In this document: positions 1 through 64,000 of the stretch, piece by piece
How the letters are laid out: each line of letters begins with the position of its first letter
How positions within the stretch are numbered: the stretch's first letter is position 1
NCBI GenBank assembly: GCA_048937405.1
Contig: JBHLNF010000004.1
Location: forward strand, 128,001-192,000
From: Promethearchaeota archaeon
GTDB lineage: Archaea > Asgardarchaeota > Lokiarchaeia > Sigyniarchaeales > SOKP01
Length of the DNA stretch: 64,000 bases
Direction of reading: 5' to 3'
Notes under the pieces: generated by a model
What the model saw: the letters and a program-made list of their open reading frames with translations, nothing else
Database searches by the model: none
What the model was told of the DNA's origin: nothing
Made by a program: the position numbers and the translations under genes

Positions 1-913
1 GAATTCTATCTTGATATTTTTTTATAGGAATATCTTTGTATGTTATCCAAGGGGGATTTCCAATAACAATATCAAATGAATGGTATAAGCTTTTAATATT
101 TAAATTTGCCTGCTTCTCATAAATCTTAGGAAAAAGAGAATCAATCAAAAAAATGTTAATTTCTGGTATAGTATGATTTTTAAGATCATAATATTCTAAG
201 ATTAATAAGAGAATATTCGATTTTGTTGCCACTAAAGCAAGAGGATTAATATCAAAACCAAATATATTTGCTATTGCTTCAACCTTTATTTGATCCAATT
301 CTACAGAATCTAATATTTTAATTACGATATTTACTAAAAAATTACCTGAACCACATGATGGATCTAAAACTTTTGATCCCATCCAGTAGACGTCCTCAAC
401 CATTTTCTTTACTAAAACTAAAGGTGTATAAAATTCACCTATTTTATGACGAGTACCAGGAAGAAATATTTCTTGATATATTTTACTAAATAATTCCTCC
501 TTAGCATATTTCGCATCTTGAATTAGATTATTAATTTTATCAAATAAATCCTTACTAAATTTAATCCAATGGAAGTACTCAAATTCAAATAAGTTCAATT
601 GTTCTAAGTCGATTGTTAAATATTCCTTATAATTTCCTTTAATATTGAACTTCTTATAATTGGAAAGTTTAAAATATATTAAAAGCTCTATGAGTAATAC
701 AAAATAGGTGTGTTTAAGAAATAAATCTGAATTAATGTCATAACCATAAATATTAACATAAAAATCCCTCCACTCCTTTAATCTTATCTCATAAGATTTA
801 AGTTTTTCAGATTTTTGTTTAAAATATTTTAAAGATTCAAAATATATATTTGAATTTATTCCAAAAATTTCAGAAATAAATTGAGAGCTTAAGGATTTTT
901 TAATGTTATCCAT
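1..913 (-). CDS. N6-adenine/N4-cytosine (amino) DNA methyltransferase, N-6 methylase family; runs off the window start
   Basis: Not in the ORF track. Manual translation from ATG at 913 gives GEFYTPL, VLDPSCGSGNFL (motif I) and FDIVIGNPPW (motif IV) in one frame. Confidence 0.85.
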   Translation of the reverse strand, partial: MDNIKKSLSSQFISEIFGINSNIYFESLKYFKQKSEKLKSYEIRLKEWRDFYVNIYGYDINSDLFLKHTYFVLLIELLIYFKLSNYKKFNIKGNYKEYLTIDLEQLNLFEFEYFHWIKFSKDLFDKINNLIQDAKYAKEELFSKIYQEIFLPGTRHKIGEFYTPLVLVKKMVEDVYWMGSKVLDPSCGSGNFLVNIVIKILDSVELDQIKVEAIANIFGFDINPLALVATKSNILLLILEYYDLKNHTIPEINIFLIDSLFPKIYEKQANLNIKSLYHSFDIVIGNPPWITYKDIPIKKYQDRI

Positions 914-1014
914 TTTTTATCATTATACTAAAATTACTTAAACAAATTCAATATTTATTGATAGTTATCTGAAAGTTAATTGTGCTTTTATAAAATCTAA
1001 AAAGAAAGAAGTAG

Positions 1015-1524
1015 TCATTTTCTCATAAATGTGGGAAGCATTAGAGAAAATATCTCTGCAATCAATTTTAGCTTAGATTTCTCTTGTATTTTTGTAACTA
1101 TTAGTATTGATTTGGATAGCTCTTCTTTGTCTAGAGTACTCCCGGAATAAATAGCTTGCTCTGTATTAAAAAGTAATAAAAACCTTACGTTGGGATTATT
1201 TACAATGCTAATTCCTTGGGTATTCTTTAAATCATCATAAATATAGACGCTTTTTTTGGAATATTCACTCCTATCAGTTGTAATTAATAGGACTGGAATC
1301 CCTCGTCCAACAATTCTTTTGAGTTCTTTTGCATAAAACTCATCTATCTTAGGAGTTACGATATTCAATTGATCTTCTGTTGAATTAATTAAATTTATTA
1401 ACATATCGTTCAGTACATTTTTTTTTTCCACACCCCCACTAGATTCTATGTTTACCATCCCTACTAAGGTCAATATTTTATTTTCCAAGCTAGTTATTTG
1501 TTCTCGCAAGCGTTTGTTTTCCAC
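1015..1524 (-). CDS. Hypothetical protein: N-terminal coiled coil plus PLD/TrmB-C-like fold without an HKD motif
   Basis: LINSTEDQLNIVTPKID...VLLITT...FLLLFNTEQAIYSGS pattern; the start may be ATT at 1551. Confidence 0.55.
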   Translation of the reverse strand: MENKRLREQITSLENKILTLVGMVNIESSGGVEKKNVLNDMLINLINSTEDQLNIVTPKIDEFYAKELKRIVGRGIPVLLITTDRSEYSKKSVYIYDDLKNTQGISIVNNPNVRFLLLFNTEQAIYSGSTLDKEELSKSILIVTKIQEKSKLKLIAEIFSLMLPTFMRK

Positions 1525-1646
1525 TCGCAGTTCTACTATCCTATCTGAAATTTATATCAACTCTTTTTTAGTCTTCACAATAATAAATTTAGTAAATTAA
1601 CTATATTTTAATATTTTATATTTATTTGTTTTTACAAAAAAATCAT

Positions 1647-4238
1647 CTAAGAATTTATCTCTTTCCACGGTTTACCAAATAATGAAATACATGAAATTAC
1701 TAAAGTACTACGTAAATCAATTTTAGACGTGGTAATCCCGGAATTTGAATTTTTCATTTGTTGTTTTAAAGCCTTTTCCATCTTGTTTGCGATGTATTGT
1801 TGACGAGCCTTCAAGAAAGCGACTCCTTGACAAACCTTATTAAATAAATTTACCATGAAAATTGAAATAATTTGTCGAGTTTCATTATTAAAAATTGGAT
1901 AATTTTTTGAAGCAATTCCAGTAATTTTATCATAGTCAAATTGAGCAACGATTTCTGTAAAATTTTTTAATGTATTTCTTATTTTTTTTCCATCAACATC
2001 ATAAATTTGTGAATTGAAAAATATAAATGGTTGAATTTCAGAGGAGTTCTTACTTATGATCTGATTAATCTCATTAAATGTTAGAATCTGATTGTCATTT
2101 GTGAGAAAAAAACTATTTTTAGGACTCCAATTAGAATAGAAGATATTTCCCACAAAAACTATAATTTGATATTTTTCAGAAGATAAATTTGATATAATAT
2201 TCTCTCGTGTTGAATTAGGACCTATTAATGTTGCCAATTGTGTTACTTCTGATCTTTCATTAAAAAAATTTATCAAATAATTTATTTCATCTACTCCTGC
2301 TTGAAATGGAAAAAGTAATTCCTTTTGTTTTTGATTTTCATTCCATTTTAGAGGACTTTTTGAATTGATCGAATCAACTACTAAAACATTATATCCTATA
2401 TTAGACGACTCTAATGAGACATCTTTACTTTTAATATCATCAAAACCAATTCCTCTAAGTGGAACTTCGGATATTTTATAACCAATTGAATATTTTAAAC
2501 AGAAAAAGTTATTATCATAGATAAGATCAAAAGGAATGGTCATATTTTCTAATACAAAATATATTTGAGGGATATAATTCAAGTTTTCCATCTTATATGA
2601 TTTGAAGAAATTTCTTATTAGTTTTGGGAGAAACATATACAATAGTTCTCCATATTCGTTCAAATCAAAGTTGTATTTACGATCTTCAGATTCTACGAAA
2701 AGTTCTTCATAAAAGTCTACTAATTGAGAATCATTCCAGTATTCATCAGAGATTTTACCATCAATTAATTTACCATTAGTAGAAGTCATTCTATAAGAGA
2801 TTATCCCATTACTCTTGATACTAAGAATCAACTGTTTTATAGCAAAATCGTTTTGAAATAAATCTGGAGTATCATTATTGTCATCAAAAGCATAAATTTC
2901 TTCACGTAAATGCTTAGTTTCACTATATAGAACATCAAGATTAGTTATTATTTTACTAAAATCTTCATCTAAAAATGTAAGTATTTTTTGTGCTATACGA
3001 TAATTTTTTTCTTCAAAAAGGGCGCGATAGAACATCATTCTCCAAAAATCTCGTTGTTCCAATGCAAAGAACATAGATTTAAATTGCCATATAATATTAC
3101 AAGTATAGAAATAATGAAATATATCATTATTTTTTTGAGGCAATTTTAAGTGATTATCTAATTTTTCCAAGGATTGAAGAAGAAATTTTTTTTCTTTCAT
3201 AACTACAAACTTCTTGCATGCTTCAACCCATAATTCGATTAATAAATTATCATATGATAAATCTGTTTTATACATAAACAAATCCTCTAGAAAATCGTAA
3301 ATATCAAATGCAATTTCAAATCGATTTCTATTTATTGAAAAATCTATAAATCTTCGGGTATAAGTGACCGCTTCTCCAAATGAATTATATTCCTGAATTT
3401 TTGAGAAAATATTGCGTATGAAAAGAATAATCCATGAATATTCTCCAATATCGTTCAAATAATATATCAATTCTTCTAAATCAATTAAAATTGCATCAAA
3501 ACTTCTTTGATTAATTGAAATTCTACTAATATTACTAAACTCGGTTTTTAAATATCCTGGAAGACGGTTAATTAATAATTTATTAATCAATCTGACAAAT
3601 TCAGCAGAATCTTCCATTAAATCATACTTTAAACATACGTCTTCCAAAATTATATAAAGAAATAATGCTCGTTTACCAGGTTCTATATTAAAAATCGTTT
3701 TACCCAACGATTCCGTACTTAAATGAAAGAATTCAGAAGTTGCAACTGATTTTCTTAAAAATGCTTGCAATATCTGTAATTCAAATAATTTTTGAAACTT
3801 TTGATTTTCCTGCAATTTTTTAGAAAAAGAACTGATAAATTTGGTAATACCGATTTGAGATAAGTCATCCATTTTTACAAATTTTTTAAGAAGACTATCA
3901 CAAAAATTATTGAATAAATAGAAATCTCCTTGTTTTGATAAAAATGAGAAGAATCGTTTATATGCATCAATATATCTGATTAAATCAATACTTACTTTCC
4001 CATCTTTATGTTTTACTAATGAATTAATATACATCCACCATGAATTAGAAATAATCATTTTAAGTTGATGTTTTTTCTGAATATCAAGCCAATCATTTTT
4101 TTCTATTTCAAAACCCAAGCTGTCAAGTACATTACTTGCCCAGTTATGGTTCGCGGCGAAAAGTAATTTACGAGCAATAATAACATTCTTTTGGAAATTT
4201 TCCAAAAATTTCTTTCTTAAATCTAAATTCACAGACAT
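1647..4238 (-). CDS. Large helical-solenoid protein with C-terminal CHAT-like (caspase-fold) domain, probably inactive
   Basis: IPFDLIYD, STRENIISNL, YQIIVFVGN, FIFFNSQ, AFLKARQ and LFGKP follow the CHAT motif order, but the catalytic His and Cys are absent. Confidence 0.6.
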   Translation of the reverse strand: MSVNLDLRKKFLENFQKNVIIARKLLFAANHNWASNVLDSLGFEIEKNDWLDIQKKHQLKMIISNSWWMYINSLVKHKDGKVSIDLIRYIDAYKRFFSFLSKQGDFYLFNNFCDSLLKKFVKMDDLSQIGITKFISSFSKKLQENQKFQKLFELQILQAFLRKSVATSEFFHLSTESLGKTIFNIEPGKRALFLYIILEDVCLKYDLMEDSAEFVRLINKLLINRLPGYLKTEFSNISRISINQRSFDAILIDLEELIYYLNDIGEYSWIILFIRNIFSKIQEYNSFGEAVTYTRRFIDFSINRNRFEIAFDIYDFLEDLFMYKTDLSYDNLLIELWVEACKKFVVMKEKKFLLQSLEKLDNHLKLPQKNNDIFHYFYTCNIIWQFKSMFFALEQRDFWRMMFYRALFEEKNYRIAQKILTFLDEDFSKIITNLDVLYSETKHLREEIYAFDDNNDTPDLFQNDFAIKQLILSIKSNGIISYRMTSTNGKLIDGKISDEYWNDSQLVDFYEELFVESEDRKYNFDLNEYGELLYMFLPKLIRNFFKSYKMENLNYIPQIYFVLENMTIPFDLIYDNNFFCLKYSIGYKISEVPLRGIGFDDIKSKDVSLESSNIGYNVLVVDSINSKSPLKWNENQKQKELLFPFQAGVDEINYLINFFNERSEVTQLATLIGPNSTRENIISNLSSEKYQIIVFVGNIFYSNWSPKNSFFLTNDNQILTFNEINQIISKNSSEIQPFIFFNSQIYDVDGKKIRNTLKNFTEIVAQFDYDKITGIASKNYPIFNNETRQIISIFMVNLFNKVCQGVAFLKARQQYIANKMEKALKQQMKNSNSGITTSKIDLRSTLVISCISLFGKPWKEINS

Positions 4239-4262
4239 AAGATTTTAAACCTTAAATCTATT

Positions 4263-5459
4263 TTAATTATCATTTTGAATGGGTTCTTCCACATTTTGCA
4301 TTTGATTAGTATCTTCTTGACTTGGATTCATAATCCATCCTTTTTTTAGCTTCTCTTGAGCCCATAAAACTGACGATCCAATCCAACTAATATTTTCCCT
4401 TCCAGAAACAGCAATAACCTCAATTTTATTTTTTAATCTGTCTGAAAAATGCTTTGCTATTTCCATTTTTAAACGTTTTTCTAATTCAGGAATTAGACTA
4501 CCTCCACCCGCAATAATAATATTTGGGACAATTGCCTCCCAATTTTCACGATCCCAAAATTTTATGACTTTTGATACAGCTTCAGGTAATCCTAAATAAT
4601 CGATGTGAATGAGTGAGGGATTAAATAAAGGTTCAACAAGCAGAAATCTTTCTGCATTAATCTCCAATGATGACCCATCCGGTAAATCTATTTTACTGTT
4701 AAATTTTGTTAATCCATTATTTATTCTTTTCACTTCTTCTTCTGGATTAAAAACACATAAACATAATTTCTCTTTAATTTCCTTTGCTATCATATAATCG
4801 AGATTTATGGTTTTACTCGAGCCTTTTCTTGTCAATATTAAATTTAAAAGATATTTTGTTAACTCCTTACCGGTTATTGGATATAAATCCCTTGCCATCA
4901 CATTAGAAAACCCATGTAAAAACGTGGTTATAGTTGTGTTTTCTTCTCCCATATTAATAACCACTCCACTAGTTTTCTGTAGTATAGCTAAGATTCCTTG
5001 AGATTCTGATAAAAATAATAAAGACGGAAAGTTATATACATTGAAAAAAATATCTTGCAGCTTGGTTTTTTCCAAATCTGACATATTGAAAGGTGATATT
5101 AAAATAATAGGTTGTTTGAATTGATTTTCTTCCTCAATATTCAATTTTTTATAATGATAATAGAAATACTTCATGAAAACATTATAATTACTTTCTTTCT
5201 TGAAAAAATGAATTTTAAGAATGTTAGAATATTTTAAAGCTTCCTGTCCAAAAAGTAATTTTTCAGTATCCTTTTCAGCAATAAAAATATCTTCTAGACC
5301 ATCGATTACTTCTGAGGTAAATAAAAAATCATTTTTATCTACATAGATACTAGGAGCGATAATATCTGGAAAATCATCACCAGCCCAGCCTAATCGAAAG
5401 TTCTGACTTCCAATTTCAACAATTATTGGTCGTAACTTGCTTTTTTTTTCATTAGACAT
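4263..5459 (-). CDS. Actin-related protein (Asgard actin family)
   Basis: PIIVEIGSQNFRLGWAGDDFP, EIKEKLC, LPDG..L.I..ERF...EPLFNPS, NIIIAGGGS and SWIGSS align with actin signature segments. Confidence 0.93.
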   Translation of the reverse strand: MSNEKKSKLRPIIVEIGSQNFRLGWAGDDFPDIIAPSIYVDKNDFLFTSEVIDGLEDIFIAEKDTEKLLFGQEALKYSNILKIHFFKKESNYNVFMKYFYYHYKKLNIEEENQFKQPIILISPFNMSDLEKTKLQDIFFNVYNFPSLLFLSESQGILAILQKTSGVVINMGEENTTITTFLHGFSNVMARDLYPITGKELTKYLLNLILTRKGSSKTINLDYMIAKEIKEKLCLCVFNPEEEVKRINNGLTKFNSKIDLPDGSSLEINAERFLLVEPLFNPSLIHIDYLGLPEAVSKVIKFWDRENWEAIVPNIIIAGGGSLIPELEKRLKMEIAKHFSDRLKNKIEVIAVSGRENISWIGSSVLWAQEKLKKGWIMNPSQEDTNQMQNVEEPIQNDN

Positions 5460-5517
5460 GGTAATTTCAAAATAGAATTGTTAGTAAATTCTCGAAGTAA
5501 TCTTAAGTATTAATTAT

Positions 5518-6399
5518 CTATTTATAATACCCTACTTCATGAATAAATTCATCTGTAACTCGTTTTAATTGATATTCTTTAATTTGTAGCTCTAATAATC
5601 CTAATACTCGCTTAAATTCTCGTGACATAGTTTCAATATTAACTTCTGCAACTTTTTCAATTTCATTACGCTTAATTTTAAATTGTTCTAAACTCTCTTG
5701 AATTCTTTCAAAAATACTATTTATACTTATTGTCAAGTCATCTGTATTTTTCTTAGTTATTTTTCTCATTTTTCGCAAAATTGCTAATATATTAGATATT
5801 GACATTTCCCATCTATCATAGTTTTCGCCATAACTGACAAGTAATCCTTCAAAAAATTCTGTTAATTTTAAGTAAATATTCTCTTTTTTCACAAATGAAG
5901 GTTCTTTTTTAGTAGAAGATGATGGAGGTAATTCTTCGGCTTTTTCTAATGACTCTTTTTCGACAGGGATTTGTGTTTGTGTAGATTCAGGAGGTTCTAC
6001 TTGACTTATTTCTTCTGAGGGTTTTGATGTATCCCCTTTAGTTAGTTTATTTGATTGGGATATTTCTGCTTTCTCTTTTTTTTCAGGAATTAGGCTGGTT
6101 CTAGTTTTTTTTATATCTCGATCACGTTGAGTCAATGGAATATCTTCCATTACATAAGCTTCTGCAATTTTACTACGAGATTCATGTGTCAATTGAGGAG
6201 TAATCTTCATACCCTTATCTTTACTTGGAGAAATTACTCCTTGATCCTCAGATACACCTTTTAATAACTTTTGTAATGTAGTTTCAGTAGTCTTAGCCGA
6301 GTTTAATGCACTATCTAAAGAGTAATTAGGTATTTGAATCTCTTTTTCCTCTTTCTCTACTGTTTTCTTCTTTTTTTCTTTTTTCTTCTTTTTAGCCAC
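5518..6399 (-). CDS. Hypothetical protein: Lys-rich, disordered N-half and coiled-coil C-half
   Basis: 293-aa ORF co-oriented directly upstream of the actin-related gene. Confidence 0.7.
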   Translation of the reverse strand: MAKKKKKEKKKKTVEKEEKEIQIPNYSLDSALNSAKTTETTLQKLLKGVSEDQGVISPSKDKGMKITPQLTHESRSKIAEAYVMEDIPLTQRDRDIKKTRTSLIPEKKEKAEISQSNKLTKGDTSKPSEEISQVEPPESTQTQIPVEKESLEKAEELPPSSSTKKEPSFVKKENIYLKLTEFFEGLLVSYGENYDRWEMSISNILAILRKMRKITKKNTDDLTISINSIFERIQESLEQFKIKRNEIEKVAEVNIETMSREFKRVLGLLELQIKEYQLKRVTDEFIHEVGYYK

Positions 6400-6449
6400 A
6401 ATTTAAACCTTCTTTTAAATTATTTTTATAACACCAAATAAATCAATTA

Positions 6450-6851
6450 TTAATCCAAGGGAGAGAATTCTACTTCTAACGCTTCTCCCTTTTCCTTTAA
6501 AATATTCTTTAGTTGATCCCCATTAGTAGGACTTTCAGATATCGCAGTTAATTCTGCTTTAACATTCTTCTCAATAATTACAGTTTCTGTGTATACAAGA
6601 TTAAGCTTTTCTTCTGCAAAAATATCAAGTAATTTTGCTAAAGCTCCTGGAATATCTTTCATGATTATTTTTATTTTGATAAGATTACTTTCATCTCGTA
6701 GTCCAATAGGGGTTATCCTTATCTCTTTTGTTTCTGAATCACTAACTAACATTAATTGGGAATTGGTTGTGATGCCAAGATTCTTTCTTGTCACTAACGG
6801 TAATACGATCCGTCCTCGATTATCAATTGTTATAATTTTTACATCTTTCAT
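6450..6851 (-). CDS. AbrB/MazE-type DNA-binding protein fused to an ACT domain
   Basis: TIDNRGRIVLPLVTRKNLGI (AbrB) and MKDIPGALAKLLDIFAEEKLNL (ACT). Confidence 0.85.
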   Translation of the reverse strand: MKDVKIITIDNRGRIVLPLVTRKNLGITTNSQLMLVSDSETKEIRITPIGLRDESNLIKIKIIMKDIPGALAKLLDIFAEEKLNLVYTETVIIEKNVKAELTAISESPTNGDQLKNILKEKGEALEVEFSPLD

Positions 6852-7068
6852 ATTTTTTATTATCGTTTTACTGCTATAAATTTCTAACGATAATTTATGG
6901 TGATAGTATTATTATAATTATTATCAAAATTATTATTAATAACTTTAATGTAAATTCTTTTCGATAATCCTTCTTTAATTATAATAATAAGTAAATCCTG
7001 TTTACAAAATTAATTATCTTATTCTGTATGAGATTTCAATTTAGATAATAAAGGAAAAAAAATAATCT

Positions 7069-9207
7069 TTAGATTTGATCCTTATGAGCTTTCATTTTCA
7101 CTGTTAGGTCTCTTGCTCTTTTAGAATACCAAATTAATAAATCTCCAGCATCTTCAGGTTCAAAGTATTCTCCGCCACACAAGGATGCTGCACGAGCCAT
7201 TAATTCACGATCAGGATTCCCAAGACCTACTATATAGGTGACAACGTTAACATTGATTGCTAATTTCTTAATTTCACTTAAAAATAAGCTTTCATCTGTA
7301 GCAACCCCATCCGTTAATAGAATAATCATGGTAGGTTGGTCTGGATTCATTTTTTGGAACTCAGATAGAACATTATTAGCTTGCACCATCGCAGATCCCA
7401 TATTTGTAGCCTGACCATAACTATTACCTACTCGATCAACAATCATTCGAGCGGCATCTTCAAGAACACCTTTCTTACCACTTGCAGAATCCATATAGAA
7501 ACTACCACCAAATGGAAGAATTTGGGCCTCATCTGCAAATCTTATGACTGCGACTTTTTCTCCGAATCCTCGTCCTACCTTTTCACTTAAAAAGAGTACC
7601 GCAGCAAATGCAGCTGAAATTCTGCGAGGTATATTTATTCCATCTTTAAAATGTTTCAAAAATTCTTGAATTTCTCTAGACTCCATAGCAGCTTTGATTC
7701 CCTCAATAGCAGGTGCAATATTAACAACAAGCACGTCCCTTGCCATCATACTTCGGCTTATATCTATAATAAGTATAGCATTAAATGGAATTAAACCTAC
7801 AGGACTTAAAGATAAGGTAGTATTTGGAGTTACTTTAGCGAAAATATCCCCTGTTAGATCAGGGACAGTGTCAATAATTGAGCATGCAATATTCACAGCA
7901 GACCATCGTAATTTGATACCTTTAAATATAATATAATTTGAAATCCACCCTTTCATTGAATCGACATTTTCTCGAGCAGTACTTATTATTTCCCACATAT
8001 TTTCTCCAGAAATAGGTGAGATTCCTAATGAAATACTCTGTAATGGGATTATTGTTCTCTGGTTTTTTGATACTTTTACTTCAAAACTACCAATACCAGA
8101 AGCTTCTAATATTTCACTATCAATTACAATCACATTATCTGGCGTTGTTTCTGATATATCCACCTTTCCAGCGCCCATTGCCCCAGTAAGTTCATCTTCA
8201 AAAGCTAAAATCTCATCGGGTTGGAGTGACAAAGTATATTGAGTACGTGGACTAACCAAAGCATAGCCCATCAAATTTGGTTGAGATTGGACTTCCAACA
8301 TTAATTCTGAAGCTGTATGTATTGGTGGTTCTGTAGAGTATATGACTATTTGTTCTGCTTTTATATTTGTATCTTCATAGGTATCCTTACTCATTTTTAT
8401 TTCATTCATTCCAATATTTGCTTGGTCTATTCTTGCTGACCCCATTGCTCTTGTTAACGGATCCTCCCATCCTATTAACATTCCCTGTCCTAAGCCTAAT
8501 TGCTGAAGTATACCAATATTTAATTGTATTCTTCCACCTTCGATACTATTATCTACTATGGGTGTCAGAATTATTCCATTTTTTTGAGTTTTTAGGGTAT
8601 TAATGTTAATTTTATTTGGAAATGGCTCAACTGGAGCCGTGGGTTGTATCATTTGTGGGGTAGAGCTTGGTTGTGGGATTTCCATAGGAGGAGGGGCTTT
8701 CGATGGGAGGGGTGATAATGAAGGTTGGGGGGTAGTATAAGGAGTAGGAGTGGGTTGAGGCACAGGAGTAGGTACAGGAGGAGGTGGATGGGCAAATGTA
8801 GGAGCGGGTTGGGGTACAGGAGTGGGTGCAGGAGTGGGTGCAGGAGTGGGTGCAGGAGTGGGAACCGTTGCAGGTTGAGGAACAGATTTAGATTTTTTTT
8901 TTGGGACTTTAGGAACTTGTAATGTGGGGGTAAGTTTTGCAGAACCACTAACAGGGCGAACTGTTAATTCAACTCCCGAAAATTGTATAGTATCTAATAA
9001 ATTCTTAGCAAATTGTCCAGCAAAATCTAAAATGGTATCAGAAATTTCTATTTTAGCATTTGTTTTTAAATTGTTATCAATATTTAATACTTCAACTTTA
9101 TCTCCATTCTTTACTCCCAATTTTGTAGCATTTGACTGACAAATTAGTACTTTATCTTTTATCTCATTATTTGAATCGACAAAAAGTTTTATTTCTGCCA
9201 TAATCAT
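7069..9207 (-). CDS. Multi CDC48-N-like (double-psi barrel) domains, Pro-rich linker and C-terminal vWA domain
   Basis: Three 'LGxxxGDxV'-type segments; vWA MIDAS DISRSM, TNMGSAM and ILLTDG. Confidence 0.75.
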   Translation of the reverse strand: MIMAEIKLFVDSNNEIKDKVLICQSNATKLGVKNGDKVEVLNIDNNLKTNAKIEISDTILDFAGQFAKNLLDTIQFSGVELTVRPVSGSAKLTPTLQVPKVPKKKSKSVPQPATVPTPAPTPAPTPAPTPVPQPAPTFAHPPPPVPTPVPQPTPTPYTTPQPSLSPLPSKAPPPMEIPQPSSTPQMIQPTAPVEPFPNKININTLKTQKNGIILTPIVDNSIEGGRIQLNIGILQQLGLGQGMLIGWEDPLTRAMGSARIDQANIGMNEIKMSKDTYEDTNIKAEQIVIYSTEPPIHTASELMLEVQSQPNLMGYALVSPRTQYTLSLQPDEILAFEDELTGAMGAGKVDISETTPDNVIVIDSEILEASGIGSFEVKVSKNQRTIIPLQSISLGISPISGENMWEIISTARENVDSMKGWISNYIIFKGIKLRWSAVNIACSIIDTVPDLTGDIFAKVTPNTTLSLSPVGLIPFNAILIIDISRSMMARDVLVVNIAPAIEGIKAAMESREIQEFLKHFKDGINIPRRISAAFAAVLFLSEKVGRGFGEKVAVIRFADEAQILPFGGSFYMDSASGKKGVLEDAARMIVDRVGNSYGQATNMGSAMVQANNVLSEFQKMNPDQPTMIILLTDGVATDESLFLSEIKKLAINVNVVTYIVGLGNPDRELMARAASLCGGEYFEPEDAGDLLIWYSKRARDLTVKMKAHKDQI
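8817..8862. repeat. 12-bp tandem repeat CAGGAGTGGGTG x~3.8, encoding (PTPA)n on the minus strand
   Basis: Directly visible; lies in the Pro/Thr linker of the 7069-9207 ORF. Confidence 0.9.
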
Positions 9208-9438
9208 CCAACATTATTTTCAATAGTTTTTTAATATTTTAATATAATATAAGTGATACAGCTTAAAATTTCTATCAACAATTATTAATTTTACTCATTA
9301 ATTACAAACTAATATTAGTATAAGATATTTTTCTAAAATTGATAATAATGAATATAAAATATCATTAAATTAAATTCTTAAATATTTATTAGATTTTAGA
9401 ATAAAAATCAAAAGAAATTATTTCTTAAAATGTTATTT

Positions 9439-9828
9439 TTATGTTATTGGATAACGTTTTGCAATTTCTTGAGAGTAATATCTAAAAACTTTGACAATTT
9501 TACCTAGATCTGCTGTTTGTCTTGAAGCTCCCATTAAAAAAAAACGTCCAGCGGCACTAAGAATTATAAAACCATTATCACCACGTAGAACCACCTCGAG
9601 CATATTTGTATAACCTAAAGAAGCAACAGCATCACTTCCAGATTGAACAACAACAGCACTTAAACTTGAAAAGAGATCTGGATCCAAATTATAACCAGGA
9701 ATCGCACTAAAGGCTAACCTTAAACCCTCACGGGTAATTAAAGCCAAAGCTTCAAGTTCTGAATACTCTGTTATAGAACCAAGAAAAGTACTTAAAGCAG
9801 AGGCTTCATCAGGTGTTAAGTCACTCAT
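9439..9828 (-). CDS. Roadblock/LC7 domain protein
   Basis: ALALITREGLRLAFS...LFSSLSA...EVVLRGDNGFIILSAAG...DLGKI. Confidence 0.9.
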   Translation of the reverse strand: MSDLTPDEASALSTFLGSITEYSELEALALITREGLRLAFSAIPGYNLDPDLFSSLSAVVVQSGSDAVASLGYTNMLEVVLRGDNGFIILSAAGRFFLMGASRQTADLGKIVKVFRYYSQEIAKRYPIT

Positions 9829-9974
9829 AATTAACTAGGAAATACTAATCTTATTAATAATAATTAAAAAGTTTAAACTTAAAAATTTATATTACTGAGT
9901 AGTAAAATCTTTTTGCTAAGATTTAGTTAATCTTAATAAATTAATATGGATAACACTTCAGAAATTAGTATTTC

Positions 9975-10814
9975 TCAAGTGCCTCCTAATTGCTCTTTAA
10001 TTTGTTCTTTAAGCAATTCTCTTTTACTTTTTGTTTGTACGGGTTTAGATTTAGCGTCAATGCGTTTAAGAAATTCTATAGCTATAATTTTTCCATTCTC
10101 ACTAAGGATTCTTGGGGCATAATCCGCAGCAAAAAAGACACCTTCAGGAATAGCTCCAACTTTCGAAATTTCTTTAGTAACTTGTTTTTCACCTAAAAAT
10201 TGTTGTACTTTTTCAACAATGGAATATGCTTGATTACCAATGATAATTAATTCTCTTTCAAAACCAGCTGGTATTTGGATTTCTTCCAATTTTTGCATTA
10301 CTTGTTGAAAATCTATCTGGGAGGATTCTTGCATTAATCCTGTCATAGTTCCATCGCCCCTATATAAGGGACCAGTATTCTGAGCCGCTCTGTCTCTACT
10401 TCCTGCTATATTCATTCCCTCAGCGGGTTCTGGGGCTCCAAAAATATTCTTTTCGCGCAATGGATGTACTGTAGATGCAGAAACAGGTGCTGCTTTAATT
10501 TCTTTTGCTACTCCTGCTTCTGTGTGCCCTCCAATTATTTTAATAAATTCAGGTTCTTCTTCTCCTTCATCAAGTGGTACGACAGCATAATGCATTCCAA
10601 CTTGACCTCTAATTTCTTGTGATCTTTTTGCTCCAATGAACTTTGATCTGACACTACTTTTTAGGCCTTTCCATAAAAATACTTTTCTTATATCGTCTGC
10701 AACAAGAACATAACATTCTTCTGTTTTTAATATATCTTTTATTGGACCTTGGCTTTCTAATTCTGTAGTTGTCCCATCTGGGTTAATAAGAAATACTTGT
10801 GGTATTTTAATCAA
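9975..10814 (-). CDS. Gelsolin-domain protein with a C-terminal extension domain
   Basis: LKTEECYVLV..RKVFLWKGLKSSVRSKFIGA...LDEGEEEPEF is a typical gelsolin repeat. Confidence 0.88.
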   Translation of the reverse strand: MIKIPQVFLINPDGTTTELESQGPIKDILKTEECYVLVADDIRKVFLWKGLKSSVRSKFIGAKRSQEIRGQVGMHYAVVPLDEGEEEPEFIKIIGGHTEAGVAKEIKAAPVSASTVHPLREKNIFGAPEPAEGMNIAGSRDRAAQNTGPLYRGDGTMTGLMQESSQIDFQQVMQKLEEIQIPAGFERELIIIGNQAYSIVEKVQQFLGEKQVTKEISKVGAIPEGVFFAADYAPRILSENGKIIAIEFLKRIDAKSKPVQTKSKRELLKEQIKEQLGGT

Positions 10815-10994
10815 TCTCCTTTCTATTTTTTATGAAATATAGTAGTTAATACTATTCTAAATCCTCAACTTAAGTTTTCAAAATAACGAATTTAATTATA
10901 TAATAAATAATAAATTAGAAATTAATAAATCTTTATCTTAGAGATTATTCACGTTCTGACATCTGTTAATGAACAATTATCTTTTTGCAAAACG

Positions 10995-12566
10995 TTAAAA
11001 GTTATGAACATTGTTTATTGTATTATTAATATTTTTAACCATATCTAAAGCTGTAAAACGAGACCCTATAGTATTTTTGCAATTTTCACCTATTAAACCA
11101 TTAAGAAAAGCTGCTGAGCATGCAGACTGAAAAGAATTATTTTTTGTAGCAATAAAGCAAGCACTTAATCCTGCCAATACATCACCTGTTCCTCCAATAC
11201 TCATTTCAGGGCATCCAGTTTTGTTAATCTTTATTTGCTTTCCATTAGAAATGTAATCATAGGGGCCTTTTAAAAGCAAAGTCAGGTCAAGATTTTTAGC
11301 TAAATCAAGTATAATTTTACTTCTATCGACTATATTGTTATGGGGGGGTAATTCCATGCCTGTCATAATTCTTAATTCTCCTTCATGAGGTGTTAATATT
11401 ACAGGTAAGCTTTTAATTAATGCAAGATGATTCTTCATCAATTTTAAAGCATCAGCATCAAGTATAAATGGTTTTTTATGTTCTTTTAAAATTTTGAGTA
11501 ATTCTATCAATAAGTTTTCAGTTTCTTTTTCTATTCCTAAACCAGGACCTATTAATATTGAATCTGCCCACCTTATTAATTCTCTCAGATCATCTAAAGC
11601 TTCTGTATTTAACCAATTTCCTTTACTTGATCTCACTATCATATTAGGTGAATAATTTCTGAGAACATTTGCAATTATTTCTGGTACATATGTTATAACT
11701 AGATCAATTCCAAAATTAATTCCTGTTAATGAAGCATAAGCTGGGGCTCCAGAGTAATTTTTAGAACCTCCAACTATCAAAATCTTTCCAAATTCCCCTT
11801 TATGAACATCATTTTTCCTTTTTTTTAAGGTTGGTAATAAATCACCCCTCCCAACAAAAAGATTTGCTTCTGGAGGAATTCCAATAGACTTTTCTATTAT
11901 TTCGTTAATATGGTCATTGCTGCAAGACAAACCCATTTTTCTTTTATGAAAAGTAATTACCAAGTCTGCATAAACCGCCTTATCAGAAACAACTCCAGTA
12001 TTAGGATCTACTCCTGATGGTACATCAATTGAAACTACTGTCTTTTTTCCATTCTCTACTTTTTTAATATTATTTATTAAATCTATAGCAGACGCAATAG
12101 GCTCTCTAATTTTTCCTTGTATTCCAGTTCCTAACAAGGCATCAACAATTACTTGATACGTTTTATCTTCTTTAATTTTATTACCTATGTCAACTAAATC
12201 TGTGGAATCCTTCGCTATTTCTACTTCTATAATATAATTAAGGTTGTTAAAAATTATATTCCAGTTTAATTGAGCCTCTTTTGTTCGAATATTATTTGGA
12301 TTACCAACTAAAACAACTAAAACTTTGACACCACGAGAACTTAAATGTCTAGCAACAACAAATCCATCTCCTCCATTATTTCCAGTTCCACAAAAAATTA
12401 CTGTTTTTTTGTTAGGTTCTACATAGCCACGATTCATAATTTTTGCGGCAACAGAATAACCAGCACATTCCATTAAATGACTTTTTGGGATTCCAAGCCA
12501 CTCTGAGTTATTATCTAAAATTGCCATTTCTTCAGATGTTATCTTTTCAGAATTTAATTCTTTCAT
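10995..12566 (-). CDS. nnr: Bifunctional NAD(P)HX epimerase/dehydratase
   Basis: LMECAG, CGTGNNGGDGFV, DALLGTG, HKGEFG, LTPHEGE and GGTGDVLAG. Confidence 0.96.
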   Translation of the reverse strand: MKELNSEKITSEEMAILDNNSEWLGIPKSHLMECAGYSVAAKIMNRGYVEPNKKTVIFCGTGNNGGDGFVVARHLSSRGVKVLVVLVGNPNNIRTKEAQLNWNIIFNNLNYIIEVEIAKDSTDLVDIGNKIKEDKTYQVIVDALLGTGIQGKIREPIASAIDLINNIKKVENGKKTVVSIDVPSGVDPNTGVVSDKAVYADLVITFHKRKMGLSCSNDHINEIIEKSIGIPPEANLFVGRGDLLPTLKKRKNDVHKGEFGKILIVGGSKNYSGAPAYASLTGINFGIDLVITYVPEIIANVLRNYSPNMIVRSSKGNWLNTEALDDLRELIRWADSILIGPGLGIEKETENLLIELLKILKEHKKPFILDADALKLMKNHLALIKSLPVILTPHEGELRIMTGMELPPHNNIVDRSKIILDLAKNLDLTLLLKGPYDYISNGKQIKINKTGCPEMSIGGTGDVLAGLSACFIATKNNSFQSACSAAFLNGLIGENCKNTIGSRFTALDMVKNINNTINNVHNF

Positions 12567-12699
12567 AACAATTTAATTTAAGATTAGACATAATAAATTT
12601 TTTAGTTTAATACTAATTTTTAATTGATTAACAACTTCATAATTCAAACCAAATCCTATTGAATTTAAGTTTTAAAAAATAAAAAAATTCTTTAAGAAA

Positions 12700-13509
12700 A
12701 TGAATGAAGATCTAGAAAAATATCAGATTTATGGTAAAAAATTTGAGGAATTTTTGCGTCCATCATCATTTCCAATAGCTATTAAACTTCTAAAGGATGA
12801 ATCAGAAATTCCCTCTTATTGTAAAAGACCAAAATCAGATTTGAATATTCAGACTTTTATATGTCAAATCTATAGGATGGTCCGAAGTTATGGATGGACC
12901 ATGGCAATGACGGAGGAGGATTGTGCTTGTAAATTAGCAAGAGGTATATACGGGTGGGATCCTATGACAGAAGAAGAAAAATCTTTTGGTAATCAGTTCA
13001 GTCTTGGACTTTATGCAAAAGATTTAGAGACTGCGAAAAAATGGCAAGATAAAATGTATTTGTCCAAAGAAAACTATGTAGGATTTATTATTTCACCTTT
13101 GACAAGAACTAAAATTGAACCTGATGTTGTACAAATTTATTGTAATCCTGCGCAGGCTATGAGGTTAATACAAGGTTATCTTTATAATAAAGGGGGGGTC
13201 CTTGAATTCACATCTGGAGGGAGGGGGGCGTCTTGTCATGAAGGAATTATTAAAACTGTCCAAACGGATGAACCACAATTAGTTATTCTTGGAAATGGTG
13301 ATCGTATTTGGGGTGGAGCTGATGATTCAGAACTTATGTTTTCAATTCCTAAAAGTAAATTAGAACTTGTTCTAGATGGATTAGAAGCAACTCATAAAGC
13401 TGGGTTGAGATATCCAATCCCGAAATATATGAATTATAATCCAGGATTTCAAACTAAATTTGAACAAAAAGCGATAGAACGAGCAGGAGGAACCATTAGA
13501 AAAGAATAA
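12700..13509 (+). CDS. DUF169 family protein
   Basis: PIAIKL, ICQ, PL....EPDVV.IY.NPAQAMRL and GDR..GG..D.EL pattern. Confidence 0.85.
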   Translation: MNEDLEKYQIYGKKFEEFLRPSSFPIAIKLLKDESEIPSYCKRPKSDLNIQTFICQIYRMVRSYGWTMAMTEEDCACKLARGIYGWDPMTEEEKSFGNQFSLGLYAKDLETAKKWQDKMYLSKENYVGFIISPLTRTKIEPDVVQIYCNPAQAMRLIQGYLYNKGGVLEFTSGGRGASCHEGIIKTVQTDEPQLVILGNGDRIWGGADDSELMFSIPKSKLELVLDGLEATHKAGLRYPIPKYMNYNPGFQTKFEQKAIERAGGTIRKE

Positions 13510-13570
13510 TCACACTTAACTATCCCAGAATTTAATTCAATGAGTTAAATGAAATGAAAAAAAGTTAAAG

Positions 13571-13708
13571 TGCCGGTGGAGGGATTCGAGCCCTCGAACC
13601 TCCAGAATACATCCAGTCTGACCCATTTTTTCAGAAGGATTATGAGTCTGGCGCATATTAAACATACAAATAGTATTTATGTTTTATAACCAACTAAGCC
13701 ACACCGGC
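13571..13708 (-). tRNA. tRNA-Met(CAU), elongator type, with two introns: D-arm 23/24 (13655-13684) and anticodon loop 37/38 (~13608-13640)
   Basis: Acceptor stem GCCGGTG/CACCGGC, anticodon stem CCAGA/TCTGG around CT-CAT-A, T-stem GAGGG/CCCTC. It lacks the initiator A1-U72 pair and the three G-C pairs. Confidence 0.88.
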
Positions 13709-13721
13709 AGTTTTGCTTTAA

Positions 13722-13827
13722 TGGAGCCTCAAGGGGGCTTATCATTTTCGAGCTAGATGCTCGTATATTATGATCCCCCGACCTTTGCCTTACCAAGGCA
13801 ACGCTCTACCGACTGAGCTATTGAGGC
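13722..13827 (-). tRNA. tRNA-Thr(GGU) with a 30-nt T-loop intron (~13739-13768) and encoded CCA
   Basis: Acceptor GCCTCAA/TTGAGGC, D-stem GCTC/GAGC, anticodon arm TTGCC-TTGGTAA-GGCAA, T-stem GGGGG/CCCCC interrupted by a hairpin-forming insert. Confidence 0.92.
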
Positions 13828-14222
13828 ACCTTTTTTTAGAACCTATGCTACAAAAATTAATTATTCCTGAATTAAAAATTTTTTTACATGATAATTGTAT
13901 TAATAAAAAGAGCATAGCTAATACAATAGATGTACGGATGGAAATTTCTTAATCACAATATTTGAAAAAAAAAAAATTTGGATTAAAGTTATTTTTGATA
14001 AATTACTTACTTATTTAGTCGTTATTATTATTTATCTATTGGATAATTTTACTCAGTTTAATACTATTTTGATTTAACCAAAGTTTTAAATATAATAGTT
14101 GTTGAAACTACATAGTACATATTTCAATAGAAATATGTATACCATTAAAATATATATCCATTGAATGGATACTTATTTCAGAACAGATGAGTTTAGGAAT
14201 AATTTCAATTAAGTAAGAAAAA

Positions 14223-15626
14223 ATGAAGATTCTATTAATATATCCTCCCTTTCAAGCTGGAAAAGGTATGGGACAGGTGATGTGCAGTCCTCCGCTTTCA
14301 TTGTTGACTTTAGCTGGAGCGGTTAAAGATCTTGATCATGAAATTGAAATACTTGACTTAAATAGTGATTATTCTTACGGAATTAAGAAAATTCAACAGA
14401 AAATTAAGCAATATGATATGATTGGAATCACTTGTATGACAAATACTTTTAAAGTAGTATTAAATATTTGTAAAATTGCTAAAAAGTGTGGAGTTAAAAC
14501 TCTATTGGGTGGGTTTCATCCGACTCTACAACCAGATATTATTGAAAAATTTGATTGTATTGACATGATTTGTAGGGGGGAAGGAGAAGAAACATTCAGA
14601 GAATTATTAGATGACAAACCGATAGATAAGATTTTAGGATTATCTTATCGAGACAACGGAAAAGTATTTCATAATCCAGATCGAAAATTAATTAAAAATT
14701 TAGATAATTTATCTTATCCATATAATAGACTTATTCCTTCTGATTCTTATCATTATTTATGGGTAAAAGCTTGGGTTGTTGAATCAAGCAGAGGATGCCC
14801 TTTTAGCTGCAATTTTTGTTGTGTAACTAAATTTCATAAAGGCAAATATAGAGTAAAATCACCCCAGAGAGTAATTAAAGAGCTTTTAAATGTGCCTAAT
14901 AATGTTAAATTAATATTTTTTGTAGATGATAATTTTTCGCTAAACTATAAGCGTGTTCTTCACATCTGTGAATTAATAAGAAAAAATAAACTTCATAAAC
15001 GATTTATGTTTGTTTGCCAAAGTCGAGTTGATGATTTAGCAAATAATCCTGATATGGTTAAAGAGATGGCAAAAGCAGGATTTATCTGTGTCTTTCTTGG
15101 TATCGAATCTACAAAACAAATGAGTTTGAATCGAATGAATAAGCAATACACTCTTGATAAATTGCATAAATGCATTAGTCTTTGTCATAAAAACGGAATA
15201 ATTATTTTTGGCTCTTTTATAATCGGTAATTTAGGAGAAAATTCTGAGGATGTATGGAAAACCCTTCATATGATGAAAAAACTTGATATTGACCTTATGA
15301 TGACTAATCCAATTACACCATTTCCAAATACACCTCTCTATGATGATGCTGTTGCTAATAATTGGATACCTAAGGACTTTAGATGGGAAAAATGGGATTT
15401 AACCGCTGTAATGGATACACCTGATATGTCGAGATTGGAAATACAAGAGTTAGTTGATGAAAGTTATTTTTTCTTCTATAAGGATATTCGCTATTTTTTA
15501 ATTGGAAAACGATTACTGAGAGTATTCAACCCAAAATATTGGTGGTTAAGAAAAGTTGTTTTTTCATTTATAACCAAAGGATTGACAAAATTCGTATTAC
15601 AATTAGATTATAATGTAATAGAGTAA
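14223..15626 (+). CDS. Cobalamin-binding radical SAM enzyme (class B type)
   Basis: N-terminal B12-binding PPLSL...GGFHPT...GEGE; SRGCPFSCNFC; DDNF. Confidence 0.92.
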   Translation: MKILLIYPPFQAGKGMGQVMCSPPLSLLTLAGAVKDLDHEIEILDLNSDYSYGIKKIQQKIKQYDMIGITCMTNTFKVVLNICKIAKKCGVKTLLGGFHPTLQPDIIEKFDCIDMICRGEGEETFRELLDDKPIDKILGLSYRDNGKVFHNPDRKLIKNLDNLSYPYNRLIPSDSYHYLWVKAWVVESSRGCPFSCNFCCVTKFHKGKYRVKSPQRVIKELLNVPNNVKLIFFVDDNFSLNYKRVLHICELIRKNKLHKRFMFVCQSRVDDLANNPDMVKEMAKAGFICVFLGIESTKQMSLNRMNKQYTLDKLHKCISLCHKNGIIIFGSFIIGNLGENSEDVWKTLHMMKKLDIDLMMTNPITPFPNTPLYDDAVANNWIPKDFRWEKWDLTAVMDTPDMSRLEIQELVDESYFFFYKDIRYFLIGKRLLRVFNPKYWWLRKVVFSFITKGLTKFVLQLDYNVIE

Positions 15627-15645
15627 AAAAAGATAATTCCTTTGA

Positions 15646-16323
15646 TTATAGTACAGCAGTAAATAACACTCCTAATGTAATGTAAAACTGAGCCATTATA
15701 TATGTTGTCATAATGATAAACCGTGCGTTTGTAAATTCACCTGTCCATTTATTTGTTGCTATACAAGCATCAGAAAAAATGAACGATACTGAACCAGCAT
15801 ATACTAATATAAATGGCAATCCTGAAAATTCTGCCAATCTTAAAATAGCGGCAATGTGCATTAATAAAATCGCTACTAGGTATACCAATACAGGAATCTT
15901 CATATCTTCAGTTTTATTAATGAATCTTGGAACTGTGAATATAAGAATTAATATTGCAGGTCCTAGTAAGAACAATCCCCATGTATCGAAATTCGTAATA
16001 TCAGAGATTGACAAGAAAAATGATATTATATAGAAGATCTGGTTAAGTAAAAACGCAATCATTCCAAATAAAAACCATTTTTCTTCATTCTCAAACATTA
16101 AGAAAATATCTCCCGCACATCCACCAATCAATGCCATAACAATCAACCAATCTACTCGATCTATTGAAGCACCTTCAATTACTCCAAAAATATAAAATAA
16201 GATTAACAATGGCATTAAGAATGGCTTGGTTATATATACAATATTCTGATTATTTTTGAATTCAGCAAACACTTCTACTACAGCAATAATGAAGAATAAA
16301 ATTAAAAAGATGTATTCAATCAT
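15646..16323 (-). CDS. YhhN/TMEM86 family (lysoplasmalogenase-like) membrane protein
   Basis: TKPFLMP, GDIFL, FLFGM.AFL, FIFSD..IA and IM.TY..AQ motifs. Confidence 0.9.
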   Translation of the reverse strand: MIEYIFLILFFIIAVVEVFAEFKNNQNIVYITKPFLMPLLILFYIFGVIEGASIDRVDWLIVMALIGGCAGDIFLMFENEEKWFLFGMIAFLLNQIFYIISFFLSISDITNFDTWGLFLLGPAILILIFTVPRFINKTEDMKIPVLVYLVAILLMHIAAILRLAEFSGLPFILVYAGSVSFIFSDACIATNKWTGEFTNARFIIMTTYIMAQFYITLGVLFTAVL

Positions 16324-16531
16324 AGTTTTTCACTAAAAGACATAAAAAATAGTAATTTTGAATTAATTAATATAGATTTTAATATTTTTTGGTTAATCTA
16401 TACAGAAATGAGTTATCAAAACCTATTTAGCAATTTCAATGAAAAAATTAATTCTGTAATTAAAAACAACACATCATAAATTATTATTCACAAATAACAT
16501 CAAATCAATTGATCTATTCATCAAAAAGCTT

Positions 16532-17797
16532 TCAAATTTTAAAAGCCCATTCTCCATTTCGCATTATCGGTTCAACTTTACCTTCTTCTGTAATTCCATC
16601 AATATTCATCTCTTCTGAGCCAATCATCATATCGATATGGATTGTGCTGTCATTTCCTCCTGCAGACTCGAATTCTTCATCAGTCATATCATTACCATTT
16701 TTTATGGATGGTCGATATGCACTACCAAGAGCGATATGATTTGAAGCATTTTCATCGATTAATAAATTATAAAAAACCATTCCCCGCTTTGACACGGGAG
16801 AACTATGAGGCACTAAAGCAATTTCTCCCAATCTTCGAGCTCCATTATCAAAATTAATTATTGAATTTATAGTTTGCTCACCAACTTTGGCACTTGCCTT
16901 AATGACCTGTCCCTTTGAAAATTGAAAAGTAGCATCCTCAATAACCTGACCTTCAATTATTAATGGTTTAGTAATTTTAACGTTCCCATCGACTTTATCA
17001 CGATGAGGGAGGGTAAATACCTCTTCAGTAGGCAAATTTGCTGTAAAGCTAATACCTTTTTGTGATACTTCATTCCCTCCTTGCCAGATATGGTCTTTTG
17101 GTAACCCAATAGTGAGATCTGTTTCTGGAGAAGTTAATCTTAGTTCTTTGTATTGCTTCTTATTTAGATAAATACTTCGTTTAAGTAGATAATCATTATG
17201 AGTTCGCCAAGCAGAAATAGGATCATCTTCAGTTATTCGACAAATTTCAAAGATGATCTCCCATAACTTTTGAACTCTTTCAGTTGACTTTTTATTTGGA
17301 AATAATTTTTCTGCCCATGCTACAGTTGGTATTGAGATAACTGACCAATTTAAAGCATTCTTAACAAGTGATTTTGAGACTGGTTGAAGATTTTTATTTA
17401 AAAATAATTGAAATTTTAAAATTGAACTTCGATCCACATCTTTCAGTAAATCAGGATTAGGACAAAAAATAATAAGATTGGCATCTCCCGCTTTAGAAAT
17501 ATCAAGCCTTGCATCAATTTTCCATTTTGGATATTCTCTAAGAAGTTTTTTTCGACTATGTTGAAGTCGAATCAAACGTAATTGCTCATCAGCCCATATT
17601 ACATCAACTAATCTTGCACCCATTTGATATGCTTTTTTTGCAATTATTCGAACTAAAGGTGCTGCCTCAAAAGGAACACCATCACTGAATGAAATAGGAC
17701 CTCCGATAAGTAAGCGTTGCTTTGGCTGCAAATTTAAACCAACCTTTAATATTACTTCAGCATATTTCTCTAAATTCTCTTCGAATCTGGTAGACAT
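16532..17797 (-). CDS. Aminopeptidase, M29 family (AmpS/PepS-like)
   Basis: ANLPTEEVFT, LGEIALV, LIDENASNHIALG and NDSTIHIDMMIG. Confidence 0.95.
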   Translation of the reverse strand: MSTRFEENLEKYAEVILKVGLNLQPKQRLLIGGPISFSDGVPFEAAPLVRIIAKKAYQMGARLVDVIWADEQLRLIRLQHSRKKLLREYPKWKIDARLDISKAGDANLIIFCPNPDLLKDVDRSSILKFQLFLNKNLQPVSKSLVKNALNWSVISIPTVAWAEKLFPNKKSTERVQKLWEIIFEICRITEDDPISAWRTHNDYLLKRSIYLNKKQYKELRLTSPETDLTIGLPKDHIWQGGNEVSQKGISFTANLPTEEVFTLPHRDKVDGNVKITKPLIIEGQVIEDATFQFSKGQVIKASAKVGEQTINSIINFDNGARRLGEIALVPHSSPVSKRGMVFYNLLIDENASNHIALGSAYRPSIKNGNDMTDEEFESAGGNDSTIHIDMMIGSEEMNIDGITEEGKVEPIMRNGEWAFKI

Positions 17798-17918
17798 CAG
17801 ATTTCAACTATTATTTTTTTAATAATTTCGCTAAATTTATTGTTCCACCTTTTATAAAAATTGTGACTTTGATGTTAACATTCAATTAGAATCCTATTTT
17901 GAGATATTAATCTGTTTA

Positions 17919-18002
17919 GTCAATTTTATTATTTTTATACTAAGCAAACACTTTTAATACTACCACAATAAGCAATAAAACTAAAAGAATGTATTCGATC
18001 AT
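17919..18002 (-). pseudogene. Decayed 5' fragment of a yhhN paralog
   Basis: Translates MIEYILLVLLLIVVVLKVFA*YKNNK versus MIEYIFLILFFIIAVVEVFAEFKNNQ for the intact gene starting at 16323. Confidence 0.8.
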
Positions 18003-18144
18003 AACTTCTCATTATAGTGATCTTTTGTTTAGTAAAATTCTATTAATTTAGATCTGATTAAATAATTTTGGAACAATAAGTTAAAAACTAAATATTTTTG
18101 AGTTCCAAGTTTAATTCCAAAAGATTTATATATGAAAAAAGATA

Positions 18145-18192
18145 TTTGTTCTATATTGAACGTTCGATATCGAACATTCGAAATAGAACAAA
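18145..18192. promoter_or_regulatory. Long imperfect palindrome, probable operator for the downstream MarR operon
   Basis: TTTGTTCTAT...GTTCGATATCGAAC...ATAGAACAAA, with a perfect 14-bp core at 18162-18175. Confidence 0.6.
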
Positions 18193-18350
18193 AAATAACA
18201 CAAATAAAAATTAAGCAAAAAGTATGGAAACAATGTCATTTCGTATTGGAATTAATCATTATATTTACTATAATGGACCAATTACCCAAAATAATGCCAA
18301 ATATAAAAAGAAAAATCCTATTGAAATAAAAAGCACAAAAATATATAATA

Positions 18351-18932
18351 TTGGTGAAAAAAATGAATAAAGTCAAAACTGGTTGGAAATTACCATTATT
18401 GCCCCTACCAGTTTGCCTATTAGGAGCCCATGTAAATGGTAAACCAAATTTTAATACAATTATATGGTTTAACATGTTAAACGATAATCCACCTCTAATT
18501 GGTGTTGCAATGAGAAGAACACACTATACTAATCAAGGTGTTAAGCAAAACAGATCTTTTAGTATTAATCTCCCTACTAGTAACATGGTTGTTGTAACAG
18601 ATTATTGTGGTTTACATTCTGGTTCTAAGATTGATAAATCCAATGAATTTGAGCTCTTTTATGGAGAGCTTAAGACAGCTCCGATGATTAAGGAATGTGG
18701 TATAAATATTGAATGCAAGCTAATTAACACAATAGAATTCAAATATGATGATTTATTTATTGGAGAAATTATTGAAATCTATTCTGATGAAAAATACGTG
18801 AAGGATAAGAAGCCAAAAGCAAACAAATTCGATTCATTTATCTGTTTAATGCCTAATGGTCCATATTTCAAAATTGGGGATTATTTAGCAGAAGCCTATG
18901 AAGTAGGAAGAAGTTATAAACCTAAAAAATAA
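18351..18932 (+). CDS. Flavin reductase-like protein
   Basis: GKPNF, PPLIGV, FSINLP, DYCGLHSG, APMIKEC and LFIGEI; the true start is probably the ATG at 18363. Confidence 0.9.
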   Translation: MVKKMNKVKTGWKLPLLPLPVCLLGAHVNGKPNFNTIIWFNMLNDNPPLIGVAMRRTHYTNQGVKQNRSFSINLPTSNMVVVTDYCGLHSGSKIDKSNEFELFYGELKTAPMIKECGINIECKLINTIEFKYDDLFIGEIIEIYSDEKYVKDKKPKANKFDSFICLMPNGPYFKIGDYLAEAYEVGRSYKPKK

Positions 18933-18988
18933 AAATTTTTTTTATTATTTAATCAAAATTAGATATAATTCAAAAGAGCTATAATAAA

Positions 18989-19327
18989 ATGGAAAAATCA
19001 ATTGCATATTGCGGGATTAATTGTACTGAGTGTCAAGCATATTTAGCAACCCAAAAAAATGATATTGAAGAAATCAAAGAGGTAGCAAAAGATTGGTCGA
19101 GTGAATCAATGTCATTTAAACCAGAAGATATTTATTGTGATAGTTGCAAACAGAATGATAGAATATTTAGTTGGTGTAAAGATTGTACAATAAAGAGTTG
19201 TTGTATTGGGAAAGGATTTGAAAATTGTGCATATTGTGAGGATTATTTTTGTAACAACTTAAAGATGACTTTTGATAGAACTCCATCAGCTAAAGAAAGA
19301 CTAGATCAAATCTGGAAATATCTATGA
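18989..19327 (+). CDS. DUF3795 family Cys-rich protein
   Basis: IAYCGINCTEC...CDSC...C..C.IKSCC..KG.ENCAYC.DY.C. Confidence 0.88.
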   Translation: MEKSIAYCGINCTECQAYLATQKNDIEEIKEVAKDWSSESMSFKPEDIYCDSCKQNDRIFSWCKDCTIKSCCIGKGFENCAYCEDYFCNNLKMTFDRTPSAKERLDQIWKYL

Positions 19328-19352
19328 GATATTTGATAGAGAGAATTTAGAG

Positions 19353-19832
19353 ATGAAAAATATGGAATTAGAAGAAGCAAAAAAATTAAGTTTGGAATTA
19401 ATGCACTATTCCAAAGCGGTATATTTAACCACAATTAACTCTAAAGGATATCCAATAACTAGAGCAATGTTTAATTTAAGAAACAAGGAGCAATTTCCTG
19501 AATTTTCAGAGTTCTTTAAAGAATTAGATAATCAATTTGATGTATTTATTTCAACAAATACGTCATCCTCTAAAATTGCTCATATTAAAAAAGATCCTAA
19601 GGTTTCAGTTTATTACTGTGATCCAGAAGAATTTAAAGGAGTGATGTTTGGAGGTGAAATTGATTTTATTAATGATATGAATATAAAGAAAAAATTATGG
19701 TTAGATTGGTGGACCAAATATTATCTTAAAGGTCTAAACGATCCAGATTATTCATTGCTCCGATTAAAACCAAAAATAGCACATTTCTATTATAGATTAC
19801 AAAAAATTCAGTTTAAACCCGGTGAAGTTTAA
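19353..19832 (+). CDS. Pyridoxamine 5'-phosphate oxidase-like FMN-binding protein (general stress protein 26-like)
   Basis: LTTI..GYP.TRAM, STNTSSSK...I..DPKV and YY..G..DPDY.LL. Confidence 0.88.
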   Translation: MKNMELEEAKKLSLELMHYSKAVYLTTINSKGYPITRAMFNLRNKEQFPEFSEFFKELDNQFDVFISTNTSSSKIAHIKKDPKVSVYYCDPEEFKGVMFGGEIDFINDMNIKKKLWLDWWTKYYLKGLNDPDYSLLRLKPKIAHFYYRLQKIQFKPGEV

Positions 19833-20293
19833 TGGAAAAATTAAGGGAAGGAGGTTTTTTAATCACAAAGATCCGTCAGCTTTCTCAAAGAATTTTTGAT
19901 AAATTATTAAAAGATTATAATATGAATGAAATCAGTGCTGCTCAAGGTAGAGTTATGTTTCCACTTTGGCAAAAAGACAATATTTCCTTCCAAGAACTTA
20001 AAAAAAAAGCTCTGTTGAGTAAAGCAACCCTTTCATATATGTTAGACAAACTTGAAGAAGCTGGTCATATTAAACGAATTCGCAGTGAAGAAGATAAGCG
20101 GACTATCAATATAAAATTAACAAAAAAAGATAAAGCATTACAGGAGAAATTTCTTCAAGTATCTTATAAGATGAATGAAATTTTTTATAAGGATTTTTCT
20201 GAGAAGGAAATAAATGAATTTGAAGGCTATTTAAGAAGACTTTTGGATTCCTTAATACAAATTAGCAAGGAAAATAAGTTGAAGAATGTTTAA
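19832..20293 (+). CDS. MarR family transcriptional regulator
   Basis: ISAAQGRV..PLW..D, LSKATLS.MLDKLE..G.IKR...EDKR...I.LT; TAATG stop/start overlap with the upstream gene. Confidence 0.93.
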   Translation: MEKLREGGFLITKIRQLSQRIFDKLLKDYNMNEISAAQGRVMFPLWQKDNISFQELKKKALLSKATLSYMLDKLEEAGHIKRIRSEEDKRTINIKLTKKDKALQEKFLQVSYKMNEIFYKDFSEKEINEFEGYLRRLLDSLIQISKENKLKNV

Positions 20294-20300
20294 TTTTTTT

Positions 20301-20549
20301 TTAATCTCTTTTTATCGATTTAATTATCATCAATAAGTAACAGTAAGAACAATAAAATTTTATTTCAGGATTCTTCCAAATTGTTGTTATAGGAGTCTTG
20401 AATAATTCTGGATATTTCTTTATAACATCTTCATATAAATATTCTTTTTTACAATTTCCACAATACCTTTTAGAAAGATTTTGCGCTTTAATTTTATTTT
20501 CTCTACAAATATATTTGAATTCTCCTGAATTGACATTAATTTTTGACAT
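20301..20549 (-). CDS. Small zinc-finger-like protein
   Basis: CGNC and CSYC pairs; starts 2 nt after the carbonic anhydrase stop. Confidence 0.65.
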   Translation of the reverse strand: MSKINVNSGEFKYICRENKIKAQNLSKRYCGNCKKEYLYEDVIKKYPELFKTPITTIWKNPEIKFYCSYCYLLMIIKSIKRD

Positions 20550-20551
20550 TC

Positions 20552-21466
20552 TTATTTATTTTCAGAAATACTTGAAATTTTTCTTTTCTTTGTATATATT
20601 TTTGGAATATGTATTTTAACCCCATGAAATTGGATTTTTGGAATAGAAATTTTTGGTACTATAGTTGAATTGTTATCTTTTAATTTATCTTTTATATCAT
20701 CAAGTTCTATTATGGATATTTTCTTAAATTTATCATCATTTTCAGAGATGAAAGAATTTATATATTCTTTTAATTCTATATCTTGAGAATTATCGTTTGA
20801 GTTATCAATTTTTATATCCTCAGGTTCTATTTCCTCTAAAAAATCTGTGAATTGATTTTTCTTATCAGTCAGTATTTCTTTATAATTTTGTCTAAAACTC
20901 TGAATATTTTTATAATCTTTTATTTTCTCATATTCAAAAACCAGACCTGTTTCAACATCATAGAGCATTCCGCAAATTTCAGTTTCAGGATAAAATTCCT
21001 TAATCAATTCTAATGATTTGATTTGTTCTTTTATATTTTGTATCTCATCTAAGAATGGTTTAAAGAAATTCCTTATTTTTGAAATATGTTCATGATAATT
21101 TTGTGTTAAGCTTGAAAGAAATTTTATTGGTAATTTTTCTCTAAATTCATTTAAATTAATTTTTGTCATTCCACAATCCAAATGCCCCAAAACTACAATA
21201 AATTTAATATTGAATTTAACTATAGCTAAAATAATAGATCTTAACACATCCAAAGTATAGAGATTTCCAGCATTCCTTAAAACAAAGACATCTCCAAGAT
21301 TGAATTGAAAAATTTCATTTACATTTATTCTTGGATCCATACATGTAAGAATTAAAACAGGAAATTTTGGAATACTCTCAATCTTATTGATATTTTCTAA
21401 TTCTTTTGAAATTTTTAAATGATACCGATAATTGCCCTTTAAAATATCTTTAATAATATCTTCCAT
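20552..21466 (-). CDS. Beta-class carbonic anhydrase with a C-terminal extension
   Basis: LTCMDPR, VLRNAGN, GHLDCGM and YDVETG. Confidence 0.92.
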   Translation of the reverse strand: MEDIIKDILKGNYRYHLKISKELENINKIESIPKFPVLILTCMDPRINVNEIFQFNLGDVFVLRNAGNLYTLDVLRSIILAIVKFNIKFIVVLGHLDCGMTKINLNEFREKLPIKFLSSLTQNYHEHISKIRNFFKPFLDEIQNIKEQIKSLELIKEFYPETEICGMLYDVETGLVFEYEKIKDYKNIQSFRQNYKEILTDKKNQFTDFLEEIEPEDIKIDNSNDNSQDIELKEYINSFISENDDKFKKISIIELDDIKDKLKDNNSTIVPKISIPKIQFHGVKIHIPKIYTKKRKISSISENK

Positions 21467-21558
21467 TATTTATCTAACTTATTCTACTGATTTTTGATTC
21501 ATTGCTTAAATTCCTTATTTAATATTTAATAGAATAAAAAAAAATCAATTTTTAGTAG

Positions 21559-22728
21559 CTATTTTTTAACCAGTATTTCCTTTAGCTTTTCCGCACCGCC
21601 GTTATTAAAGAACGCTTTAATTTTGTCTGAATACTCTGGCAAAAGTTGTAAGAATGGCATTATTGCTCGAGAAAGGGAACTAAATGCTTCATTACCGTCA
21701 CCCATTATGAACATTTTATCTGGACTCAGGTTTTTAAATACTTCTGGTAAAATGTTCGTTAATTGAACTGCTAAGAACCTTTCATCTGCAGTAGTCATCG
21801 CCTCGACTTGCTTCTTAAAACCTTCCGCTTGGGCAAGCATTTGTTGCTTTATATTCTCTGCTTCACCCTCCGCTTGAGCAATCAGTTTTCGCTTTATTTG
21901 TTGAGCATCAGCATCAGCTTCAATGATTTTCTTCTGTCTATCACCATCCGCTTCTATTTGTTTACGTTCTCTCTCCTGTTCTGCTATCGCGATTTCTTTA
22001 TCCTTCCTTCTCAATTCAATTTCTTTTTCAACTTGTTGGTTTTGAATTCCAATCTCATTTTGAACTTCCAATTCTCTTATTCTGGATTCTCTTTCAGATT
22101 CAGCATTGGCTATCCTCGCTTTTCTTGCTTCAATTGCCTGTTTTACCGCTTCCATATTCTTTTTTAATCCAGGTTCCAAAATATTTACTTCTCGTATTTC
22201 AATTGATTCGATTACTACACCCCAATCCGCTGTTAACTCGTGAATTTCTTTACTTACGATGTTTATTATTTCTCGACGCTCCCGAATTATCTTTTCAATG
22301 GGCATATTAGCACAGGTAGTTCTGATAATCGCTTCTGCAGCATTTTTAAGAATCTTCTCTACATAGTTTTCATCTCTAGGAATCCAAGATACAGCACTAA
22401 ACGCTTTTTCAGGATCAATTACTTTCCATATTAGCATTCCTACAATTGAGATATTTTGGTATTCCATTGAAACAACTTGCTCGTGAGCTTCTAAAGTTGT
22501 TTGAATACTTGTGGTTGGAATTACGAGATATTCATCAATCAAAGGTAGTAACCATATACTTCCTCCCAATCCAGCATGCTTTACTTTTCCATTGCGCAAA
22601 TGTATAACAAACTGGTTTGTTTTGAATTTTCTATATCTTGTTGCCATAAAAATTAGAAATAAGAATGCCACTACTATTACTATAACAACTAACCAAGTTA
22701 TCCATGTATATATTTCTTGAAACAACAT
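21559..22728 (-). CDS. SPFH/band-7 (flotillin-like) protein
   Basis: N-terminal TM, SPFH domain and AE/EA-rich coiled-coil tail. Confidence 0.92.
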   Translation of the reverse strand: MLFQEIYTWITWLVVIVIVVAFLFLIFMATRYRKFKTNQFVIHLRNGKVKHAGLGGSIWLLPLIDEYLVIPTTSIQTTLEAHEQVVSMEYQNISIVGMLIWKVIDPEKAFSAVSWIPRDENYVEKILKNAAEAIIRTTCANMPIEKIIRERREIINIVSKEIHELTADWGVVIESIEIREVNILEPGLKKNMEAVKQAIEARKARIANAESERESRIRELEVQNEIGIQNQQVEKEIELRRKDKEIAIAEQERERKQIEADGDRQKKIIEADADAQQIKRKLIAQAEGEAENIKQQMLAQAEGFKKQVEAMTTADERFLAVQLTNILPEVFKNLSPDKMFIMGDGNEAFSSLSRAIMPFLQLLPEYSDKIKAFFNNGGAEKLKEILVKK

Positions 22729-22833
22729 CGCCTTATTTTTTACCTCCTATTTTTTAATTTTAATATATTTTTGATAATTTTTTTTAGAAAATTTTAAATG
22801 ATGATTAATAATTTGACTTGATATCAATTTTAT

Positions 22834-23790
22834 CTACCTCCCCCTATTTCGAATTGAACTAAATTTATTATCAACTAATAAAAAACCATCTTTTATATCA
22901 CAGATATATACTTCTTGTCCCTTTTCGAAAGATGAATCAGGATTTATTGGTTTTACATGAATTTTCTCAAACTTCATTGGATTATTAGAAGGAATTTTAA
23001 TAACTCCACCTCTTCTATCTACTTCCAAAACAATGATTCCTTTTTCTCCAATTAAATTTCGAGTTGAAGATATGTTGTAGAATCTAGATACAGCTATCTT
23101 TTTCCAACTAGTAGAAATGAGTTTTGTAAATAGATATGTCACAACTAATGATGCAAAAAATATCATATATTTCAGTTCATCAGCAAGAAGATAATAGAAT
23201 AAAATGCCTGATATCCCGAAGATCAATAAAGATGTCGAAAACAATAACATAAATGGAGCAGGAGTCGTATCATTCAATAGACTAACATCTCCAGTTTCAT
23301 CAAAATGATCAATATGATCTACATGCCCTAAATCTGCGTGATCTATGTGATCAATATGATCTACATAGTCTATATGCCCTAAATCTGCGTGATCTATGTG
23401 ATCAATATGATCTACATGGTCTATATGCCCAAAATCTGTGTGATCTATGTGATCAATATGATCTACATGGTCTATATGCCCTAAATCTGCGTGATCTATG
23501 TGATCAATATGATCTACATGGTCTATATGCCCTAAATCTGCGTGATCTATGTGATCAATATTCTGTAGATCATGAGTTGATATTTCAGCAAGGATAGTCG
23601 AAATAAAAGACATTATTATCCCACCAATAAATAAACCTAAACAAATACTAAATAGCACATCATTGAAATAATTATTATAGAAACTAATTAAAGTAAATGC
23701 TAAACCAGAAAGAATAATTGAAAGAATCATTACATTATTTTTTCTTTTCCAATGAATAACAAACATTTTCCTAAACATTGTGGTTTCCAC
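22834..23790 (-). CDS. NfeD/YuaF-like membrane partner of the SPFH protein with a His-Asp-rich loop
   Basis: Four TM-like segments, C-terminal LIGEKG...KGQEVYI OB-fold pattern, upstream of the flotillin-like gene; the start is probably the ATG at 23778. Confidence 0.8.
   Translation of the reverse strand: METTMFRKMFVIHWKRKNNVMILSIILSGLAFTLISFYNNYFNDVLFSICLGLFIGGIIMSFISTILAEISTHDLQNIDHIDHADLGHIDHVDHIDHIDHADLGHIDHVDHIDHIDHTDFGHIDHVDHIDHIDHADLGHIDYVDHIDHIDHADLGHVDHIDHFDETGDVSLLNDTTPAPFMLLFSTSLLIFGISGILFYYLLADELKYMIFFASLVVTYLFTKLISTSWKKIAVSRFYNISSTRNLIGEKGIIVLEVDRRGGVIKIPSNNPMKFEKIHVKPINPDSSFEKGQEVYICDIKDGFLLVDNKFSSIRNRGR
23305..23559. repeat. In-frame 51-bp tandem repeat x5 encoding IDHIDHADLGHIDHVDH
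   Basis: Directly visible at DNA and protein level. Confidence 0.93.
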
Positions 23791-23827
23791 CTATAGATTA
23801 ACTCTAACTTAAAATCTTAATTACTTT

Positions 23828-24331
23828 TTATGAAGATATATTAGTTCCGCATTGATGACAAAAAATGGCATCTCTATCTAGTTTTGCTCCGCAAAATCTA
23901 CAAAAGTTAATAATTGGGACTGATGGGATATCATACTTGACTTTTCTGAAAATTTGTTCTTCAGGTTCATTTTGATTTTGAAGAGACTTAGGGATTATAT
24001 ATGGATTATATTGCTGTTTTTGAGTTTGAGATTCACTACGAAATTGAGAATTATATGATTTCAAATTTTTTTCTTTTGGTTTTTTATATACTTCACTCAT
24101 TGAAATTGAAATTGCACTAATACAAGTAATCATTAAAAAAATGAAAATAAATCCGCTAATCATAGGTACGATTGGAAAACTAAACCCATTAAAATCAAAT
24201 ATACTAAACATGAAAAAGAACATCAAACCTAGAAAAACTAGGGCTAAAGCCACAGCAGTAAAAATAGTCCCTGATCGAGATCTATAACTATTTTTTCTTC
24301 TATTCGGTTCAATTATAGGGACAAAAGCCAT
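23828..24331 (-). CDS. Two-TM membrane protein with a C-terminal zinc ribbon
   Basis: FCRFCGAKL...AIFCHQCGT. Confidence 0.85.
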   Translation of the reverse strand: MAFVPIIEPNRRKNSYRSRSGTIFTAVALALVFLGLMFFFMFSIFDFNGFSFPIVPMISGFIFIFLMITCISAISISMSEVYKKPKEKNLKSYNSQFRSESQTQKQQYNPYIIPKSLQNQNEPEEQIFRKVKYDIPSVPIINFCRFCGAKLDRDAIFCHQCGTNISS

Positions 24332-24667
24332 TTTTTTTCTCTTTATTATATTTCTTTATATTTATTTATATTTTTTTTAATGTTTAATATATGGGTATAT
24401 ATTGATATATTTAAATGTTATGAAAATATCAAGAACATACAGAAAAAGCAGGAAGTCTTTAAATATTATTATGAATATATATATAATAATATATATAAAC
24501 AAATAGAAATTTAGGAAGATATAAGTATTTCTTTTCTATATATAATTTTATATATTCAAAAAAATATTTTTTAGAGCCCAATAAACCTTTGATAAATAAA
24601 ATTAAACTTTATTAATATAAGGATATATATTCAATTTGATAACTTATTTTATATAAGAATATAAGAG

Positions 24668-25432
24668 ATGATTTTAATAGCAAAGCAAACTGAAAAAACA
24701 ACCGAAGAAAAAAATGGAACTATAAAAGATGAGATAAAAGAACCTGAACCCAAAGACAAGCCAATTTATGTTAAAGTAAGTGATGAAACAAGGAATTTAA
24801 TTGATAAATATAAAGAACAAGGAACTACTATATCTGATCTTGTGAGAAATGCTGTAAAATACTTTGATGATTTCAATTCAATTTCTCCAGAAATTCAAGC
24901 AATAATAAAAAAATACAAGGAAGTAGATGAAAATGAAATATCTTTTGTAGAACGAGCAATTAAATATTATGGAGAACAGAAAAACCTTGATAGAGATCTT
25001 TGGGTGCGAGCTAGAGATGAAATGAAAATGATGCTGATAGGAAAAACAACTTTTAACCAACTCATACATGCTGCTGAAATACCAGAAGAAAGTTTGGATA
25101 AGCCATGGCGGAAAAATGTTGCAATTGATTTAATTTTATGGTATAACGATTCCAAACCACTTAAAAGTCTTAGTATAGAGGAAATTATAGGCACAGTACA
25201 GAAACTTTGGGTTGTCGCGAATTACTTCCACACAATTGATGTAAACAAAGAAAGTGCTGATGAATTTCATATGCTTTTCAGACATCGGCAAAATAAGCGA
25301 TATGGTACATATTGGTTAGGTTATTTTACAGAATTATTTACTTCTGAAGAAATGCCATTTAAATGTGAAGTTGAGGGCCAAGCTTTTGATGAATCCGTTT
25401 CATTGACATTAAAAATTGGATATGAAAAATAA
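24668..25432 (+). CDS. Hypothetical protein with an N-terminal ribbon-helix-helix-like segment (putative regulator)
   Basis: PIYVKVSDETRNLIDKY...TISDLVRNAV. Confidence 0.6.
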   Translation: MILIAKQTEKTTEEKNGTIKDEIKEPEPKDKPIYVKVSDETRNLIDKYKEQGTTISDLVRNAVKYFDDFNSISPEIQAIIKKYKEVDENEISFVERAIKYYGEQKNLDRDLWVRARDEMKMMLIGKTTFNQLIHAAEIPEESLDKPWRKNVAIDLILWYNDSKPLKSLSIEEIIGTVQKLWVVANYFHTIDVNKESADEFHMLFRHRQNKRYGTYWLGYFTELFTSEEMPFKCEVEGQAFDESVSLTLKIGYEK

Positions 25433-25662
25433 AAGTTGACTATTTAATTCTGTTTGAATTAAAAACCATTCTATTTCAAATTAGAGTGAGTTATTTCTTT
25501 TATATCCTTTATATTTTTCATACTTATCTCTTTTATCCCAATTATAAAATTCTATTATAATTCAAATAAATCTAAGTAAAACTTAAAAAGAATTATTTAA
25601 AGATTACCCATAAATAATTATTTAAAAAAATGGTTCAAATTTAATAAAGAAGGAAAAAAATT

Positions 25663-26424
25663 ATGTCAAAGGAAGTTTTAAGTTATGAAGTAAAAGATCA
25701 GATCGCATACCTTACTATAGACAATCCAGAAGCTAATAGATTGGATCCTCCCTTATGTAGAGCTCTAGGAGCTGCATGGGCACGTTTTACAAATGAAAAA
25801 GAAAGTAGGGTGGCAATTCTCAGTGCTAAAGGGCCGGATTTTAGTCGAGGAGCAGATATTTATGTCGAAGGTTTGTTAAAAGATCTTATAAAAGCGTTTC
25901 CACCGAATGGTACTAAAATCCTGAAACCCATCATAGGAGCAGTCCATGGAAATGTTATTGGTAGTGGATATGGACTTGGTGTTATAGGCACAGATATAAC
26001 TTATGCAACAGAAGATACTAAATTTATCTTTGGTGAAGTCTATGTTGGAATTGTTGGTTCAGTGGTAGATTATAGACCTCATATGCCGTTTAAAGCATCT
26101 TTAGAATTTTACATGTCAGGAAAACCATTAGGAGCTCAACGAGCATATGAATTAGGATTAATCAACGGTGTTACAAAAAATAAAGAAGATCTCATGAAGG
26201 AAGCTATTAAGATGGCAGAAATACTACGGGATAATGCGCCATTATCATTAAGAGCGATCAAATATGGACATTACAAAGTCATGGAAAATGAACAAAGGAA
26301 AGCAATGCGTATAGCACAAGAGGAATTTAATGCTTTTATACAACCTCAATTAGTTAGCGAGGATTTCAAGGAAGGTAAAGCAGCACTTAAAGAAAATAGG
26401 AAGCCAGTATTCAAAGGTCGCTAA
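25663..26424 (+). CDS. Enoyl-CoA hydratase/isomerase (crotonase) family protein
   Basis: FSRGADI, KPIIGAVHG, A.RAYELGLIN, APLS.RAIK and SEDFKEG..A..E.RKPVFKGR. Confidence 0.93.
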   Translation: MSKEVLSYEVKDQIAYLTIDNPEANRLDPPLCRALGAAWARFTNEKESRVAILSAKGPDFSRGADIYVEGLLKDLIKAFPPNGTKILKPIIGAVHGNVIGSGYGLGVIGTDITYATEDTKFIFGEVYVGIVGSVVDYRPHMPFKASLEFYMSGKPLGAQRAYELGLINGVTKNKEDLMKEAIKMAEILRDNAPLSLRAIKYGHYKVMENEQRKAMRIAQEEFNAFIQPQLVSEDFKEGKAALKENRKPVFKGR

Positions 26425-26462
26425 AGTCTCGAATTAATATTTTTAAATTTAAATTTTAATAA

Positions 26463-28973
26463 TTATATTTTATTTTTTTCCAATCTATCAATATCCGCTA
26501 GTAAGTTCTGTTTTTTTTCCATCCATTCATTTCTCGTTTCCACCCTACAAAAACACGTCTGGGTGGCTTGAATTCCTCTTTCTGCATTCTCCCGTGCTAA
26601 ATCATAATTTCCAAGTTCTTTATAACATCTTGCTAAAAGAAAATAAGTATTATATGTAAACCAACCTAGTGGATCAAGTTTTAATGCTTTCTGAAAAAAT
26701 TTTATAGCCTGGTCATATTCTCCGAATTCTGTTAAGATTTCTCCAAATGAGTCGTGAAAATTTCCATTTTCAGGATCAAGCTTAATTAATTGATTCCCTA
26801 CTTTTATTGCTTCTTCTTTATCCCCTTTATATAAATGATAATAGAGCTTATTGTTCAGTATATCAAGATCGTCAGGATTCTTCTCCCATAATTCATCAAT
26901 GATTTCCAAACATTTATCATAGTTCATCATCTTCTTATATAAATATGCTTTATGTGTCATAAGTTTAACTTCCTTCTCAGGAAAAAGTTTTATTCCCTCT
27001 TCCACTAATTCTATAGCTTCATCGATTTTTCCATAATCATACAATATATAGTACTTCAAGAGATGTATAGCAAGATCTTTAGGATTTAATTCAAGCGCAG
27101 TTCCAATTGTTTCAAGAGCCTCATCAAATTTCTTTAAATGATTTAAAAATAGAGCTTTAATATAAAGATAGTATATCTTATTTTTTGTTTTTTCCTCTAA
27201 AGAAATTGCAGTATCAATATCCATTAAAACCTGATCGATTTTTGAGCTTTCTGAATCTACATCATAAATAATTTTATAACTTTCAATTAAAGCTCTTGTA
27301 GTGTAAAATAAAGGATGATCTGTATAAATATTACCTATTCTATCACTCAATTCAAAAGCCTTATCAAATTCAGCTAAGGTTAGATGATTATAAACTAATA
27401 TGTAATGATAAGGAATAAATATTTCTTCTTCATTTTTATTTGGATGTTTTTCAAATTCTTTTTTAAGGAAATGAATACTTTCTTGATGGCGATTTGAGAT
27501 ACTTAATATAATTGATTTCAAAAAAAGGAAATTAGAATTTTCAGGTTTAGTCTTAATCTTCTTATTTATTTCTTTTAAAACATCCTCAAATTCTCCCTTT
27601 TTCATCCTGTGTTTTGCTTCTTCAAAAATTTTTTCAAGTTTAGGATTTGAAAAAATTTCCAAGACTTTTAGTACTGTAAAATCGATATAATATTTGAATT
27701 GGGCTTGCTCAATTAAATCATACTTAGAGCCATATGATTGAAAAACCTCGGGAATATCCCGCCACGCTACTCCCTCTAACTTATCGAGAGTATCTATTAA
27801 CTTACCCTCTGATTCTATTCTATAAGCTAAATATTTAATATATTCTGGTAAAAATGTGCGTAACGCATCTTTTAATTCATCATTAAATAAATTATTACAA
27901 ATTTCCGCTAATATTGATTCAATTGTATGGCTTAAACTTAATTTACTTGCCCCATTTGGAGAATTCTCATAAAGTTTATTCAAATAAGTAAATTTTGTAA
28001 TATAATCTTCTGTGATGGCACTTAAGACCTTTTCAATTTTCTCATTTGCTTGAAAATAGTAAATCTTATCCTCATCAACTACCAAGTGAAAAAATTTAAC
28101 AGGATAAACATTCTTCTCAACTATTTTACGAATATTAAATTCAAGATCCAATCTGTCAATTTGGTATTCTTCTGAAAAATCTTTAATTGAAATATAAAAT
28201 GGATATTGATTAGGGTGATTCATTGAAAGATATAATAGCACTTTATTGAACTGTTCTTCAGAATCTAATGATCCTTTTAAATTGGCAAATGGTAACTTTA
28301 AAACGTTATTTAAAAACCGAAACTTGATATCACCATCCTCTATATGATAATTCTCAAAGAATCTAATTGTTTTTTTCGTAATTTCTTCAATACGGTGGCT
28401 TTCTTCATCCAAGATAGATTGCCGATCTAAATCATATAATTTCAACATTCGCGAATATCCAGATTTACCTTTTTGTGTAATCCTGTACTCCTTATCTTCT
28501 TTTTTTATAATTTCTCTCTTCTGAAGTTCATTAAGATTTTTTGATAAACTTGATTGATTAATCTTTAGAGGTTCGTCAATAAAGTCCGACCATTTACAAA
28601 ATGTATTATTATAAACCATCCATAAAATCCAATGATCATAATTTCTAGTATTAGTTATTGCTTTTGGAGGATAATTTAATTTTCGCTCCTTTTTCACTTT
28701 CGATAGTTTATTATATCGTTCCTCTCCTTTAGATGTGATTTTATATACTCCTCTTTCTACTTTTTCGACGTACTCATCCAGCATTAACGATTTAAGATAA
28801 TAGGATAGGGTTGATTGAGAAATATCTACTGGTTTATCTTTAAAATCAGACCATTCCACAACTTCATTATTTCGTAACATCCAAAGGATAATATGTTCGA
28901 TATTTTGTCGAACTTCCATGCTTGGGTTTAAAATTTCTTCAGGGGGGTAATTTATTTCTTGGTGGCGACTCAT
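26463..28973 (-). CDS. Tandem winged-helix domains plus C-terminal TPR array
   Basis: Duplicated NYPP...ILWM..NN....WSDF...I.QS.LS..L...Y.IT.KG units and multiple TPR motifs. Confidence 0.85.
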   Translation of the reverse strand: MSRHQEINYPPEEILNPSMEVRQNIEHIILWMLRNNEVVEWSDFKDKPVDISQSTLSYYLKSLMLDEYVEKVERGVYKITSKGEERYNKLSKVKKERKLNYPPKAITNTRNYDHWILWMVYNNTFCKWSDFIDEPLKINQSSLSKNLNELQKREIIKKEDKEYRITQKGKSGYSRMLKLYDLDRQSILDEESHRIEEITKKTIRFFENYHIEDGDIKFRFLNNVLKLPFANLKGSLDSEEQFNKVLLYLSMNHPNQYPFYISIKDFSEEYQIDRLDLEFNIRKIVEKNVYPVKFFHLVVDEDKIYYFQANEKIEKVLSAITEDYITKFTYLNKLYENSPNGASKLSLSHTIESILAEICNNLFNDELKDALRTFLPEYIKYLAYRIESEGKLIDTLDKLEGVAWRDIPEVFQSYGSKYDLIEQAQFKYYIDFTVLKVLEIFSNPKLEKIFEEAKHRMKKGEFEDVLKEINKKIKTKPENSNFLFLKSIILSISNRHQESIHFLKKEFEKHPNKNEEEIFIPYHYILVYNHLTLAEFDKAFELSDRIGNIYTDHPLFYTTRALIESYKIIYDVDSESSKIDQVLMDIDTAISLEEKTKNKIYYLYIKALFLNHLKKFDEALETIGTALELNPKDLAIHLLKYYILYDYGKIDEAIELVEEGIKLFPEKEVKLMTHKAYLYKKMMNYDKCLEIIDELWEKNPDDLDILNNKLYYHLYKGDKEEAIKVGNQLIKLDPENGNFHDSFGEILTEFGEYDQAIKFFQKALKLDPLGWFTYNTYFLLARCYKELGNYDLARENAERGIQATQTCFCRVETRNEWMEKKQNLLADIDRLEKNKI

Positions 28974-29312
28974 ATAATTACACCTTAGTACTCTAATTAG
29001 TATACAACAAAAGTCTTATTTATAGTTTTTTTCATGAACTTTTATTGTACTTTGAATCTTTTTTTGAACTATCAATTAAAATTGGGATTATAAATGTAAT
29101 TCAATTCAGGAAAAATTTGAATACTTTCGATGATAGAATAAATTTACCTTCTATTACGATATTTAATTAGCAATTTTTGAACTAATGGGGGATTACTCTA
29201 TAACTCTTTCTCTAATCATCGATGGATTAATATAAAATCCTCTTAAACTTAACGTTTAAATAGAATTCGATATAATTCAATATCATAAGAATAAAAAAAG
29301 GCTGTAATTTCA

Positions 29313-32300
29313 ATGTCACAAAAAAAACGAATAATTATTCTCTTCTTGTCATTTTTAGTTTTTATTAATATCTTCACATACTCTTTTCAATTTATTAATA
29401 ATTCCGATAAAAATAAAAACCCAAATCATAAGGAATGCTTTCAAAAACCTAAAAGCAGTATTGCTAAAGTATGGGAGTATGATATTGGTACTGGTGGTAA
29501 TCCCTTTGTTGATATATCATCCGATGGAAAATATTTTGTTGTTGGGGTAGAAGAGACTAATAATTTTTATTTATTTAACAGTTCAAGTAAAAGTCTATTA
29601 TGGTCATATTCATTGCCATCTAGTAGTGAAATCACCGATATTGCAATTTCTTCAGATGGATATTACATTGCCGTAGGAGGTGGTTCAAATGGATTCCTGT
29701 ATTTATTTGATAGGACCAGTTCTACACCAATTTGGGAGTCAGATAGTAGTTTAGGAACTACGTGTAAGTATGTTTCAATATCTTCTGATGGGCAATATAT
29801 TAGCGCAGTAGGTGACCCTTTATCAACAGCAGATATATATCTTTTTACCAGAACGAGTTCTGGTTATATTTGGAGGAATACTACTATTAATGCGATGTCA
29901 GCTGTAATGGCTTCAGACAGTAACTATATTGCAGTAGGTGAAGGACCTAGTTTTCATTTATTTCAAAGATCTGGTAGCAGTGTTAATTGGGAAGGATTTT
30001 ATTCCGGAGGTGGAGTAATACCTGATCTTATAGAAATATCATCAGATGGATATCATATGGCTGAAGGTGGTAATTCGAAAATTGCTTTCTATAATCGCTC
30101 TTCTTACAGCCCCATGTGGGATTATTCTATAGCAAGTGATTTCAATGACTTTGCAATGTCTTCTAATGGAGATTATTTGGTAGTAGGAAGTAATGATAAA
30201 GGAGTTTATTTATTCAATAAATCATATTCAAGCTCAAAGACTCCTATGTGGAATAAATCAACCGGGGGATATGTTTCATCAGTAGCTATTTCTGGTAATG
30301 GAAATTATATAGCAGCTGGAAGTAGTGACCATAATGTATATTTTATAAATAGGACGAGTCCTTCACAAATGGATTATTGTTTGATTACAGATGTGATATC
30401 AGATATAGCTATGTCTGATGATGGTCATTTTATTGTAGCTGGATCTGTAGATGGTTATATCCATTTTTTCCATTCTTTACCACCAGATCCTTTTATATTA
30501 GATTCTGATGCAGGAGATCCGATTGATGATGATGGAGAATTCAATTTAAATTGGGATCCATCTCCGGGTGCTATTGAATATTATGTATATACCCATGATT
30601 CGTATTTTACTGATGTTAATCAAGGTGCAACAAAAATATCTTCTAAAATATATGGTAATTCATATCCAATTTCAGGACTGTCGAGTGGGGATTATTACTA
30701 TGCAGTTCTTGCGGTTAATGAAGCGGGAAATACAACATCAAACTGTATTAGTGTAAGAGTATTAGCTCCTCCAGGACCATTTGATTTATATTCTGATGCT
30801 ACTAATCCTGATGATGATGGTGAATTTACTCTATTTTGGGATGAATCTAGCTCTGCTAGAAATTATACTATTTATGTGGATGATGATTACATTTCTAGTA
30901 TTTATGTAGGGATTGATATTGTAGATGACGGTATTGAAAACAATTCATATACTATCTCTGGATTGAATAACGGAGAGTATTATTATGTAGTTGTGGCTTA
31001 TAACGAAATAGACTCTCAAATTTCTAATAATTTACGTATTACAGTTAAATTAAGAACGTATTGGGATCTTTCAGGTTCACCTATATATATTGATGATTCC
31101 AATCCAAATTACAAATGGAGTGAAATTTCATCTGATAATATTTGGTGTAAAGGAATGGGTACTTCTACTAATCCCTATATAATTGAAAATACAATTCTTA
31201 ATGGTCAAGAACTAGGAAATTGCATTGAAATCAAAAATTCTAACGTTTTTTTTATTATTAGAAATTGTACCCTATTCAACTCAAGCTCTTCACCGTTAAA
31301 TGCAGGAATAAAATTATCAAATACAAAAAACGGCATAATCGATGATAATAACTGTTCCTATAATCAAAATATAGGAATACTCCTTGATAATAATAGCAAT
31401 GATAATACTATCTCAAATAATATAATTAATCATAATGATAAGAATGGTATAGCTCTTTTTAACAATTGTCAACATAATAACGTTTCACATAATATTGGAT
31501 TATTCAATGAAATTGGCCTTCATTTGAGGAATAATAGTAATTTTAATACCATTTCTGGTAACACAATGAATAACAATAATATTAGTGGAATTACCATGTA
31601 CAACTGTTATAATAATAGTATTATTAATAATCAAGAGACTATTAGTTATAATGGATTATACGGTATCTTTTTACAATATAGCGATGAAAATGAGATCTCG
31701 AATAATCGTATAGAATTCAATCCAATTGGAATCTATTTAGATGAGTCAAATGATAACCAGATTATAAATAACGAATTTATTGGAAATGAAAATAATTATG
31801 AAGAAAATAACTGTGTTGGTAATGTATTCAGAAGTGATCGGAAACCTGGTTTTCTTATGGAGTTGCTTTTTATTGTAATACCCATCATCAGCGTTTTAGT
31901 AATTGGTGCTGGATTAATTTTATATAAGAAGAACATCATATTTAAAAAGGAACCACAAGATAGAGAACAAGAATTAGAAAGATTAAGAGAAAAAGTCAAA
32001 AAGCCTAAAACATTGTTTTTAAGTTATAAAACAACTGATTCAGAATTCTTTAATATTCCAGAAATTTCAAAACGCCTTGAAGCATATCCAGAAATAGATA
32101 AAGTACTTTATTGGGAGACATATAGTAAAGAAAATATTGTCGAATATATGGAGAAGGCTTTAAATATTTCTGACGTATTTATCCTTTTTTGTACTAAAAG
32201 TTCTCTAGAATCAGATGCAGTACGAGATGAATGGCAAGCCGCGTTTCAAAGAAGAAAAAAGGGATTATTGAAATTTATCCCCGTTTATGAAATAGAAGAG

Positions 32301-32399
32301 GATATCCCATCAATTTTGGGGCATTTATTAAATGTTAAATTCGATAAAAAGAATTTTGATAAATTCATTGAGGATCTTTTCCGAGAAATTATTAGATAA
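29313..32399 (+). CDS. Single-pass receptor-like protein: signal/anchor, WD40-like propeller, two FN3-like modules, NosD/CASH beta-helix, TM, cytoplasmic TIR domain
   Basis: ISSDGxY repeats; PDDDGEFxLxWD repeats; Asn-rich beta-helix; TM at ~31848-31926; LFLSY...SDVFILFCT..S..S..V..EW..A...IPV TIR motifs. Confidence 0.88.
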   Translation: MSQKKRIIILFLSFLVFINIFTYSFQFINNSDKNKNPNHKECFQKPKSSIAKVWEYDIGTGGNPFVDISSDGKYFVVGVEETNNFYLFNSSSKSLLWSYSLPSSSEITDIAISSDGYYIAVGGGSNGFLYLFDRTSSTPIWESDSSLGTTCKYVSISSDGQYISAVGDPLSTADIYLFTRTSSGYIWRNTTINAMSAVMASDSNYIAVGEGPSFHLFQRSGSSVNWEGFYSGGGVIPDLIEISSDGYHMAEGGNSKIAFYNRSSYSPMWDYSIASDFNDFAMSSNGDYLVVGSNDKGVYLFNKSYSSSKTPMWNKSTGGYVSSVAISGNGNYIAAGSSDHNVYFINRTSPSQMDYCLITDVISDIAMSDDGHFIVAGSVDGYIHFFHSLPPDPFILDSDAGDPIDDDGEFNLNWDPSPGAIEYYVYTHDSYFTDVNQGATKISSKIYGNSYPISGLSSGDYYYAVLAVNEAGNTTSNCISVRVLAPPGPFDLYSDATNPDDDGEFTLFWDESSSARNYTIYVDDDYISSIYVGIDIVDDGIENNSYTISGLNNGEYYYVVVAYNEIDSQISNNLRITVKLRTYWDLSGSPIYIDDSNPNYKWSEISSDNIWCKGMGTSTNPYIIENTILNGQELGNCIEIKNSNVFFIIRNCTLFNSSSSPLNAGIKLSNTKNGIIDDNNCSYNQNIGILLDNNSNDNTISNNIINHNDKNGIALFNNCQHNNVSHNIGLFNEIGLHLRNNSNFNTISGNTMNNNNISGITMYNCYNNSIINNQETISYNGLYGIFLQYSDENEISNNRIEFNPIGIYLDESNDNQIINNEFIGNENNYEENNCVGNVFRSDRKPGFLMELLFIVIPIISVLVIGAGLILYKKNIIFKKEPQDREQELERLREKVKKPKTLFLSYKTTDSEFFNIPEISKRLEAYPEIDKVLYWETYSKENIVEYMEKALNISDVFILFCTKSSLESDAVRDEWQAAFQRRKKGLLKFIPVYEIEEDIPSILGHLLNVKFDKKNFDKFIEDLFREIIR

Positions 32400-32852
32400 T
32401 ATCTCCCAATTTGAATTTTAATAAATAATAAAGGAAAAAGATGCGATTAATTTAATACTAAAAAAAATTGTTTTTTAATCAACTCTAGCAGATATTTTTC
32501 TTGAATTTTTTTTATCATCTTACATCCCTTCCCTCTGGTATGTCATGTTAAAATTGTTTTTAGAATTTAAAGATGAAATTTTATCATAATAAAACTTAGT
32601 CATTGTTATTCTTAGAATATAATATGAATTAACCTAATTAAATTTCTATGCACAACATAAGTGAATTTTTTTGTTAAATAGAGATAAATAATTTGAGTTA
32701 ATAATTAAATCGAAACTCCAAAAATTGAGTTCATAGTTCAATCATACTTCGAACTCCATTTGAACTATATGGAACAAAACTATAATTAAACTGAATTCTT
32801 CATTTAAAATAAGAAAAAAAAAGTTGAATAAAAAAATTGGTGTGAAAAAAAT

Positions 32853-33101
32853 ATGGCTCAAGTAAAAAGAAATAAGGATATAAGAAAAAATTGTGTTGAT
32901 GTTGAAAGAGTTATTATAGAGTGTTTAGAATGTTCCAAGAGAGAAGATATCATAGAGATTATGGAACCTAGTCAATCTAACAAACTGAACAAAAAGCTGT
33001 TAAAATCTTATTCAAAGCATAATGCAAAATTCCATCAAGAATTAATTCCCATTGAACAGATTAAATATAAATTTATTTACAGGAACTTTCCAATTTATTA
33101 A
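32853..33101 (+). CDS. Small hypothetical protein with CxxC
   Basis: 82-aa ORF with a GGTGTGA SD-like motif, co-oriented with the MFS gene. Confidence 0.55.
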   Translation: MAQVKRNKDIRKNCVDVERVIIECLECSKREDIIEIMEPSQSNKLNKKLLKSYSKHNAKFHQELIPIEQIKYKFIYRNFPIY

Positions 33102-33135
33102 ATAGTTGAACTTAAAGAAAGCTTGTTAATATAGG

Positions 33136-34473
33136 TTGAAAAAGATGGAATATAGTCCAACAAAAAAAAATTTTAGACATTATATGTATTTTTTATTTGG
33201 ACAAAATTTTTCAATGTTAGGTTCATTGATAGTTAGTTTTACAATTACCTGGTGGCTTACGATTGAGACAGGAAGTGCAATTATACTTTCAATATCAACT
33301 TTTCTTATGTTTATACCACAAATAGTTGTAACACCTTTCTCTGGAGTAATTACAGATAGGTGGAATAAGAAGGCTATTATTGCTATATCTGATTCATTTC
33401 AGGCATTTGTTACTTTTATTTTATTTCTATTTTTTTTGGTCGATTTTCAAGCCGTTTGGCTTATTTTAGCAATTAATACATTTAGAGCAGCCTTATTTGC
33501 ATTTCAATTACCTGCAGTTCAATCTCTTATCCCAACTATGGTCCCAAAAAAAAATTTAAGTAGAATTAATGGGTTTAATTTCTTTTTTTCAGGATTAATT
33601 TATAGTATAGGCCCAATTATTGCAGCAACATTATTAGAATTTTTTCCAGTAAATCAAATCTTTCTAATTGATATTATAACATTTATAATTTCTCTCGTTC
33701 CATTGGTGCTTATTAAGATACCACAAATACATCATGAAACAGAAGAAGCATTAGAAAAGTCAATGATTAAAGATTTCAAAACTGGTTTAATGACGATTAA
33801 AATGGTTCCCGGATTATTTGCTATGATAGCGTTTGCCATGATATGGAATTTTATAAGTAGACCTTGGACAGTGTTATTGCCTTATTTTGTTAAATATACT
33901 CATGATGGTACTGCTCTGAACTTAGCATTATTAATGACAATATCTCAAGTTGGAAATATTCTTGGATCTCTGATTTGTTTAATCAAGAAGAACTGGAAAC
34001 ATAAAATTAAGATAAATATAATTGGGGGTGTGATGTTTTTCTTATGTATGATTCCAGCGATTTTAGCACCTAAAGGGAATTTTTTACTTATGATGATCGT
34101 TTTATTTCCTGCATGGGTAATATTACCTATCACGATTTCCACATATTTAGCAATTTTGCAGACCGTTGTTTCCAAAGATAAAATTGGTCGAATAATGTCA
34201 ATTGATCATATGATTTCGATGGCAATTGCTCCTATAGGAGCACTTATTGCAGGCCCTTTAGCAGAAATATTCGGAATAGTGCACTTATTTATGACTTTTG
34301 CTATTTTAGGATTAATTCATCCTTTCTTTATTTGGTTTTTCACAAAGATTAGGCAACTTGAGATTATTGAGCAAGATATACTCTTAGAACAAAAAAAAGT
34401 TGAAGAAGTTCAAGAAGTAATAAAAATTGAAGAAAGTGCAAATATTCGTGAAGTTATTGAACCCATAGAATAA
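33136..34473 (+). CDS. MFS transporter, macrolide-efflux/DHA3-like
   Basis: GQ.FS.LGS, ETGSA, GVITDRWNKK, FQ.PA.QSLIP.MVP...LSRING; about 12 TM segments. Confidence 0.9.
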   Translation: MKKMEYSPTKKNFRHYMYFLFGQNFSMLGSLIVSFTITWWLTIETGSAIILSISTFLMFIPQIVVTPFSGVITDRWNKKAIIAISDSFQAFVTFILFLFFLVDFQAVWLILAINTFRAALFAFQLPAVQSLIPTMVPKKNLSRINGFNFFFSGLIYSIGPIIAATLLEFFPVNQIFLIDIITFIISLVPLVLIKIPQIHHETEEALEKSMIKDFKTGLMTIKMVPGLFAMIAFAMIWNFISRPWTVLLPYFVKYTHDGTALNLALLMTISQVGNILGSLICLIKKNWKHKIKINIIGGVMFFLCMIPAILAPKGNFLLMMIVLFPAWVILPITISTYLAILQTVVSKDKIGRIMSIDHMISMAIAPIGALIAGPLAEIFGIVHLFMTFAILGLIHPFFIWFFTKIRQLEIIEQDILLEQKKVEEVQEVIKIEESANIREVIEPIE

Positions 34474-34573
34474 TGCTTATTCTTTTCCATTTCCTTTTTT
34501 TTTTAAATTGATACTAGAAAGATGGTATTAGAATAGATATTATCATTATAAAAAAAATTAATAAATTTTGATT

Positions 34574-35293
34574 TTAATTTATTGAATTAAAATACATTTG
34601 CGTTAGGTTATAGAAAGCATCATCAACTTTTTCACCTGTTTTAGCAGAGGTTAAAAAATAGTCTAAATGTAATCTTTCAGCTTCAGATTTAATATCGTCT
34701 TCACTTACTAATACTTCCTCGGTTAAATCCGACTTATTTCCTATGAGAATGAATGGTATATCATGTGATATTGTACTTAAAGTTTCACTAATCCATTTTT
34801 CAACATTTTTCAATGATTGTTTTCGAGTTCTATCTATTAACACCATTCCTAATTGAGCACCTTGATAAAATTGATTCTTAAAAGGTGCCATTTGAATAAC
34901 TTGTCCCCCAGTATCCCAAATTACTAGTGTTATATCGGATTCATCAATTATTATATGCTTTTTTGAAACTTTTAAATGAAGGGTTGGTAAATAGCTCTCA
35001 TCAAAAGAATTTTCTATAAATTGTTGTGTAATAGCTGTTTTCCCTACTTTATAATCTCCAATAACAATTACTTTTAGTGCATATTTTCCTTTAGGAATTT
35101 TTTTCTTAATATTTAGTTCATAATCGACCTTTTGATAGCCTCGTACAATAAAATTCTTATCCACAAATGCTTGGAAATGATGTTCGCATATTTGATCTTT
35201 TTGTATTGATATTGTTGATAAACCCTTTGCTTTATTGATTATTGATGTAGAGATCTTAATTTCTTTTGTAGCTTTACATGTTGGACATGTCAA
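34574..35293 (-). CDS. Rab-like small GTPase with an N-terminal Cys/His (zinc-binding-like) domain
   Basis: GDYKVGKT, YLPT, WDTGGQ, GNKSD and TSAKTG; N-terminal CPTC...CEHHF. The start may be further upstream (35338). Confidence 0.93.
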   Translation of the reverse strand: MTCPTCKATKEIKISTSIINKAKGLSTISIQKDQICEHHFQAFVDKNFIVRGYQKVDYELNIKKKIPKGKYALKVIVIGDYKVGKTAITQQFIENSFDESYLPTLHLKVSKKHIIIDESDITLVIWDTGGQVIQMAPFKNQFYQGAQLGMVLIDRTRKQSLKNVEKWISETLSTISHDIPFILIGNKSDLTEEVLVSEDDIKSEAERLHLDYFLTSAKTGEKVDDAFYNLTQMYFNSIN

Positions 35294-35718
35294 TTTTATT
35301 AATTTTTCATTAAAGTTATCATTTTCCTTATCTGAAATAAGATATTTTCGCCTCCTTTAATTATCCAAAAATATTGAAATAGCATTTAAAAATGATTTTA
35401 AAATTCCAAATGCATTTTAGCGATTTTAGATTTTTGTATAATTTATAAAACAATTGATATTTAAAATTTCCATTTTCGAAATTTCTTATCTACATTAAAA
35501 CAATTTTTTAGCAAAGTAAAGAAAAAAAATCTAATTTAATAGTTCAAATCATAAAATGAAATAAAATTATAGAAATAACCTAAAGAAAGTAGTGAATTTT
35601 TTTGCACTATAATCACGTTTAAATAGCCCATTGAATACTTTATACTTAAGAAGTTGTGAAAAAAAAATTCACAAAAAGATAAATAAATCAAAATTAATAT
35701 AGAACTCGTGAAAATTGA

Positions 35719-36126
35719 ATGCAAGAAGTAGATGAGAATTTGGAAAAATTAAGAATGAAAAAAGCGGAAGCTTTACTAAAACACCAATCGATGCCAACAA
35801 ATATTATCGAGATAAAATCTGTTGACGAATTTAATTCTCTTATGAAAAATTATCCAGATAAAACAATTATTGTGGACTTTTGGGCAGTATGGTGTGGACC
35901 ATGCATGTTCTTCGCCCCAATATTCAAAAAACTTCAGGAAGAATATCACAAAGATTTTATCTTTGTTAAAGTGAATGTTGATGAAATACCTCCATTAGCG
36001 ATGAAGTATCAAATCACAGGTATTCCTACTACATTATTACTTAAAAATAATGAAATTGTGAATAAGATTGTTGGTTCTATGAATTATGATGGGATGAAAA
36101 AAGTATTAGATAAACTAAAACAATAA
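35719..36126 (+). CDS. trxA: Thioredoxin
   Basis: VDFWAVWCGPC and GIPT. Confidence 0.93.
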   Translation: MQEVDENLEKLRMKKAEALLKHQSMPTNIIEIKSVDEFNSLMKNYPDKTIIVDFWAVWCGPCMFFAPIFKKLQEEYHKDFIFVKVNVDEIPPLAMKYQITGIPTTLLLKNNEIVNKIVGSMNYDGMKKVLDKLKQ

Positions 36127-36185
36127 AATAGTCTAATTTTTTTTTTTCTTCATTTTTTTTATTTAGTTTTTTAGGGTGATAAAAA

Positions 36186-36650
36186 TTGGGAATAATAGAT
36201 AAGCAATTAAAAGAATTTGAAGATATTGATAAATTATTAAGTGAAAAAGGAACTTTTTCAAGTGAACAATTATTTAAATGTATTTTAGGATTAAATAAAA
36301 CAGAGTCTAAAGTACTTGGATATATGCTTAATAATAGGGACATAAGAATATCTGAAATTGCTAAAGTTTTAGAAATGGATAGAACTTCTATTCAAAAGGC
36401 AGTTCATAATTTAATTAAATTGAAATTTATTGAACGCAAATCAATATCAATGAAGGATTTTACTAGAGAGAACGGACTTAAAAATGTGAAAAAGCAAGGG
36501 TATCTTTATGTTTATAATGCGAACAATATAGAGTCAATAAAGAAACAATTCAAAAAATTATTGGACAAATGGTATAATTCTATGTTAAAGTACATTGAAA
36601 ATCTTGAAAATCTCTGTGAATGTTGCGGTTTTAAATTTCTCCCCTGTTAG
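36186..36650 (+). CDS. TrmB-like HTH transcriptional regulator with a Cys-rich tail
   Basis: CILGLNKTE.KV, EIAKVLEMDRTSIQKAV..L, GYLYVY and LDKWY; ends LCECCGFKFLPC. Confidence 0.85.
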   Translation: MGIIDKQLKEFEDIDKLLSEKGTFSSEQLFKCILGLNKTESKVLGYMLNNRDIRISEIAKVLEMDRTSIQKAVHNLIKLKFIERKSISMKDFTRENGLKNVKKQGYLYVYNANNIESIKKQFKKLLDKWYNSMLKYIENLENLCECCGFKFLPC

Positions 36651-36878
36651 ATTTTAACAAAAGGATGAAAAACTATTATATACGAATATATAGTTTTTAT
36701 AATTTTCTATATAAAATTAATTATTTTAATGACATTACATCAACACGAACAGATCTTTTCTTACTTAAAATTTTAATATTTAAATTTTTATTATATTACT
36801 TGAGTAAGGGATATTTATTTTAAATTTAAGGTATCAGGAAAAAAAAAACCAAATAATAAATTTCGAGAACAGAGACAA

Positions 36879-37592
36879 ATGAATACTATACTTGAATTAA
36901 AAAGAATTTATCATTATTATGGGAGTGCTAGAGTACTAGCAGAGCTTAATTTTAGAGTCGAGGAAAAAACATTATCTGCAATTATAGGACCAAATGGGGC
37001 TGGAAAATCAACAATCCTTAGATTGATATCAGGTTTAGAAAAACCTGGTAGAGGAACAATAGAATTTTTTGGGGAAAGAATCGATGGTATGAAAGCTCAC
37101 AAAATCGCAAAAAAAGGAATATCTCAAAGCCCAGATCGCCGTAAACTATTTTATGGTTTGAGTGTTTCGGATAATATCAGAATGGGTGCATATCGAATAA
37201 ATAATAAGGAAAAATATAAAGAATTGAAGGCATTTGTCTATGAAATATTCCCTCGATTAAGAGAGAGACGAAAACAACGAGCAGGAACATTGAGTGGTGG
37301 TGAACAGCAAATGGTTGCAATAGCACGAGCACTAATGGCAGATCCAAAACTACTTTTACTAGATGAACCTTCAGTAGGATTAGCTCCAAAAGTTAAAAAA
37401 ACCATATTTAAGGCAATTGAAAAAATAAGAGAAGCAGGAACCACAACAGTATTAGTCGAACAAGACAGAGCATTAGCAATGCAAGTTTCAGATATTATTC
37501 ATATACTTGAAGATGGAAGAATTGATTTGAAAGGAACCAGTGAAGAATTAAGAAGAGAACCTCGAGTAAAAAAAATATATTTGGGAATTTAA
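36879..37592 (+). CDS. livF: Branched-chain amino acid ABC transporter ATPase (LivF-like)
   Basis: GPNGAGKST, AGTLSGGEQQM, LLLLDEPSVGLAP, VEQ and YLG terminus. Confidence 0.88.
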   Translation: MNTILELKRIYHYYGSARVLAELNFRVEEKTLSAIIGPNGAGKSTILRLISGLEKPGRGTIEFFGERIDGMKAHKIAKKGISQSPDRRKLFYGLSVSDNIRMGAYRINNKEKYKELKAFVYEIFPRLRERRKQRAGTLSGGEQQMVAIARALMADPKLLLLDEPSVGLAPKVKKTIFKAIEKIREAGTTTVLVEQDRALAMQVSDIIHILEDGRIDLKGTSEELRREPRVKKIYLGI

Positions 37593-37700
37593 ATATCTTA
37601 AAATATCTTCTCCTTTTGAATCTTAAAAATATATTTTAAATTCTTATTTAACATATAAATTCAATATTTTAAACTAAAATAATATAGAAAAGAGAATTAA

Positions 37701-39614
37701 TTAAATATTTAACTTACTTCTCCAAAAACTAATCTTTTTTTTCAATTCTTCTTGTTCAGCGTTAGTTAATAGATTTCTGTTATTTTTAAGAGGTGAAATA
37801 CCCATTCGGATTTGTCTTAATACTCCACTGAATCCCTTTTTTTCAAGGATATCATCTTGTAGTTTTTCTAACAGTAATCCTATATTTTCACCAGAAAAAG
37901 TATCAATTTTACTTAAAATATTATTAAATTGAGTTGATAAATAAGCATCTGAAGGCATCGTAGATTCCATTACAGGTTCAACTGGCGGAGGTGATACTGA
38001 TTTAATATCAACCCCAGGAAGTATCTCTGAAGTTGGAACTGATCCAGACGTTATATCTTTAGATAACTCGGGTTCTGAAGGCATAATTTGTTCTTTAGGT
38101 TGAGCTGGTAAAGGACTCACTTTAGGGGGTTTTTTAACAGTTCCTATATGTTCTACTTGATCCATTTTTTTACTTTGAATCCATACATCTTCTAATACAC
38201 CCGCAAACAATTTTACATGTTCTTCTATTACTGAACCCATTCCAGCAATTTCAATGTTTCCATCAGCTGATTTTGACACAACACACACAATAACTTCTTC
38301 AAAATCTTTATTTATTGACCACATATTTTCTACAGGATAATGTCTAATTGTTATATTTGGATAGCCTGCTATTTGATTGAGGCTTTTTTGATCATCAGGA
38401 TTATTCAATTCGAAATTTGTAGAAATTCTAATATTAATATGTTTTTTTAATCTTGTTATTGGAATGAGGTCAATATTTTCTAATTTAGGTGCTATAATAT
38501 GAACTCGCATTTTTACTCGAGATAATATCTCATTAATTTGAGCTATAATTCCTTCAACTGATCTAACAAACCATACATCCTTAAAGCTTAGCATAGAAGC
38601 TTTTTTCGAACGATCCCAAAATTCATTCATCGTTAGTTCAGCGCTTTCCAGTTGTTGAATAATGTTATGAATAATGTCGTCTTGCAATGTTTCAAATATT
38701 TCTTTTCGGAATAAGCCCTTTAATTCATTTATTCCGGTTATAATATCATCATAAACACCTGTGACTCTTTCTTCTAAATCCTCTAAAGTAGTTATAATTC
38801 CATTTTCTATGTCTGCTACAATAGAACCTAAATCAGTACTTACTTCACCAGCTGTATCGGAAATACTACCTAATTGATTTATAACTTGATCTAGCATATT
38901 TTGAGTCGTTTGTACAAACTTATTTTTAAAGGTTTTAGTTATTTGTTCAAATTGCTCTGAAATCACCTTAGATACAATTTTTTCAGCCATATTACTTAAA
39001 GCTCCAATTCTAAATTGTTTTTCGAATCTTGTTGCTATCTCTGATTTTACAGTTTGTAAGCTTTCTTCCATAGATTCAAATTCTTTAGTGATATCAGAAG
39101 GGACAATTTCTTTTAAGTTAAAAATAAATTTTTTAACATCTTGAAATCTTTTAACTTGATCAAGTTCTTTATCAAACCGCTCAAACTGAGTTTTAATTTG
39201 AGCTGGTAATTTAGTCCTCATGACTTGTAAATAAGTCTTATAGTCATCTAATTTTCGAAGCTTATCAGAGTGCTGCTCTAATGAATCGAACTTATTTTGA
39301 ATGTTTTGCGGAGCAGTTTGCTCAAAACTCTGAATTATCTCTTTAAACTGATGGATTTGGCGGACCAATGCAGCATATGGTGGTAATGCCTCATATATTG
39401 GATTCTTTCCAGGAATTTGTTTAAGTAGACCTTTTTCAAATAAATTGTTAGCTATTTCAGCAGCTCTTTCTTCTGAAAGATCAGAAATTAAAGCAATCTC
39501 CCCAATCATTACAGGCCCTCTTCCTGTGATTTTATAATAAGTATTTACTTCATCCTGAACTAATCCAATAAGTTCTAAAGCTTGTTTAGTCGCAGAATCT
39601 TCTTCTTCTGACAT
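37701..39614 (-). CDS. TrmB-like wHTH, long helical region, PLD/TrmB-C-like domain and Pro-rich tail
   Basis: ALELIGL..DE...Y...GEIA..S.L...L.EKGL. The ATG at 39614 is preferred to the TTG at 39656, which overlaps the upstream gene. Confidence 0.7.
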   Translation of the reverse strand: MSEEEDSATKQALELIGLVQDEVNTYYKITGRGPVMIGEIALISDLSEERAAEIANNLFEKGLLKQIPGKNPIYEALPPYAALVRQIHQFKEIIQSFEQTAPQNIQNKFDSLEQHSDKLRKLDDYKTYLQVMRTKLPAQIKTQFERFDKELDQVKRFQDVKKFIFNLKEIVPSDITKEFESMEESLQTVKSEIATRFEKQFRIGALSNMAEKIVSKVISEQFEQITKTFKNKFVQTTQNMLDQVINQLGSISDTAGEVSTDLGSIVADIENGIITTLEDLEERVTGVYDDIITGINELKGLFRKEIFETLQDDIIHNIIQQLESAELTMNEFWDRSKKASMLSFKDVWFVRSVEGIIAQINEILSRVKMRVHIIAPKLENIDLIPITRLKKHINIRISTNFELNNPDDQKSLNQIAGYPNITIRHYPVENMWSINKDFEEVIVCVVSKSADGNIEIAGMGSVIEEHVKLFAGVLEDVWIQSKKMDQVEHIGTVKKPPKVSPLPAQPKEQIMPSEPELSKDITSGSVPTSEILPGVDIKSVSPPPVEPVMESTMPSDAYLSTQFNNILSKIDTFSGENIGLLLEKLQDDILEKKGFSGVLRQIRMGISPLKNNRNLLTNAEQEELKKKISFWRSKLNI

Positions 39615-39633
39615 ACTATATATATCCTCATTC

Positions 39634-40761
39634 TTATTTTTTATATGCTTTTTCAAGGAATTCTAAATGAGAAATAGCTACATTTTTATCTATTGTTCCT
39701 TCTATACGTTTCTTTCGTATGTTTTCAATCATATATTCTGGATAAAATGTATGAACTACAATATCAGTTAGTAAGAATACCCATAAAGTATCCTTATTAT
39801 CACTTATTAATGTAATAATCTTATCTTTTTCTAGATCTTTTAAAAAACTCCCTATTTCATCTATTGATTGCCCAGGAGCTTTTGGAATCTTATTAAGAGG
39901 ATATGCTCTTTCTCTAAATAATGTGATAAAATCATAATTATCTGGATTCATGATAATTTGAGCAATTTTTAGATTATCTTCTGGAGTTGGTTTATAATCC
40001 TTAAAATAGTTTTTGACTTCATCAAGATATTTATACGCGAGTTCTGAAGTAGGAATATTTTTCTTTGCATCCTCAACTAATTTTATAGAAGGTGTTCTAA
40101 AAATTGTAAAATCAGAAAGAAGAAAAAGAGTTATATCAGTATTACCCTCAACCCAATCCTGAGTAATTAAGCCTGTTTTAACAAAAGGATCCAAAATAAA
40201 TTCAATATTGGTTACAATTTTATTTAGTTTATCTTCTATAGCTCCTTGTAGTTCTCTTCTAGATAATGGTCGTTCTTGTAAAGCTTCTAAAATAGTCCGA
40301 GCTTTTTCACTAGTATATATTTGTGCTAATCTCTGTTCTTTTGATAAATTTTTCAATCGATCTAATAATACTAATGTATTTTTAAGGTAAAGCCTTATCT
40401 TTTTTACAATCTCATAACTTTGCGATATATTGGTACTCAATTGCCTTAAGTAATTTAAGATATCGTTATTAATCTCCTTTATTACAGTTTCACCAAACAT
40501 CTCTGGATCCTCACCTAAGTCTAACATTAAATTTATCATTACGGGCATATCAGAGTCTAATCCTGTAAAATAACTTGAAACATTTGAGCGAGACTTTTCT
40601 AATCGGACTAATACATTCCCTGCGGCTCCCGCACCTGTAATGTGAGCATAGAAGATCCGCATCATATCATCTAAATCAATATTAAGATTTTCTGGATGAC
40701 TTAATTTAACTATTAATCCTTGATCCTCAGTCCATTCAGTTATAATAAATCCATGAGGCAC
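39634..40761 (-). CDS. Asgard-type longin-like N-domain plus winged-helix-like region
   Basis: GFIITEWTEDQGLIVKLSHP...SSYFTG...INLMLDLGEDP; GTG start with a GGAGGTGA SD, abutting the upstream stop. Confidence 0.65.
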   Translation of the reverse strand: MPHGFIITEWTEDQGLIVKLSHPENLNIDLDDMMRIFYAHITGAGAAGNVLVRLEKSRSNVSSYFTGLDSDMPVMINLMLDLGEDPEMFGETVIKEINNDILNYLRQLSTNISQSYEIVKKIRLYLKNTLVLLDRLKNLSKEQRLAQIYTSEKARTILEALQERPLSRRELQGAIEDKLNKIVTNIEFILDPFVKTGLITQDWVEGNTDITLFLLSDFTIFRTPSIKLVEDAKKNIPTSELAYKYLDEVKNYFKDYKPTPEDNLKIAQIIMNPDNYDFITLFRERAYPLNKIPKAPGQSIDEIGSFLKDLEKDKIITLISDNKDTLWVFLLTDIVVHTFYPEYMIENIRKKRIEGTIDKNVAISHLEFLEKAYKK

Positions 40762-43700
40762 TTAATTTTCACCTCCGTCCTTCGTTATTACTTTTTCAAT
40801 CTTATCCACTTGTTCAGGTTGAATCATTTCATATTCTACAGTTTTTATTTGTTTCTGAATCTCTTTACTGATAATCTCATCCCTTTTGTCTACTATTATA
40901 GGTTTAATCCGTTTTGATTTTTTTACTTTTTTCTTTAATTTTCTAATTTTTCTAACCATTGGAGGATATTTAAAATGTGTTTGATAGAGTGTAAAAAGCA
41001 CTACCAAACTGCCAATGGCTCCTATTAATGTATATACTAGCCAAGTTAAATCAGGACCAGGTTCAGTTGTAGGTTTAGTCACAATTAAAGTGATTTCCTT
41101 GGTTTCAAAATCATATTTTTCAATTCCAAAAGCAGTTATTATAATAGAATAAGTACCTTCAGGAACATTTTCTAAAATTCCTATATACGTACCATTATTG
41201 TAAAGATCAACTAGTTCTCCTTGACCAAATGCCCATTTATAAGTAACTGTTGTATTTAATATAGTACCTCCAAAGTCAATATCGATTAAAGTTATTTCTA
41301 ATATAGCATCATCTCCAGGTTTAGCACTTATTTGTGAAGTTACATTGATTAATGTGTGTATTTTGTTAATGGTAATAATTGGTTTTATTGTTTGAATTTT
41401 GAAATTAATGGAACGAGCTATAATTGAAAACAAATTTACCCCAAATTTTAACTCTGTGGTATCAATTTCGATATAATGTTGATGCAAAACATCATCTCTA
41501 GTTAAATTTACTGATATATCATCCCCTAATAATTGTACTACTGCATTTGGAACATATAATTCTGCTTGTGTCAAATATTTTACTGTTATATTTAATTTCT
41601 CACCTATTGTAAGATTAAAAACAGGATCAAGGGTTTTTTCTTCACTATTTAAAAACAATTGTAAGATAGTGTTTCTTTCAGTTACTTCAATAAAAAATTG
41701 AATTGATTTGGGTTGATAATTAGCTTTTTGCGCAAAAATGGTTAAACTAGAAATTCCTTGATTTAAATCTAATGCATCAATTGTTATGTTGTAATATTGA
41801 TTGTTTGTTTCATTAAGGGTATCCCAATTTATTAAACTGACTGTTGCATTAGGAAGGTGTACCTTGGTATTATTATCTCTGTAAAATATGGTGATATTAA
41901 TTTGATCATCAATCTCAACTTGTATTGTATCGCCATCACTCTTCAGATCACCATTTAAAAATAATAATAATTCTGTTTCTCTCTCAATTACTTCAATATA
42001 AAATCGAATTATTTGTGATTTATAATTATCTTTTTGAGCAAAAATGGTTAAAATAGTAATTGTTTGATCTAAATCTTTTGCATCAATTGTTATGTTGTAA
42101 TATTTATTGTTTGTTTCATTAAGGGTATCCCAATTTAGCAAATTGACTGTTGCATTAGGAAGATGTTGTTTTGTAATATTGTCTCTATAATAAACAGTAA
42201 TATTAATAGAATCAACAATTTCAACTTCTATTGAGTCTCCGTCGTTTTTCGGATCACCATTTAATAATAATAGTAATTCTGTTTCTCTGTCAAATATTTC
42301 AATGAAAAAGTTAATTGAATTAGTTGTATAATTTATCAACTGGGCAAATATAGTAAAAGGATTAATTCCTTGATCTAAGTCGTTAGTATTAATAGTTATG
42401 TTATAATATTGACCGTTCGTTTCATTTAATTGATCCCATCCCACTAAATCTACTGTTGCATCAGGAAGGTGTTGCTTTGTTTCATTATCTCGAAAATATA
42501 CTGTAACATTGACAGATTCATCAACCTGAGCATTGAATATTTCACCATCATCTGTTGGATTACCATTTAATAGTAATAATAGTTCTGTTTCTCTCTCAGT
42601 TACTTCAACAAAAAATTGAGTCTGATTAGTATCATAGAAAGTTTTTTGCGCCATTACAGATAAAACAGTTACACCAATTCCTAATTCATCTGTATTAATA
42701 GTAATATTATATTGTTCTAAAGAAGGATCTGGGTCAAATACACCACTCACTTTTCCTTCTAAATCAATATTTGCCGAAGGTATATAATCTCCTGTTAAAT
42801 TAGTATATTTTACTGTAATATTTAATTTTTCTCCTAAAGGTATACTAATAATGGGATCAGGATAATTAGACATATCCATACCATCTAAGAATAGTTTTAA
42901 CCTAGTCTCCATATTAGTTACATCCTCTATGTAAGTAATATTTAGATAAATATCATCTATTGAAAACTTTATAGTTCGGTTTAATCCAAAATTATCAGCT
43001 ATATAAAGTTCAATTGAAACATTAATATTCTCATCATTGTCAACTAAACGAATTAAACCTGTGACATCAAATCCATTATCAGATGCATTCTGAGGAGTGG
43101 TTTCTGCTGTCCATAATTTAACTGTTTCAGTGTGTTGAAATTCATTAATCCAAATTCTTATTTCTGAATTTGGGGATAACGATTTAGGGAAAGTATCATT
43201 CACTTGATATGTGAAATTAAGTTTTGCTTCGTTAATAACTAATGGATTAGTCGTAATATCACTAAATTTATCTCCTTTTTGATTCCAAGATACACTAGTA
43301 AGTTGATCTATTTTTTTCTCGTAAGTAAATGTTAAATTAATTGAATTAATAACTGCTCTGTCAAAATCATCATAATCAAAATCTGCGGCAATATTATCTT
43401 CACAGTTAAATCTAATACCAACAATTAATGTAAAATTTCTATAGTCTGTATCTAATACAGAAGATAGATAATAAATTAAATCTGCTTGGGAAACAGTAGA
43501 CATTAGCTGTTGAGCTAGAGTATCAGTACTTCCAGCATTTCCATAGCCTAAGGTATCTGATTGAGTGTATGCAATCTCATATGTTTTAGTTTTCTGGAGG
43601 TTTGAAATTGAGACGTAAAATCGAATATAATCTCCCACACTATAGGTATCAACAGCAGGACCACCACTTCTTGCAGTATTACTATCAATACCATCTCCAA

Positions 43701-44283
43701 CCGTATCAATATTAGTATCTACAGATGCATTTACTCCTGCTGAAACAGATGCGGATGTAATACTGTAATCTGACATATTTACTGATAATGAAAAATTGAG
43801 TTCCCACTGCACACTTGGCACTTGATTTGCATTATGATCATCCCAGGAATGTTCTGCTCTAAAACCTTCACCAGCAACATTGTTACTATAAGTGGGATAA
43901 ACTGGAAAATCTGGATGATTTGATTTTACCCAACTAGAATCCATATGATATTTTTCCTCAAATGTAAATCGATCCTCATAACCTAATAATTCATAATTTG
44001 CTTGTCCCCCACCTATATATGCATTAACATCATTTGGATCTCCTGATGTACCTTTTGATGAACTCCAATTTTCAGTAGAAGAAAAATCACCATTTGCAAT
44101 CCAATCTTTTGTATGTGTTACTTCACTTACTCCTGAATTATGTAGATCGGTAGTAGTATAATTCTTAACCAAAGCATTGTTTTTTAAATTCATTAAAGGA
44201 GTTTGCACAAATAAAGAACAAAACGTTAAAATAATAAGAATTAAACTTAATTTAGCTTTTTTCCATTTCATTTTAATGACCAT
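40762..44283 (-). CDS. Large cell-surface glycoprotein with Ig-like repeats and a C-terminal TM anchor
   Basis: Signal peptide, many NxT/S sequons, repeated beta-rich modules, TM WLVYTLIGAIGSLVVLFTLY and a basic cytoplasmic tail. Confidence 0.85.
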   Translation of the reverse strand: MVIKMKWKKAKLSLILIILTFCSLFVQTPLMNLKNNALVKNYTTTDLHNSGVSEVTHTKDWIANGDFSSTENWSSSKGTSGDPNDVNAYIGGGQANYELLGYEDRFTFEEKYHMDSSWVKSNHPDFPVYPTYSNNVAGEGFRAEHSWDDHNANQVPSVQWELNFSLSVNMSDYSITSASVSAGVNASVDTNIDTVGDGIDSNTARSGGPAVDTYSVGDYIRFYVSISNLQKTKTYEIAYTQSDTLGYGNAGSTDTLAQQLMSTVSQADLIYYLSSVLDTDYRNFTLIVGIRFNCEDNIAADFDYDDFDRAVINSINLTFTYEKKIDQLTSVSWNQKGDKFSDITTNPLVINEAKLNFTYQVNDTFPKSLSPNSEIRIWINEFQHTETVKLWTAETTPQNASDNGFDVTGLIRLVDNDENINVSIELYIADNFGLNRTIKFSIDDIYLNITYIEDVTNMETRLKLFLDGMDMSNYPDPIISIPLGEKLNITVKYTNLTGDYIPSANIDLEGKVSGVFDPDPSLEQYNITINTDELGIGVTVLSVMAQKTFYDTNQTQFFVEVTERETELLLLLNGNPTDDGEIFNAQVDESVNVTVYFRDNETKQHLPDATVDLVGWDQLNETNGQYYNITINTNDLDQGINPFTIFAQLINYTTNSINFFIEIFDRETELLLLLNGDPKNDGDSIEVEIVDSINITVYYRDNITKQHLPNATVNLLNWDTLNETNNKYYNITIDAKDLDQTITILTIFAQKDNYKSQIIRFYIEVIERETELLLFLNGDLKSDGDTIQVEIDDQINITIFYRDNNTKVHLPNATVSLINWDTLNETNNQYYNITIDALDLNQGISSLTIFAQKANYQPKSIQFFIEVTERNTILQLFLNSEEKTLDPVFNLTIGEKLNITVKYLTQAELYVPNAVVQLLGDDISVNLTRDDVLHQHYIEIDTTELKFGVNLFSIIARSINFKIQTIKPIITINKIHTLINVTSQISAKPGDDAILEITLIDIDFGGTILNTTVTYKWAFGQGELVDLYNNGTYIGILENVPEGTYSIIITAFGIEKYDFETKEITLIVTKPTTEPGPDLTWLVYTLIGAIGSLVVLFTLYQTHFKYPPMVRKIRKLKKKVKKSKRIKPIIVDKRDEIISKEIQKQIKTVEYEMIQPEQVDKIEKVITKDGGEN
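41680..42600. repeat. Three ~306-bp (102-aa) internal domain repeats
   Basis: ERETELLL anchors at ~42583, ~42277 and ~41971 with 306-bp spacing; conserved HLPxATV and WDxLNETN..YYNITI. Confidence 0.85.
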
Positions 44284-44433
44284 ATAAATTAATATTTAGT
44301 TTTATAAATTAAGAATATAGAATATAGCTTCGATAAATACAGAATAATAATAGTAATTCTTTAATATAAAATATTATATTTTTAAAAAATAAATATCTGA
44401 AATACTCAAGTGATATAAAGGAGATTTTTTTTT

Positions 44434-45237
44434 TTAAAAGATAGATTTTGAAAAACCGCCATCTACTTGGATAACAGTTCCCGTTATATAACTAGCCTTT
44501 TCTGAGGATAGAAATACTACTAAATTAGCAAATTCCTCTGGTTTCCCTAATCGTCCTAGTGGAATAGGCTCTATCCAAGTTTTCTCAACTTCTGAATAAG
44601 TCTGTCCAGTATCTTTAACTGTTGTAGTGATTAACTCTTTCATACGATCTGTAAGTGTTGGACCAGGACAGACAACATTCACTAAAATATTATCCTTTCC
44701 ATATTCATTAGCAAGAGTTTTTGCAAACCCTACAACACCCAATCTTGTTGTATTTGATAAAACTAGATTATTTAAAGGTTCTTTAACGGAAACTGAAGTA
44801 ATTGCGATAATCCTACCCCCATTTTGTTTCTTCATTATTGGAATGACCATATAAGTTATATAAATAAAAGAACGGAGGTTTAAATCAATCGAATTTGACC
44901 ATTCATCTTTAGAAATTATATCAATGGGTCCTGAAGGAGGACCACCAGCATTGTGTACTAAAATATCAATTCTCCCAAATTCTTCTAATGTTTTATCTAC
45001 AAGAATTTTTATCTGATCTTCATACATTAAATCAGTAACAATGTAATAAACTTTATTATTCAAGGCAACTGAATAAGAATTTTCTATTTTTTCCTTTGCA
45101 ATCTTTAAATTTTCTTCAGAACGACTACAAATTACCACATTAGCGCCTTCTTGATATAATCCTTTAGCACATGCAAAACCTAATCCTTTACTCGACGCTA
45201 AAACAAGAGCTACTTTTTTTTCTAACCCTAAATTCAT
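44434..45237 (-). CDS. Short-chain dehydrogenase/reductase (3-oxoacyl-ACP reductase-like)
   Basis: ASSKGLG, HNAGGPP, LSNTTR (atypical S-x3-R), IPLGRLG and YITG..IQVDGG. Confidence 0.92.
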   Translation of the reverse strand: MNLGLEKKVALVLASSKGLGFACAKGLYQEGANVVICSRSEENLKIAKEKIENSYSVALNNKVYYIVTDLMYEDQIKILVDKTLEEFGRIDILVHNAGGPPSGPIDIISKDEWSNSIDLNLRSFIYITYMVIPIMKKQNGGRIIAITSVSVKEPLNNLVLSNTTRLGVVGFAKTLANEYGKDNILVNVVCPGPTLTDRMKELITTTVKDTGQTYSEVEKTWIEPIPLGRLGKPEEFANLVVFLSSEKASYITGTVIQVDGGFSKSIF

Positions 45238-45255
45238 AATTATTGTCCCTTTTAT

Positions 45256-45423
45256 TTACTTGATTTTCAAATTATTACTGAACAAACCACATTTACGAAA
45301 ATAGTGATTACATCTAATACAATTTTCCGCGTCCAAGCAGTCTTTCGCTATTGGACAAATTATATTATTTTTGTCTAATTTTATCATTACTCGGTGTAAT
45401 CGTTTTTCTATATTATTTCGCAT
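45256..45423 (-). CDS. 55-aa Cys-rich small protein (below the ORF-track cutoff)
   Basis: MRNNIEKRLHRVMIKLDKNNIICPIAKDCLDAENCIRCNHYFRKCGLFSNNLKIK; stops 18 nt before the SDR start. Confidence 0.6.
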   Translation of the reverse strand: MRNNIEKRLHRVMIKLDKNNIICPIAKDCLDAENCIRCNHYFRKCGLFSNNLKIK

Positions 45424-45611
45424 TGAAATAAACCTTTCTTAAAATTCACTAATTATAATTATTCATACAAAAAATAATAATTTCCTTATTTTCCTATGAA
45501 AGATTTTAAAAGGATAATTTTATAAATTCAAATAGTTATAATAGTTTTAAAGATTGAAGAATATATTATTAAATAAAGAAATAAAATTCTAAAATTTTAT
45601 AGAAAAGGTGT

Positions 45612-46073
45612 ATGAGCATTAGTATTGACACAAAAAGTTTCGACAATATTCTCAGCAAGATTATAAAGAGCGAAAGTGGTATTAAAAAAGTTATTTTGGT
45701 TGATAGAACAGGATTAACTATTGCTAGTGTCTCGAAGTTTTCCTATTTCCCCGCTGATGTAGATGGTATTGGAGCAATTGCCAGTGCAGTATTTTGTGCA
45801 TCAGAAGAACAAGGAAAAAATCTAGAACTTGGAAATTTAGAGATTGTAACTTCCGAATTTAGTGGGGGAAAAATCTTTGCTTCAAGCTGTGGACCTAAAG
45901 GAGTACTCACACTCATCTCAGATCCTGACATCAACATTGGTTTAATTAGACTCATATTGAAAAGGTCGGGAGATGAATTAAAGGATATATTGGATGAATT
46001 CCTATCAGAAACTGTAGAAGTTATGGATAGTGGTTTGGATCTATCTGATCTTGACTCTTTGACACCTGATTAG
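45612..46073 (+). CDS. Roadblock/LC7 (MglB/Ragulator-like) protein
   Basis: VILVDRTGLTIAS...IGAIASA...LG.L....EF..GKIF....G..GVL.LI.D..INIGLIR; acidic tail. Confidence 0.93.
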   Translation: MSISIDTKSFDNILSKIIKSESGIKKVILVDRTGLTIASVSKFSYFPADVDGIGAIASAVFCASEEQGKNLELGNLEIVTSEFSGGKIFASSCGPKGVLTLISDPDINIGLIRLILKRSGDELKDILDEFLSETVEVMDSGLDLSDLDSLTPD

Positions 46074-46354
46074 GAAGTACAAAAATTTAATTTTTCTTTA
46101 CTAATCTTCTTTAAAGAATTTAGATTCATCCTTAAATCATATTTATCGAAAAACAATATTTATCATTTTTTAGTATAATTCATTTAAATCATTAAGCAAA
46201 AGTTGAATATATAAAAAGTTCAGTTTTAAATCTTAAAAAAATTTAAATATATATTTATCTGTTTAAAAATTAAATTAGAATTTCTAATATATAGCGAGAT
46301 CACATACAAAAATAACTCTATTGTTATATATAAGAAAAATGGGATGAAATTCAA

Positions 46355-47314
46355 TTGGAAGAATCTCAGATCTTTTATAAAAAGAAGAAAGAGTCTAAAT
46401 ATGGACCATATAAGATTTTATTTACAGGATTAGATGGGGCGGGAAAAACAAGCATAATTTTAACTCTTGGAAGACAATTATCAAAAATAAGTAAAATTGA
46501 ACCAACTAAAGGGGCGCAAAGAACAAGTTTTAACTTATTAGGAAGAGAAATAAGTGAATGGGACTTAGGAGGGCAAAAGAGTTATCTTATTTCATACTTA
46601 AAAAGACCTAGTAAATTCTTTGATAAAACAGAAATTGCGATATATGTGATAGATATATTAGATGATTCTCGAATAATTGAATCTATAAGCTATTTATATG
46701 ATGTTATTAAGAAGTTTAAAGAATTGAAAATCTCTCCTCCCCTCAATATATTTTTCCATAAATATGATCCTCAATTAATAAATAACCTAACACTCAAAAA
46801 TCAAATCGACGAAGTAATGAAAGAAATACAGGAAACCGTAGAATATAAAAACATTTTTTTCTTTCACACATCTATATATGATCCTTATACACTAATGAGT
46901 ACTTTCTCTAAAATTTTATTAGAATTATATCCAAAATCAGAGTTAATTCAAAATACTATTGAAGAATTTGCAAAAAAATTAGATTGTGATGGATTAATTA
47001 TAATAGATAAAAATTCAATTATTTTGGGTTCCCATTTTAAAGATGATGATTCCAAAGAAATATTAAGTAAAACTATTGCTTATTTTCTAACTCTAAATGA
47101 TGTATTTGTTGAGATGAATTTAGAAGAACAGAAAGATCAGATAATAGTTAGAAAATCACAAAATCACTTTTTATTCAAACCAATTATATTCCAAGAAGAT
47201 AAGATATCATATTATATGCTTATCCTGAAAAGACATAATGCCTTCGATCTTTATTTCATGAATAAAGATTTTTCTGCATTTGCTAATGTTTTCAAGGATA
47301 TCATTTTAAATTGA
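46355..47314 (+). CDS. Rag/Gtr-like (Arf-related) small GTPase with a C-terminal roadblock/longin-like domain
   Basis: GLDGAGKTS, WDLGGQ, HKYD and TSIYD; C-terminal LIIIDKNSIILGS. Confidence 0.88.
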   Translation: MEESQIFYKKKKESKYGPYKILFTGLDGAGKTSIILTLGRQLSKISKIEPTKGAQRTSFNLLGREISEWDLGGQKSYLISYLKRPSKFFDKTEIAIYVIDILDDSRIIESISYLYDVIKKFKELKISPPLNIFFHKYDPQLINNLTLKNQIDEVMKEIQETVEYKNIFFFHTSIYDPYTLMSTFSKILLELYPKSELIQNTIEEFAKKLDCDGLIIIDKNSIILGSHFKDDDSKEILSKTIAYFLTLNDVFVEMNLEEQKDQIIVRKSQNHFLFKPIIFQEDKISYYMLILKRHNAFDLYFMNKDFSAFANVFKDIILN

Positions 47315-47377
47315 AATTTTGAGTTTGAAATATAAATATTAATAAAATTTATCAACAACTACAATCTAAAGAAATTT

Positions 47378-48328
47378 ATGTCATTTGATTTTGTAAAAAA
47401 ATTAGATTTTGAATCGGAATTTTTCAATCTTTATAAAATTTCAGAAAGTGCATATGCTGCAATTTGTAAAGATTTCAATTCTCCTATGAGATCGAATGCG
47501 GGTTTTATAGATATCGAAGATTACTTGATAATTGTTGATACTACTTTAAGTGTAGAAGCAGCTAAAGATCTTATAAAAGCAGCTACTCAATTTACTCAAA
47601 AAGAACCGAATTTTATTGTTATAACTCATTTTCATTTAGATCATATAATGGGAAATTCGCTATTTAATGTATCAACACAAATAATGACATCAGATCGAAC
47701 TCTCAAAAATCTTCAAACAGAAGGCAGAAAAAGAGTCGAAGATATAAAGAAGATGGATCTTCAAAAACTTGAATCCTCTCTTAATAAAATTACAGATGAG
47801 TTACAAAGAAGAAGGGCGGAATTTGAATTATCTATTGCAAAAACTATTCAGTCAGAGGGTTTTTGGATTCGAGAACCAAATATAACTTTTAAAACAGGTT
47901 GTGTTATTCATGGAAATAATAAGAATGTTCACTTAAGAACGTATCAGAAAGCACATACAGATGGAGATGTTATAGTATATATTCCTGAGGAAAAAGTACT
48001 TTTTACTGGAGATCTTTTGTTTGCGAGGTCTGATCCTTGGCTAGGTTCCGGAGATCCTGAAGGGTGGATTTCCTTAATTGAGGAGTTACTCGAAATAGAT
48101 TTTAAGATTGCTGTACCCGGACATGGAGATTTAGCAACCAAGGAAGAATTTTCTCTTCAAAGTAAGTACATTAGGGAGATCCTTGATTTAGTGAAAAAAA
48201 AGATTGATGCTGGAGAAGATCCAACTAAGATAAAAAAAGAGGATTTCTCTGAGGAAATACGACCATTGGTAAGCCCAATGTTTGGACGGAATATCGATTT
48301 CCTTGCGGAATTTTTAAAAAAATCCTAG
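47378..48328 (+). CDS. Metallo-beta-lactamase fold hydrolase (cyclase-like)
   Basis: SNAG, THFHLDHIMGN, AHTDGD, FTGDL and VPGHG. Confidence 0.92.
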   Translation: MSFDFVKKLDFESEFFNLYKISESAYAAICKDFNSPMRSNAGFIDIEDYLIIVDTTLSVEAAKDLIKAATQFTQKEPNFIVITHFHLDHIMGNSLFNVSTQIMTSDRTLKNLQTEGRKRVEDIKKMDLQKLESSLNKITDELQRRRAEFELSIAKTIQSEGFWIREPNITFKTGCVIHGNNKNVHLRTYQKAHTDGDVIVYIPEEKVLFTGDLLFARSDPWLGSGDPEGWISLIEELLEIDFKIAVPGHGDLATKEEFSLQSKYIREILDLVKKKIDAGEDPTKIKKEDFSEEIRPLVSPMFGRNIDFLAEFLKKS

Positions 48329-48357
48329 TTTTTATTAATGTTAAATTGGAATTTCTG

Positions 48358-49404
48358 TTAAAAGGGTTTAGTTCCCTTTACAATTTTATAATAGCGATCT
48401 CGTTCTTCTCGTATAATCTTAAGATTATTTTGCAAATCTGTTAATAATTGTTTCATATTATCTTTTTCGTTAGTTAATCCCAATATTTTATCATTTAATC
48501 TTTTTATCTCAAGTTCTAATTCTGGAATTGTTCCACTCTCTCTTTTTGCTTTTAATTCTTGGAATTTTAAATTTTTATTAGTTTCCTTTAAATTTTCAAT
48601 TTCTTGCTTTAAAATCTCATTTTCCATTTTTATCCGTTGAATTTCCGATAATAATTGCTCAGCGCCTTTTTCAATTTCTATTGTATCACCTAATTTCGCT
48701 TTTAAATTATTGATTCTTTCATCTTTTTGTTCTAACGCCATTTTTTGTACATTTGTTAATCTAGTTAATTCTCTGTTTTTTGAAGTTAAGGTTGCATTAT
48801 ACTCATTTAAATCTGACATTTGGGTACTCCAATTTTCTAGTTTTGAGTATAATTCGGTAACTTCGCTTTTTAAAGCTTCTACATTTCGAAGATGCTCTGT
48901 TCTATCAGACACTAATAAAGATACTTTTTGAGCAAGATCATTTATTCTTTCTTTCTTTTCTCCTATATCTTGTTCAAGTTCTTCTCTTTCTTGCCAGTAT
49001 GCGTCGAGTTCACCTTTCTCTAATAATTCGAAGGATCTGCCAAATAACTCCTTAAATTTTTTTTCTTTTCTTTTAGGTAATAGTTCAAAAGCTATCCTTC
49101 TTACTTGTCCCTCAAAATTTCTTGGAAGGACATCTTCATCAGAAAGAAATACTGTAATTACATGATCCCCTTTCCCAATAAAATGTTTAGAGGAATGACC
49201 TGTAAAAAAACTCGCAACACTAAGATCACGTTTGATTTGCATTTCAAGATAATTTGGACCTGTTCTAACTCTTTTATGCTCATCAAAAACAGTTTCTAAC
49301 ATTGATTCTGTTACTCCTAATTCTTCACTTATATTTGGGGGATATTCAATATCTATGAAGAGCTCTGATTTTTTATCAAGATTTAGAATCACAATTCCTT
49401 TCAA
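48358..49404 (-). CDS. Longin-like N-domain plus long coiled coil
   Basis: GIVILNLD...IEYP...VASFFTG...VITVFL followed by ~200 aa of heptad repeats. Confidence 0.65.
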   Translation of the reverse strand: MKGIVILNLDKKSELFIDIEYPPNISEELGVTESMLETVFDEHKRVRTGPNYLEMQIKRDLSVASFFTGHSSKHFIGKGDHVITVFLSDEDVLPRNFEGQVRRIAFELLPKRKEKKFKELFGRSFELLEKGELDAYWQEREELEQDIGEKKERINDLAQKVSLLVSDRTEHLRNVEALKSEVTELYSKLENWSTQMSDLNEYNATLTSKNRELTRLTNVQKMALEQKDERINNLKAKLGDTIEIEKGAEQLLSEIQRIKMENEILKQEIENLKETNKNLKFQELKAKRESGTIPELELEIKRLNDKILGLTNEKDNMKQLLTDLQNNLKIIREERDRYYKIVKGTKPF

Positions 49405-49518
49405 GGTGTAAACCTATGATCTATTACTTTATTTTAATAGATATTTACAATAATAATATGTTCTTTTATATTATTTAAGATTAAAGATGGGATAACATCT
49501 TCAGTAATTATTCAAAAT

Positions 49519-51066
49519 CTAATTATAAATATGTGAAAACGTATCTATCGTCTTTAAAACGTCACTTGTTAAATAATTTTGCTTAAATGCTGAAGCAAAA
49601 AAAGCGCGATCTCCTGGATTGAAATAATTATAACCAAATTTATTCCAATCATGATTTGGTTGTAATGGTGCGAAAACACAGATTTGATCTTTTACTAAGG
49701 TCATTAATAATATATTTCGTTCCATTTTAGTGTTATTGGATAATGTGGTTATTAATATATCATCACTAAATTCATCCCAAGAATCTTTAAACTGAATGCA
49801 AAATTGTTTAATGTCGAATTTATTGTCTACTATAAGTTTTGCTAGGGATATTATGGATATATCATAAGTGCTTTCTTTATTTTGTTGATATAAGGGATTA
49901 GAAACAATTATACTTGGCATTGTTTTTTTTTCCTTCTGATTTTGAGGGGTACTATATTCCGGTAAAATTTTTAATTGATTAAGTCCAAGGATATTTCTGA
50001 CGTCATGAATATTCCCCCCAGTATCGAAAAATTGTTTATTAATTATATATTTAATGAGCTTTTGAGCATGCATATCTCCAAAATATGGATAATCAGAAGC
50101 ATAAAGGAGATATTCTGACCAAGTACGATTATCTACATTCTTCTTATTTTTAGATTGAAACCATCTTCGAAAACTCTCAAAAAAATTCCCAGCACCAGCT
50201 CCGTGCAACATTGAGAGATCACCATAAGTATTTGGTTGAACAATAGTATCATATACTTCATAGTCATCAATATTCCCTTGAGCAAAATGGGCAATTATAA
50301 CTTTAAAATGAGGTAATAAATCCGGAAAATTAGACTTAATTACATTTCTGGCGGATCTAATTAATTTTCCAATTTCTAAAATTGATCCCCTTCCTCGAGT
50401 ATCAAAAATAACGGGCAATGAATAACTAGCGGCTTCAATAAGAACATTTATAACTTTTTCAGATGTTATTTTATCAATATATCCTTCTGATCTTGGATGT
50501 AATTTTAATCCCCTTAATCCTAACTGTTCTCTAATATACTTTACTTCATTTACTGCTTTTTCCCCTTCCATTGGATCACAGCGACCATATCCTATTAATT
50601 TCATTGAAAAAGGAAATCTTGTTGTAAATCGAGAAATATTTATATTGCTTGCTCTATATAAAGCTTCTGGACGTTTATCTCTAAACACATCTTGGAAAGG
50701 AAAACAAACACCTTGATCTATAAATGAATAGAACTTAGATTTTTCTTTTAAATCAGAATGTCTTTTTCCTAGTCTTTCAAGTTCACCATAAAGTCTATCA
50801 GTGAACGGAAAAGGTGTAAAAGACCAAGATATTTTAGTAAATTTTCCATCCATAGTGGTTGTAAAAGATTGTTCACCAGTTTTTTCCCAATCTGCTTTAA
50901 TTCTACCTTGAACGTTCCCCCAAAAATCAAATGTTCCTGCACCCGGAGCTAATGGATTCATCATAGTCGCTCCGTCCACATCTTGACCTAAATGAGAATG
51001 GGCATCAATAACAATTAGATTCTCTTTCCATTTTTTACCATCTTGCTCTATTATACACGTCAGCAT
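49519..51066 (-). CDS. Amidohydrolase-2 family metal-dependent hydrolase
   Basis: IDAHSH, GLKLHP, IIAHF and YASDYPY. Confidence 0.88.
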   Translation of the reverse strand: MLTCIIEQDGKKWKENLIVIDAHSHLGQDVDGATMMNPLAPGAGTFDFWGNVQGRIKADWEKTGEQSFTTTMDGKFTKISWSFTPFPFTDRLYGELERLGKRHSDLKEKSKFYSFIDQGVCFPFQDVFRDKRPEALYRASNINISRFTTRFPFSMKLIGYGRCDPMEGEKAVNEVKYIREQLGLRGLKLHPRSEGYIDKITSEKVINVLIEAASYSLPVIFDTRGRGSILEIGKLIRSARNVIKSNFPDLLPHFKVIIAHFAQGNIDDYEVYDTIVQPNTYGDLSMLHGAGAGNFFESFRRWFQSKNKKNVDNRTWSEYLLYASDYPYFGDMHAQKLIKYIINKQFFDTGGNIHDVRNILGLNQLKILPEYSTPQNQKEKKTMPSIIVSNPLYQQNKESTYDISIISLAKLIVDNKFDIKQFCIQFKDSWDEFSDDILITTLSNNTKMERNILLMTLVKDQICVFAPLQPNHDWNKFGYNYFNPGDRAFFASAFKQNYLTSDVLKTIDTFSHIYN

Positions 51067-51303
51067 CTTGTTTTCTAAAATTTTTGTTTTTTTTTATTTT
51101 CTTATTTATACCAATAATTGTTTTTAAAACTAAAAAATGTAATAGATAAAAGGATATTTAAAATAATTCCTTGATCTTAAAAGTTATAAGAATTGTGCTT
51201 TAAAATGATAAATTCTTCCATAATTTTAATTTAATCTAAAATATTTTCTGGTGGTCGAATCAAAACAATCCTTTTTAAAATAAAAACCATTTCTTTTTAT
51301 TAA

Positions 51304-52599
51304 ATGAACGTCCCTGCAATAATATTTATCTTGTTTTTATTTGCACTTTTGATGGCTTTTTTTTCTCAAGATAAATTTGACTATTTTCCTGTTGCATTGA
51401 TTATAGGAACCATCGCAGTAATTTCAATGCTAGCGTTTACTGATGTTGAAGAGGCAGAAATTATTGGATTTGTCAATTTCAATACTCTTATTTTTATTTT
51501 TGCTATGCAAATAATCATATATTTTGCAGTTAATGACCGAGTTTTAGAATATACTGCAATTAAATTGGTTCATATTACGAAAGGTAACAATCGGTTATTT
51601 TTTTATATGATTTGCCTATTTACAGGTACAATAGTTGCTTTTATAGAGGATTTAACTCTTTCATTAATAATGGTTCCCTTAATCTACAGGACATGTCGAG
51701 TTTTAGAGATACCTGCTGGGACTTATATGATGGGGATGACCATTACTATAAATATTGGCGCAATTCTCACACCTATCTCAAGCCTCAAAAATTTAATTAT
51801 TAGTAAAGAATTCGGATGGGGATTTGGTAAATATCTTGCTAATATGGGCATTTTATTTATAATTACGTTAGTATCTACCATCTTTCTGATAGATAGGTTG
51901 ATCTTAAGGAAAGAAGAAAAACCAACTGAACGAAATAAGGTGATATTATTGGAAATATTAGAACCTGAAATTGTTATTGAAAATAAAAAGTACTTTTTGA
52001 CAACAATTATTATTGTTCTAATAACATTTGTGTTTATGATCATTGGTTTCGAACCTGCTCTTGTAGCAATTATATCTGCTGCTGTGCTGTTGATTTTTCA
52101 CTCCAAGAATATTAAATTTTCAGATCTTAATAATGAAATCTCTTGGCGAATCATCATTATTTTTGCTATTTTGTTTATTCTTGCCAATTCTTTATCAAGA
52201 TTTGGCTTTTCTGATTTGATCGCTACAGGATTAGTAAATATGTCTAATAATAACATTTATCTTGCTGTGTTAATTGTATTAAGCCTATCAACTCTTTTAT
52301 CAGCATTTCTAGCAGGTACACCTGTTACCATCATTCTACTCCCGATTTTTTCAGCGATCATAGGGACAGGTTTTTTTCCTAATCCCATTATTATTGCTTT
52401 CATAGGGGGTGTTAATTTAGCAGGTAACTTTTTACCTCAAGGTTCTGCATGTGATCTTCTCACCCTTAACTTAGCTAAAAAATACAATGTTGCAAATTTG
52501 GATTACAAGCGTTTACTAATAAATGGTGCCTTTTTTGCAACGATACATTTCTTTATTATTTTAGGATATACAATGCTTTACACTTTATTATTAAGCTAA
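51304..52599 (+). CDS. ArsB/NhaD/CitM (ion transporter superfamily) permease
   Basis: About 11-12 TM segments; AFIEDL, NIGA.LTPI.S.KNLII and NLAGN..P.GSA. Confidence 0.85.
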   Translation: MNVPAIIFILFLFALLMAFFSQDKFDYFPVALIIGTIAVISMLAFTDVEEAEIIGFVNFNTLIFIFAMQIIIYFAVNDRVLEYTAIKLVHITKGNNRLFFYMICLFTGTIVAFIEDLTLSLIMVPLIYRTCRVLEIPAGTYMMGMTITINIGAILTPISSLKNLIISKEFGWGFGKYLANMGILFIITLVSTIFLIDRLILRKEEKPTERNKVILLEILEPEIVIENKKYFLTTIIIVLITFVFMIIGFEPALVAIISAAVLLIFHSKNIKFSDLNNEISWRIIIIFAILFILANSLSRFGFSDLIATGLVNMSNNNIYLAVLIVLSLSTLLSAFLAGTPVTIILLPIFSAIIGTGFFPNPIIIAFIGGVNLAGNFLPQGSACDLLTLNLAKKYNVANLDYKRLLINGAFFATIHFFIILGYTMLYTLLLS

Positions 52600-52803
52600 A
52601 ACAACAGAGTGTAAACATTCTGATCTTTATATCTATTATGAGGATAAGGATCTATTTACTCTTATTAGATTTATAACAAAATTTAAACTACCATTATTTA
52701 AATTGAATCCAAGAAAAGATTTATAAATAAAAGTTAGTTATGACATAAATGATAAATCCAAAAAATTTACAAACTATAATTGAAATTAAAAGGAGGAATT
52801 GTA

Positions 52804-53433
52804 TTGTCTGAGGAATTAATAGATCTTATAATAGATTTATGTGAGAAAGAAGCTATAGACCTAGTTCAGAAAAAAATTGATGCTGGAGAAGATCCTTTAA
52901 AAATTCTAGAACAAATTAGAATTGCTATGGCTAAAGTTGGAGAAAAATTTGAGAGTAAGGAGTTCTTCCTACCAGATTTGATAATGTCTGGAGAAATTTT
53001 AAGACAAATCACAGAAATTTTGGAACCCAAGCTTAAAGCAGATATTAAGACCCAAAGTTTAGGAAAAATTGTATTGGGTACTGTTTTTGGTGATATACAC
53101 GACATTGGCAAAGATATTGTTAAATTTATGTTAGAATCTAATGGGTTTGAAGTTCATGATCTAGGTGTTAATGTTCCCAAAGAAAAATTTGTAGAAAAAA
53201 TAAAGGAATTGGATGCAAAAATAGTAGGTTTGAGTGGGTTCCTAACCCTAGCATATGATGCCATGAAAGAAACTATAGAAGAAATCAAAAATGCAGGTCT
53301 AAGAGAAAAAACAAAAATAATGATTGGCGGAGGACAAATAAATGAAGATGTAAAAAAATATGTGGGAGCAGATTCCTTTGGAAAAGATGCAATTGAAGCA
53401 GTAGCTTTAGCTAAAGAATGGATAAGTGAATAG
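52804..53433 (+). CDS. Corrinoid (B12-binding) protein of a methyltransferase system
   Basis: GDIHDIGK, V.DLGV.VP, VGLSG and IMIGG; TTG at 52804 follows an AGGAGG SD (the ORF track starts at 52780). Confidence 0.93.
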   Translation: MSEELIDLIIDLCEKEAIDLVQKKIDAGEDPLKILEQIRIAMAKVGEKFESKEFFLPDLIMSGEILRQITEILEPKLKADIKTQSLGKIVLGTVFGDIHDIGKDIVKFMLESNGFEVHDLGVNVPKEKFVEKIKELDAKIVGLSGFLTLAYDAMKETIEEIKNAGLREKTKIMIGGGQINEDVKKYVGADSFGKDAIEAVALAKEWISE

Positions 53434-53472
53434 TATTAGTCCTCAGTAGAGAATTTTAAGGAGGTAAAAATA

Positions 53473-54810
53473 ATGGAAAAGAATTGGGAAAATTTATCAC
53501 GGGATGAAAGACAGGAGGAACTGTTTGAAAGGTGGCTTTCACCCCAGGATATTGAATTTGTCAGCTCTGAAGCTGAGAAAGCGTATAAAGAAAGAGTAAT
53601 AAGAATAAAAAATATTATTCAATTGAAAAAAAAGCCTGATAGAATTCCAGTTGTTCTGATGCTTGGATTTTTTCCAGCATATTATAGTGGTATAACTCCT
53701 AAAGATGCAATGTATGATTATGATAAATTATTTGTGGCATGGAAAAAAACTATTATAGATTTTGAGCCAGATGCTCATATAGGATGTTTTGTACCTGGTC
53801 CGGGAAAGATGTTTGATATTCTTGACTATAAGTTATATGCCTGGCCAGGTCATGGAGTCTCTCCTAATCATTCATACCAATGCGTTGAGAGTGAATACAT
53901 GAAAGCAGATGAGTATGATGCTTTTATTCAAGATCCCTCTGGTTTTTTTAGAAGTGTCTATTTACCTCGTGTATTTGGAACCTTAGATCCCCTTAAGCAA
54001 TTAGCACCTCTCACCAATATAATCGAATTACCATTTACAGGTGGCAATATCTTACCATACGGCCTTCCAGATGTTCAGGAGGCACTTAAAGCGCTCATGG
54101 AAGCAGGAAGTGAAGCCTTAAAATGGGCAGGAACTCTCGGAGTGTTCAATAAGGAGATGTCAGAAAATGGATTTCCAGACTTCTTTGGTGGTGCTACAAA
54201 AGCCCCTTATGATACTATTGGTGATACTCTCCGAGGAACTAAAGGAATCATGCTTGATATATACCAGCGACCTGAGAAGCTACTTAAGGCTCTTGAGGTA
54301 GCAACTCCTTTGATGGTAAATATGGGAGTATCTATGGCTAAGATGAATGGAATACCTATTGTTTTTATACCTTTACATAAAGGAGCTGATGGTTTTCTTT
54401 CTGATGATCAATTTAAGACTTTTTACTGGCCTTCCTTTAGAAGTCTTCTTATGGGCTTAATCGAGGAGGGATGTGTACCATTCTCTTATGTTGAAGGTGG
54501 GTTTAATTCCCGTTTAGAGGTTATTAAGGATTTACCTAAAGGTAAGGTTATATGGGCATTTGATTTAACAGATATGGAGAAGGCAAAAGAGATTTTAGGC
54601 GACACTGCTTGCATAGGTGGTAACATGCCGATTTCTCTATTAAATTTAGGAACACCACACGATATAAAAGAATATGCAAAGAACTTAATAGATACTATTG
54701 GGAAAGATGGTGGTTATTTAATGATGAACGGAGCTGTAATTGATGAGGCAAAACCAGAAAATGTTAAAGCCATGATTGACTTCACCAAAGAATACGGTGT
54801 ATATAAATAA
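53473..54810 (+). CDS. Uroporphyrinogen decarboxylase family (MtaA/CmuA-like) protein
   Basis: PDRIPV, LRG....LD....PE, F..FYWP, AKE.LG...CI.GN and ENVKAM.....EYG; adjacent to the corrinoid protein. Confidence 0.88.
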   Translation: MEKNWENLSRDERQEELFERWLSPQDIEFVSSEAEKAYKERVIRIKNIIQLKKKPDRIPVVLMLGFFPAYYSGITPKDAMYDYDKLFVAWKKTIIDFEPDAHIGCFVPGPGKMFDILDYKLYAWPGHGVSPNHSYQCVESEYMKADEYDAFIQDPSGFFRSVYLPRVFGTLDPLKQLAPLTNIIELPFTGGNILPYGLPDVQEALKALMEAGSEALKWAGTLGVFNKEMSENGFPDFFGGATKAPYDTIGDTLRGTKGIMLDIYQRPEKLLKALEVATPLMVNMGVSMAKMNGIPIVFIPLHKGADGFLSDDQFKTFYWPSFRSLLMGLIEEGCVPFSYVEGGFNSRLEVIKDLPKGKVIWAFDLTDMEKAKEILGDTACIGGNMPISLLNLGTPHDIKEYAKNLIDTIGKDGGYLMMNGAVIDEAKPENVKAMIDFTKEYGVYK

Positions 54811-54823
54811 AACAATTTCAAAA

Positions 54824-54836
54824 TTTTTTTTTTTTT
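54824..54836 (+). terminator. Oligo-T tract, probable archaeal terminator
   Basis: T13 run 13 nt after the stop, between convergent genes. Confidence 0.45.
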
Positions 54837-54880
54837 CACTAAGATTTTTTAAAACTCAAAATTATTCAAAATATTAAAGA

Positions 54881-56533
54881 TTAATCTCTCATTTCTTTTG
54901 GAAGTGTTAATACGCCTGTAAGAGGATTATTTAACGGATCTTGGCAATACTGAATGGTAAAATATATTAAATCATATAAAATGCTTGGATCCTCTCCATT
55001 TTTTAGTTTATAATCATATAAGCTTAATTGATATTCTGCTTCTGTTATGGGGGGCTCAGCATAAGATATACTTCCAAATACCGACTGTAATAGAGGTTTC
55101 ATAAATGGAGAATATAAGAATCCCAATTCTTTTAATTCATCTTTTAAATAGAAGAACATACGTTGTACAGCTTGCATCATATACCGGACAGGTTGATTTT
55201 TTGGGCCTAAATACTGTTCTGCAAAGTTAGGGTCATATTGGGCAAGTTTTTCTTGTGAAATATTCATAGGACGAAATAACGAGATTAATCCTCTTTCAAT
55301 CGCTGCTGCACGGTTTGTTGCGATGGTTTCACTCCCAGCATCGGGTACCCATACTCCCCTTTCTAACAATTTCCTTGCTTTATAACACATAGTTTGAATC
55401 AACATTCCAATACCAATTCGACGACAAATAGAAATCTGGGCATCACTAATTCGAACTTCAATGGTACCCCAATCAGTTAAAGGAAAGACATCCTGAAAAC
55501 GCCCATCTTCTAGGCTTGCTTTTTGGACAGTTTGAAGGAAAAAATTCACGGAATTTTCACTAATATCTGTTAAATAAGGGATATAATATTTTGGGTCATT
55601 TCCACTCAACATAGTAGTGTTATTCTTTAATCGTAATGATCTAGTGCAGTTTGGTGCAGTAATTCGTCCATTTATAATCTTTACCACATCTGTAGGCTTA
55701 TTATTAATAATAGGTGAATTACACGATAGAGCGATAAGATGAGGGATAAAATTTCGTATCATACAATAAGCTTGAACTTTTTCTAAATCAGACCTAAAAG
55801 AACCTATGTGAGAATGATCAGCTTGAGAAACTCCACGCATGTATTCTCTTGTTGCAGGATTTATGGCAGAAGCTATGATATGTAAATCCTTTGGTAATGT
55901 GGTTTTTGCTAGTAAGAATAGAGTACTCGCCCAATAAGCTAATTCTTCAACATAAGCACATGGAGGTGTTACAAGCTCTAATATATAAGTAATTGCGGTT
56001 ACATTGCCATCTCGAGCAAAAGTATCAATATCTACGTATGAATCTCCTAAAGCGTATCGAATATCCATAGCATACCCTTTTTCTAAATCATCTTTTCCCC
56101 ATGGTCTAGCTAAGACTTTTTGCCTAATGTATTCAGGAACTGGAAGAAAATCTTCTCTTCCTTCATATAACATCTCATCCATGATTTTAATGGCATCTTT
56201 AACAATTTCTTTCATCCGGAATACCATTTCTTCTCCAGGGGGATATTCACCACTATCATCTGCGATAATTAATTCCATTTCAATACCATGAGTAAAAGGT
56301 AAAGGCGTCCAATGTCCAGTGTCCATTAACATTTCGGACCATAGTCTTTCAGGAATTAGAACTTCTCTATAATCAGATCCAAGAAATAATTTATCTCCAG
56401 ATCGATCAATACGTCCTCCTAATGAAACAGCTGAAGTTGCCCCAACTTTTCCTTTTTTAGCATATAATTGTGAAAAAGTATCCCCTCGTTGATCTGCTTT
56501 TTTTCTCTTTTTTTTCTTTTTATCTTTTGCCAT
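54881..56533 (-). CDS. Glutamate-cysteine ligase family 2 (GCS2)-like carboxylate-amine ligase
   Basis: THGIEMELII, LELVTPP, HSHIG, PHLIALS.NSP and GTIEVRISD.Q. Confidence 0.85.
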   Translation of the reverse strand: MAKDKKKKKRKKADQRGDTFSQLYAKKGKVGATSAVSLGGRIDRSGDKLFLGSDYREVLIPERLWSEMLMDTGHWTPLPFTHGIEMELIIADDSGEYPPGEEMVFRMKEIVKDAIKIMDEMLYEGREDFLPVPEYIRQKVLARPWGKDDLEKGYAMDIRYALGDSYVDIDTFARDGNVTAITYILELVTPPCAYVEELAYWASTLFLLAKTTLPKDLHIIASAINPATREYMRGVSQADHSHIGSFRSDLEKVQAYCMIRNFIPHLIALSCNSPIINNKPTDVVKIINGRITAPNCTRSLRLKNNTTMLSGNDPKYYIPYLTDISENSVNFFLQTVQKASLEDGRFQDVFPLTDWGTIEVRISDAQISICRRIGIGMLIQTMCYKARKLLERGVWVPDAGSETIATNRAAAIERGLISLFRPMNISQEKLAQYDPNFAEQYLGPKNQPVRYMMQAVQRMFFYLKDELKELGFLYSPFMKPLLQSVFGSISYAEPPITEAEYQLSLYDYKLKNGEDPSILYDLIYFTIQYCQDPLNNPLTGVLTLPKEMRD

Positions 56534-56648
56534 GGAATCTTTACCTTTTTATTACTTTACTGTATCCAATAATATAAAAAAATGATTTTTTTATTTACGA
56601 TATATATTAATACTTCAAATTTTATAATTTTAGGTTTATAACTTCAAT

Positions 56649-58487
56649 TTATAATAAAGATTGAATAAATGTCTTGAAAATATTATAATCATTGATAAAT
56701 TCATAGGAAAGCACTAAGTTAATAATTTTACATTTGTTCAGTGGAAATATATCTTTTAGATAATCAACAATTTTACCACCTTTGAAAAAAGAATCGTCTG
56801 TAATCAAATTAACAGAATCTCCAATTTTCCTAACTTTAGAGTGAAGGATTGTTTCTATCCCCATTTCATCCGACACAATAATGGTAGGCCTTCCTAAGTA
56901 TGGAATAAAATCTAAATTAAAAATTATCACTTGACCTGGAGCATTATTAATGTTTTTGAAAAATTGTTTTAATGAAGTTTGGACAGTCCTAACCTCATTT
57001 TCATTATAATTCTTTTTGATTGGATAAATAAAATAGGCGATTGATTTTTTTGAGGAATATTTGATATCATTATAGACTCGATCAATGATAGGAAAAATAC
57101 TAAAATCAAAACCGAATAATGATAAAAATGCAATTGTAAAATTAAAATCATTAACTAGGAGATTGTTACTTACATTTCCTCCAATTAGTGAGAAATTTCT
57201 AATTTCATTATTGACATCAGAACTGTATATATTTAATAAATAATACTGAGAAAAAACTAATTGTGATTCTGTTTTTGTTCTGATTTCATCAACCATCATA
57301 TAAACAACATTAAAAATATCTTTGCTAATTTTTTCCTTAAGTTCTGGAATATTCAGATTTTCAATAACAGCATGAGCTTTCGCAGGGCTTTCAATTTCAG
57401 CAAGACTGATGATTGCATCCTTAAAAATTTTATAATCTTGCTTTTTATAATCTGTTTTGAGTAATTTCAATATTTTTTCTATGATCAAATTTAGTACAAC
57501 AATTAATTCAGATCTTATATCTTGTTCTTTCAATTTTTTCGCAATATTGAATAAAATCTGTATTTTTTTAATATCACTTTCAATATAACCAATCAACTTT
57601 AGAGCCAATAGTGGATTAGATTCAATAATTTTGCTATATACTTTGAGTAATAAATTCTCCTTTGATGAGGGATCTTGAATTAGATTTCCAATTTTTAATG
57701 CTTGTTCTGGATTAATTACGACATGATCTTGAGCTAAAAATTCTAATATGTGTAGTTTAACATTTGCATCAGTTATATTATTAATGAATTGTAAAGAGGA
57801 CTCAATATTTTTAATACCGTATGCTCTAATCAAACTATAATATAAGTCAGTTTGATCTTTTTTTTTAGACAGCATTAATGCTAATTCTAAAGCACGTGAG
57901 AGATTGTTAACAGAAAGATATCCTTTTGCTAGATTTTCTAAATATTTATCGATTTCTTCCAAAAGTTTTGAAATTTTTGACCCTGTTGCTTGTAGTGAAT
58001 TATAATCTTCTTTTAATTTTTTCAATTGTTGTTCTGCTTTTTTTATTACATCCTTCTTCATATCTATAATATAATCATCTGGATTAAACAAATCTGAAAT
58101 CTTTTTTTCAAGGAATGAATAATTCTCTAATATTTTTTTAAATTTTCTTTCTTGAATTTCATCTCTTACTTTCTGTACTTTTACAGTATATTCTGTAATC
58201 TTTAACCAATGAGCCTTTATAGTTAATTTTCCAGAACCATCAGAATTAGGTTCTAATTTTAACTCAAGATTTTTTGTTTCTCCAGGACCAAACTCGGTAA
58301 TCTCAGTTAATTCGATGGGATTAACATCTATAGTTAAATTTTCACCCTCGAATTCTAATTTAAAGTTTTCCTTTCTATTCGAATAATTTATTGCTTGAAT
58401 TGAAACAATATTATCAATCCCGGGAATCAATAGATTTTGAGGGAATTTTGTAATGTTTAAAGATATAATTTGATTAGCATTTGACAT
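56649..58487 (-). CDS. Hypothetical protein: beta-sandwich N-terminus, helical repeats and alpha/beta C-terminus
   Basis: 612-aa open frame; no family recognised. Confidence 0.65.
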   Translation of the reverse strand: MSNANQIISLNITKFPQNLLIPGIDNIVSIQAINYSNRKENFKLEFEGENLTIDVNPIELTEITEFGPGETKNLELKLEPNSDGSGKLTIKAHWLKITEYTVKVQKVRDEIQERKFKKILENYSFLEKKISDLFNPDDYIIDMKKDVIKKAEQQLKKLKEDYNSLQATGSKISKLLEEIDKYLENLAKGYLSVNNLSRALELALMLSKKKDQTDLYYSLIRAYGIKNIESSLQFINNITDANVKLHILEFLAQDHVVINPEQALKIGNLIQDPSSKENLLLKVYSKIIESNPLLALKLIGYIESDIKKIQILFNIAKKLKEQDIRSELIVVLNLIIEKILKLLKTDYKKQDYKIFKDAIISLAEIESPAKAHAVIENLNIPELKEKISKDIFNVVYMMVDEIRTKTESQLVFSQYYLLNIYSSDVNNEIRNFSLIGGNVSNNLLVNDFNFTIAFLSLFGFDFSIFPIIDRVYNDIKYSSKKSIAYFIYPIKKNYNENEVRTVQTSLKQFFKNINNAPGQVIIFNLDFIPYLGRPTIIVSDEMGIETILHSKVRKIGDSVNLITDDSFFKGGKIVDYLKDIFPLNKCKIINLVLSYEFINDYNIFKTFIQSLL

Positions 58488-58614
58488 AATTCAATTATTT
58501 TTTTACTCTCTTTAATAATACTAAATCAGAATTTCTCATCATTTTTTAGGTTTAATAATTAACAATTCTTAAATTTTTTATTGTTAGATCCAAATTATAT
58601 TAAAAACAGCTCTT

Positions 58615-59382
58615 TTATTTACCCATTCGGCGATCTCTAGCAATAAAGTCCTTAAGATCCTCAACAACCATTTCTTTATTATAGTCCGGCCAAAATTCTT
58701 TTCGGAATTTAAATTCTGCATAAGAAGCATCCCATAACAAGAATCCTGAGATTCTAGCTCCATCATTCATGCCAGTTCTAATAATATAATCTAAAGGAGG
58801 AAAGTCTTTTGAATAGAGGTGTGATTCAATTAAATCTTTATTAACCTGTTCTGGTTTAATTCCATTACTCACAATTTCCTTCACAGCATCAACAATTTCT
58901 TCATGACCATCATACATAACGCAAAGATTAATGAAATTTTGGTCGTTATCTTTAGTAAGCTCCATTAAATCTTGAAATTTCTCCTTAACATCATTTGGTA
59001 ACATTGAAATCTTTCCAATAATATTAAATTTAACTTTTTCCTCTTTAACGATTGATTCATTTATAATGGTATCGATAGCTTTGATCATTAACTTATAAAT
59101 ATACTCAATTTCTACAGGTTTACGTTTCCTAACATTCTCTAATGATAATATATATAAACTCAAATAATGAATTCCCGCATCAAAAAAATCGAATAATCGC
59201 TTTTTAAGGTTTTCGTAGCCAATTAAATGCCCTAAATTGATTTCGAGATTCCTCTTCTTGGCCCATCTTCTGTTAATGTCTAGAAGTGGAAATCTCTTCT
59301 AAGTACCATCAATGATGAGGCCAATATGTTTGGGTAACCTTTCTTTTTCTCTTAATTTAAGTTCTTCTAGAATAGTTTGCAT
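58615..59382 (-). CDS. uppS: cis-prenyltransferase (UppS family); two exons, 59304-59382 and 58615-59273; 245 aa after splicing
   Basis: PKHIGLIIDG|NRRWAK, GH..G, LY..S.EN..R, YDG.EEI, LDYIIRTG, RISGFLLW..SYAE, WP and terminal RRMGK. The ORF track captures only the last 182 aa. Confidence 0.93.
59274..59303 (-). other. 30-nt putative BHB intron in uppS mRNA (CUUAGAAGAGAUUUCCACUUCUAGACAUUA)
   Basis: Interrupts the Asn codon of DGNRRW, contains an in-frame UAG, and its ends fall at the predicted BHB cleavage positions. Confidence 0.85.
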
Positions 59383-59797
59383 GAAGTTTTAAAAAAAAAT
59401 TTTACTTTCAATATTAATATGAATATTAAAGGTATTAAATTTTTCTTAAAATTTAAAAATAGCTATATTATTCAAATTTATATTGGATTTTAGTTTTTAA
59501 TTTGTAGAATGATACTTTTCAAGCTTAAATTACTCTTCAAAATAAACTTTTACTTTTTCTTACAGTCTTTTACCGATAGTAAGAATTTGAGTAATTCAAA
59601 CTTCTTACCTTTATTTAAACTGAAATTATATAAAGAAATTCTTATATATAAAATTAAAATAGTATTTTGATAATCAATATAAAAAATTATAAAATCGAAA
59701 AAAAAAGAAATTTGGGATTAAAATTTCCTAATACTACTTAACATGTAATTGACATCACCTTTCAAAATACTGTTAGTATTAACCTAAAATCCTCTAT

Positions 59798-61048
59798 TTA
59801 TTCTAAATTATTATCATCCTGATTGGTGGAGGAATAAATATAAATGCCATCAGTCTTGATATCCTCTGCAATATTCCCTATAATAATATTATAGTTAGCT
59901 TGTGAATTTAAATAAATTCCATAACCATCTCCAATAGGATAAATCTGCTGTATCAAGTTTCCATATATAGTATTATTATTAGTATTTAAATAAATCCCAT
60001 AAGCATCAGAAATATCAGAATAAATGTTAATGATCTTATTACCACTAATCACACTAAAATTTCCAGTAAATATAAAAATCCCATATGTTTCTGATAAATT
60101 AGAATAAATGTTAGTAATTGTATTGCTATTTATAGTATTGAATTCAGAATTATAGCTCATAATCCCATAGCTTCCATTATATCCAAAAATATCATGAATA
60201 ATATTATTACTTAGCGTATTGTTATTTGCATAAGCCAATCCAATTCCTTCAACTAAATCAGAAATAGAATAAAGACCATCAATTATATTATCACTTAACG
60301 TATTAAAATTTGATAAGTACAAATGAATCGCTAATTGGGGGCCTACTCCAATCTGATTTTTGATGATATTTCCATTTAGCGTATTAAAATTGGTATGACT
60401 CAATGTAATACCAGCATAATACATTGATACTATCAAATTATCAAGAATGTGACAAGAATCACTATTTTCTCTTAAAGAAATCCCTATATTCAAATCAGAA
60501 AGGTAACAGTTTTGTATCCAGACATTAGAAGAATTAACTTTAATTCCAAAACCTATCTCTGCACCATTAATCTGAATATTTTTAATATAGACAGGATTAT
60601 CTTTTATATCAGCAATATATATTGCATAATCTAAATCAGATAAAAAATCAGTTGTATCTATTTTTAGATCTTGAATAGTGCACGTTTCAACATTTGTTAT
60701 TCTGAATGCTGTTCTATTACCACCACAATCGACCGTAATGGAACCATTCCCTTGAATAGTGTAAGCACCTCCTTGATCAATATCGATTGTAGCGTTAATA
60801 GTAATATCTTCAGTTATTACAATTATACCTGAGCCAGAACTAATTAAATTAATAGCATTTTGTACTTCTGCACTTGTATTACAATAATAACCAGGAGCAT
60901 CTTCACCATCTAATCCGTCTTGCCCAGGAGGACCTTGATTACCATCTCCAAATAAATCACTAATAAACATAAATGATCCTAGACCAAGTCCCGCTGTTCC
61001 AATAATAATTCCAATAATTCCTATTAATAAACCTTTGTTTTCACCCAT
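59798..61048 (-). CDS. Membrane-anchored right-handed beta-helix (NosD/CASH-like) protein with a short collagen-like stalk
   Basis: N-terminal TM, GNQGPPGQDGLDGED and repeated GIxLxxxNxNTIxxNxI. Confidence 0.85.
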   Translation of the reverse strand: MGENKGLLIGIIGIIIGTAGLGLGSFMFISDLFGDGNQGPPGQDGLDGEDAPGYYCNTSAEVQNAINLISSGSGIIVITEDITINATIDIDQGGAYTIQGNGSITVDCGGNRTAFRITNVETCTIQDLKIDTTDFLSDLDYAIYIADIKDNPVYIKNIQINGAEIGFGIKVNSSNVWIQNCYLSDLNIGISLRENSDSCHILDNLIVSMYYAGITLSHTNFNTLNGNIIKNQIGVGPQLAIHLYLSNFNTLSDNIIDGLYSISDLVEGIGLAYANNNTLSNNIIHDIFGYNGSYGIMSYNSEFNTINSNTITNIYSNLSETYGIFIFTGNFSVISGNKIINIYSDISDAYGIYLNTNNNTIYGNLIQQIYPIGDGYGIYLNSQANYNIIIGNIAEDIKTDGIYIYSSTNQDDNNLE

Positions 61049-61530
61049 AAATTCATACCTTTATTTAGTAAATTAAAGTAATTATGATTTAGAAGACTCT
61101 ATAATATATAAACATAATAAGAAAATAACTTACATATTTGCAATAGACTTAAATATGTTTTTTTTTAATTTTCTTTAATCATGAGAGAGAGTGTATTCTT
61201 ATATTCAAGTAAATATTAGAAAATAGGTTATAGTTTAGAAAAAATCATATTTTTAGATAGATAGAAATATTAATCTTTTTTAGCAGTTTTCTGCAAATTT
61301 AATTCTTTAATGGAATGAGAGTTATAGAATTAAATTAACTTTTTTTATTAAAAAAAAAGGTTTTTTTATTACTTTTCATATTCGTATAATTCGAAAATAT
61401 GATTCATATCGTTAAGCTTAAATAGCTGTTTACAATAAAATGGTTTAATTAGATAAATAATTAAACAAATAAACATTTATTTTTTTTAACCGTTACCACA
61501 GAAAAATTACTTTACTGGGAAAAACTTATT

Positions 61531-63165
61531 ATGCTTTCAGACGATTACTTATTTTCTGATATTGGAATTGATTCAATTGGTTTTTACGCGCCTAGACATT
61601 ATGTAGCTTTAAAAGACCTAGCATTAAAAAGGAGTGTAGACCCTGAAAAATATGCGAAAGGACTTCTATCAAAAGAGATGCGAGTTGCTGAAGTTGATGA
61701 GGACATTATTTCTTTAGGATTAAAGGCGGGATATAATGCTATATTAAGAGGGGGTATTTCACCAAAGAGTATAGATGCATTATTTGTGGGTACAGAAACA
61801 GAAGTATATGCAGCAAAATCAATTTCAAATATTTTTGCGGAGATGTTAGAAATCTCACCAAATGCGTTAACCCAAGATGTTTACAATGCATGTGCAGGTG
61901 GGACTTTAGCAATTCTTAATGCTATTGCGATGATTGAAAAGGAAATCATCAATAAAGCTCTTGTTATTAGTGCCGACATTTCCTCATATAATTTAGGATC
62001 TCCTGGAGAACCTACTCAAGGTTCGGGAGCAGTGGGACTTGTTATTTCAAAAGATCCCCGCATTGCTACTTTCTCTAAACGATTTGGAAAAGTATCCGGT
62101 AATGTTAACGACTTCTTTAGACCTCCAAATGACAAAAATGCAAGAGCATTTGGAAGTTATTCTCAAGAAACCTATATTGATTTTCAATTAAAAGCGTATG
62201 ATAACCTACTTGAAAATGCAGGAGATTTTCATGCTGATTTTTATACATTTCACGCTCCTTTTTCAAAATTGCCATTAAAAATAATGCAACAAATCATATT
62301 AAAGCGATGGATAAAGCATATAAGTGATTTACCTAAATTTGAAAAAAATAGATTTAGATCCTCCATTCTTAAAAAATTGGATTCATTCTTACATGATGTT
62401 ACCGTATTACCAGAATATCTTTATCTAAAATTAAATGAAAGAGGATTTTCCTCAGCAACACTAGAACGTCTTTCAAATTGGGTGAATACAAATATAAAAG
62501 CAAGAGTTCTTCCTCAATTAAGAGTACCAATGCATTTCGGCAATATGTATAATGCCAGTATCTGGGCACAGATTATTTTACTTCTTGAGAATTATGCTCA
62601 TGCTGGTGATACATTTTATTTTGGATCTTATGGTTCAGGTGCAACTTGTATTTCTGGACTTTTAAAAGTTAAAGAGAGTTTTAATGAAATAGTTCAAAAT
62701 GGACCTTTTATAAATGATTTTATTCATTTGAAGAAAAAGAAATCTGTATTAGAGTATGAGTTAGCAAAAAACGGTGATGTAAAACCGATAGTTTTATTAG
62801 GTCGTATTAGAGAGCATGAACAAAACAATGATAGAGGTTTTACCTTACATTTTTGTGATGAGGGATGTATCATACCAAACATAAAGGGATTAGATCATTG
62901 TCCTAAAGGTCACTCTGGATATCATGAACGATTCTTCCCTCTTTTTGCTAAATTGGCATCTGAACCTGTTGCTCATAATAACATTACTGATTTGAGGTAT
63001 CTGAATAAAGGATTAGTAAGAGTGGCAAACAATGTAAGTAAGGGGAATTCTTTAGAATATGAAATTAGGAGAGTTGAACTGGAATATGAGGAAAATCTCA
63101 ATGCAAAAGGTCTTTTAAACTGGACGCCTTTCTATATTAATCTCCCAAATCACCACGTTTATTGA
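61531..63165 (+). CDS. mvaS: Hydroxymethylglutaryl-CoA synthase with a C-terminal DUF35-like extension
   Basis: EDII, VGTET, YNACAGGT, GEPTQGSGAV, DFFRP, FHAPF.K, GNMYNAS and SYGSG. Confidence 0.9.
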   Translation: MLSDDYLFSDIGIDSIGFYAPRHYVALKDLALKRSVDPEKYAKGLLSKEMRVAEVDEDIISLGLKAGYNAILRGGISPKSIDALFVGTETEVYAAKSISNIFAEMLEISPNALTQDVYNACAGGTLAILNAIAMIEKEIINKALVISADISSYNLGSPGEPTQGSGAVGLVISKDPRIATFSKRFGKVSGNVNDFFRPPNDKNARAFGSYSQETYIDFQLKAYDNLLENAGDFHADFYTFHAPFSKLPLKIMQQIILKRWIKHISDLPKFEKNRFRSSILKKLDSFLHDVTVLPEYLYLKLNERGFSSATLERLSNWVNTNIKARVLPQLRVPMHFGNMYNASIWAQIILLLENYAHAGDTFYFGSYGSGATCISGLLKVKESFNEIVQNGPFINDFIHLKKKKSVLEYELAKNGDVKPIVLLGRIREHEQNNDRGFTLHFCDEGCIIPNIKGLDHCPKGHSGYHERFFPLFAKLASEPVAHNNITDLRYLNKGLVRVANNVSKGNSLEYEIRRVELEYEENLNAKGLLNWTPFYINLPNHHVY

Positions 63166-63347
63166 TTTTTTAAATTAAAAGTGAATTTTCATTTAAAAAC
63201 TTAGAATTCTCCTAAAAATTGTTTTATAAAAATCGCATACTAACTTCTATACTTAAAATAACTAAAAACTAAGAAAATAAAATAGAATATGGATAAACTT
63301 TTTAATTTTTATAAAAATGAATAAAATAATTCAAACAATTAAAAATC

Positions 63348-64000
63348 ATGATGGAAAAACCAATATCATATGCTCTAGAGAGCAAATTAAAAGAAGATTA
63401 CAATGAAATTTTACAATATTTGTTAGATAAGGATTATATTATACAAAATCTTCCTTCTGATTTATCTGCTAAGAAAAATCAAGGTGAAACCTATACTTTA
63501 GCATATCCAATTCAAGGCATATTAAAATATCATGGAATCGCAAATGAAGAACACCGAATTTCTTATTTTCCAAGTATTTCTTTAAATAATGATTGTTCAT
63601 ATACAATTACGTATTTAAAATTTGATGAAAATTTAAAAGAGGATCTAGCTTTTATAAATGGAAAACCAACTTTTGGGGAAGTTCTTGAAAGAATTAAATT
63701 CTCTTTAAGTGCAATTCGTAGATATTCTAAAATAAAGACTAAAGCAATTCTAATATCTCGAAACTTTCTAAATACCAGTAAAGAAGGTCCAATGGGTAAA
63801 GGACTTGGAACTTCAGCTTCAGGTTCATCTGCCTTAGCTTTAGCAGCTATATCTGTCTTATACAATAATGATCCCCTTTTTTTAAAAAACAAACGATTAT
63901 TAAGTATTTATTCTCGTTATTTATCAGGTTCTGGTTGTCGTAGTGCTTCGGGAGGATTTGCTTTATGGTTGAGTTATCCTGACATTAATTCACTCGATAG
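63348..64000 (+). CDS. mvaD: (Di)phosphomevalonate decarboxylase family GHMP enzyme; runs off the window end
   Basis: Not in the ORF track. Manual translation gives AYPIQGILKYHG, PSISL, KGLGTSASG and SRYLSGSGCRSASGGF. Confidence 0.88.
   Translation, partial: MMEKPISYALESKLKEDYNEILQYLLDKDYIIQNLPSDLSAKKNQGETYTLAYPIQGILKYHGIANEEHRISYFPSISLNNDCSYTITYLKFDENLKEDLAFINGKPTFGEVLERIKFSLSAIRRYSKIKTKAILISRNFLNTSKEGPMGKGLGTSASGSSALALAAISVLYNNDPLFLKNKRLLSIYSRYLSGSGCRSASGGFALWLSYPDINSLD

Follow-up and report, generated by a model that had tools for sequence, protein, structure and literature searches.

Heavy interruption of tRNA genes in Asgard archaea, including D-arm introns that annotators miss, has already been described (bioRxiv 10.64898/2026.10.13.758758). 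That preprint and the SPLITS-type surveys cited in PMC3241643 report, for tRNA genes of Thermoproteales and Asgard archaea, multiple introns at non-canonical positions, up to three per gene, with D-arm and T-loop sites, BHB or relaxed BHB motifs, and a record of being missed by standard finders. Splicing of an archaeal tRNA-type intron from coding sequence is confirmed for essentially one gene, cbf5 (PMC2738675), whose pre-mRNA in Crenarchaeota carries a short, patchily distributed EndA-type intron in hosts with an (alpha-beta)2 EndA; a literature search returned no other published coding-sequence BHB intron besides that of crenarchaeal cbf5 (PMC2738675). On the enzyme side, mutagenesis has established that a Crenarchaea-specific loop confers broad substrate specificity on EndA, and the roles of its residues K44 and R46 have been described (PMC3241643). 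An (alpha-beta)2 EndA with an L1 loop has already been published for Asgard archaea (PMC5829648), in which this enzyme type is widespread and not predictive of intron load (preprint, bioRxiv 10.64898/2026.10.13.758758).

Here, we analyzed a window of 64,000 nt (contig JBHLNF010000004.1, positions 128,001-192,000, assembly GCA_048937405.1) from a Promethearchaeota archaeon of the Lokiarchaeia, with a genome of 4.47 Mb and a GC content of 28.9%. The window also encodes a Roadblock/LC7-domain protein (9439-9828, minus strand), a domain typical of Asgard genomes. All coordinates below are those of the window unless a contig is named, and the features under study are as follows:

13571..13708, minus strand: tRNA(CAU) gene, 138 nt with two introns (Rfam tRNA match of 38 bits; parse)
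13655..13684, minus strand: tRNA(CAU) intron 1, 30 nt, Sprinzl position 23/24, in the 3' strand of the D stem
about 13608..13641, minus strand: tRNA(CAU) intron 2, 33 nt, in the anticodon loop
13722..13827, minus strand: tRNA-Thr(GGU) gene with one intron (partial Rfam match of 31 bits; parse)
13739..13768, minus strand: tRNA-Thr(GGU) intron, 30 nt, in the T loop at 59/60
59304..59382, minus strand: uppS exon 1, from ATG through ...IIDG, with the Asn codon broken after its first base
59274..59303, minus strand: uppS insert, 30 nt, with an in-frame TAG and a relaxed BHB
58615..59273, minus strand: uppS exon 2, from (N)RRWAKK... to the stop codon (PF01255)

The tRNA introns of this genome resemble those of the surveys in number per gene, site, fold, and invisibility to standard finders. 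They differ in length, since the focal Asgard families of the preprint have medians of 22-23 nt (bioRxiv 10.64898/2026.10.13.758758), whereas 29 of the 36 introns found here measure 28 to 33 nt. They differ as well in that the same size class is also found here in protein genes. The uppS insert is comparable to the cbf5 intron, but it sits in another host gene (inside the catalytic motif DGNRRWA) and another phylum (Asgard), and is one of several such inserts within this one genome; cbf5 splicing was confirmed in published work, whereas that of uppS is predicted from sequence. We consider it probable that the three tRNA introns and the uppS insert are members of one genome-wide population of short BHB introns. 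These introns are alike in fold and in falling within a narrow size class with a median of 30 nt; they have no common sequence, and their bulges are merely A-rich. The new element is this tight 30-nt class, common to tRNA and protein genes within one lineage.

A tRNA gene pair with three introns

ARAGORN found no tRNA in the 64-kb window, and Rfam matches both of its tRNA genes only with large unaligned inserts. Once spliced, the tRNA(CAU) gene yields a 75-nt product called as tRNA-Met(CAU) by ARAGORN; it is of the elongator Met or Ile2 type, and its CCA is not encoded. Anticodons CGU and UGU were considered for this gene and ruled out by the discriminator A73, the orthologues, and the ARAGORN call. 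In the mature molecule, the variable region is 6 nt long (AGGUUC), and C occupies position 54. The neighboring gene is called as tRNA-Thr(GGU) after splicing, with CCA encoded at 13724..13722 (13827..13725 without CCA). Its mature T loop, AUCAUAG, has A54 and U58 in place of the usual U54 and A58; the same loop is uninterrupted in intron-less orthologues, and another sub-lineage has UUCAAAU.

Intron 1 of tRNA(CAU) reads GUUA-UA^A ... UAAU-AU^G and forms a good BHB, with a central helix of 4 bp, an outer helix of 2 bp, and an inner helix of more than 4 bp (a 6-bp hairpin). The tRNA-Thr(GGU) intron reads GGGGG-AUCA-UA^A ... UGAU-AA^G-CCCCC, in which AUCA pairs with UGAU and the T stem itself closes the BHB (H 4 bp, h 4, h' 1). 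Two 3-nt bulges and a 4-bp helix are thus present in both, with the predicted cuts falling behind the second base of each bulge, and scores as good as these are reached by about 0.4% of position and length combinations in the genome. Of 40 genomes sampled from the genus, 33 contain the syntenic tRNA pair, and orthologues lacking a tRNA intron are shorter by exactly the length of that intron. The D arm of tRNA(CAU) is encoded unbroken in six of them (L049, L050, L061, L064, L065, and L066) and the T arm GGGGG-AUCAUAG-CCCCC in two (L061 and L071), while L065 has a tRNA-Thr(GGU) wholly without introns. Because of these orthologues, two of the three junctions (D arm and T loop) are fixed without recourse to the splicing motif, and intron gain or loss must have been frequent within the genus. 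The remaining orthologues carry introns elsewhere in the gene, of 24-25, 27-28, 31, 34, and 43-44 nt. An earlier note made from the window sequence had placed 30-nt introns at 23/24 (bulges UA^A and AU^G) and at 59/60 (helix AUCA/UGAU, bulges UA^A and AA^G), and both descriptions agree with the parse and the orthologues.

The same note had described the second tRNA(CAU) intron as about 33 nt long, with a relaxed helix, at 37/38. Its length and relaxed BHB hold, but the position given is one of three that yield the same mature loop (35/36, 36/37, or 37/38), and the 5' bulge reads UA^A only if the cut is placed at 37/38. The motif is poor: the best canonical register scores 3,2,1, and the minimum free energy fold consists of a 6x4 internal loop and an inner hairpin. 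The intron sequence is nearly invariant across the genus. Orthologues of tRNA(CAU) are of two kinds: some share this 33-nt anticodon-loop intron and its poor BHB, and in the others a good BHB encloses an intron of 43-44 nt at 33/34.

A genome-wide size class in tRNA and protein genes

Because Rfam listed no more than 20 tRNA matches genome-wide, we wrote our own parser, which scores cloverleaf and BHB geometry, with its output validated by ARAGORN on the spliced sequences. Run genome-wide with its intron option, ARAGORN on its own reported 21 tRNAs, several of them misassigned; the gene at C7:83899-84001, called as Tyr, becomes Ala-CGC on removal of a 31-nt intron at 25/26. Together, parser and ARAGORN validated 30 tRNA genes, 25 of which are interrupted by a total of 36 introns (one intron in 16 genes, two in 7, and three in 2). 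The two genes with three introns, tRNA-Val(UAC) (G000 C25:130760-130922) and tRNA-Asp(GUC) (C7:512904-513071), have all of their introns in the range 29-32 nt; in each gene, one lies in the D arm, one in the T loop, and one in the anticodon or variable region. The census is incomplete, as about 16 expected anticodons (initiator Met, both Gln, Tyr, and several of Leu, Ser, Arg, and Pro) were missed across the whole genome by Rfam, ARAGORN, and our parser alike; disruption of the corresponding genes may go further still, through introns in the acceptor stem, for instance, or through splitting or permutation. Standard tRNA finders therefore leave this genome badly under-annotated.

The 36 tRNA introns have a median length of 30 nt, and 29 of them fall within 28-33 nt; the full set is 16, 19, 22, 22, 26, 28, 29 (six introns), 30 (nine), 31 (six), 32 (four), 33 (three), 37, and 60 nt. 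Thirty nucleotides is not simply the structural minimum, because tRNA introns of 16-22 nt also occur. Six introns lie at 36/37 to 38/39. About 30 of the 36 are non-canonical in position, at 15/16, 18/19, 20b/21, 21/22 (five introns), 23/24 (two), 25/26 (two), 28/29 (two), 30/31, 32/33 (two), 33/34, 44/45 (two), 45/46, 48/49, 58/59, and 59/60 (five), consistent with the earlier proposal that non-canonical positions are handled in this organism.

Inserts of the same size interrupt protein genes. Including uppS, six were found, 29-31 nt long and with BHB-like flanks. The five others were located from Pfam coordinates and motif reading, and their junctions were set from conserved motifs alone: a 31-nt insert in a B12 mutase, across which profile coordinates 2-57 and 57-512 abut; 31 nt in rpo10; 31 nt in mevalonate kinase (between LFGE and HFVVYG); 31 nt in phosphofructokinase (between GILTGGG and DCPGLN); and 29 nt in RNase HII (between GIDEAG and RGSVLGPMV). 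That protein-gene inserts fall in the same class, at 29-31 nt, supports the interpretation in the earlier note, which saw a broad-specificity EndA as the precondition for introns spreading into mRNA. An ab initio scan for coding-sequence introns, in which BHB candidates of 20-45 nt had to join two open frames, gave no peak near 30 nt (930,000 candidates, 8,135 joins, 292 loci); it failed, as most joins arise at gene boundaries and, in DNA of 29% GC, the BHB threshold lets too many candidates through.

One explanation for so narrow a class is that a single mobile mini-intron was recently copied between tRNA and protein genes. The narrow size class in both gene types would suit such an element, as would its patchy distribution among species, with a UppS gene tree that requires at least three gains or losses of the insert. 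However, across 38 intron bodies the best pairwise local score was 11, and shuffled controls gave a mean maximum of 12; the bodies are therefore no more alike than shuffled controls and are the unrelated hairpins that the earlier note took them to be. Moreover, neither uppS nor either of the two tRNA genes has a nuclease gene next to it, and the 2026 preprint found no route by which tRNA introns are generally copied in Asgard archaea (bioRxiv 10.64898/2026.10.13.758758). We regard recent copying as unlikely. The lack of sequence kinship instead favors a size constraint imposed either by the process of origin or by selection. We speculate, and only tentatively, that in this Lokiarchaeial lineage BHB mini-introns of about 30 nt all arise by one process, which inserts them regardless of gene type, including into the catalytic motifs of essential protein genes.

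The uppS insert as a probable spliced intron

The lipid-carrier gene uppS is present in a single copy in the genome (PF01255 profile, 188 bits), close to an HMG-CoA synthase gene (61531-63165, plus strand). Its uninterrupted reading, ...HIGLIIDG-T(stop)KRFPLLDI-NRRWAKK, shows that the insert splits the catalytic motif between DG and NRRWA. Removal of 30 nt restores DGNRRWA and gives a 245-aa product, the same length as that of uninterrupted orthologues. The length of 30 nt and the bulges UA^C and UA^A are those originally read from the window; with its flanks, the motif is AUGG-UA^C ... ACAU-UA^A, and in this genome it combines a central helix with 3 of 4 bp, an outer helix of 3 bp, and an inner hairpin of 7 bp.

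An insert at the identical site occurs in 7 of 24 sampled congeners. In the wider genome collection, 14 of 58 species have it, at 30 nt every time, and the other 44 read DGNRRWA straight through; in the 14 species, the catalytic motif is kept across both exons with synonymous variation. Over 16 distinct alleles, 89% of cells in the BHB model are paired, compared to 29-62% in slid controls, and double-sided changes affect 20 cells at four pairs. Compensatory pairs include an exon-intron pair (22-53, U-A to C-G) and an exon-exon pair (19-59, U-A to G-C). None of 500 shuffles matched the observed percentage of paired cells, the double-sided changes, or the covariation score. Such a pattern indicates that the BHB fold of uppS is maintained by selection. 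A different candidate, a 10-bp exon-exon helix that RNAalifold places around the intron (59250-59329, minus strand, alignment A1), was rejected as not specific to intron-bearing alleles; it forms 9-10 pairs in some alleles and 4-5 in others and lies one base off the outer helix of the BHB.

Alternatively, the insert might not be an intron at all, with uppS being a pseudogene or its stop codon being bypassed in translation, and the likeness to tRNA introns accidental. The central helix is indeed imperfect, in that 2-3 of its 4 pairs form and 66% of its cells are paired. The gene, however, is single copy and has an essential function, its catalytic motif is preserved in all 14 species, and the insert neither lengthens nor shortens while pairs 19-59 and 22-53 change in concert. 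In addition, synonymous exon sites complete the 3-bp outer helix in 14 of 14 intron-bearing alleles compared to 4 of 44 intron-less ones, counts that are not independent because the alleles are related. A non-intron origin is accordingly very improbable. Proof of the uppS intron is comparative because it draws on presence in 14 of 58 species, the constant 30 nt, and the compensatory changes.

Validity of the length class

A mode at 30 nt could in principle be produced by the parser, which rewards BHB geometry and penalizes each intron. We give this very little weight, as the parser searched intron lengths of 10-140 nt without weighting, and Rfam matches cluster at about 100-104 nt, the length expected for a tRNA with one insert of about 30 nt. 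Furthermore, ARAGORN validated every spliced product, and the exact differences in length from intron-less orthologues point the same way. The length signature is real and genome-wide.

Bulge sequences and the UA dinucleotide

The earlier note had also proposed a joint signature of 30-33 nt and UA before every 5' splice site. On running the census, the length part stood and the UA part did not. Of the 36 tRNA introns, 3 have UA ahead of the 5' cut, or 4 when every equivalent junction is counted, whereas the background frequency of UA is 10.3% genome-wide and 4.6% within mature tRNA; junctions were chosen in the census with BHB scoring, which could bias bulge calls and leaves lengths unaffected. 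The 5' bulges of the six protein-gene inserts are UA, AA, AA, AA, AG, and AG, with UA in uppS only. Orthologues vary too: the dinucleotide ahead of the uppS cut is AA in 9, UA in 6, and GA in 1 of 16, and AA also stands there in those tRNA-Thr orthologues whose T loop is UUCAAAU. What regularity the bulges possess is of another kind, with A at the first bulge base in 22 and AA in the 3' bulge in 15 of the first 32 tRNA introns. Thus, that UA just 5' of the cut is an endonuclease recognition signature of tRNA and mRNA introns, a reading suggested by the four first-noted cases, all of which can be written with it, is refuted as a general rule by these counts and deserves almost no credence.

In those four cases, UA ahead of the cut is exon sequence plus chance, with no shared determinant; in tRNA-Thr, it comes from T-loop positions 58-59, and in uppS, from the wobble base of Gly and the first base of Asn. 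That the fold and the length are common to the introns and the UA motif is not matters for the design of searches for further introns of this type.

Splicing enzymes and a putative route

Profile searches with PF01974 and PF02778 identified two EndA paralogues in the genome. The catalytic alpha subunit (G000 C27, 197 aa) retains Tyr, His, and Lys, and its best PDB match is the alpha subunit of Aeropyrum pernix (3P1Z_B, E = 2e-33); its INKPR aligns with VEKPR of 3P1Z_B, which corresponds to K44-P45-R46 in the Crenarchaea-specific loop. In the second paralogue (G000 C8, 200 aa), Asp replaces the catalytic His, and Tyr and Lys are kept; it is closest to the homotetramer subunit of Methanocaldococcus jannaschii. 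The arrangement is similar to that of A. pernix EndA (PDB 3P1Z; PMC3241643), which likewise comprises two paralogues of about 200 aa, one of them with Tyr/His/Lys, and a K-P-R loop. It differs in that the second subunit here is nearer the M. jannaschii homotetramer subunit and has lost only His, and in that assembly and substrate range are predicted. The pair of paralogues also fits the (alpha-beta)2 EndA with an L1 loop that is on record for Asgard archaea (PMC5829648). An RtcB gene is also present in the genome.

The enzyme of broad specificity that had been postulated for this organism is thus matched, as far as subunit type and loop predict, by the two paralogues. A further claim, that such an enzyme independently supports the uppS intron, falls. 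Because EndA of this type is widespread in Asgard archaea and does not predict intron load, it is a permissive background and not an explanation, and it therefore provides context for the uppS intron, not independent proof.

We favor a single route for all four introns of the window. On this view, folding of the transcript would place both cut sites in small bulges, each next to a short central helix. Both bulges could then be cut by an (alpha-beta)2 endonuclease made of two subunits, the catalytic one bearing the Crenarchaea-type specificity loop; this enzyme would act at whatever site the motif occupies, in coding sequence as well as in the D arm, anticodon loop, or T loop of a tRNA, and RtcB would ligate the exons afterward. 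From the genes and motifs described above, we infer that cleavage and ligation occur in vivo and that one enzyme serves both tRNA and mRNA.

Implications

Within one genome, tRNA introns and several protein-gene inserts have one size class and one plausible enzyme. If a single process does create them, their uniform size and unrelated sequences would be the footprint of insertion, and close relatives of the eukaryotic ancestor would already be using the archaeal machinery of tRNA splicing to splice mRNA in general.

What the first reader, a model, noticed from the sequence alone, without database searches (positions are those of the whole stretch)
59240..59330. tRNA-type (bulge-helix-bulge) intron inside the catalytic motif of a protein-coding gene, uppS
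Seen: the minus strand reads ATT GAT GGT A[CTTAGAAGAGATTTCCACTTCTAGACATTA]AC AGA AGA TGG. Removing the 30 nt (59274-59303) restores D-G-N-R-R-W, the conserved cis-prenyltransferase P-loop. Unspliced, an in-frame UAG ends translation after 27 aa. The RNA folds as an intron stem UUAGAAG/CUUCUAG, a 3-nt bulge UA^C, a central 4-nt helix AUGG/ACAU (3 pairs plus one G-A mismatch), a 3-nt bulge UA^A, and an exon-exon stem (UUG/CAG, CAUC/GAUG, UUGGCC/GGCCAA). Established: archaeal splicing endonuclease EndA cuts after the second nucleotide of each bulge, and both such positions coincide with the boundaries that repair the motif. mRNA BHB introns are known in few cases, classically crenarchaeal cbf5. 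Inference: this Asgard archaeon splices mRNA with EndA/RtcB, so such genes are mis-annotated as truncated or pseudogenes. The intron could also be an on/off switch for glycosyl-carrier lipid synthesis, conceptually like non-spliceosomal HAC1/XBP1 splicing. I cannot confirm novelty without a literature search.
Basis: partly seen in the sequence, partly recalled or inferred. Interest (0 to 1): 0.95.

Follow-up and report, generated by a model that had tools for sequence, protein, structure and literature searches.

The report
tRNA-type mini-intron splitting Asgard uppS
The only gene for the glycan-carrier-lipid enzyme (uppS) of this Asgard (Lokiarchaeia) archaeon is broken inside its catalytic loop by a 30-base insert. 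The insert has the shape and evolutionary behaviour of a tRNA-type intron cut from the messenger RNA, a mechanism published for only one archaeal protein gene (cbf5).

Summary
On the minus strand, 59303..59274 is a 30-nt insert with an in-frame TAG in the genome's single cis-prenyltransferase gene. Removing it restores LPKHIGLIIDG|NRRWA.

- I found 16 distinct alleles carrying an insert at this codon (10 of 49 congeneric genomes plus metagenome contigs). All other relatives lack it precisely.
- One insert is 31 nt (a frameshift). In-frame stops differ (TAG, TAA, TGA), and one allele has none.
- The bulge-helix-bulge pairing holds in 90% of cells, against 35-54% for slid controls, with compensatory changes in all helices.
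- Synonymous codons keep an exon-exon helix only in insert-bearing alleles (-13.0 vs -5.4 kcal/mol).
- Exon 1 is under purifying selection (pN/pS 0.12-0.26).
- The genome encodes two EndA paralogues and RtcB.

The motif is relaxed: the central helix has 2-4 pairs and is not the minimum-energy fold.

The same genome has similar 29-31-nt inserts in mvk, pfk, rnhB and an AMP-phosphorylase-like gene. Earlier notes of this scan report such introns on other DNA, including Asgard. The searchable literature confirms splicing of a coding sequence only for cbf5 (other cases only predicted), plus a Haloferax case I did not read.

There is no evidence for an on/off switch. This is a new member of a known kind.

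The parts
59304..59382 (-). uppS exon 1: ATG to the first base (A) of the Asn codon; encodes MQTILEELKLREKERLPKHIGLIIDG plus A of AAC
   Evidence: Conserved at the protein level with intron-less orthologues. pN/pS is 0.26 overall and 0.12 for the last 12 codons.
59274..59303 (-). 30-nt BHB-type intron, CUUAGAAGAGAUUUCCACUUCUAGACAUUA, with an in-frame UAG at 59301-59299
   Evidence: Orthologous inserts in 16 alleles. Absent at exactly this point in 39 congeneric species and in all other-family relatives searched.
58615..59273 (-). uppS exon 2: AC of the Asn codon, 218 codons (RRWAKK...RRMGK) and the TAA stop
   Evidence: Pfam PF01255 Prenyltransf, E = 6.6e-54, profile positions 6-219 of 219. 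It is the only PF01255 match in the genome.
59296..59302 (-). 5' arm of the intron helix h' (UUAGAAG)
   Evidence: Pairs with 59280-59286. Across 16 alleles 96.9% of cells are paired, and 3 pairs show compensatory changes.
59280..59286 (-). 3' arm of the intron helix h' (CUUCUAG)
59306..59309 (-). Exon strand of the central helix H (AUGG)
   Evidence: Pairs with ACAU at 59276-59279 (3 pairs plus a G-A mismatch). The two central pairs hold in 16 of 16 alleles, with one compensatory U-A to C-G change.
59276..59279 (-). Intron strand of the central helix H (ACAU)
59303..59305 (-). Bulge 1 (UA^C); predicted 5' cut after 59304
   Evidence: Geometry. The rule of cutting after the second bulge nucleotide comes from the literature (PMC2738675).
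59273..59275 (-). Bulge 2 (UA^A); predicted 3' cut after 59274
   Evidence: As above. Joining 59304 to 59273 gives GGU AAC, i.e. Gly-Asn.
59310..59324 (-). Exon-1 strand of the exon-exon helix h (UUGGCC.CAUC.UUG)
   Evidence: Insert-bearing alleles keep 8.9 of 9 counted pairs; insert-less alleles keep 6.7 of 9.
59258..59272 (-). Exon-2 strand of the exon-exon helix h (CAG..GAUG GGCCAA)
   Evidence: One compensatory U-A to G-C change occurs through synonymous codons (pair 23-64 in A2).

Best explanation
The 30 nt at 59303..59274 (minus strand) are an archaeal bulge-helix-bulge (tRNA-type) intron in the pre-mRNA of uppS, the genome's only cis-prenyltransferase gene. The transcript folds so that exon 1 pairs with exon 2 (helix h). 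The last exon-1 bases AUGG pair with the 3' end of the intron (relaxed central helix H). The intron interior forms a 7-8-bp hairpin (h'). The heteromeric splicing endonuclease EndA cuts after the second nucleotide of each 3-nt bulge, and RtcB joins the exons, creating the Asn codon A|AC and the catalytic loop D-G-N-R-R-W. Unspliced mRNA gives only a 27-aa peptide. What is shown: the structure, its covariation, the precise presence/absence pattern, selection on both exons, and the presence of the enzymes. What is inferred: the cleavage and ligation themselves and the exact cut sites.
For: (1) Searches give 16 distinct alleles with an insert at the same codon position. These comprise 10 of 49 congeneric species with uppS, plus metagenome contigs.
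(2) One insert (L037) is 31 nt, so exon 2 lies in another frame. In-frame stops are TAG, TAA or TGA, at different codons, and G044 has none. This excludes recoding of one stop codon.
(3) All 16 alleles give uninterrupted ...DGNRRWA when cut at the BHB-predicted sites (12 translated; the other four read from the alignment).
(4) In one search, 90.3% of BHB cells are paired against 35-54% in slid controls. Five pairs have changes on both sides (0 of 500 shuffles), spread over h, H and h'. The two central H pairs hold in 16 of 16 alleles.
(5) In one search the exon-exon duplex averages -13.0 kcal/mol in insert-bearing alleles and -5.4 in insert-less ones, maintained by synonymous codon choice.
(6) In one search, pN/pS is 0.26 for exon 1 (0.12 near the junction) and 0.16 for exon 2, like the intron-less orthologues (0.21).
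(7) One search finds no second PF01255 gene in a genome scored 100% complete.
(8) Searches find two EndA paralogues, each with N-terminal and catalytic domains, and one RtcB. PMC5829648 reports that Asgard archaea have the broad-specificity (alpha-beta)2 EndA.
(9) Searches show the same genome has 29-31-nt inserts of the same design in the conserved motifs of pfk, rnhB, an AMP-phosphorylase-like gene and mvk. The mvk insert is present in all 13 genus genomes sampled, apparently with compensatory stem changes (by eye, not counted).
(10) One search shows a patchy gain/loss pattern, as published for the cbf5 intron (PMC2738675).
Against: No spliced-form protein or contig of an insert-bearing species was found. 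The motif is not canonical: H has 4 of 4 pairs in only one allele, 3 of 4 in most, and 2 of 4 in four alleles (G010, G058, L037, L071). In the nearest-neighbour model the BHB register lies 7-18 kcal/mol above the minimum-energy fold. The G000 MFE uses another register. The G010 allele has a weak exon helix (-4.7 kcal/mol). The cut sites are ambiguous by 1-2 nt from sequence alone.
Confidence: 0.85

Rival explanations
1. The insert is translated: the stop is read through or recoded (for example as pyrrolysine), giving an enzyme with a 10-residue loop insertion (DGT?KRFPLLDINRRW).
For: The insert is in phase in 15 of 16 alleles. One species (G044/L035) has TGG instead of TAG and is publicly annotated as a 255-aa protein. 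The insert's end happens to recreate D-I-N-R-R-W in G000.
Against: Three different stop codons occur, at two codon positions. One allele is 31 nt and shifts the frame. Substitutions preserve RNA pairing, not peptide sequence. The insert would sit inside the catalytic Asp-Gly-Asn loop. Most congeners lack it precisely.
Confidence: 0.02
2. The gene is a decaying pseudogene, or only a truncated product from an internal start is made, and the hairpin is a neutral DNA insertion (for example a footprint with a TA duplication).
For: The insert has an in-frame stop. G000 has TA at both ends and an inverted repeat. Annotators-231-aa products that start inside the insert.
Against: It is the only PF01255 gene in the genome. 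Exon 1 is under purifying selection as strong as exon 2. The insert has persisted through about 25% protein divergence, with compensatory changes. Exon codons co-adapt to pair across it. The TA repeat is absent in other alleles. A truncated product would lack the Asp of DGN, which is needed for catalysis (my knowledge of E. coli UPPS Asp26).
Confidence: 0.04
3. Ribosomes bypass the 30 nt (translational hopping, as in T4 gene 60 or the yeast mitochondrial byp elements).
For: The gap is short, a stop codon follows the last sense codons, and a hairpin sits at the start of the gap, which superficially resembles gene 60.
Against: No allele has matching take-off and landing codons: GGN is followed by ACU, AUU or AAU, while the codons before AAC are AUU, AAA, AUA, GAA, AAG, GUA or UAG. 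The conserved features are exon-intron and exon-exon pairings, which bypassing does not need. The same design occurs at other genes, next to a heavily intron-laden tRNA set.
Confidence: 0.03
4. The insert is removed at the RNA level, but by a nuclease/ligase pair other than EndA/RtcB, or at cut sites other than the BHB rule predicts.
For: The central helix is weak (2-3 pairs in most alleles). The BHB register is not the MFE. The loop GAUUUCC is unusually conserved for an unpaired region and could be a protein-binding site.
Against: The geometry (3-nt bulge, 4 positions, 3-nt bulge) is kept in all 16 alleles, and the rule-predicted cuts give the right codon in all of them. Relaxed motifs are the norm for the confirmed cbf5 introns, which are cut by heteromeric EndA (PMC2738675). 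No other candidate machinery is known.
Confidence: 0.05

Closest known systems
cbf5 (pseudouridine synthase) pre-mRNA intron of Crenarchaeota (Watanabe 2002; Yoshinari 2006; Yokobori 2009, PMC2738675)
   Same: Both are short BHB-type introns in a protein-coding sequence. Both sit in phase 1 at or next to the catalytic residue codon (cbf5: within the catalytic Asp codon; here: the Asn codon right after the catalytic Asp-Gly). Both mostly have an unconventional (relaxed) BHB and are linked to a hetero-oligomeric EndA. Both show lineage-specific loss and cause gene mis-prediction.
   Different: The gene (uppS) and the phylum (Asgard/Lokiarchaeia rather than Crenarchaeota) differ. Splicing is not yet shown experimentally here. 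The insert is polymorphic among species of one genus. The genome holds at least four further genes with inserts of the same design, whereas PMC2738675 states that cbf5 was the only confirmed case.
Archaeal tRNA introns at non-canonical positions, and the heavily interrupted tRNA genes of Asgard archaea (bioRxiv 10.64898/2026.10.13.758758)
   Same: The recognition motif, the size range (about 30 nt), the presumed enzymes and the pattern of repeated gain and loss are the same.
   Different: The host RNA is an mRNA. [quoted passage not shown] That preprint does not mention mRNA introns.
HAC1/XBP1 unconventional mRNA splicing (Ire1 plus tRNA ligase/RtcB)
   Same: Both are non-spliceosomal: an endonuclease cuts at two stem-loop sites in an mRNA and a tRNA-type ligase joins the exons.
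   Different: The endonuclease (Ire1 kinase-RNase) and the motif differ. HAC1/XBP1 splicing is stress-regulated, and no sign of regulation was found here. This is an analogy only.
BHB intron in the 5' UTR of a Haloferax volcanii mRNA (as described in note e1-938019; probably PMC7714728, which I listed but did not read)
   Same: An EndA substrate within an mRNA.
   Different: It lies in an untranslated region, not inside a coding sequence or catalytic motif.

Membership tests
Archaeal BHB (EndA-dependent) intron, canonical hBHBh' | [quoted passage not shown] | tested here: not met
   The bulges are 3 nt in all 16 alleles. H is 4 of 4 only in L038, 3 of 4 in most alleles including G000 (G-A mismatch), and 2 of 4 in G010, G058, L037 and L071.
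Archaeal BHB intron, relaxed motif as accepted by (alpha-beta)2 EndA | Bulge-helix-bulge geometry with an imperfect central helix, flanked by exon (h) and intron (h') helices | tested here: met
   The central two H pairs hold in 16 of 16 alleles. h' is 96.9% paired and the inner h 100%. Overall 90.3% of cells are paired against 35-54% in slid controls, and 5 pairs are compensatory.
Archaeal BHB intron | Cutting after the second nucleotide of each bulge yields the functional mature RNA | tested here: met
   In all 16 alleles the predicted cuts create GGN-AAY and an open 245-codon frame with DGNRRW (12 translated; the other four read from the alignment).
Archaeal BHB intron | The host encodes the splicing endonuclease and the RtcB ligase | tested here: met
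   Two PF01974/PF02778 proteins of 197 and 200 aa and one RtcB (E = 1.8e-169). The L1 specificity loop was not examined.
Archaeal BHB intron | Spliced RNA and/or excised circular intron observed | not testable with these tools
No spliced-form contig or protein was found in the databases.
cbf5-type pre-mRNA intron | Interrupts a protein-coding frame whose intact form is needed, with presence/absence among relatives | tested here: met
   Single-copy gene. pN/pS 0.12-0.26. Ten of 49 congeners carry it, and the gene tree needs at least 5 changes.
Translational bypass element (T4 gene 60 / byp) | Matching take-off and landing codons flanking the gap | tested here: not met
   No allele has matching codons.
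Stop-codon recoding (Pyl/Sec or read-through) | One specific stop codon at a fixed position, with the frame kept | tested here: not met
   The stops are TAG, TAA or TGA, or there is none, at differing codons. One allele is 31 nt.
Group I/II self-splicing intron, or any Rfam family | Ribozyme core detectable | tested here: not met
   The insert is only 30 nt. There are no Rfam matches with E up to 1 in 58400-59900.
cis-prenyltransferase (UppS, PF01255) | Prenyltransf domain with the N-terminal DGNRRW loop | tested here: met
   Exon 2 covers profile positions 6-219. The loop is complete only after removal of the insert.

The most novel reading that the evidence does not exclude
This uppS intron is one member of a sizeable set of about 30-nt EndA/RtcB-spliced micro-introns that sit inside catalytic motifs of many housekeeping protein genes of Lokiarchaeia. 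They are gained and lost on the time-scale of species within a genus. If so, the closest archaeal relatives of eukaryotes routinely splice protein-coding messages, and their gene catalogues are systematically mis-annotated. A further, weaker step is that splicing efficiency gates the expression of such genes.
Probability: 0.55. Interest if true: 0.88.

Novelty: new member of a known kind. Interest (0 to 1): 0.74.

Why it matters
In the papers I could search, splicing of an archaeal protein-coding sequence by the tRNA endonuclease has been confirmed for one gene only, cbf5 in Crenarchaeota. An uppS intron in an Asgard archaeon, alongside at least four more such genes in the same genome, would extend mRNA splicing to the archaeal lineage nearest to eukaryotes. 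That bears on debates about how interrupted genes and RNA-level repair arose.

It also has a practical consequence. Public annotations of these genomes call truncated or read-through UppS proteins, so metabolic reconstructions of lipid-carrier and isoprenoid synthesis, and pseudogene counts for Asgard MAGs, are biased.

The polymorphic uppS intron offers a natural system for studying intron gain and loss, because sister species with and without it exist. The system is testable with one RT-PCR.

Tried and rejected

2. Searching for a spliced form in the databases. A degenerate junction pattern over JGI metagenome contigs found six more unspliced alleles and one insert-less contig (L075). L075 turned out to belong to an intron-less species (87.5% identical to G004's allele), so it is not a transcript. 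Among the top 120 protein hits, none of full length matched an insert-bearing species at 93% identity or more.

3. Genome-wide census of BHB introns. I combined a BHB pattern, an ORF-restoration test and a hexamer coding score. In this 29% G+C genome the real structure gave 2355 candidates against 2290 for a slid control, so noise dominates. The scans recovered uppS and one plausible new case (C20:10793-10822) but missed pfk, rnhB and mvk, whose hairpins have internal mismatches. No count can be given.

4. A fuzzy sequence search for copies of the intron in the genome found none, so it is not a repeated sequence element.

5. open_frame_aa as a proxy for the mvk intron was misleading. Direct sequence reading showed the insert in all 13 genomes sampled, so I dropped a co-occurrence statistic based on that proxy.

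6. The MFE register UGGU/AUUA is rejected as the conserved structure, because it can form only in the three group-A alleles.

7. Also considered and rejected: an intein (stops, only 10 codons), an assembly artefact (independent genomes with diverged inserts), and an RNA gene on the opposite strand (no Rfam or tRNA hit).

Full report
**Observation.** The minus strand of the window reads ATT GAT GGT A, then 30 nt (CTTAGAAGAGATTTCCACTTCTAGACATTA, 59303..59274), then AC AGA AGA TGG. The frame that starts at ATG 59382 ends at TAG 59301-59299 after 27 residues. Because the insert is 30 nt long, the same frame continues after it as NRRWAKKRNLEINLGH... down to TAA 58617-58615.

Exon 2 alone matches Pfam Prenyltransf (PF01255) at E = 6.6e-54 over profile positions 6-219 of 219. 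Removing the 30 nt creates ...LPKHIGLIIDG-N-RRWA, the cis-prenyltransferase catalytic loop.

The 81-nt region folds better than all 200 dinucleotide shuffles (z = -2.84). Its minimum-energy structure, however, uses the register UGGU/AUUA with a 2x2 internal loop, not two 3-nt bulges.

**Single copy, real gene.** PF01255 finds one match in the window's own genome, which has 4.47 Mb in 29 contigs and is scored 100% complete. There is therefore no intact second uppS. The source names of the closest proteins place the organism in the Promethearchaeota/Lokiarchaeia, i.e. Asgard.

**Comparative evidence.** I searched 54 genomes of the same genus and 16 of other families in the order, and read the junction region of every match directly.
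- Ten of the 49 congeneric species with uppS carry an insert at exactly this position: G000, G053, G044, G003, G009, G014, G016, G006, G010 and G058.
- The other 39 congeners, and all other-family genomes, read GAT GGN AAY CGN/AGR ... without interruption.
- Look-ups of truncated database proteins and one pattern scan of JGI metagenome contigs added six further distinct alleles, giving 16 in all.

Three facts exclude translation of the insert.
- The in-frame stops differ: TAG in most alleles, TAA in G003, L038 and L074, and TGA at another codon in G010.
- G044 has no stop (TGG) and is publicly annotated as a 255-aa protein with the sequence DGTWKRFPLLDINRRW.
- The allele L037 has a 31-nt insert, so its exon 2 is out of frame with exon 1.

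Cutting every allele at the positions predicted by the bulge-helix-bulge rule yields an uninterrupted frame with DGNRRWA (12 alleles translated; the other four read from the alignment).

**Structure and covariation.** I counted the BHB model on the 16-allele alignment A2. The model comprises the exon-exon helix h, a 3-nt bulge, four H positions, a 3-nt bulge and the intron hairpin h'.
- 90.3% of cells form standard pairs, against 35-54% when the 3' partners are slid by 1-3 columns.
- Five pairs have changes on both sides (0 of 500 shuffles reach this), distributed over all helices:
  - U-A to G-C in h, through synonymous Val and Arg codons in G010;
  - U-A to C-G in H, where GAU to GAC in the exon is matched by A to G in the intron;
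  - G-C to A-U twice in h', plus one change at the apical pair.
- The two central H pairs hold in 16 of 16 alleles.
- The outer H pairs alternate: A-U in 7 alleles and G-C in 6. H therefore has 3 pairs in most alleles, 4 in L038, and only 2 in G010, G058, L037 and L071.

This is a relaxed motif. PMC2738675 reports the same for most cbf5 introns, which a hetero-oligomeric EndA cuts. The rival MFE register of G000 can form only in the three group-A alleles, so it is not the conserved structure. As a caveat, the BHB register lies 7-18 kcal/mol above each allele's MFE in the nearest-neighbour model.

**Exon co-adaptation.** Half of a BHB motif is made of exon sequence. Insert-bearing alleles keep 8.9 of the 9 counted h pairs and have a mean exon-exon duplex energy of -13.0 kcal/mol. 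Insert-less alleles keep 6.7 of 9 and average -5.4 kcal/mol. The protein sequence is the same, so the difference lies in synonymous codons (CTC ATC versus TTA ATA; AGA CGA versus CGT CGA). G010 is the exception (-4.7 kcal/mol); it is the sister of the insert-less G020.

**Selection.** Among the insert-bearing alleles, pN/pS is 0.26 for exon 1 (0.12 for its last 12 codons) and 0.16 for exon 2. The insert-less congeners give 0.21. Exon 1 is thus translated as part of a functional protein, which rules out a pseudogene or use of an internal start.

**Phyletic pattern.** On a maximum-likelihood tree of the coding sequence, the insert needs at least 5 gains or losses, 4 of them forced by well-supported branches. 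G010 (with the insert) and G020 (without) are sisters with 100% support. The inserts are clearly homologous in position, length and much of their sequence. The simplest reading is one gain followed by several precise losses, or spread by recombination. This resembles the gain-and-loss history published for cbf5.

**Machinery.** The genome encodes two EndA-family proteins of 197 and 200 aa, each with the N-terminal and catalytic domains, and one RtcB. This fits the (alpha-beta)2 enzyme with broad specificity reported for Asgard archaea (PMC5829648; bioRxiv 10.64898/2026.10.13.758758). ARAGORN finds only 21 tRNA genes, 15 of them with introns. That is consistent with the heavily interrupted tRNA genes described in the preprint.

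**Not a one-off.** Earlier first-reader notes of this scan gave me unverified leads for this genome and for others. I checked four of them in the sequence.
- **pfk:** a 31-nt insert; GGG|DCPGLN is restored; H is GCGG/CCGU, 4 of 4.
- **rnhB:** a 29-nt insert; GIDEAGR|GSVLGP is restored; H is UGGC/GUUA.
- **AMP-phosphorylase-like gene:** a 30-nt insert containing TAG TAA; DKHST|GGVPGNK is restored.
- **mvk:** lies 10 kb from uppS on the same contig, just outside the window; a 31-nt insert; ILFGE|HFVVYG is restored.

The mvk insert is present in all 13 genus genomes I read, apparently with compensatory stem changes (by eye, not counted). Six of those 13 lack the uppS insert. So the uppS intron is polymorphic while the mvk intron looks fixed, and the two are not coupled. 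This gives no support to a pathway-wide switch.

My own attempts at an unbiased genome-wide census failed for lack of specificity in a 29% G+C genome.

**Rivals.** Read-through or recoding, pseudogene decay, translational bypassing, inteins, self-splicing introns, an assembly artefact and an antisense RNA gene were each tested and are disfavoured. The reasons are given under Rival explanations and Tried and rejected.

**Comparison with the known, and novelty.** Full-text searches and the papers read show splicing of an archaeal coding sequence confirmed only for cbf5. PMC2738675 mentions other cases only as predictions, and recent reviews and structural papers still cite only the three cbf5 papers. 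The October 2026 preprint on Asgard tRNA introns does not mention mRNA.

This scan's own earlier notes report similar introns on other DNA: Asgard csp, dnaG and an Fe-S enzyme gene, DPANN EF-2, Nitrososphaeria carB and Bathyarchaeia pcm. They also report the same uppS intron in a related genome. These are AI notes, not publications.

I therefore class the uppS intron as a new member of a known kind: a new gene and a new phylum with the same mechanism. It has high interest because of the lineage and the apparent multiplicity.

**Verdict.** An EndA/RtcB-spliced mRNA intron is the best explanation (confidence 0.85). The regulatory-switch idea is unsupported.

Noticed in passing
L077:1311-1341 (= G000 C17:197213-197243, + strand, about 5 kb beyond the window end): Mevalonate kinase is split by a 31-nt BHB-type insert between ILFGE and HFVVYGLPAIA. 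The H helix is GCG/CGC, and the hairpin has 9 bp with one bulged A and the loop AAUUC. The insert is present in all 13 genus genomes read, apparently with compensatory stem changes (CUU/AAG, CCU/AGG, CCC/GGG; by eye, not counted).
   Followed up: partly
L065:1468-1498 (= G000 C25:149016-149046, +): Phosphofructokinase has a 31-nt insert after MTIKRVGILTGGG. Removal restores GGGDCPGLN, and the central helix GCGG/CCGU pairs 4 of 4. The Pfam match starts only at profile position 11, right after the insert.
   Followed up: partly
L066:1474-1502 (= G000 C25:104583-104611, +): RNase HII has a 29-nt insert (a frameshift) inside GIDEAGR|GSVLGP, with central helix UGGC/GUUA.
   Followed up: partly
L068:1471-1500 (= G000 C28:498456-498485, +): A glycosyl-transferase-3 family gene (AMP-phosphorylase-like) has a 30-nt insert with TAG TAA inside DKHST|GGVPGNK.
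   Followed up: partly
G000 C20:10793-10822 (- strand): My strict BHB+ORF scan found a 30-nt candidate intron (ATTTATACATAAATAATGTATAAAGGCAAA) that joins ...KIAVPMH|NWGKNLTEF. It has a 9-bp hairpin and a 7-bp exon helix. I did not check it against homologues.
   Followed up: no
window 59406-59424 (- strand): A near-palindromic motif, ATTCATATTAATATTGAAA, lies upstream of the uppS start codon. It is conserved across most of the genus although the surrounding intergenic DNA diverges. It is probably the promoter (TATA/BRE) or an operator.
   Followed up: no
16-allele alignment A2, columns 40-47 (window about 59287-59294, - strand): The apical loop GAUUUCC of the intron is more conserved than an unpaired loop needs to be. 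Similar A/U-UUC loops occur in the mvk (AAUUC) and rnhB (ACUUC) inserts. This may reflect common descent or a protein contact.
   Followed up: no
whole genome G000: ARAGORN finds only 21 tRNA genes in a genome scored 100% complete, and 15 of them have predicted introns. Many tRNA genes are probably too interrupted to be recognised.
   Followed up: no
P0001, P0021, P0030, P0031, P0036, P0049, P0002: Public annotations of insert-bearing uppS genes-231-aa proteins that start inside the intron (for example MNRRWA..., MPLLNINRRWA...), or a 255-aa read-through protein. This shows systematic mis-annotation.
   Followed up: yes
window 56649-58487 (-) and 59798-61048 (-): The neighbours of uppS are a 612-aa protein with no family match above threshold (weak Vps5-like hit, E = 6e-4, below the cut-off) and a 416-aa membrane-anchored right-handed beta-helix (NosD-like) protein.
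   Followed up: no
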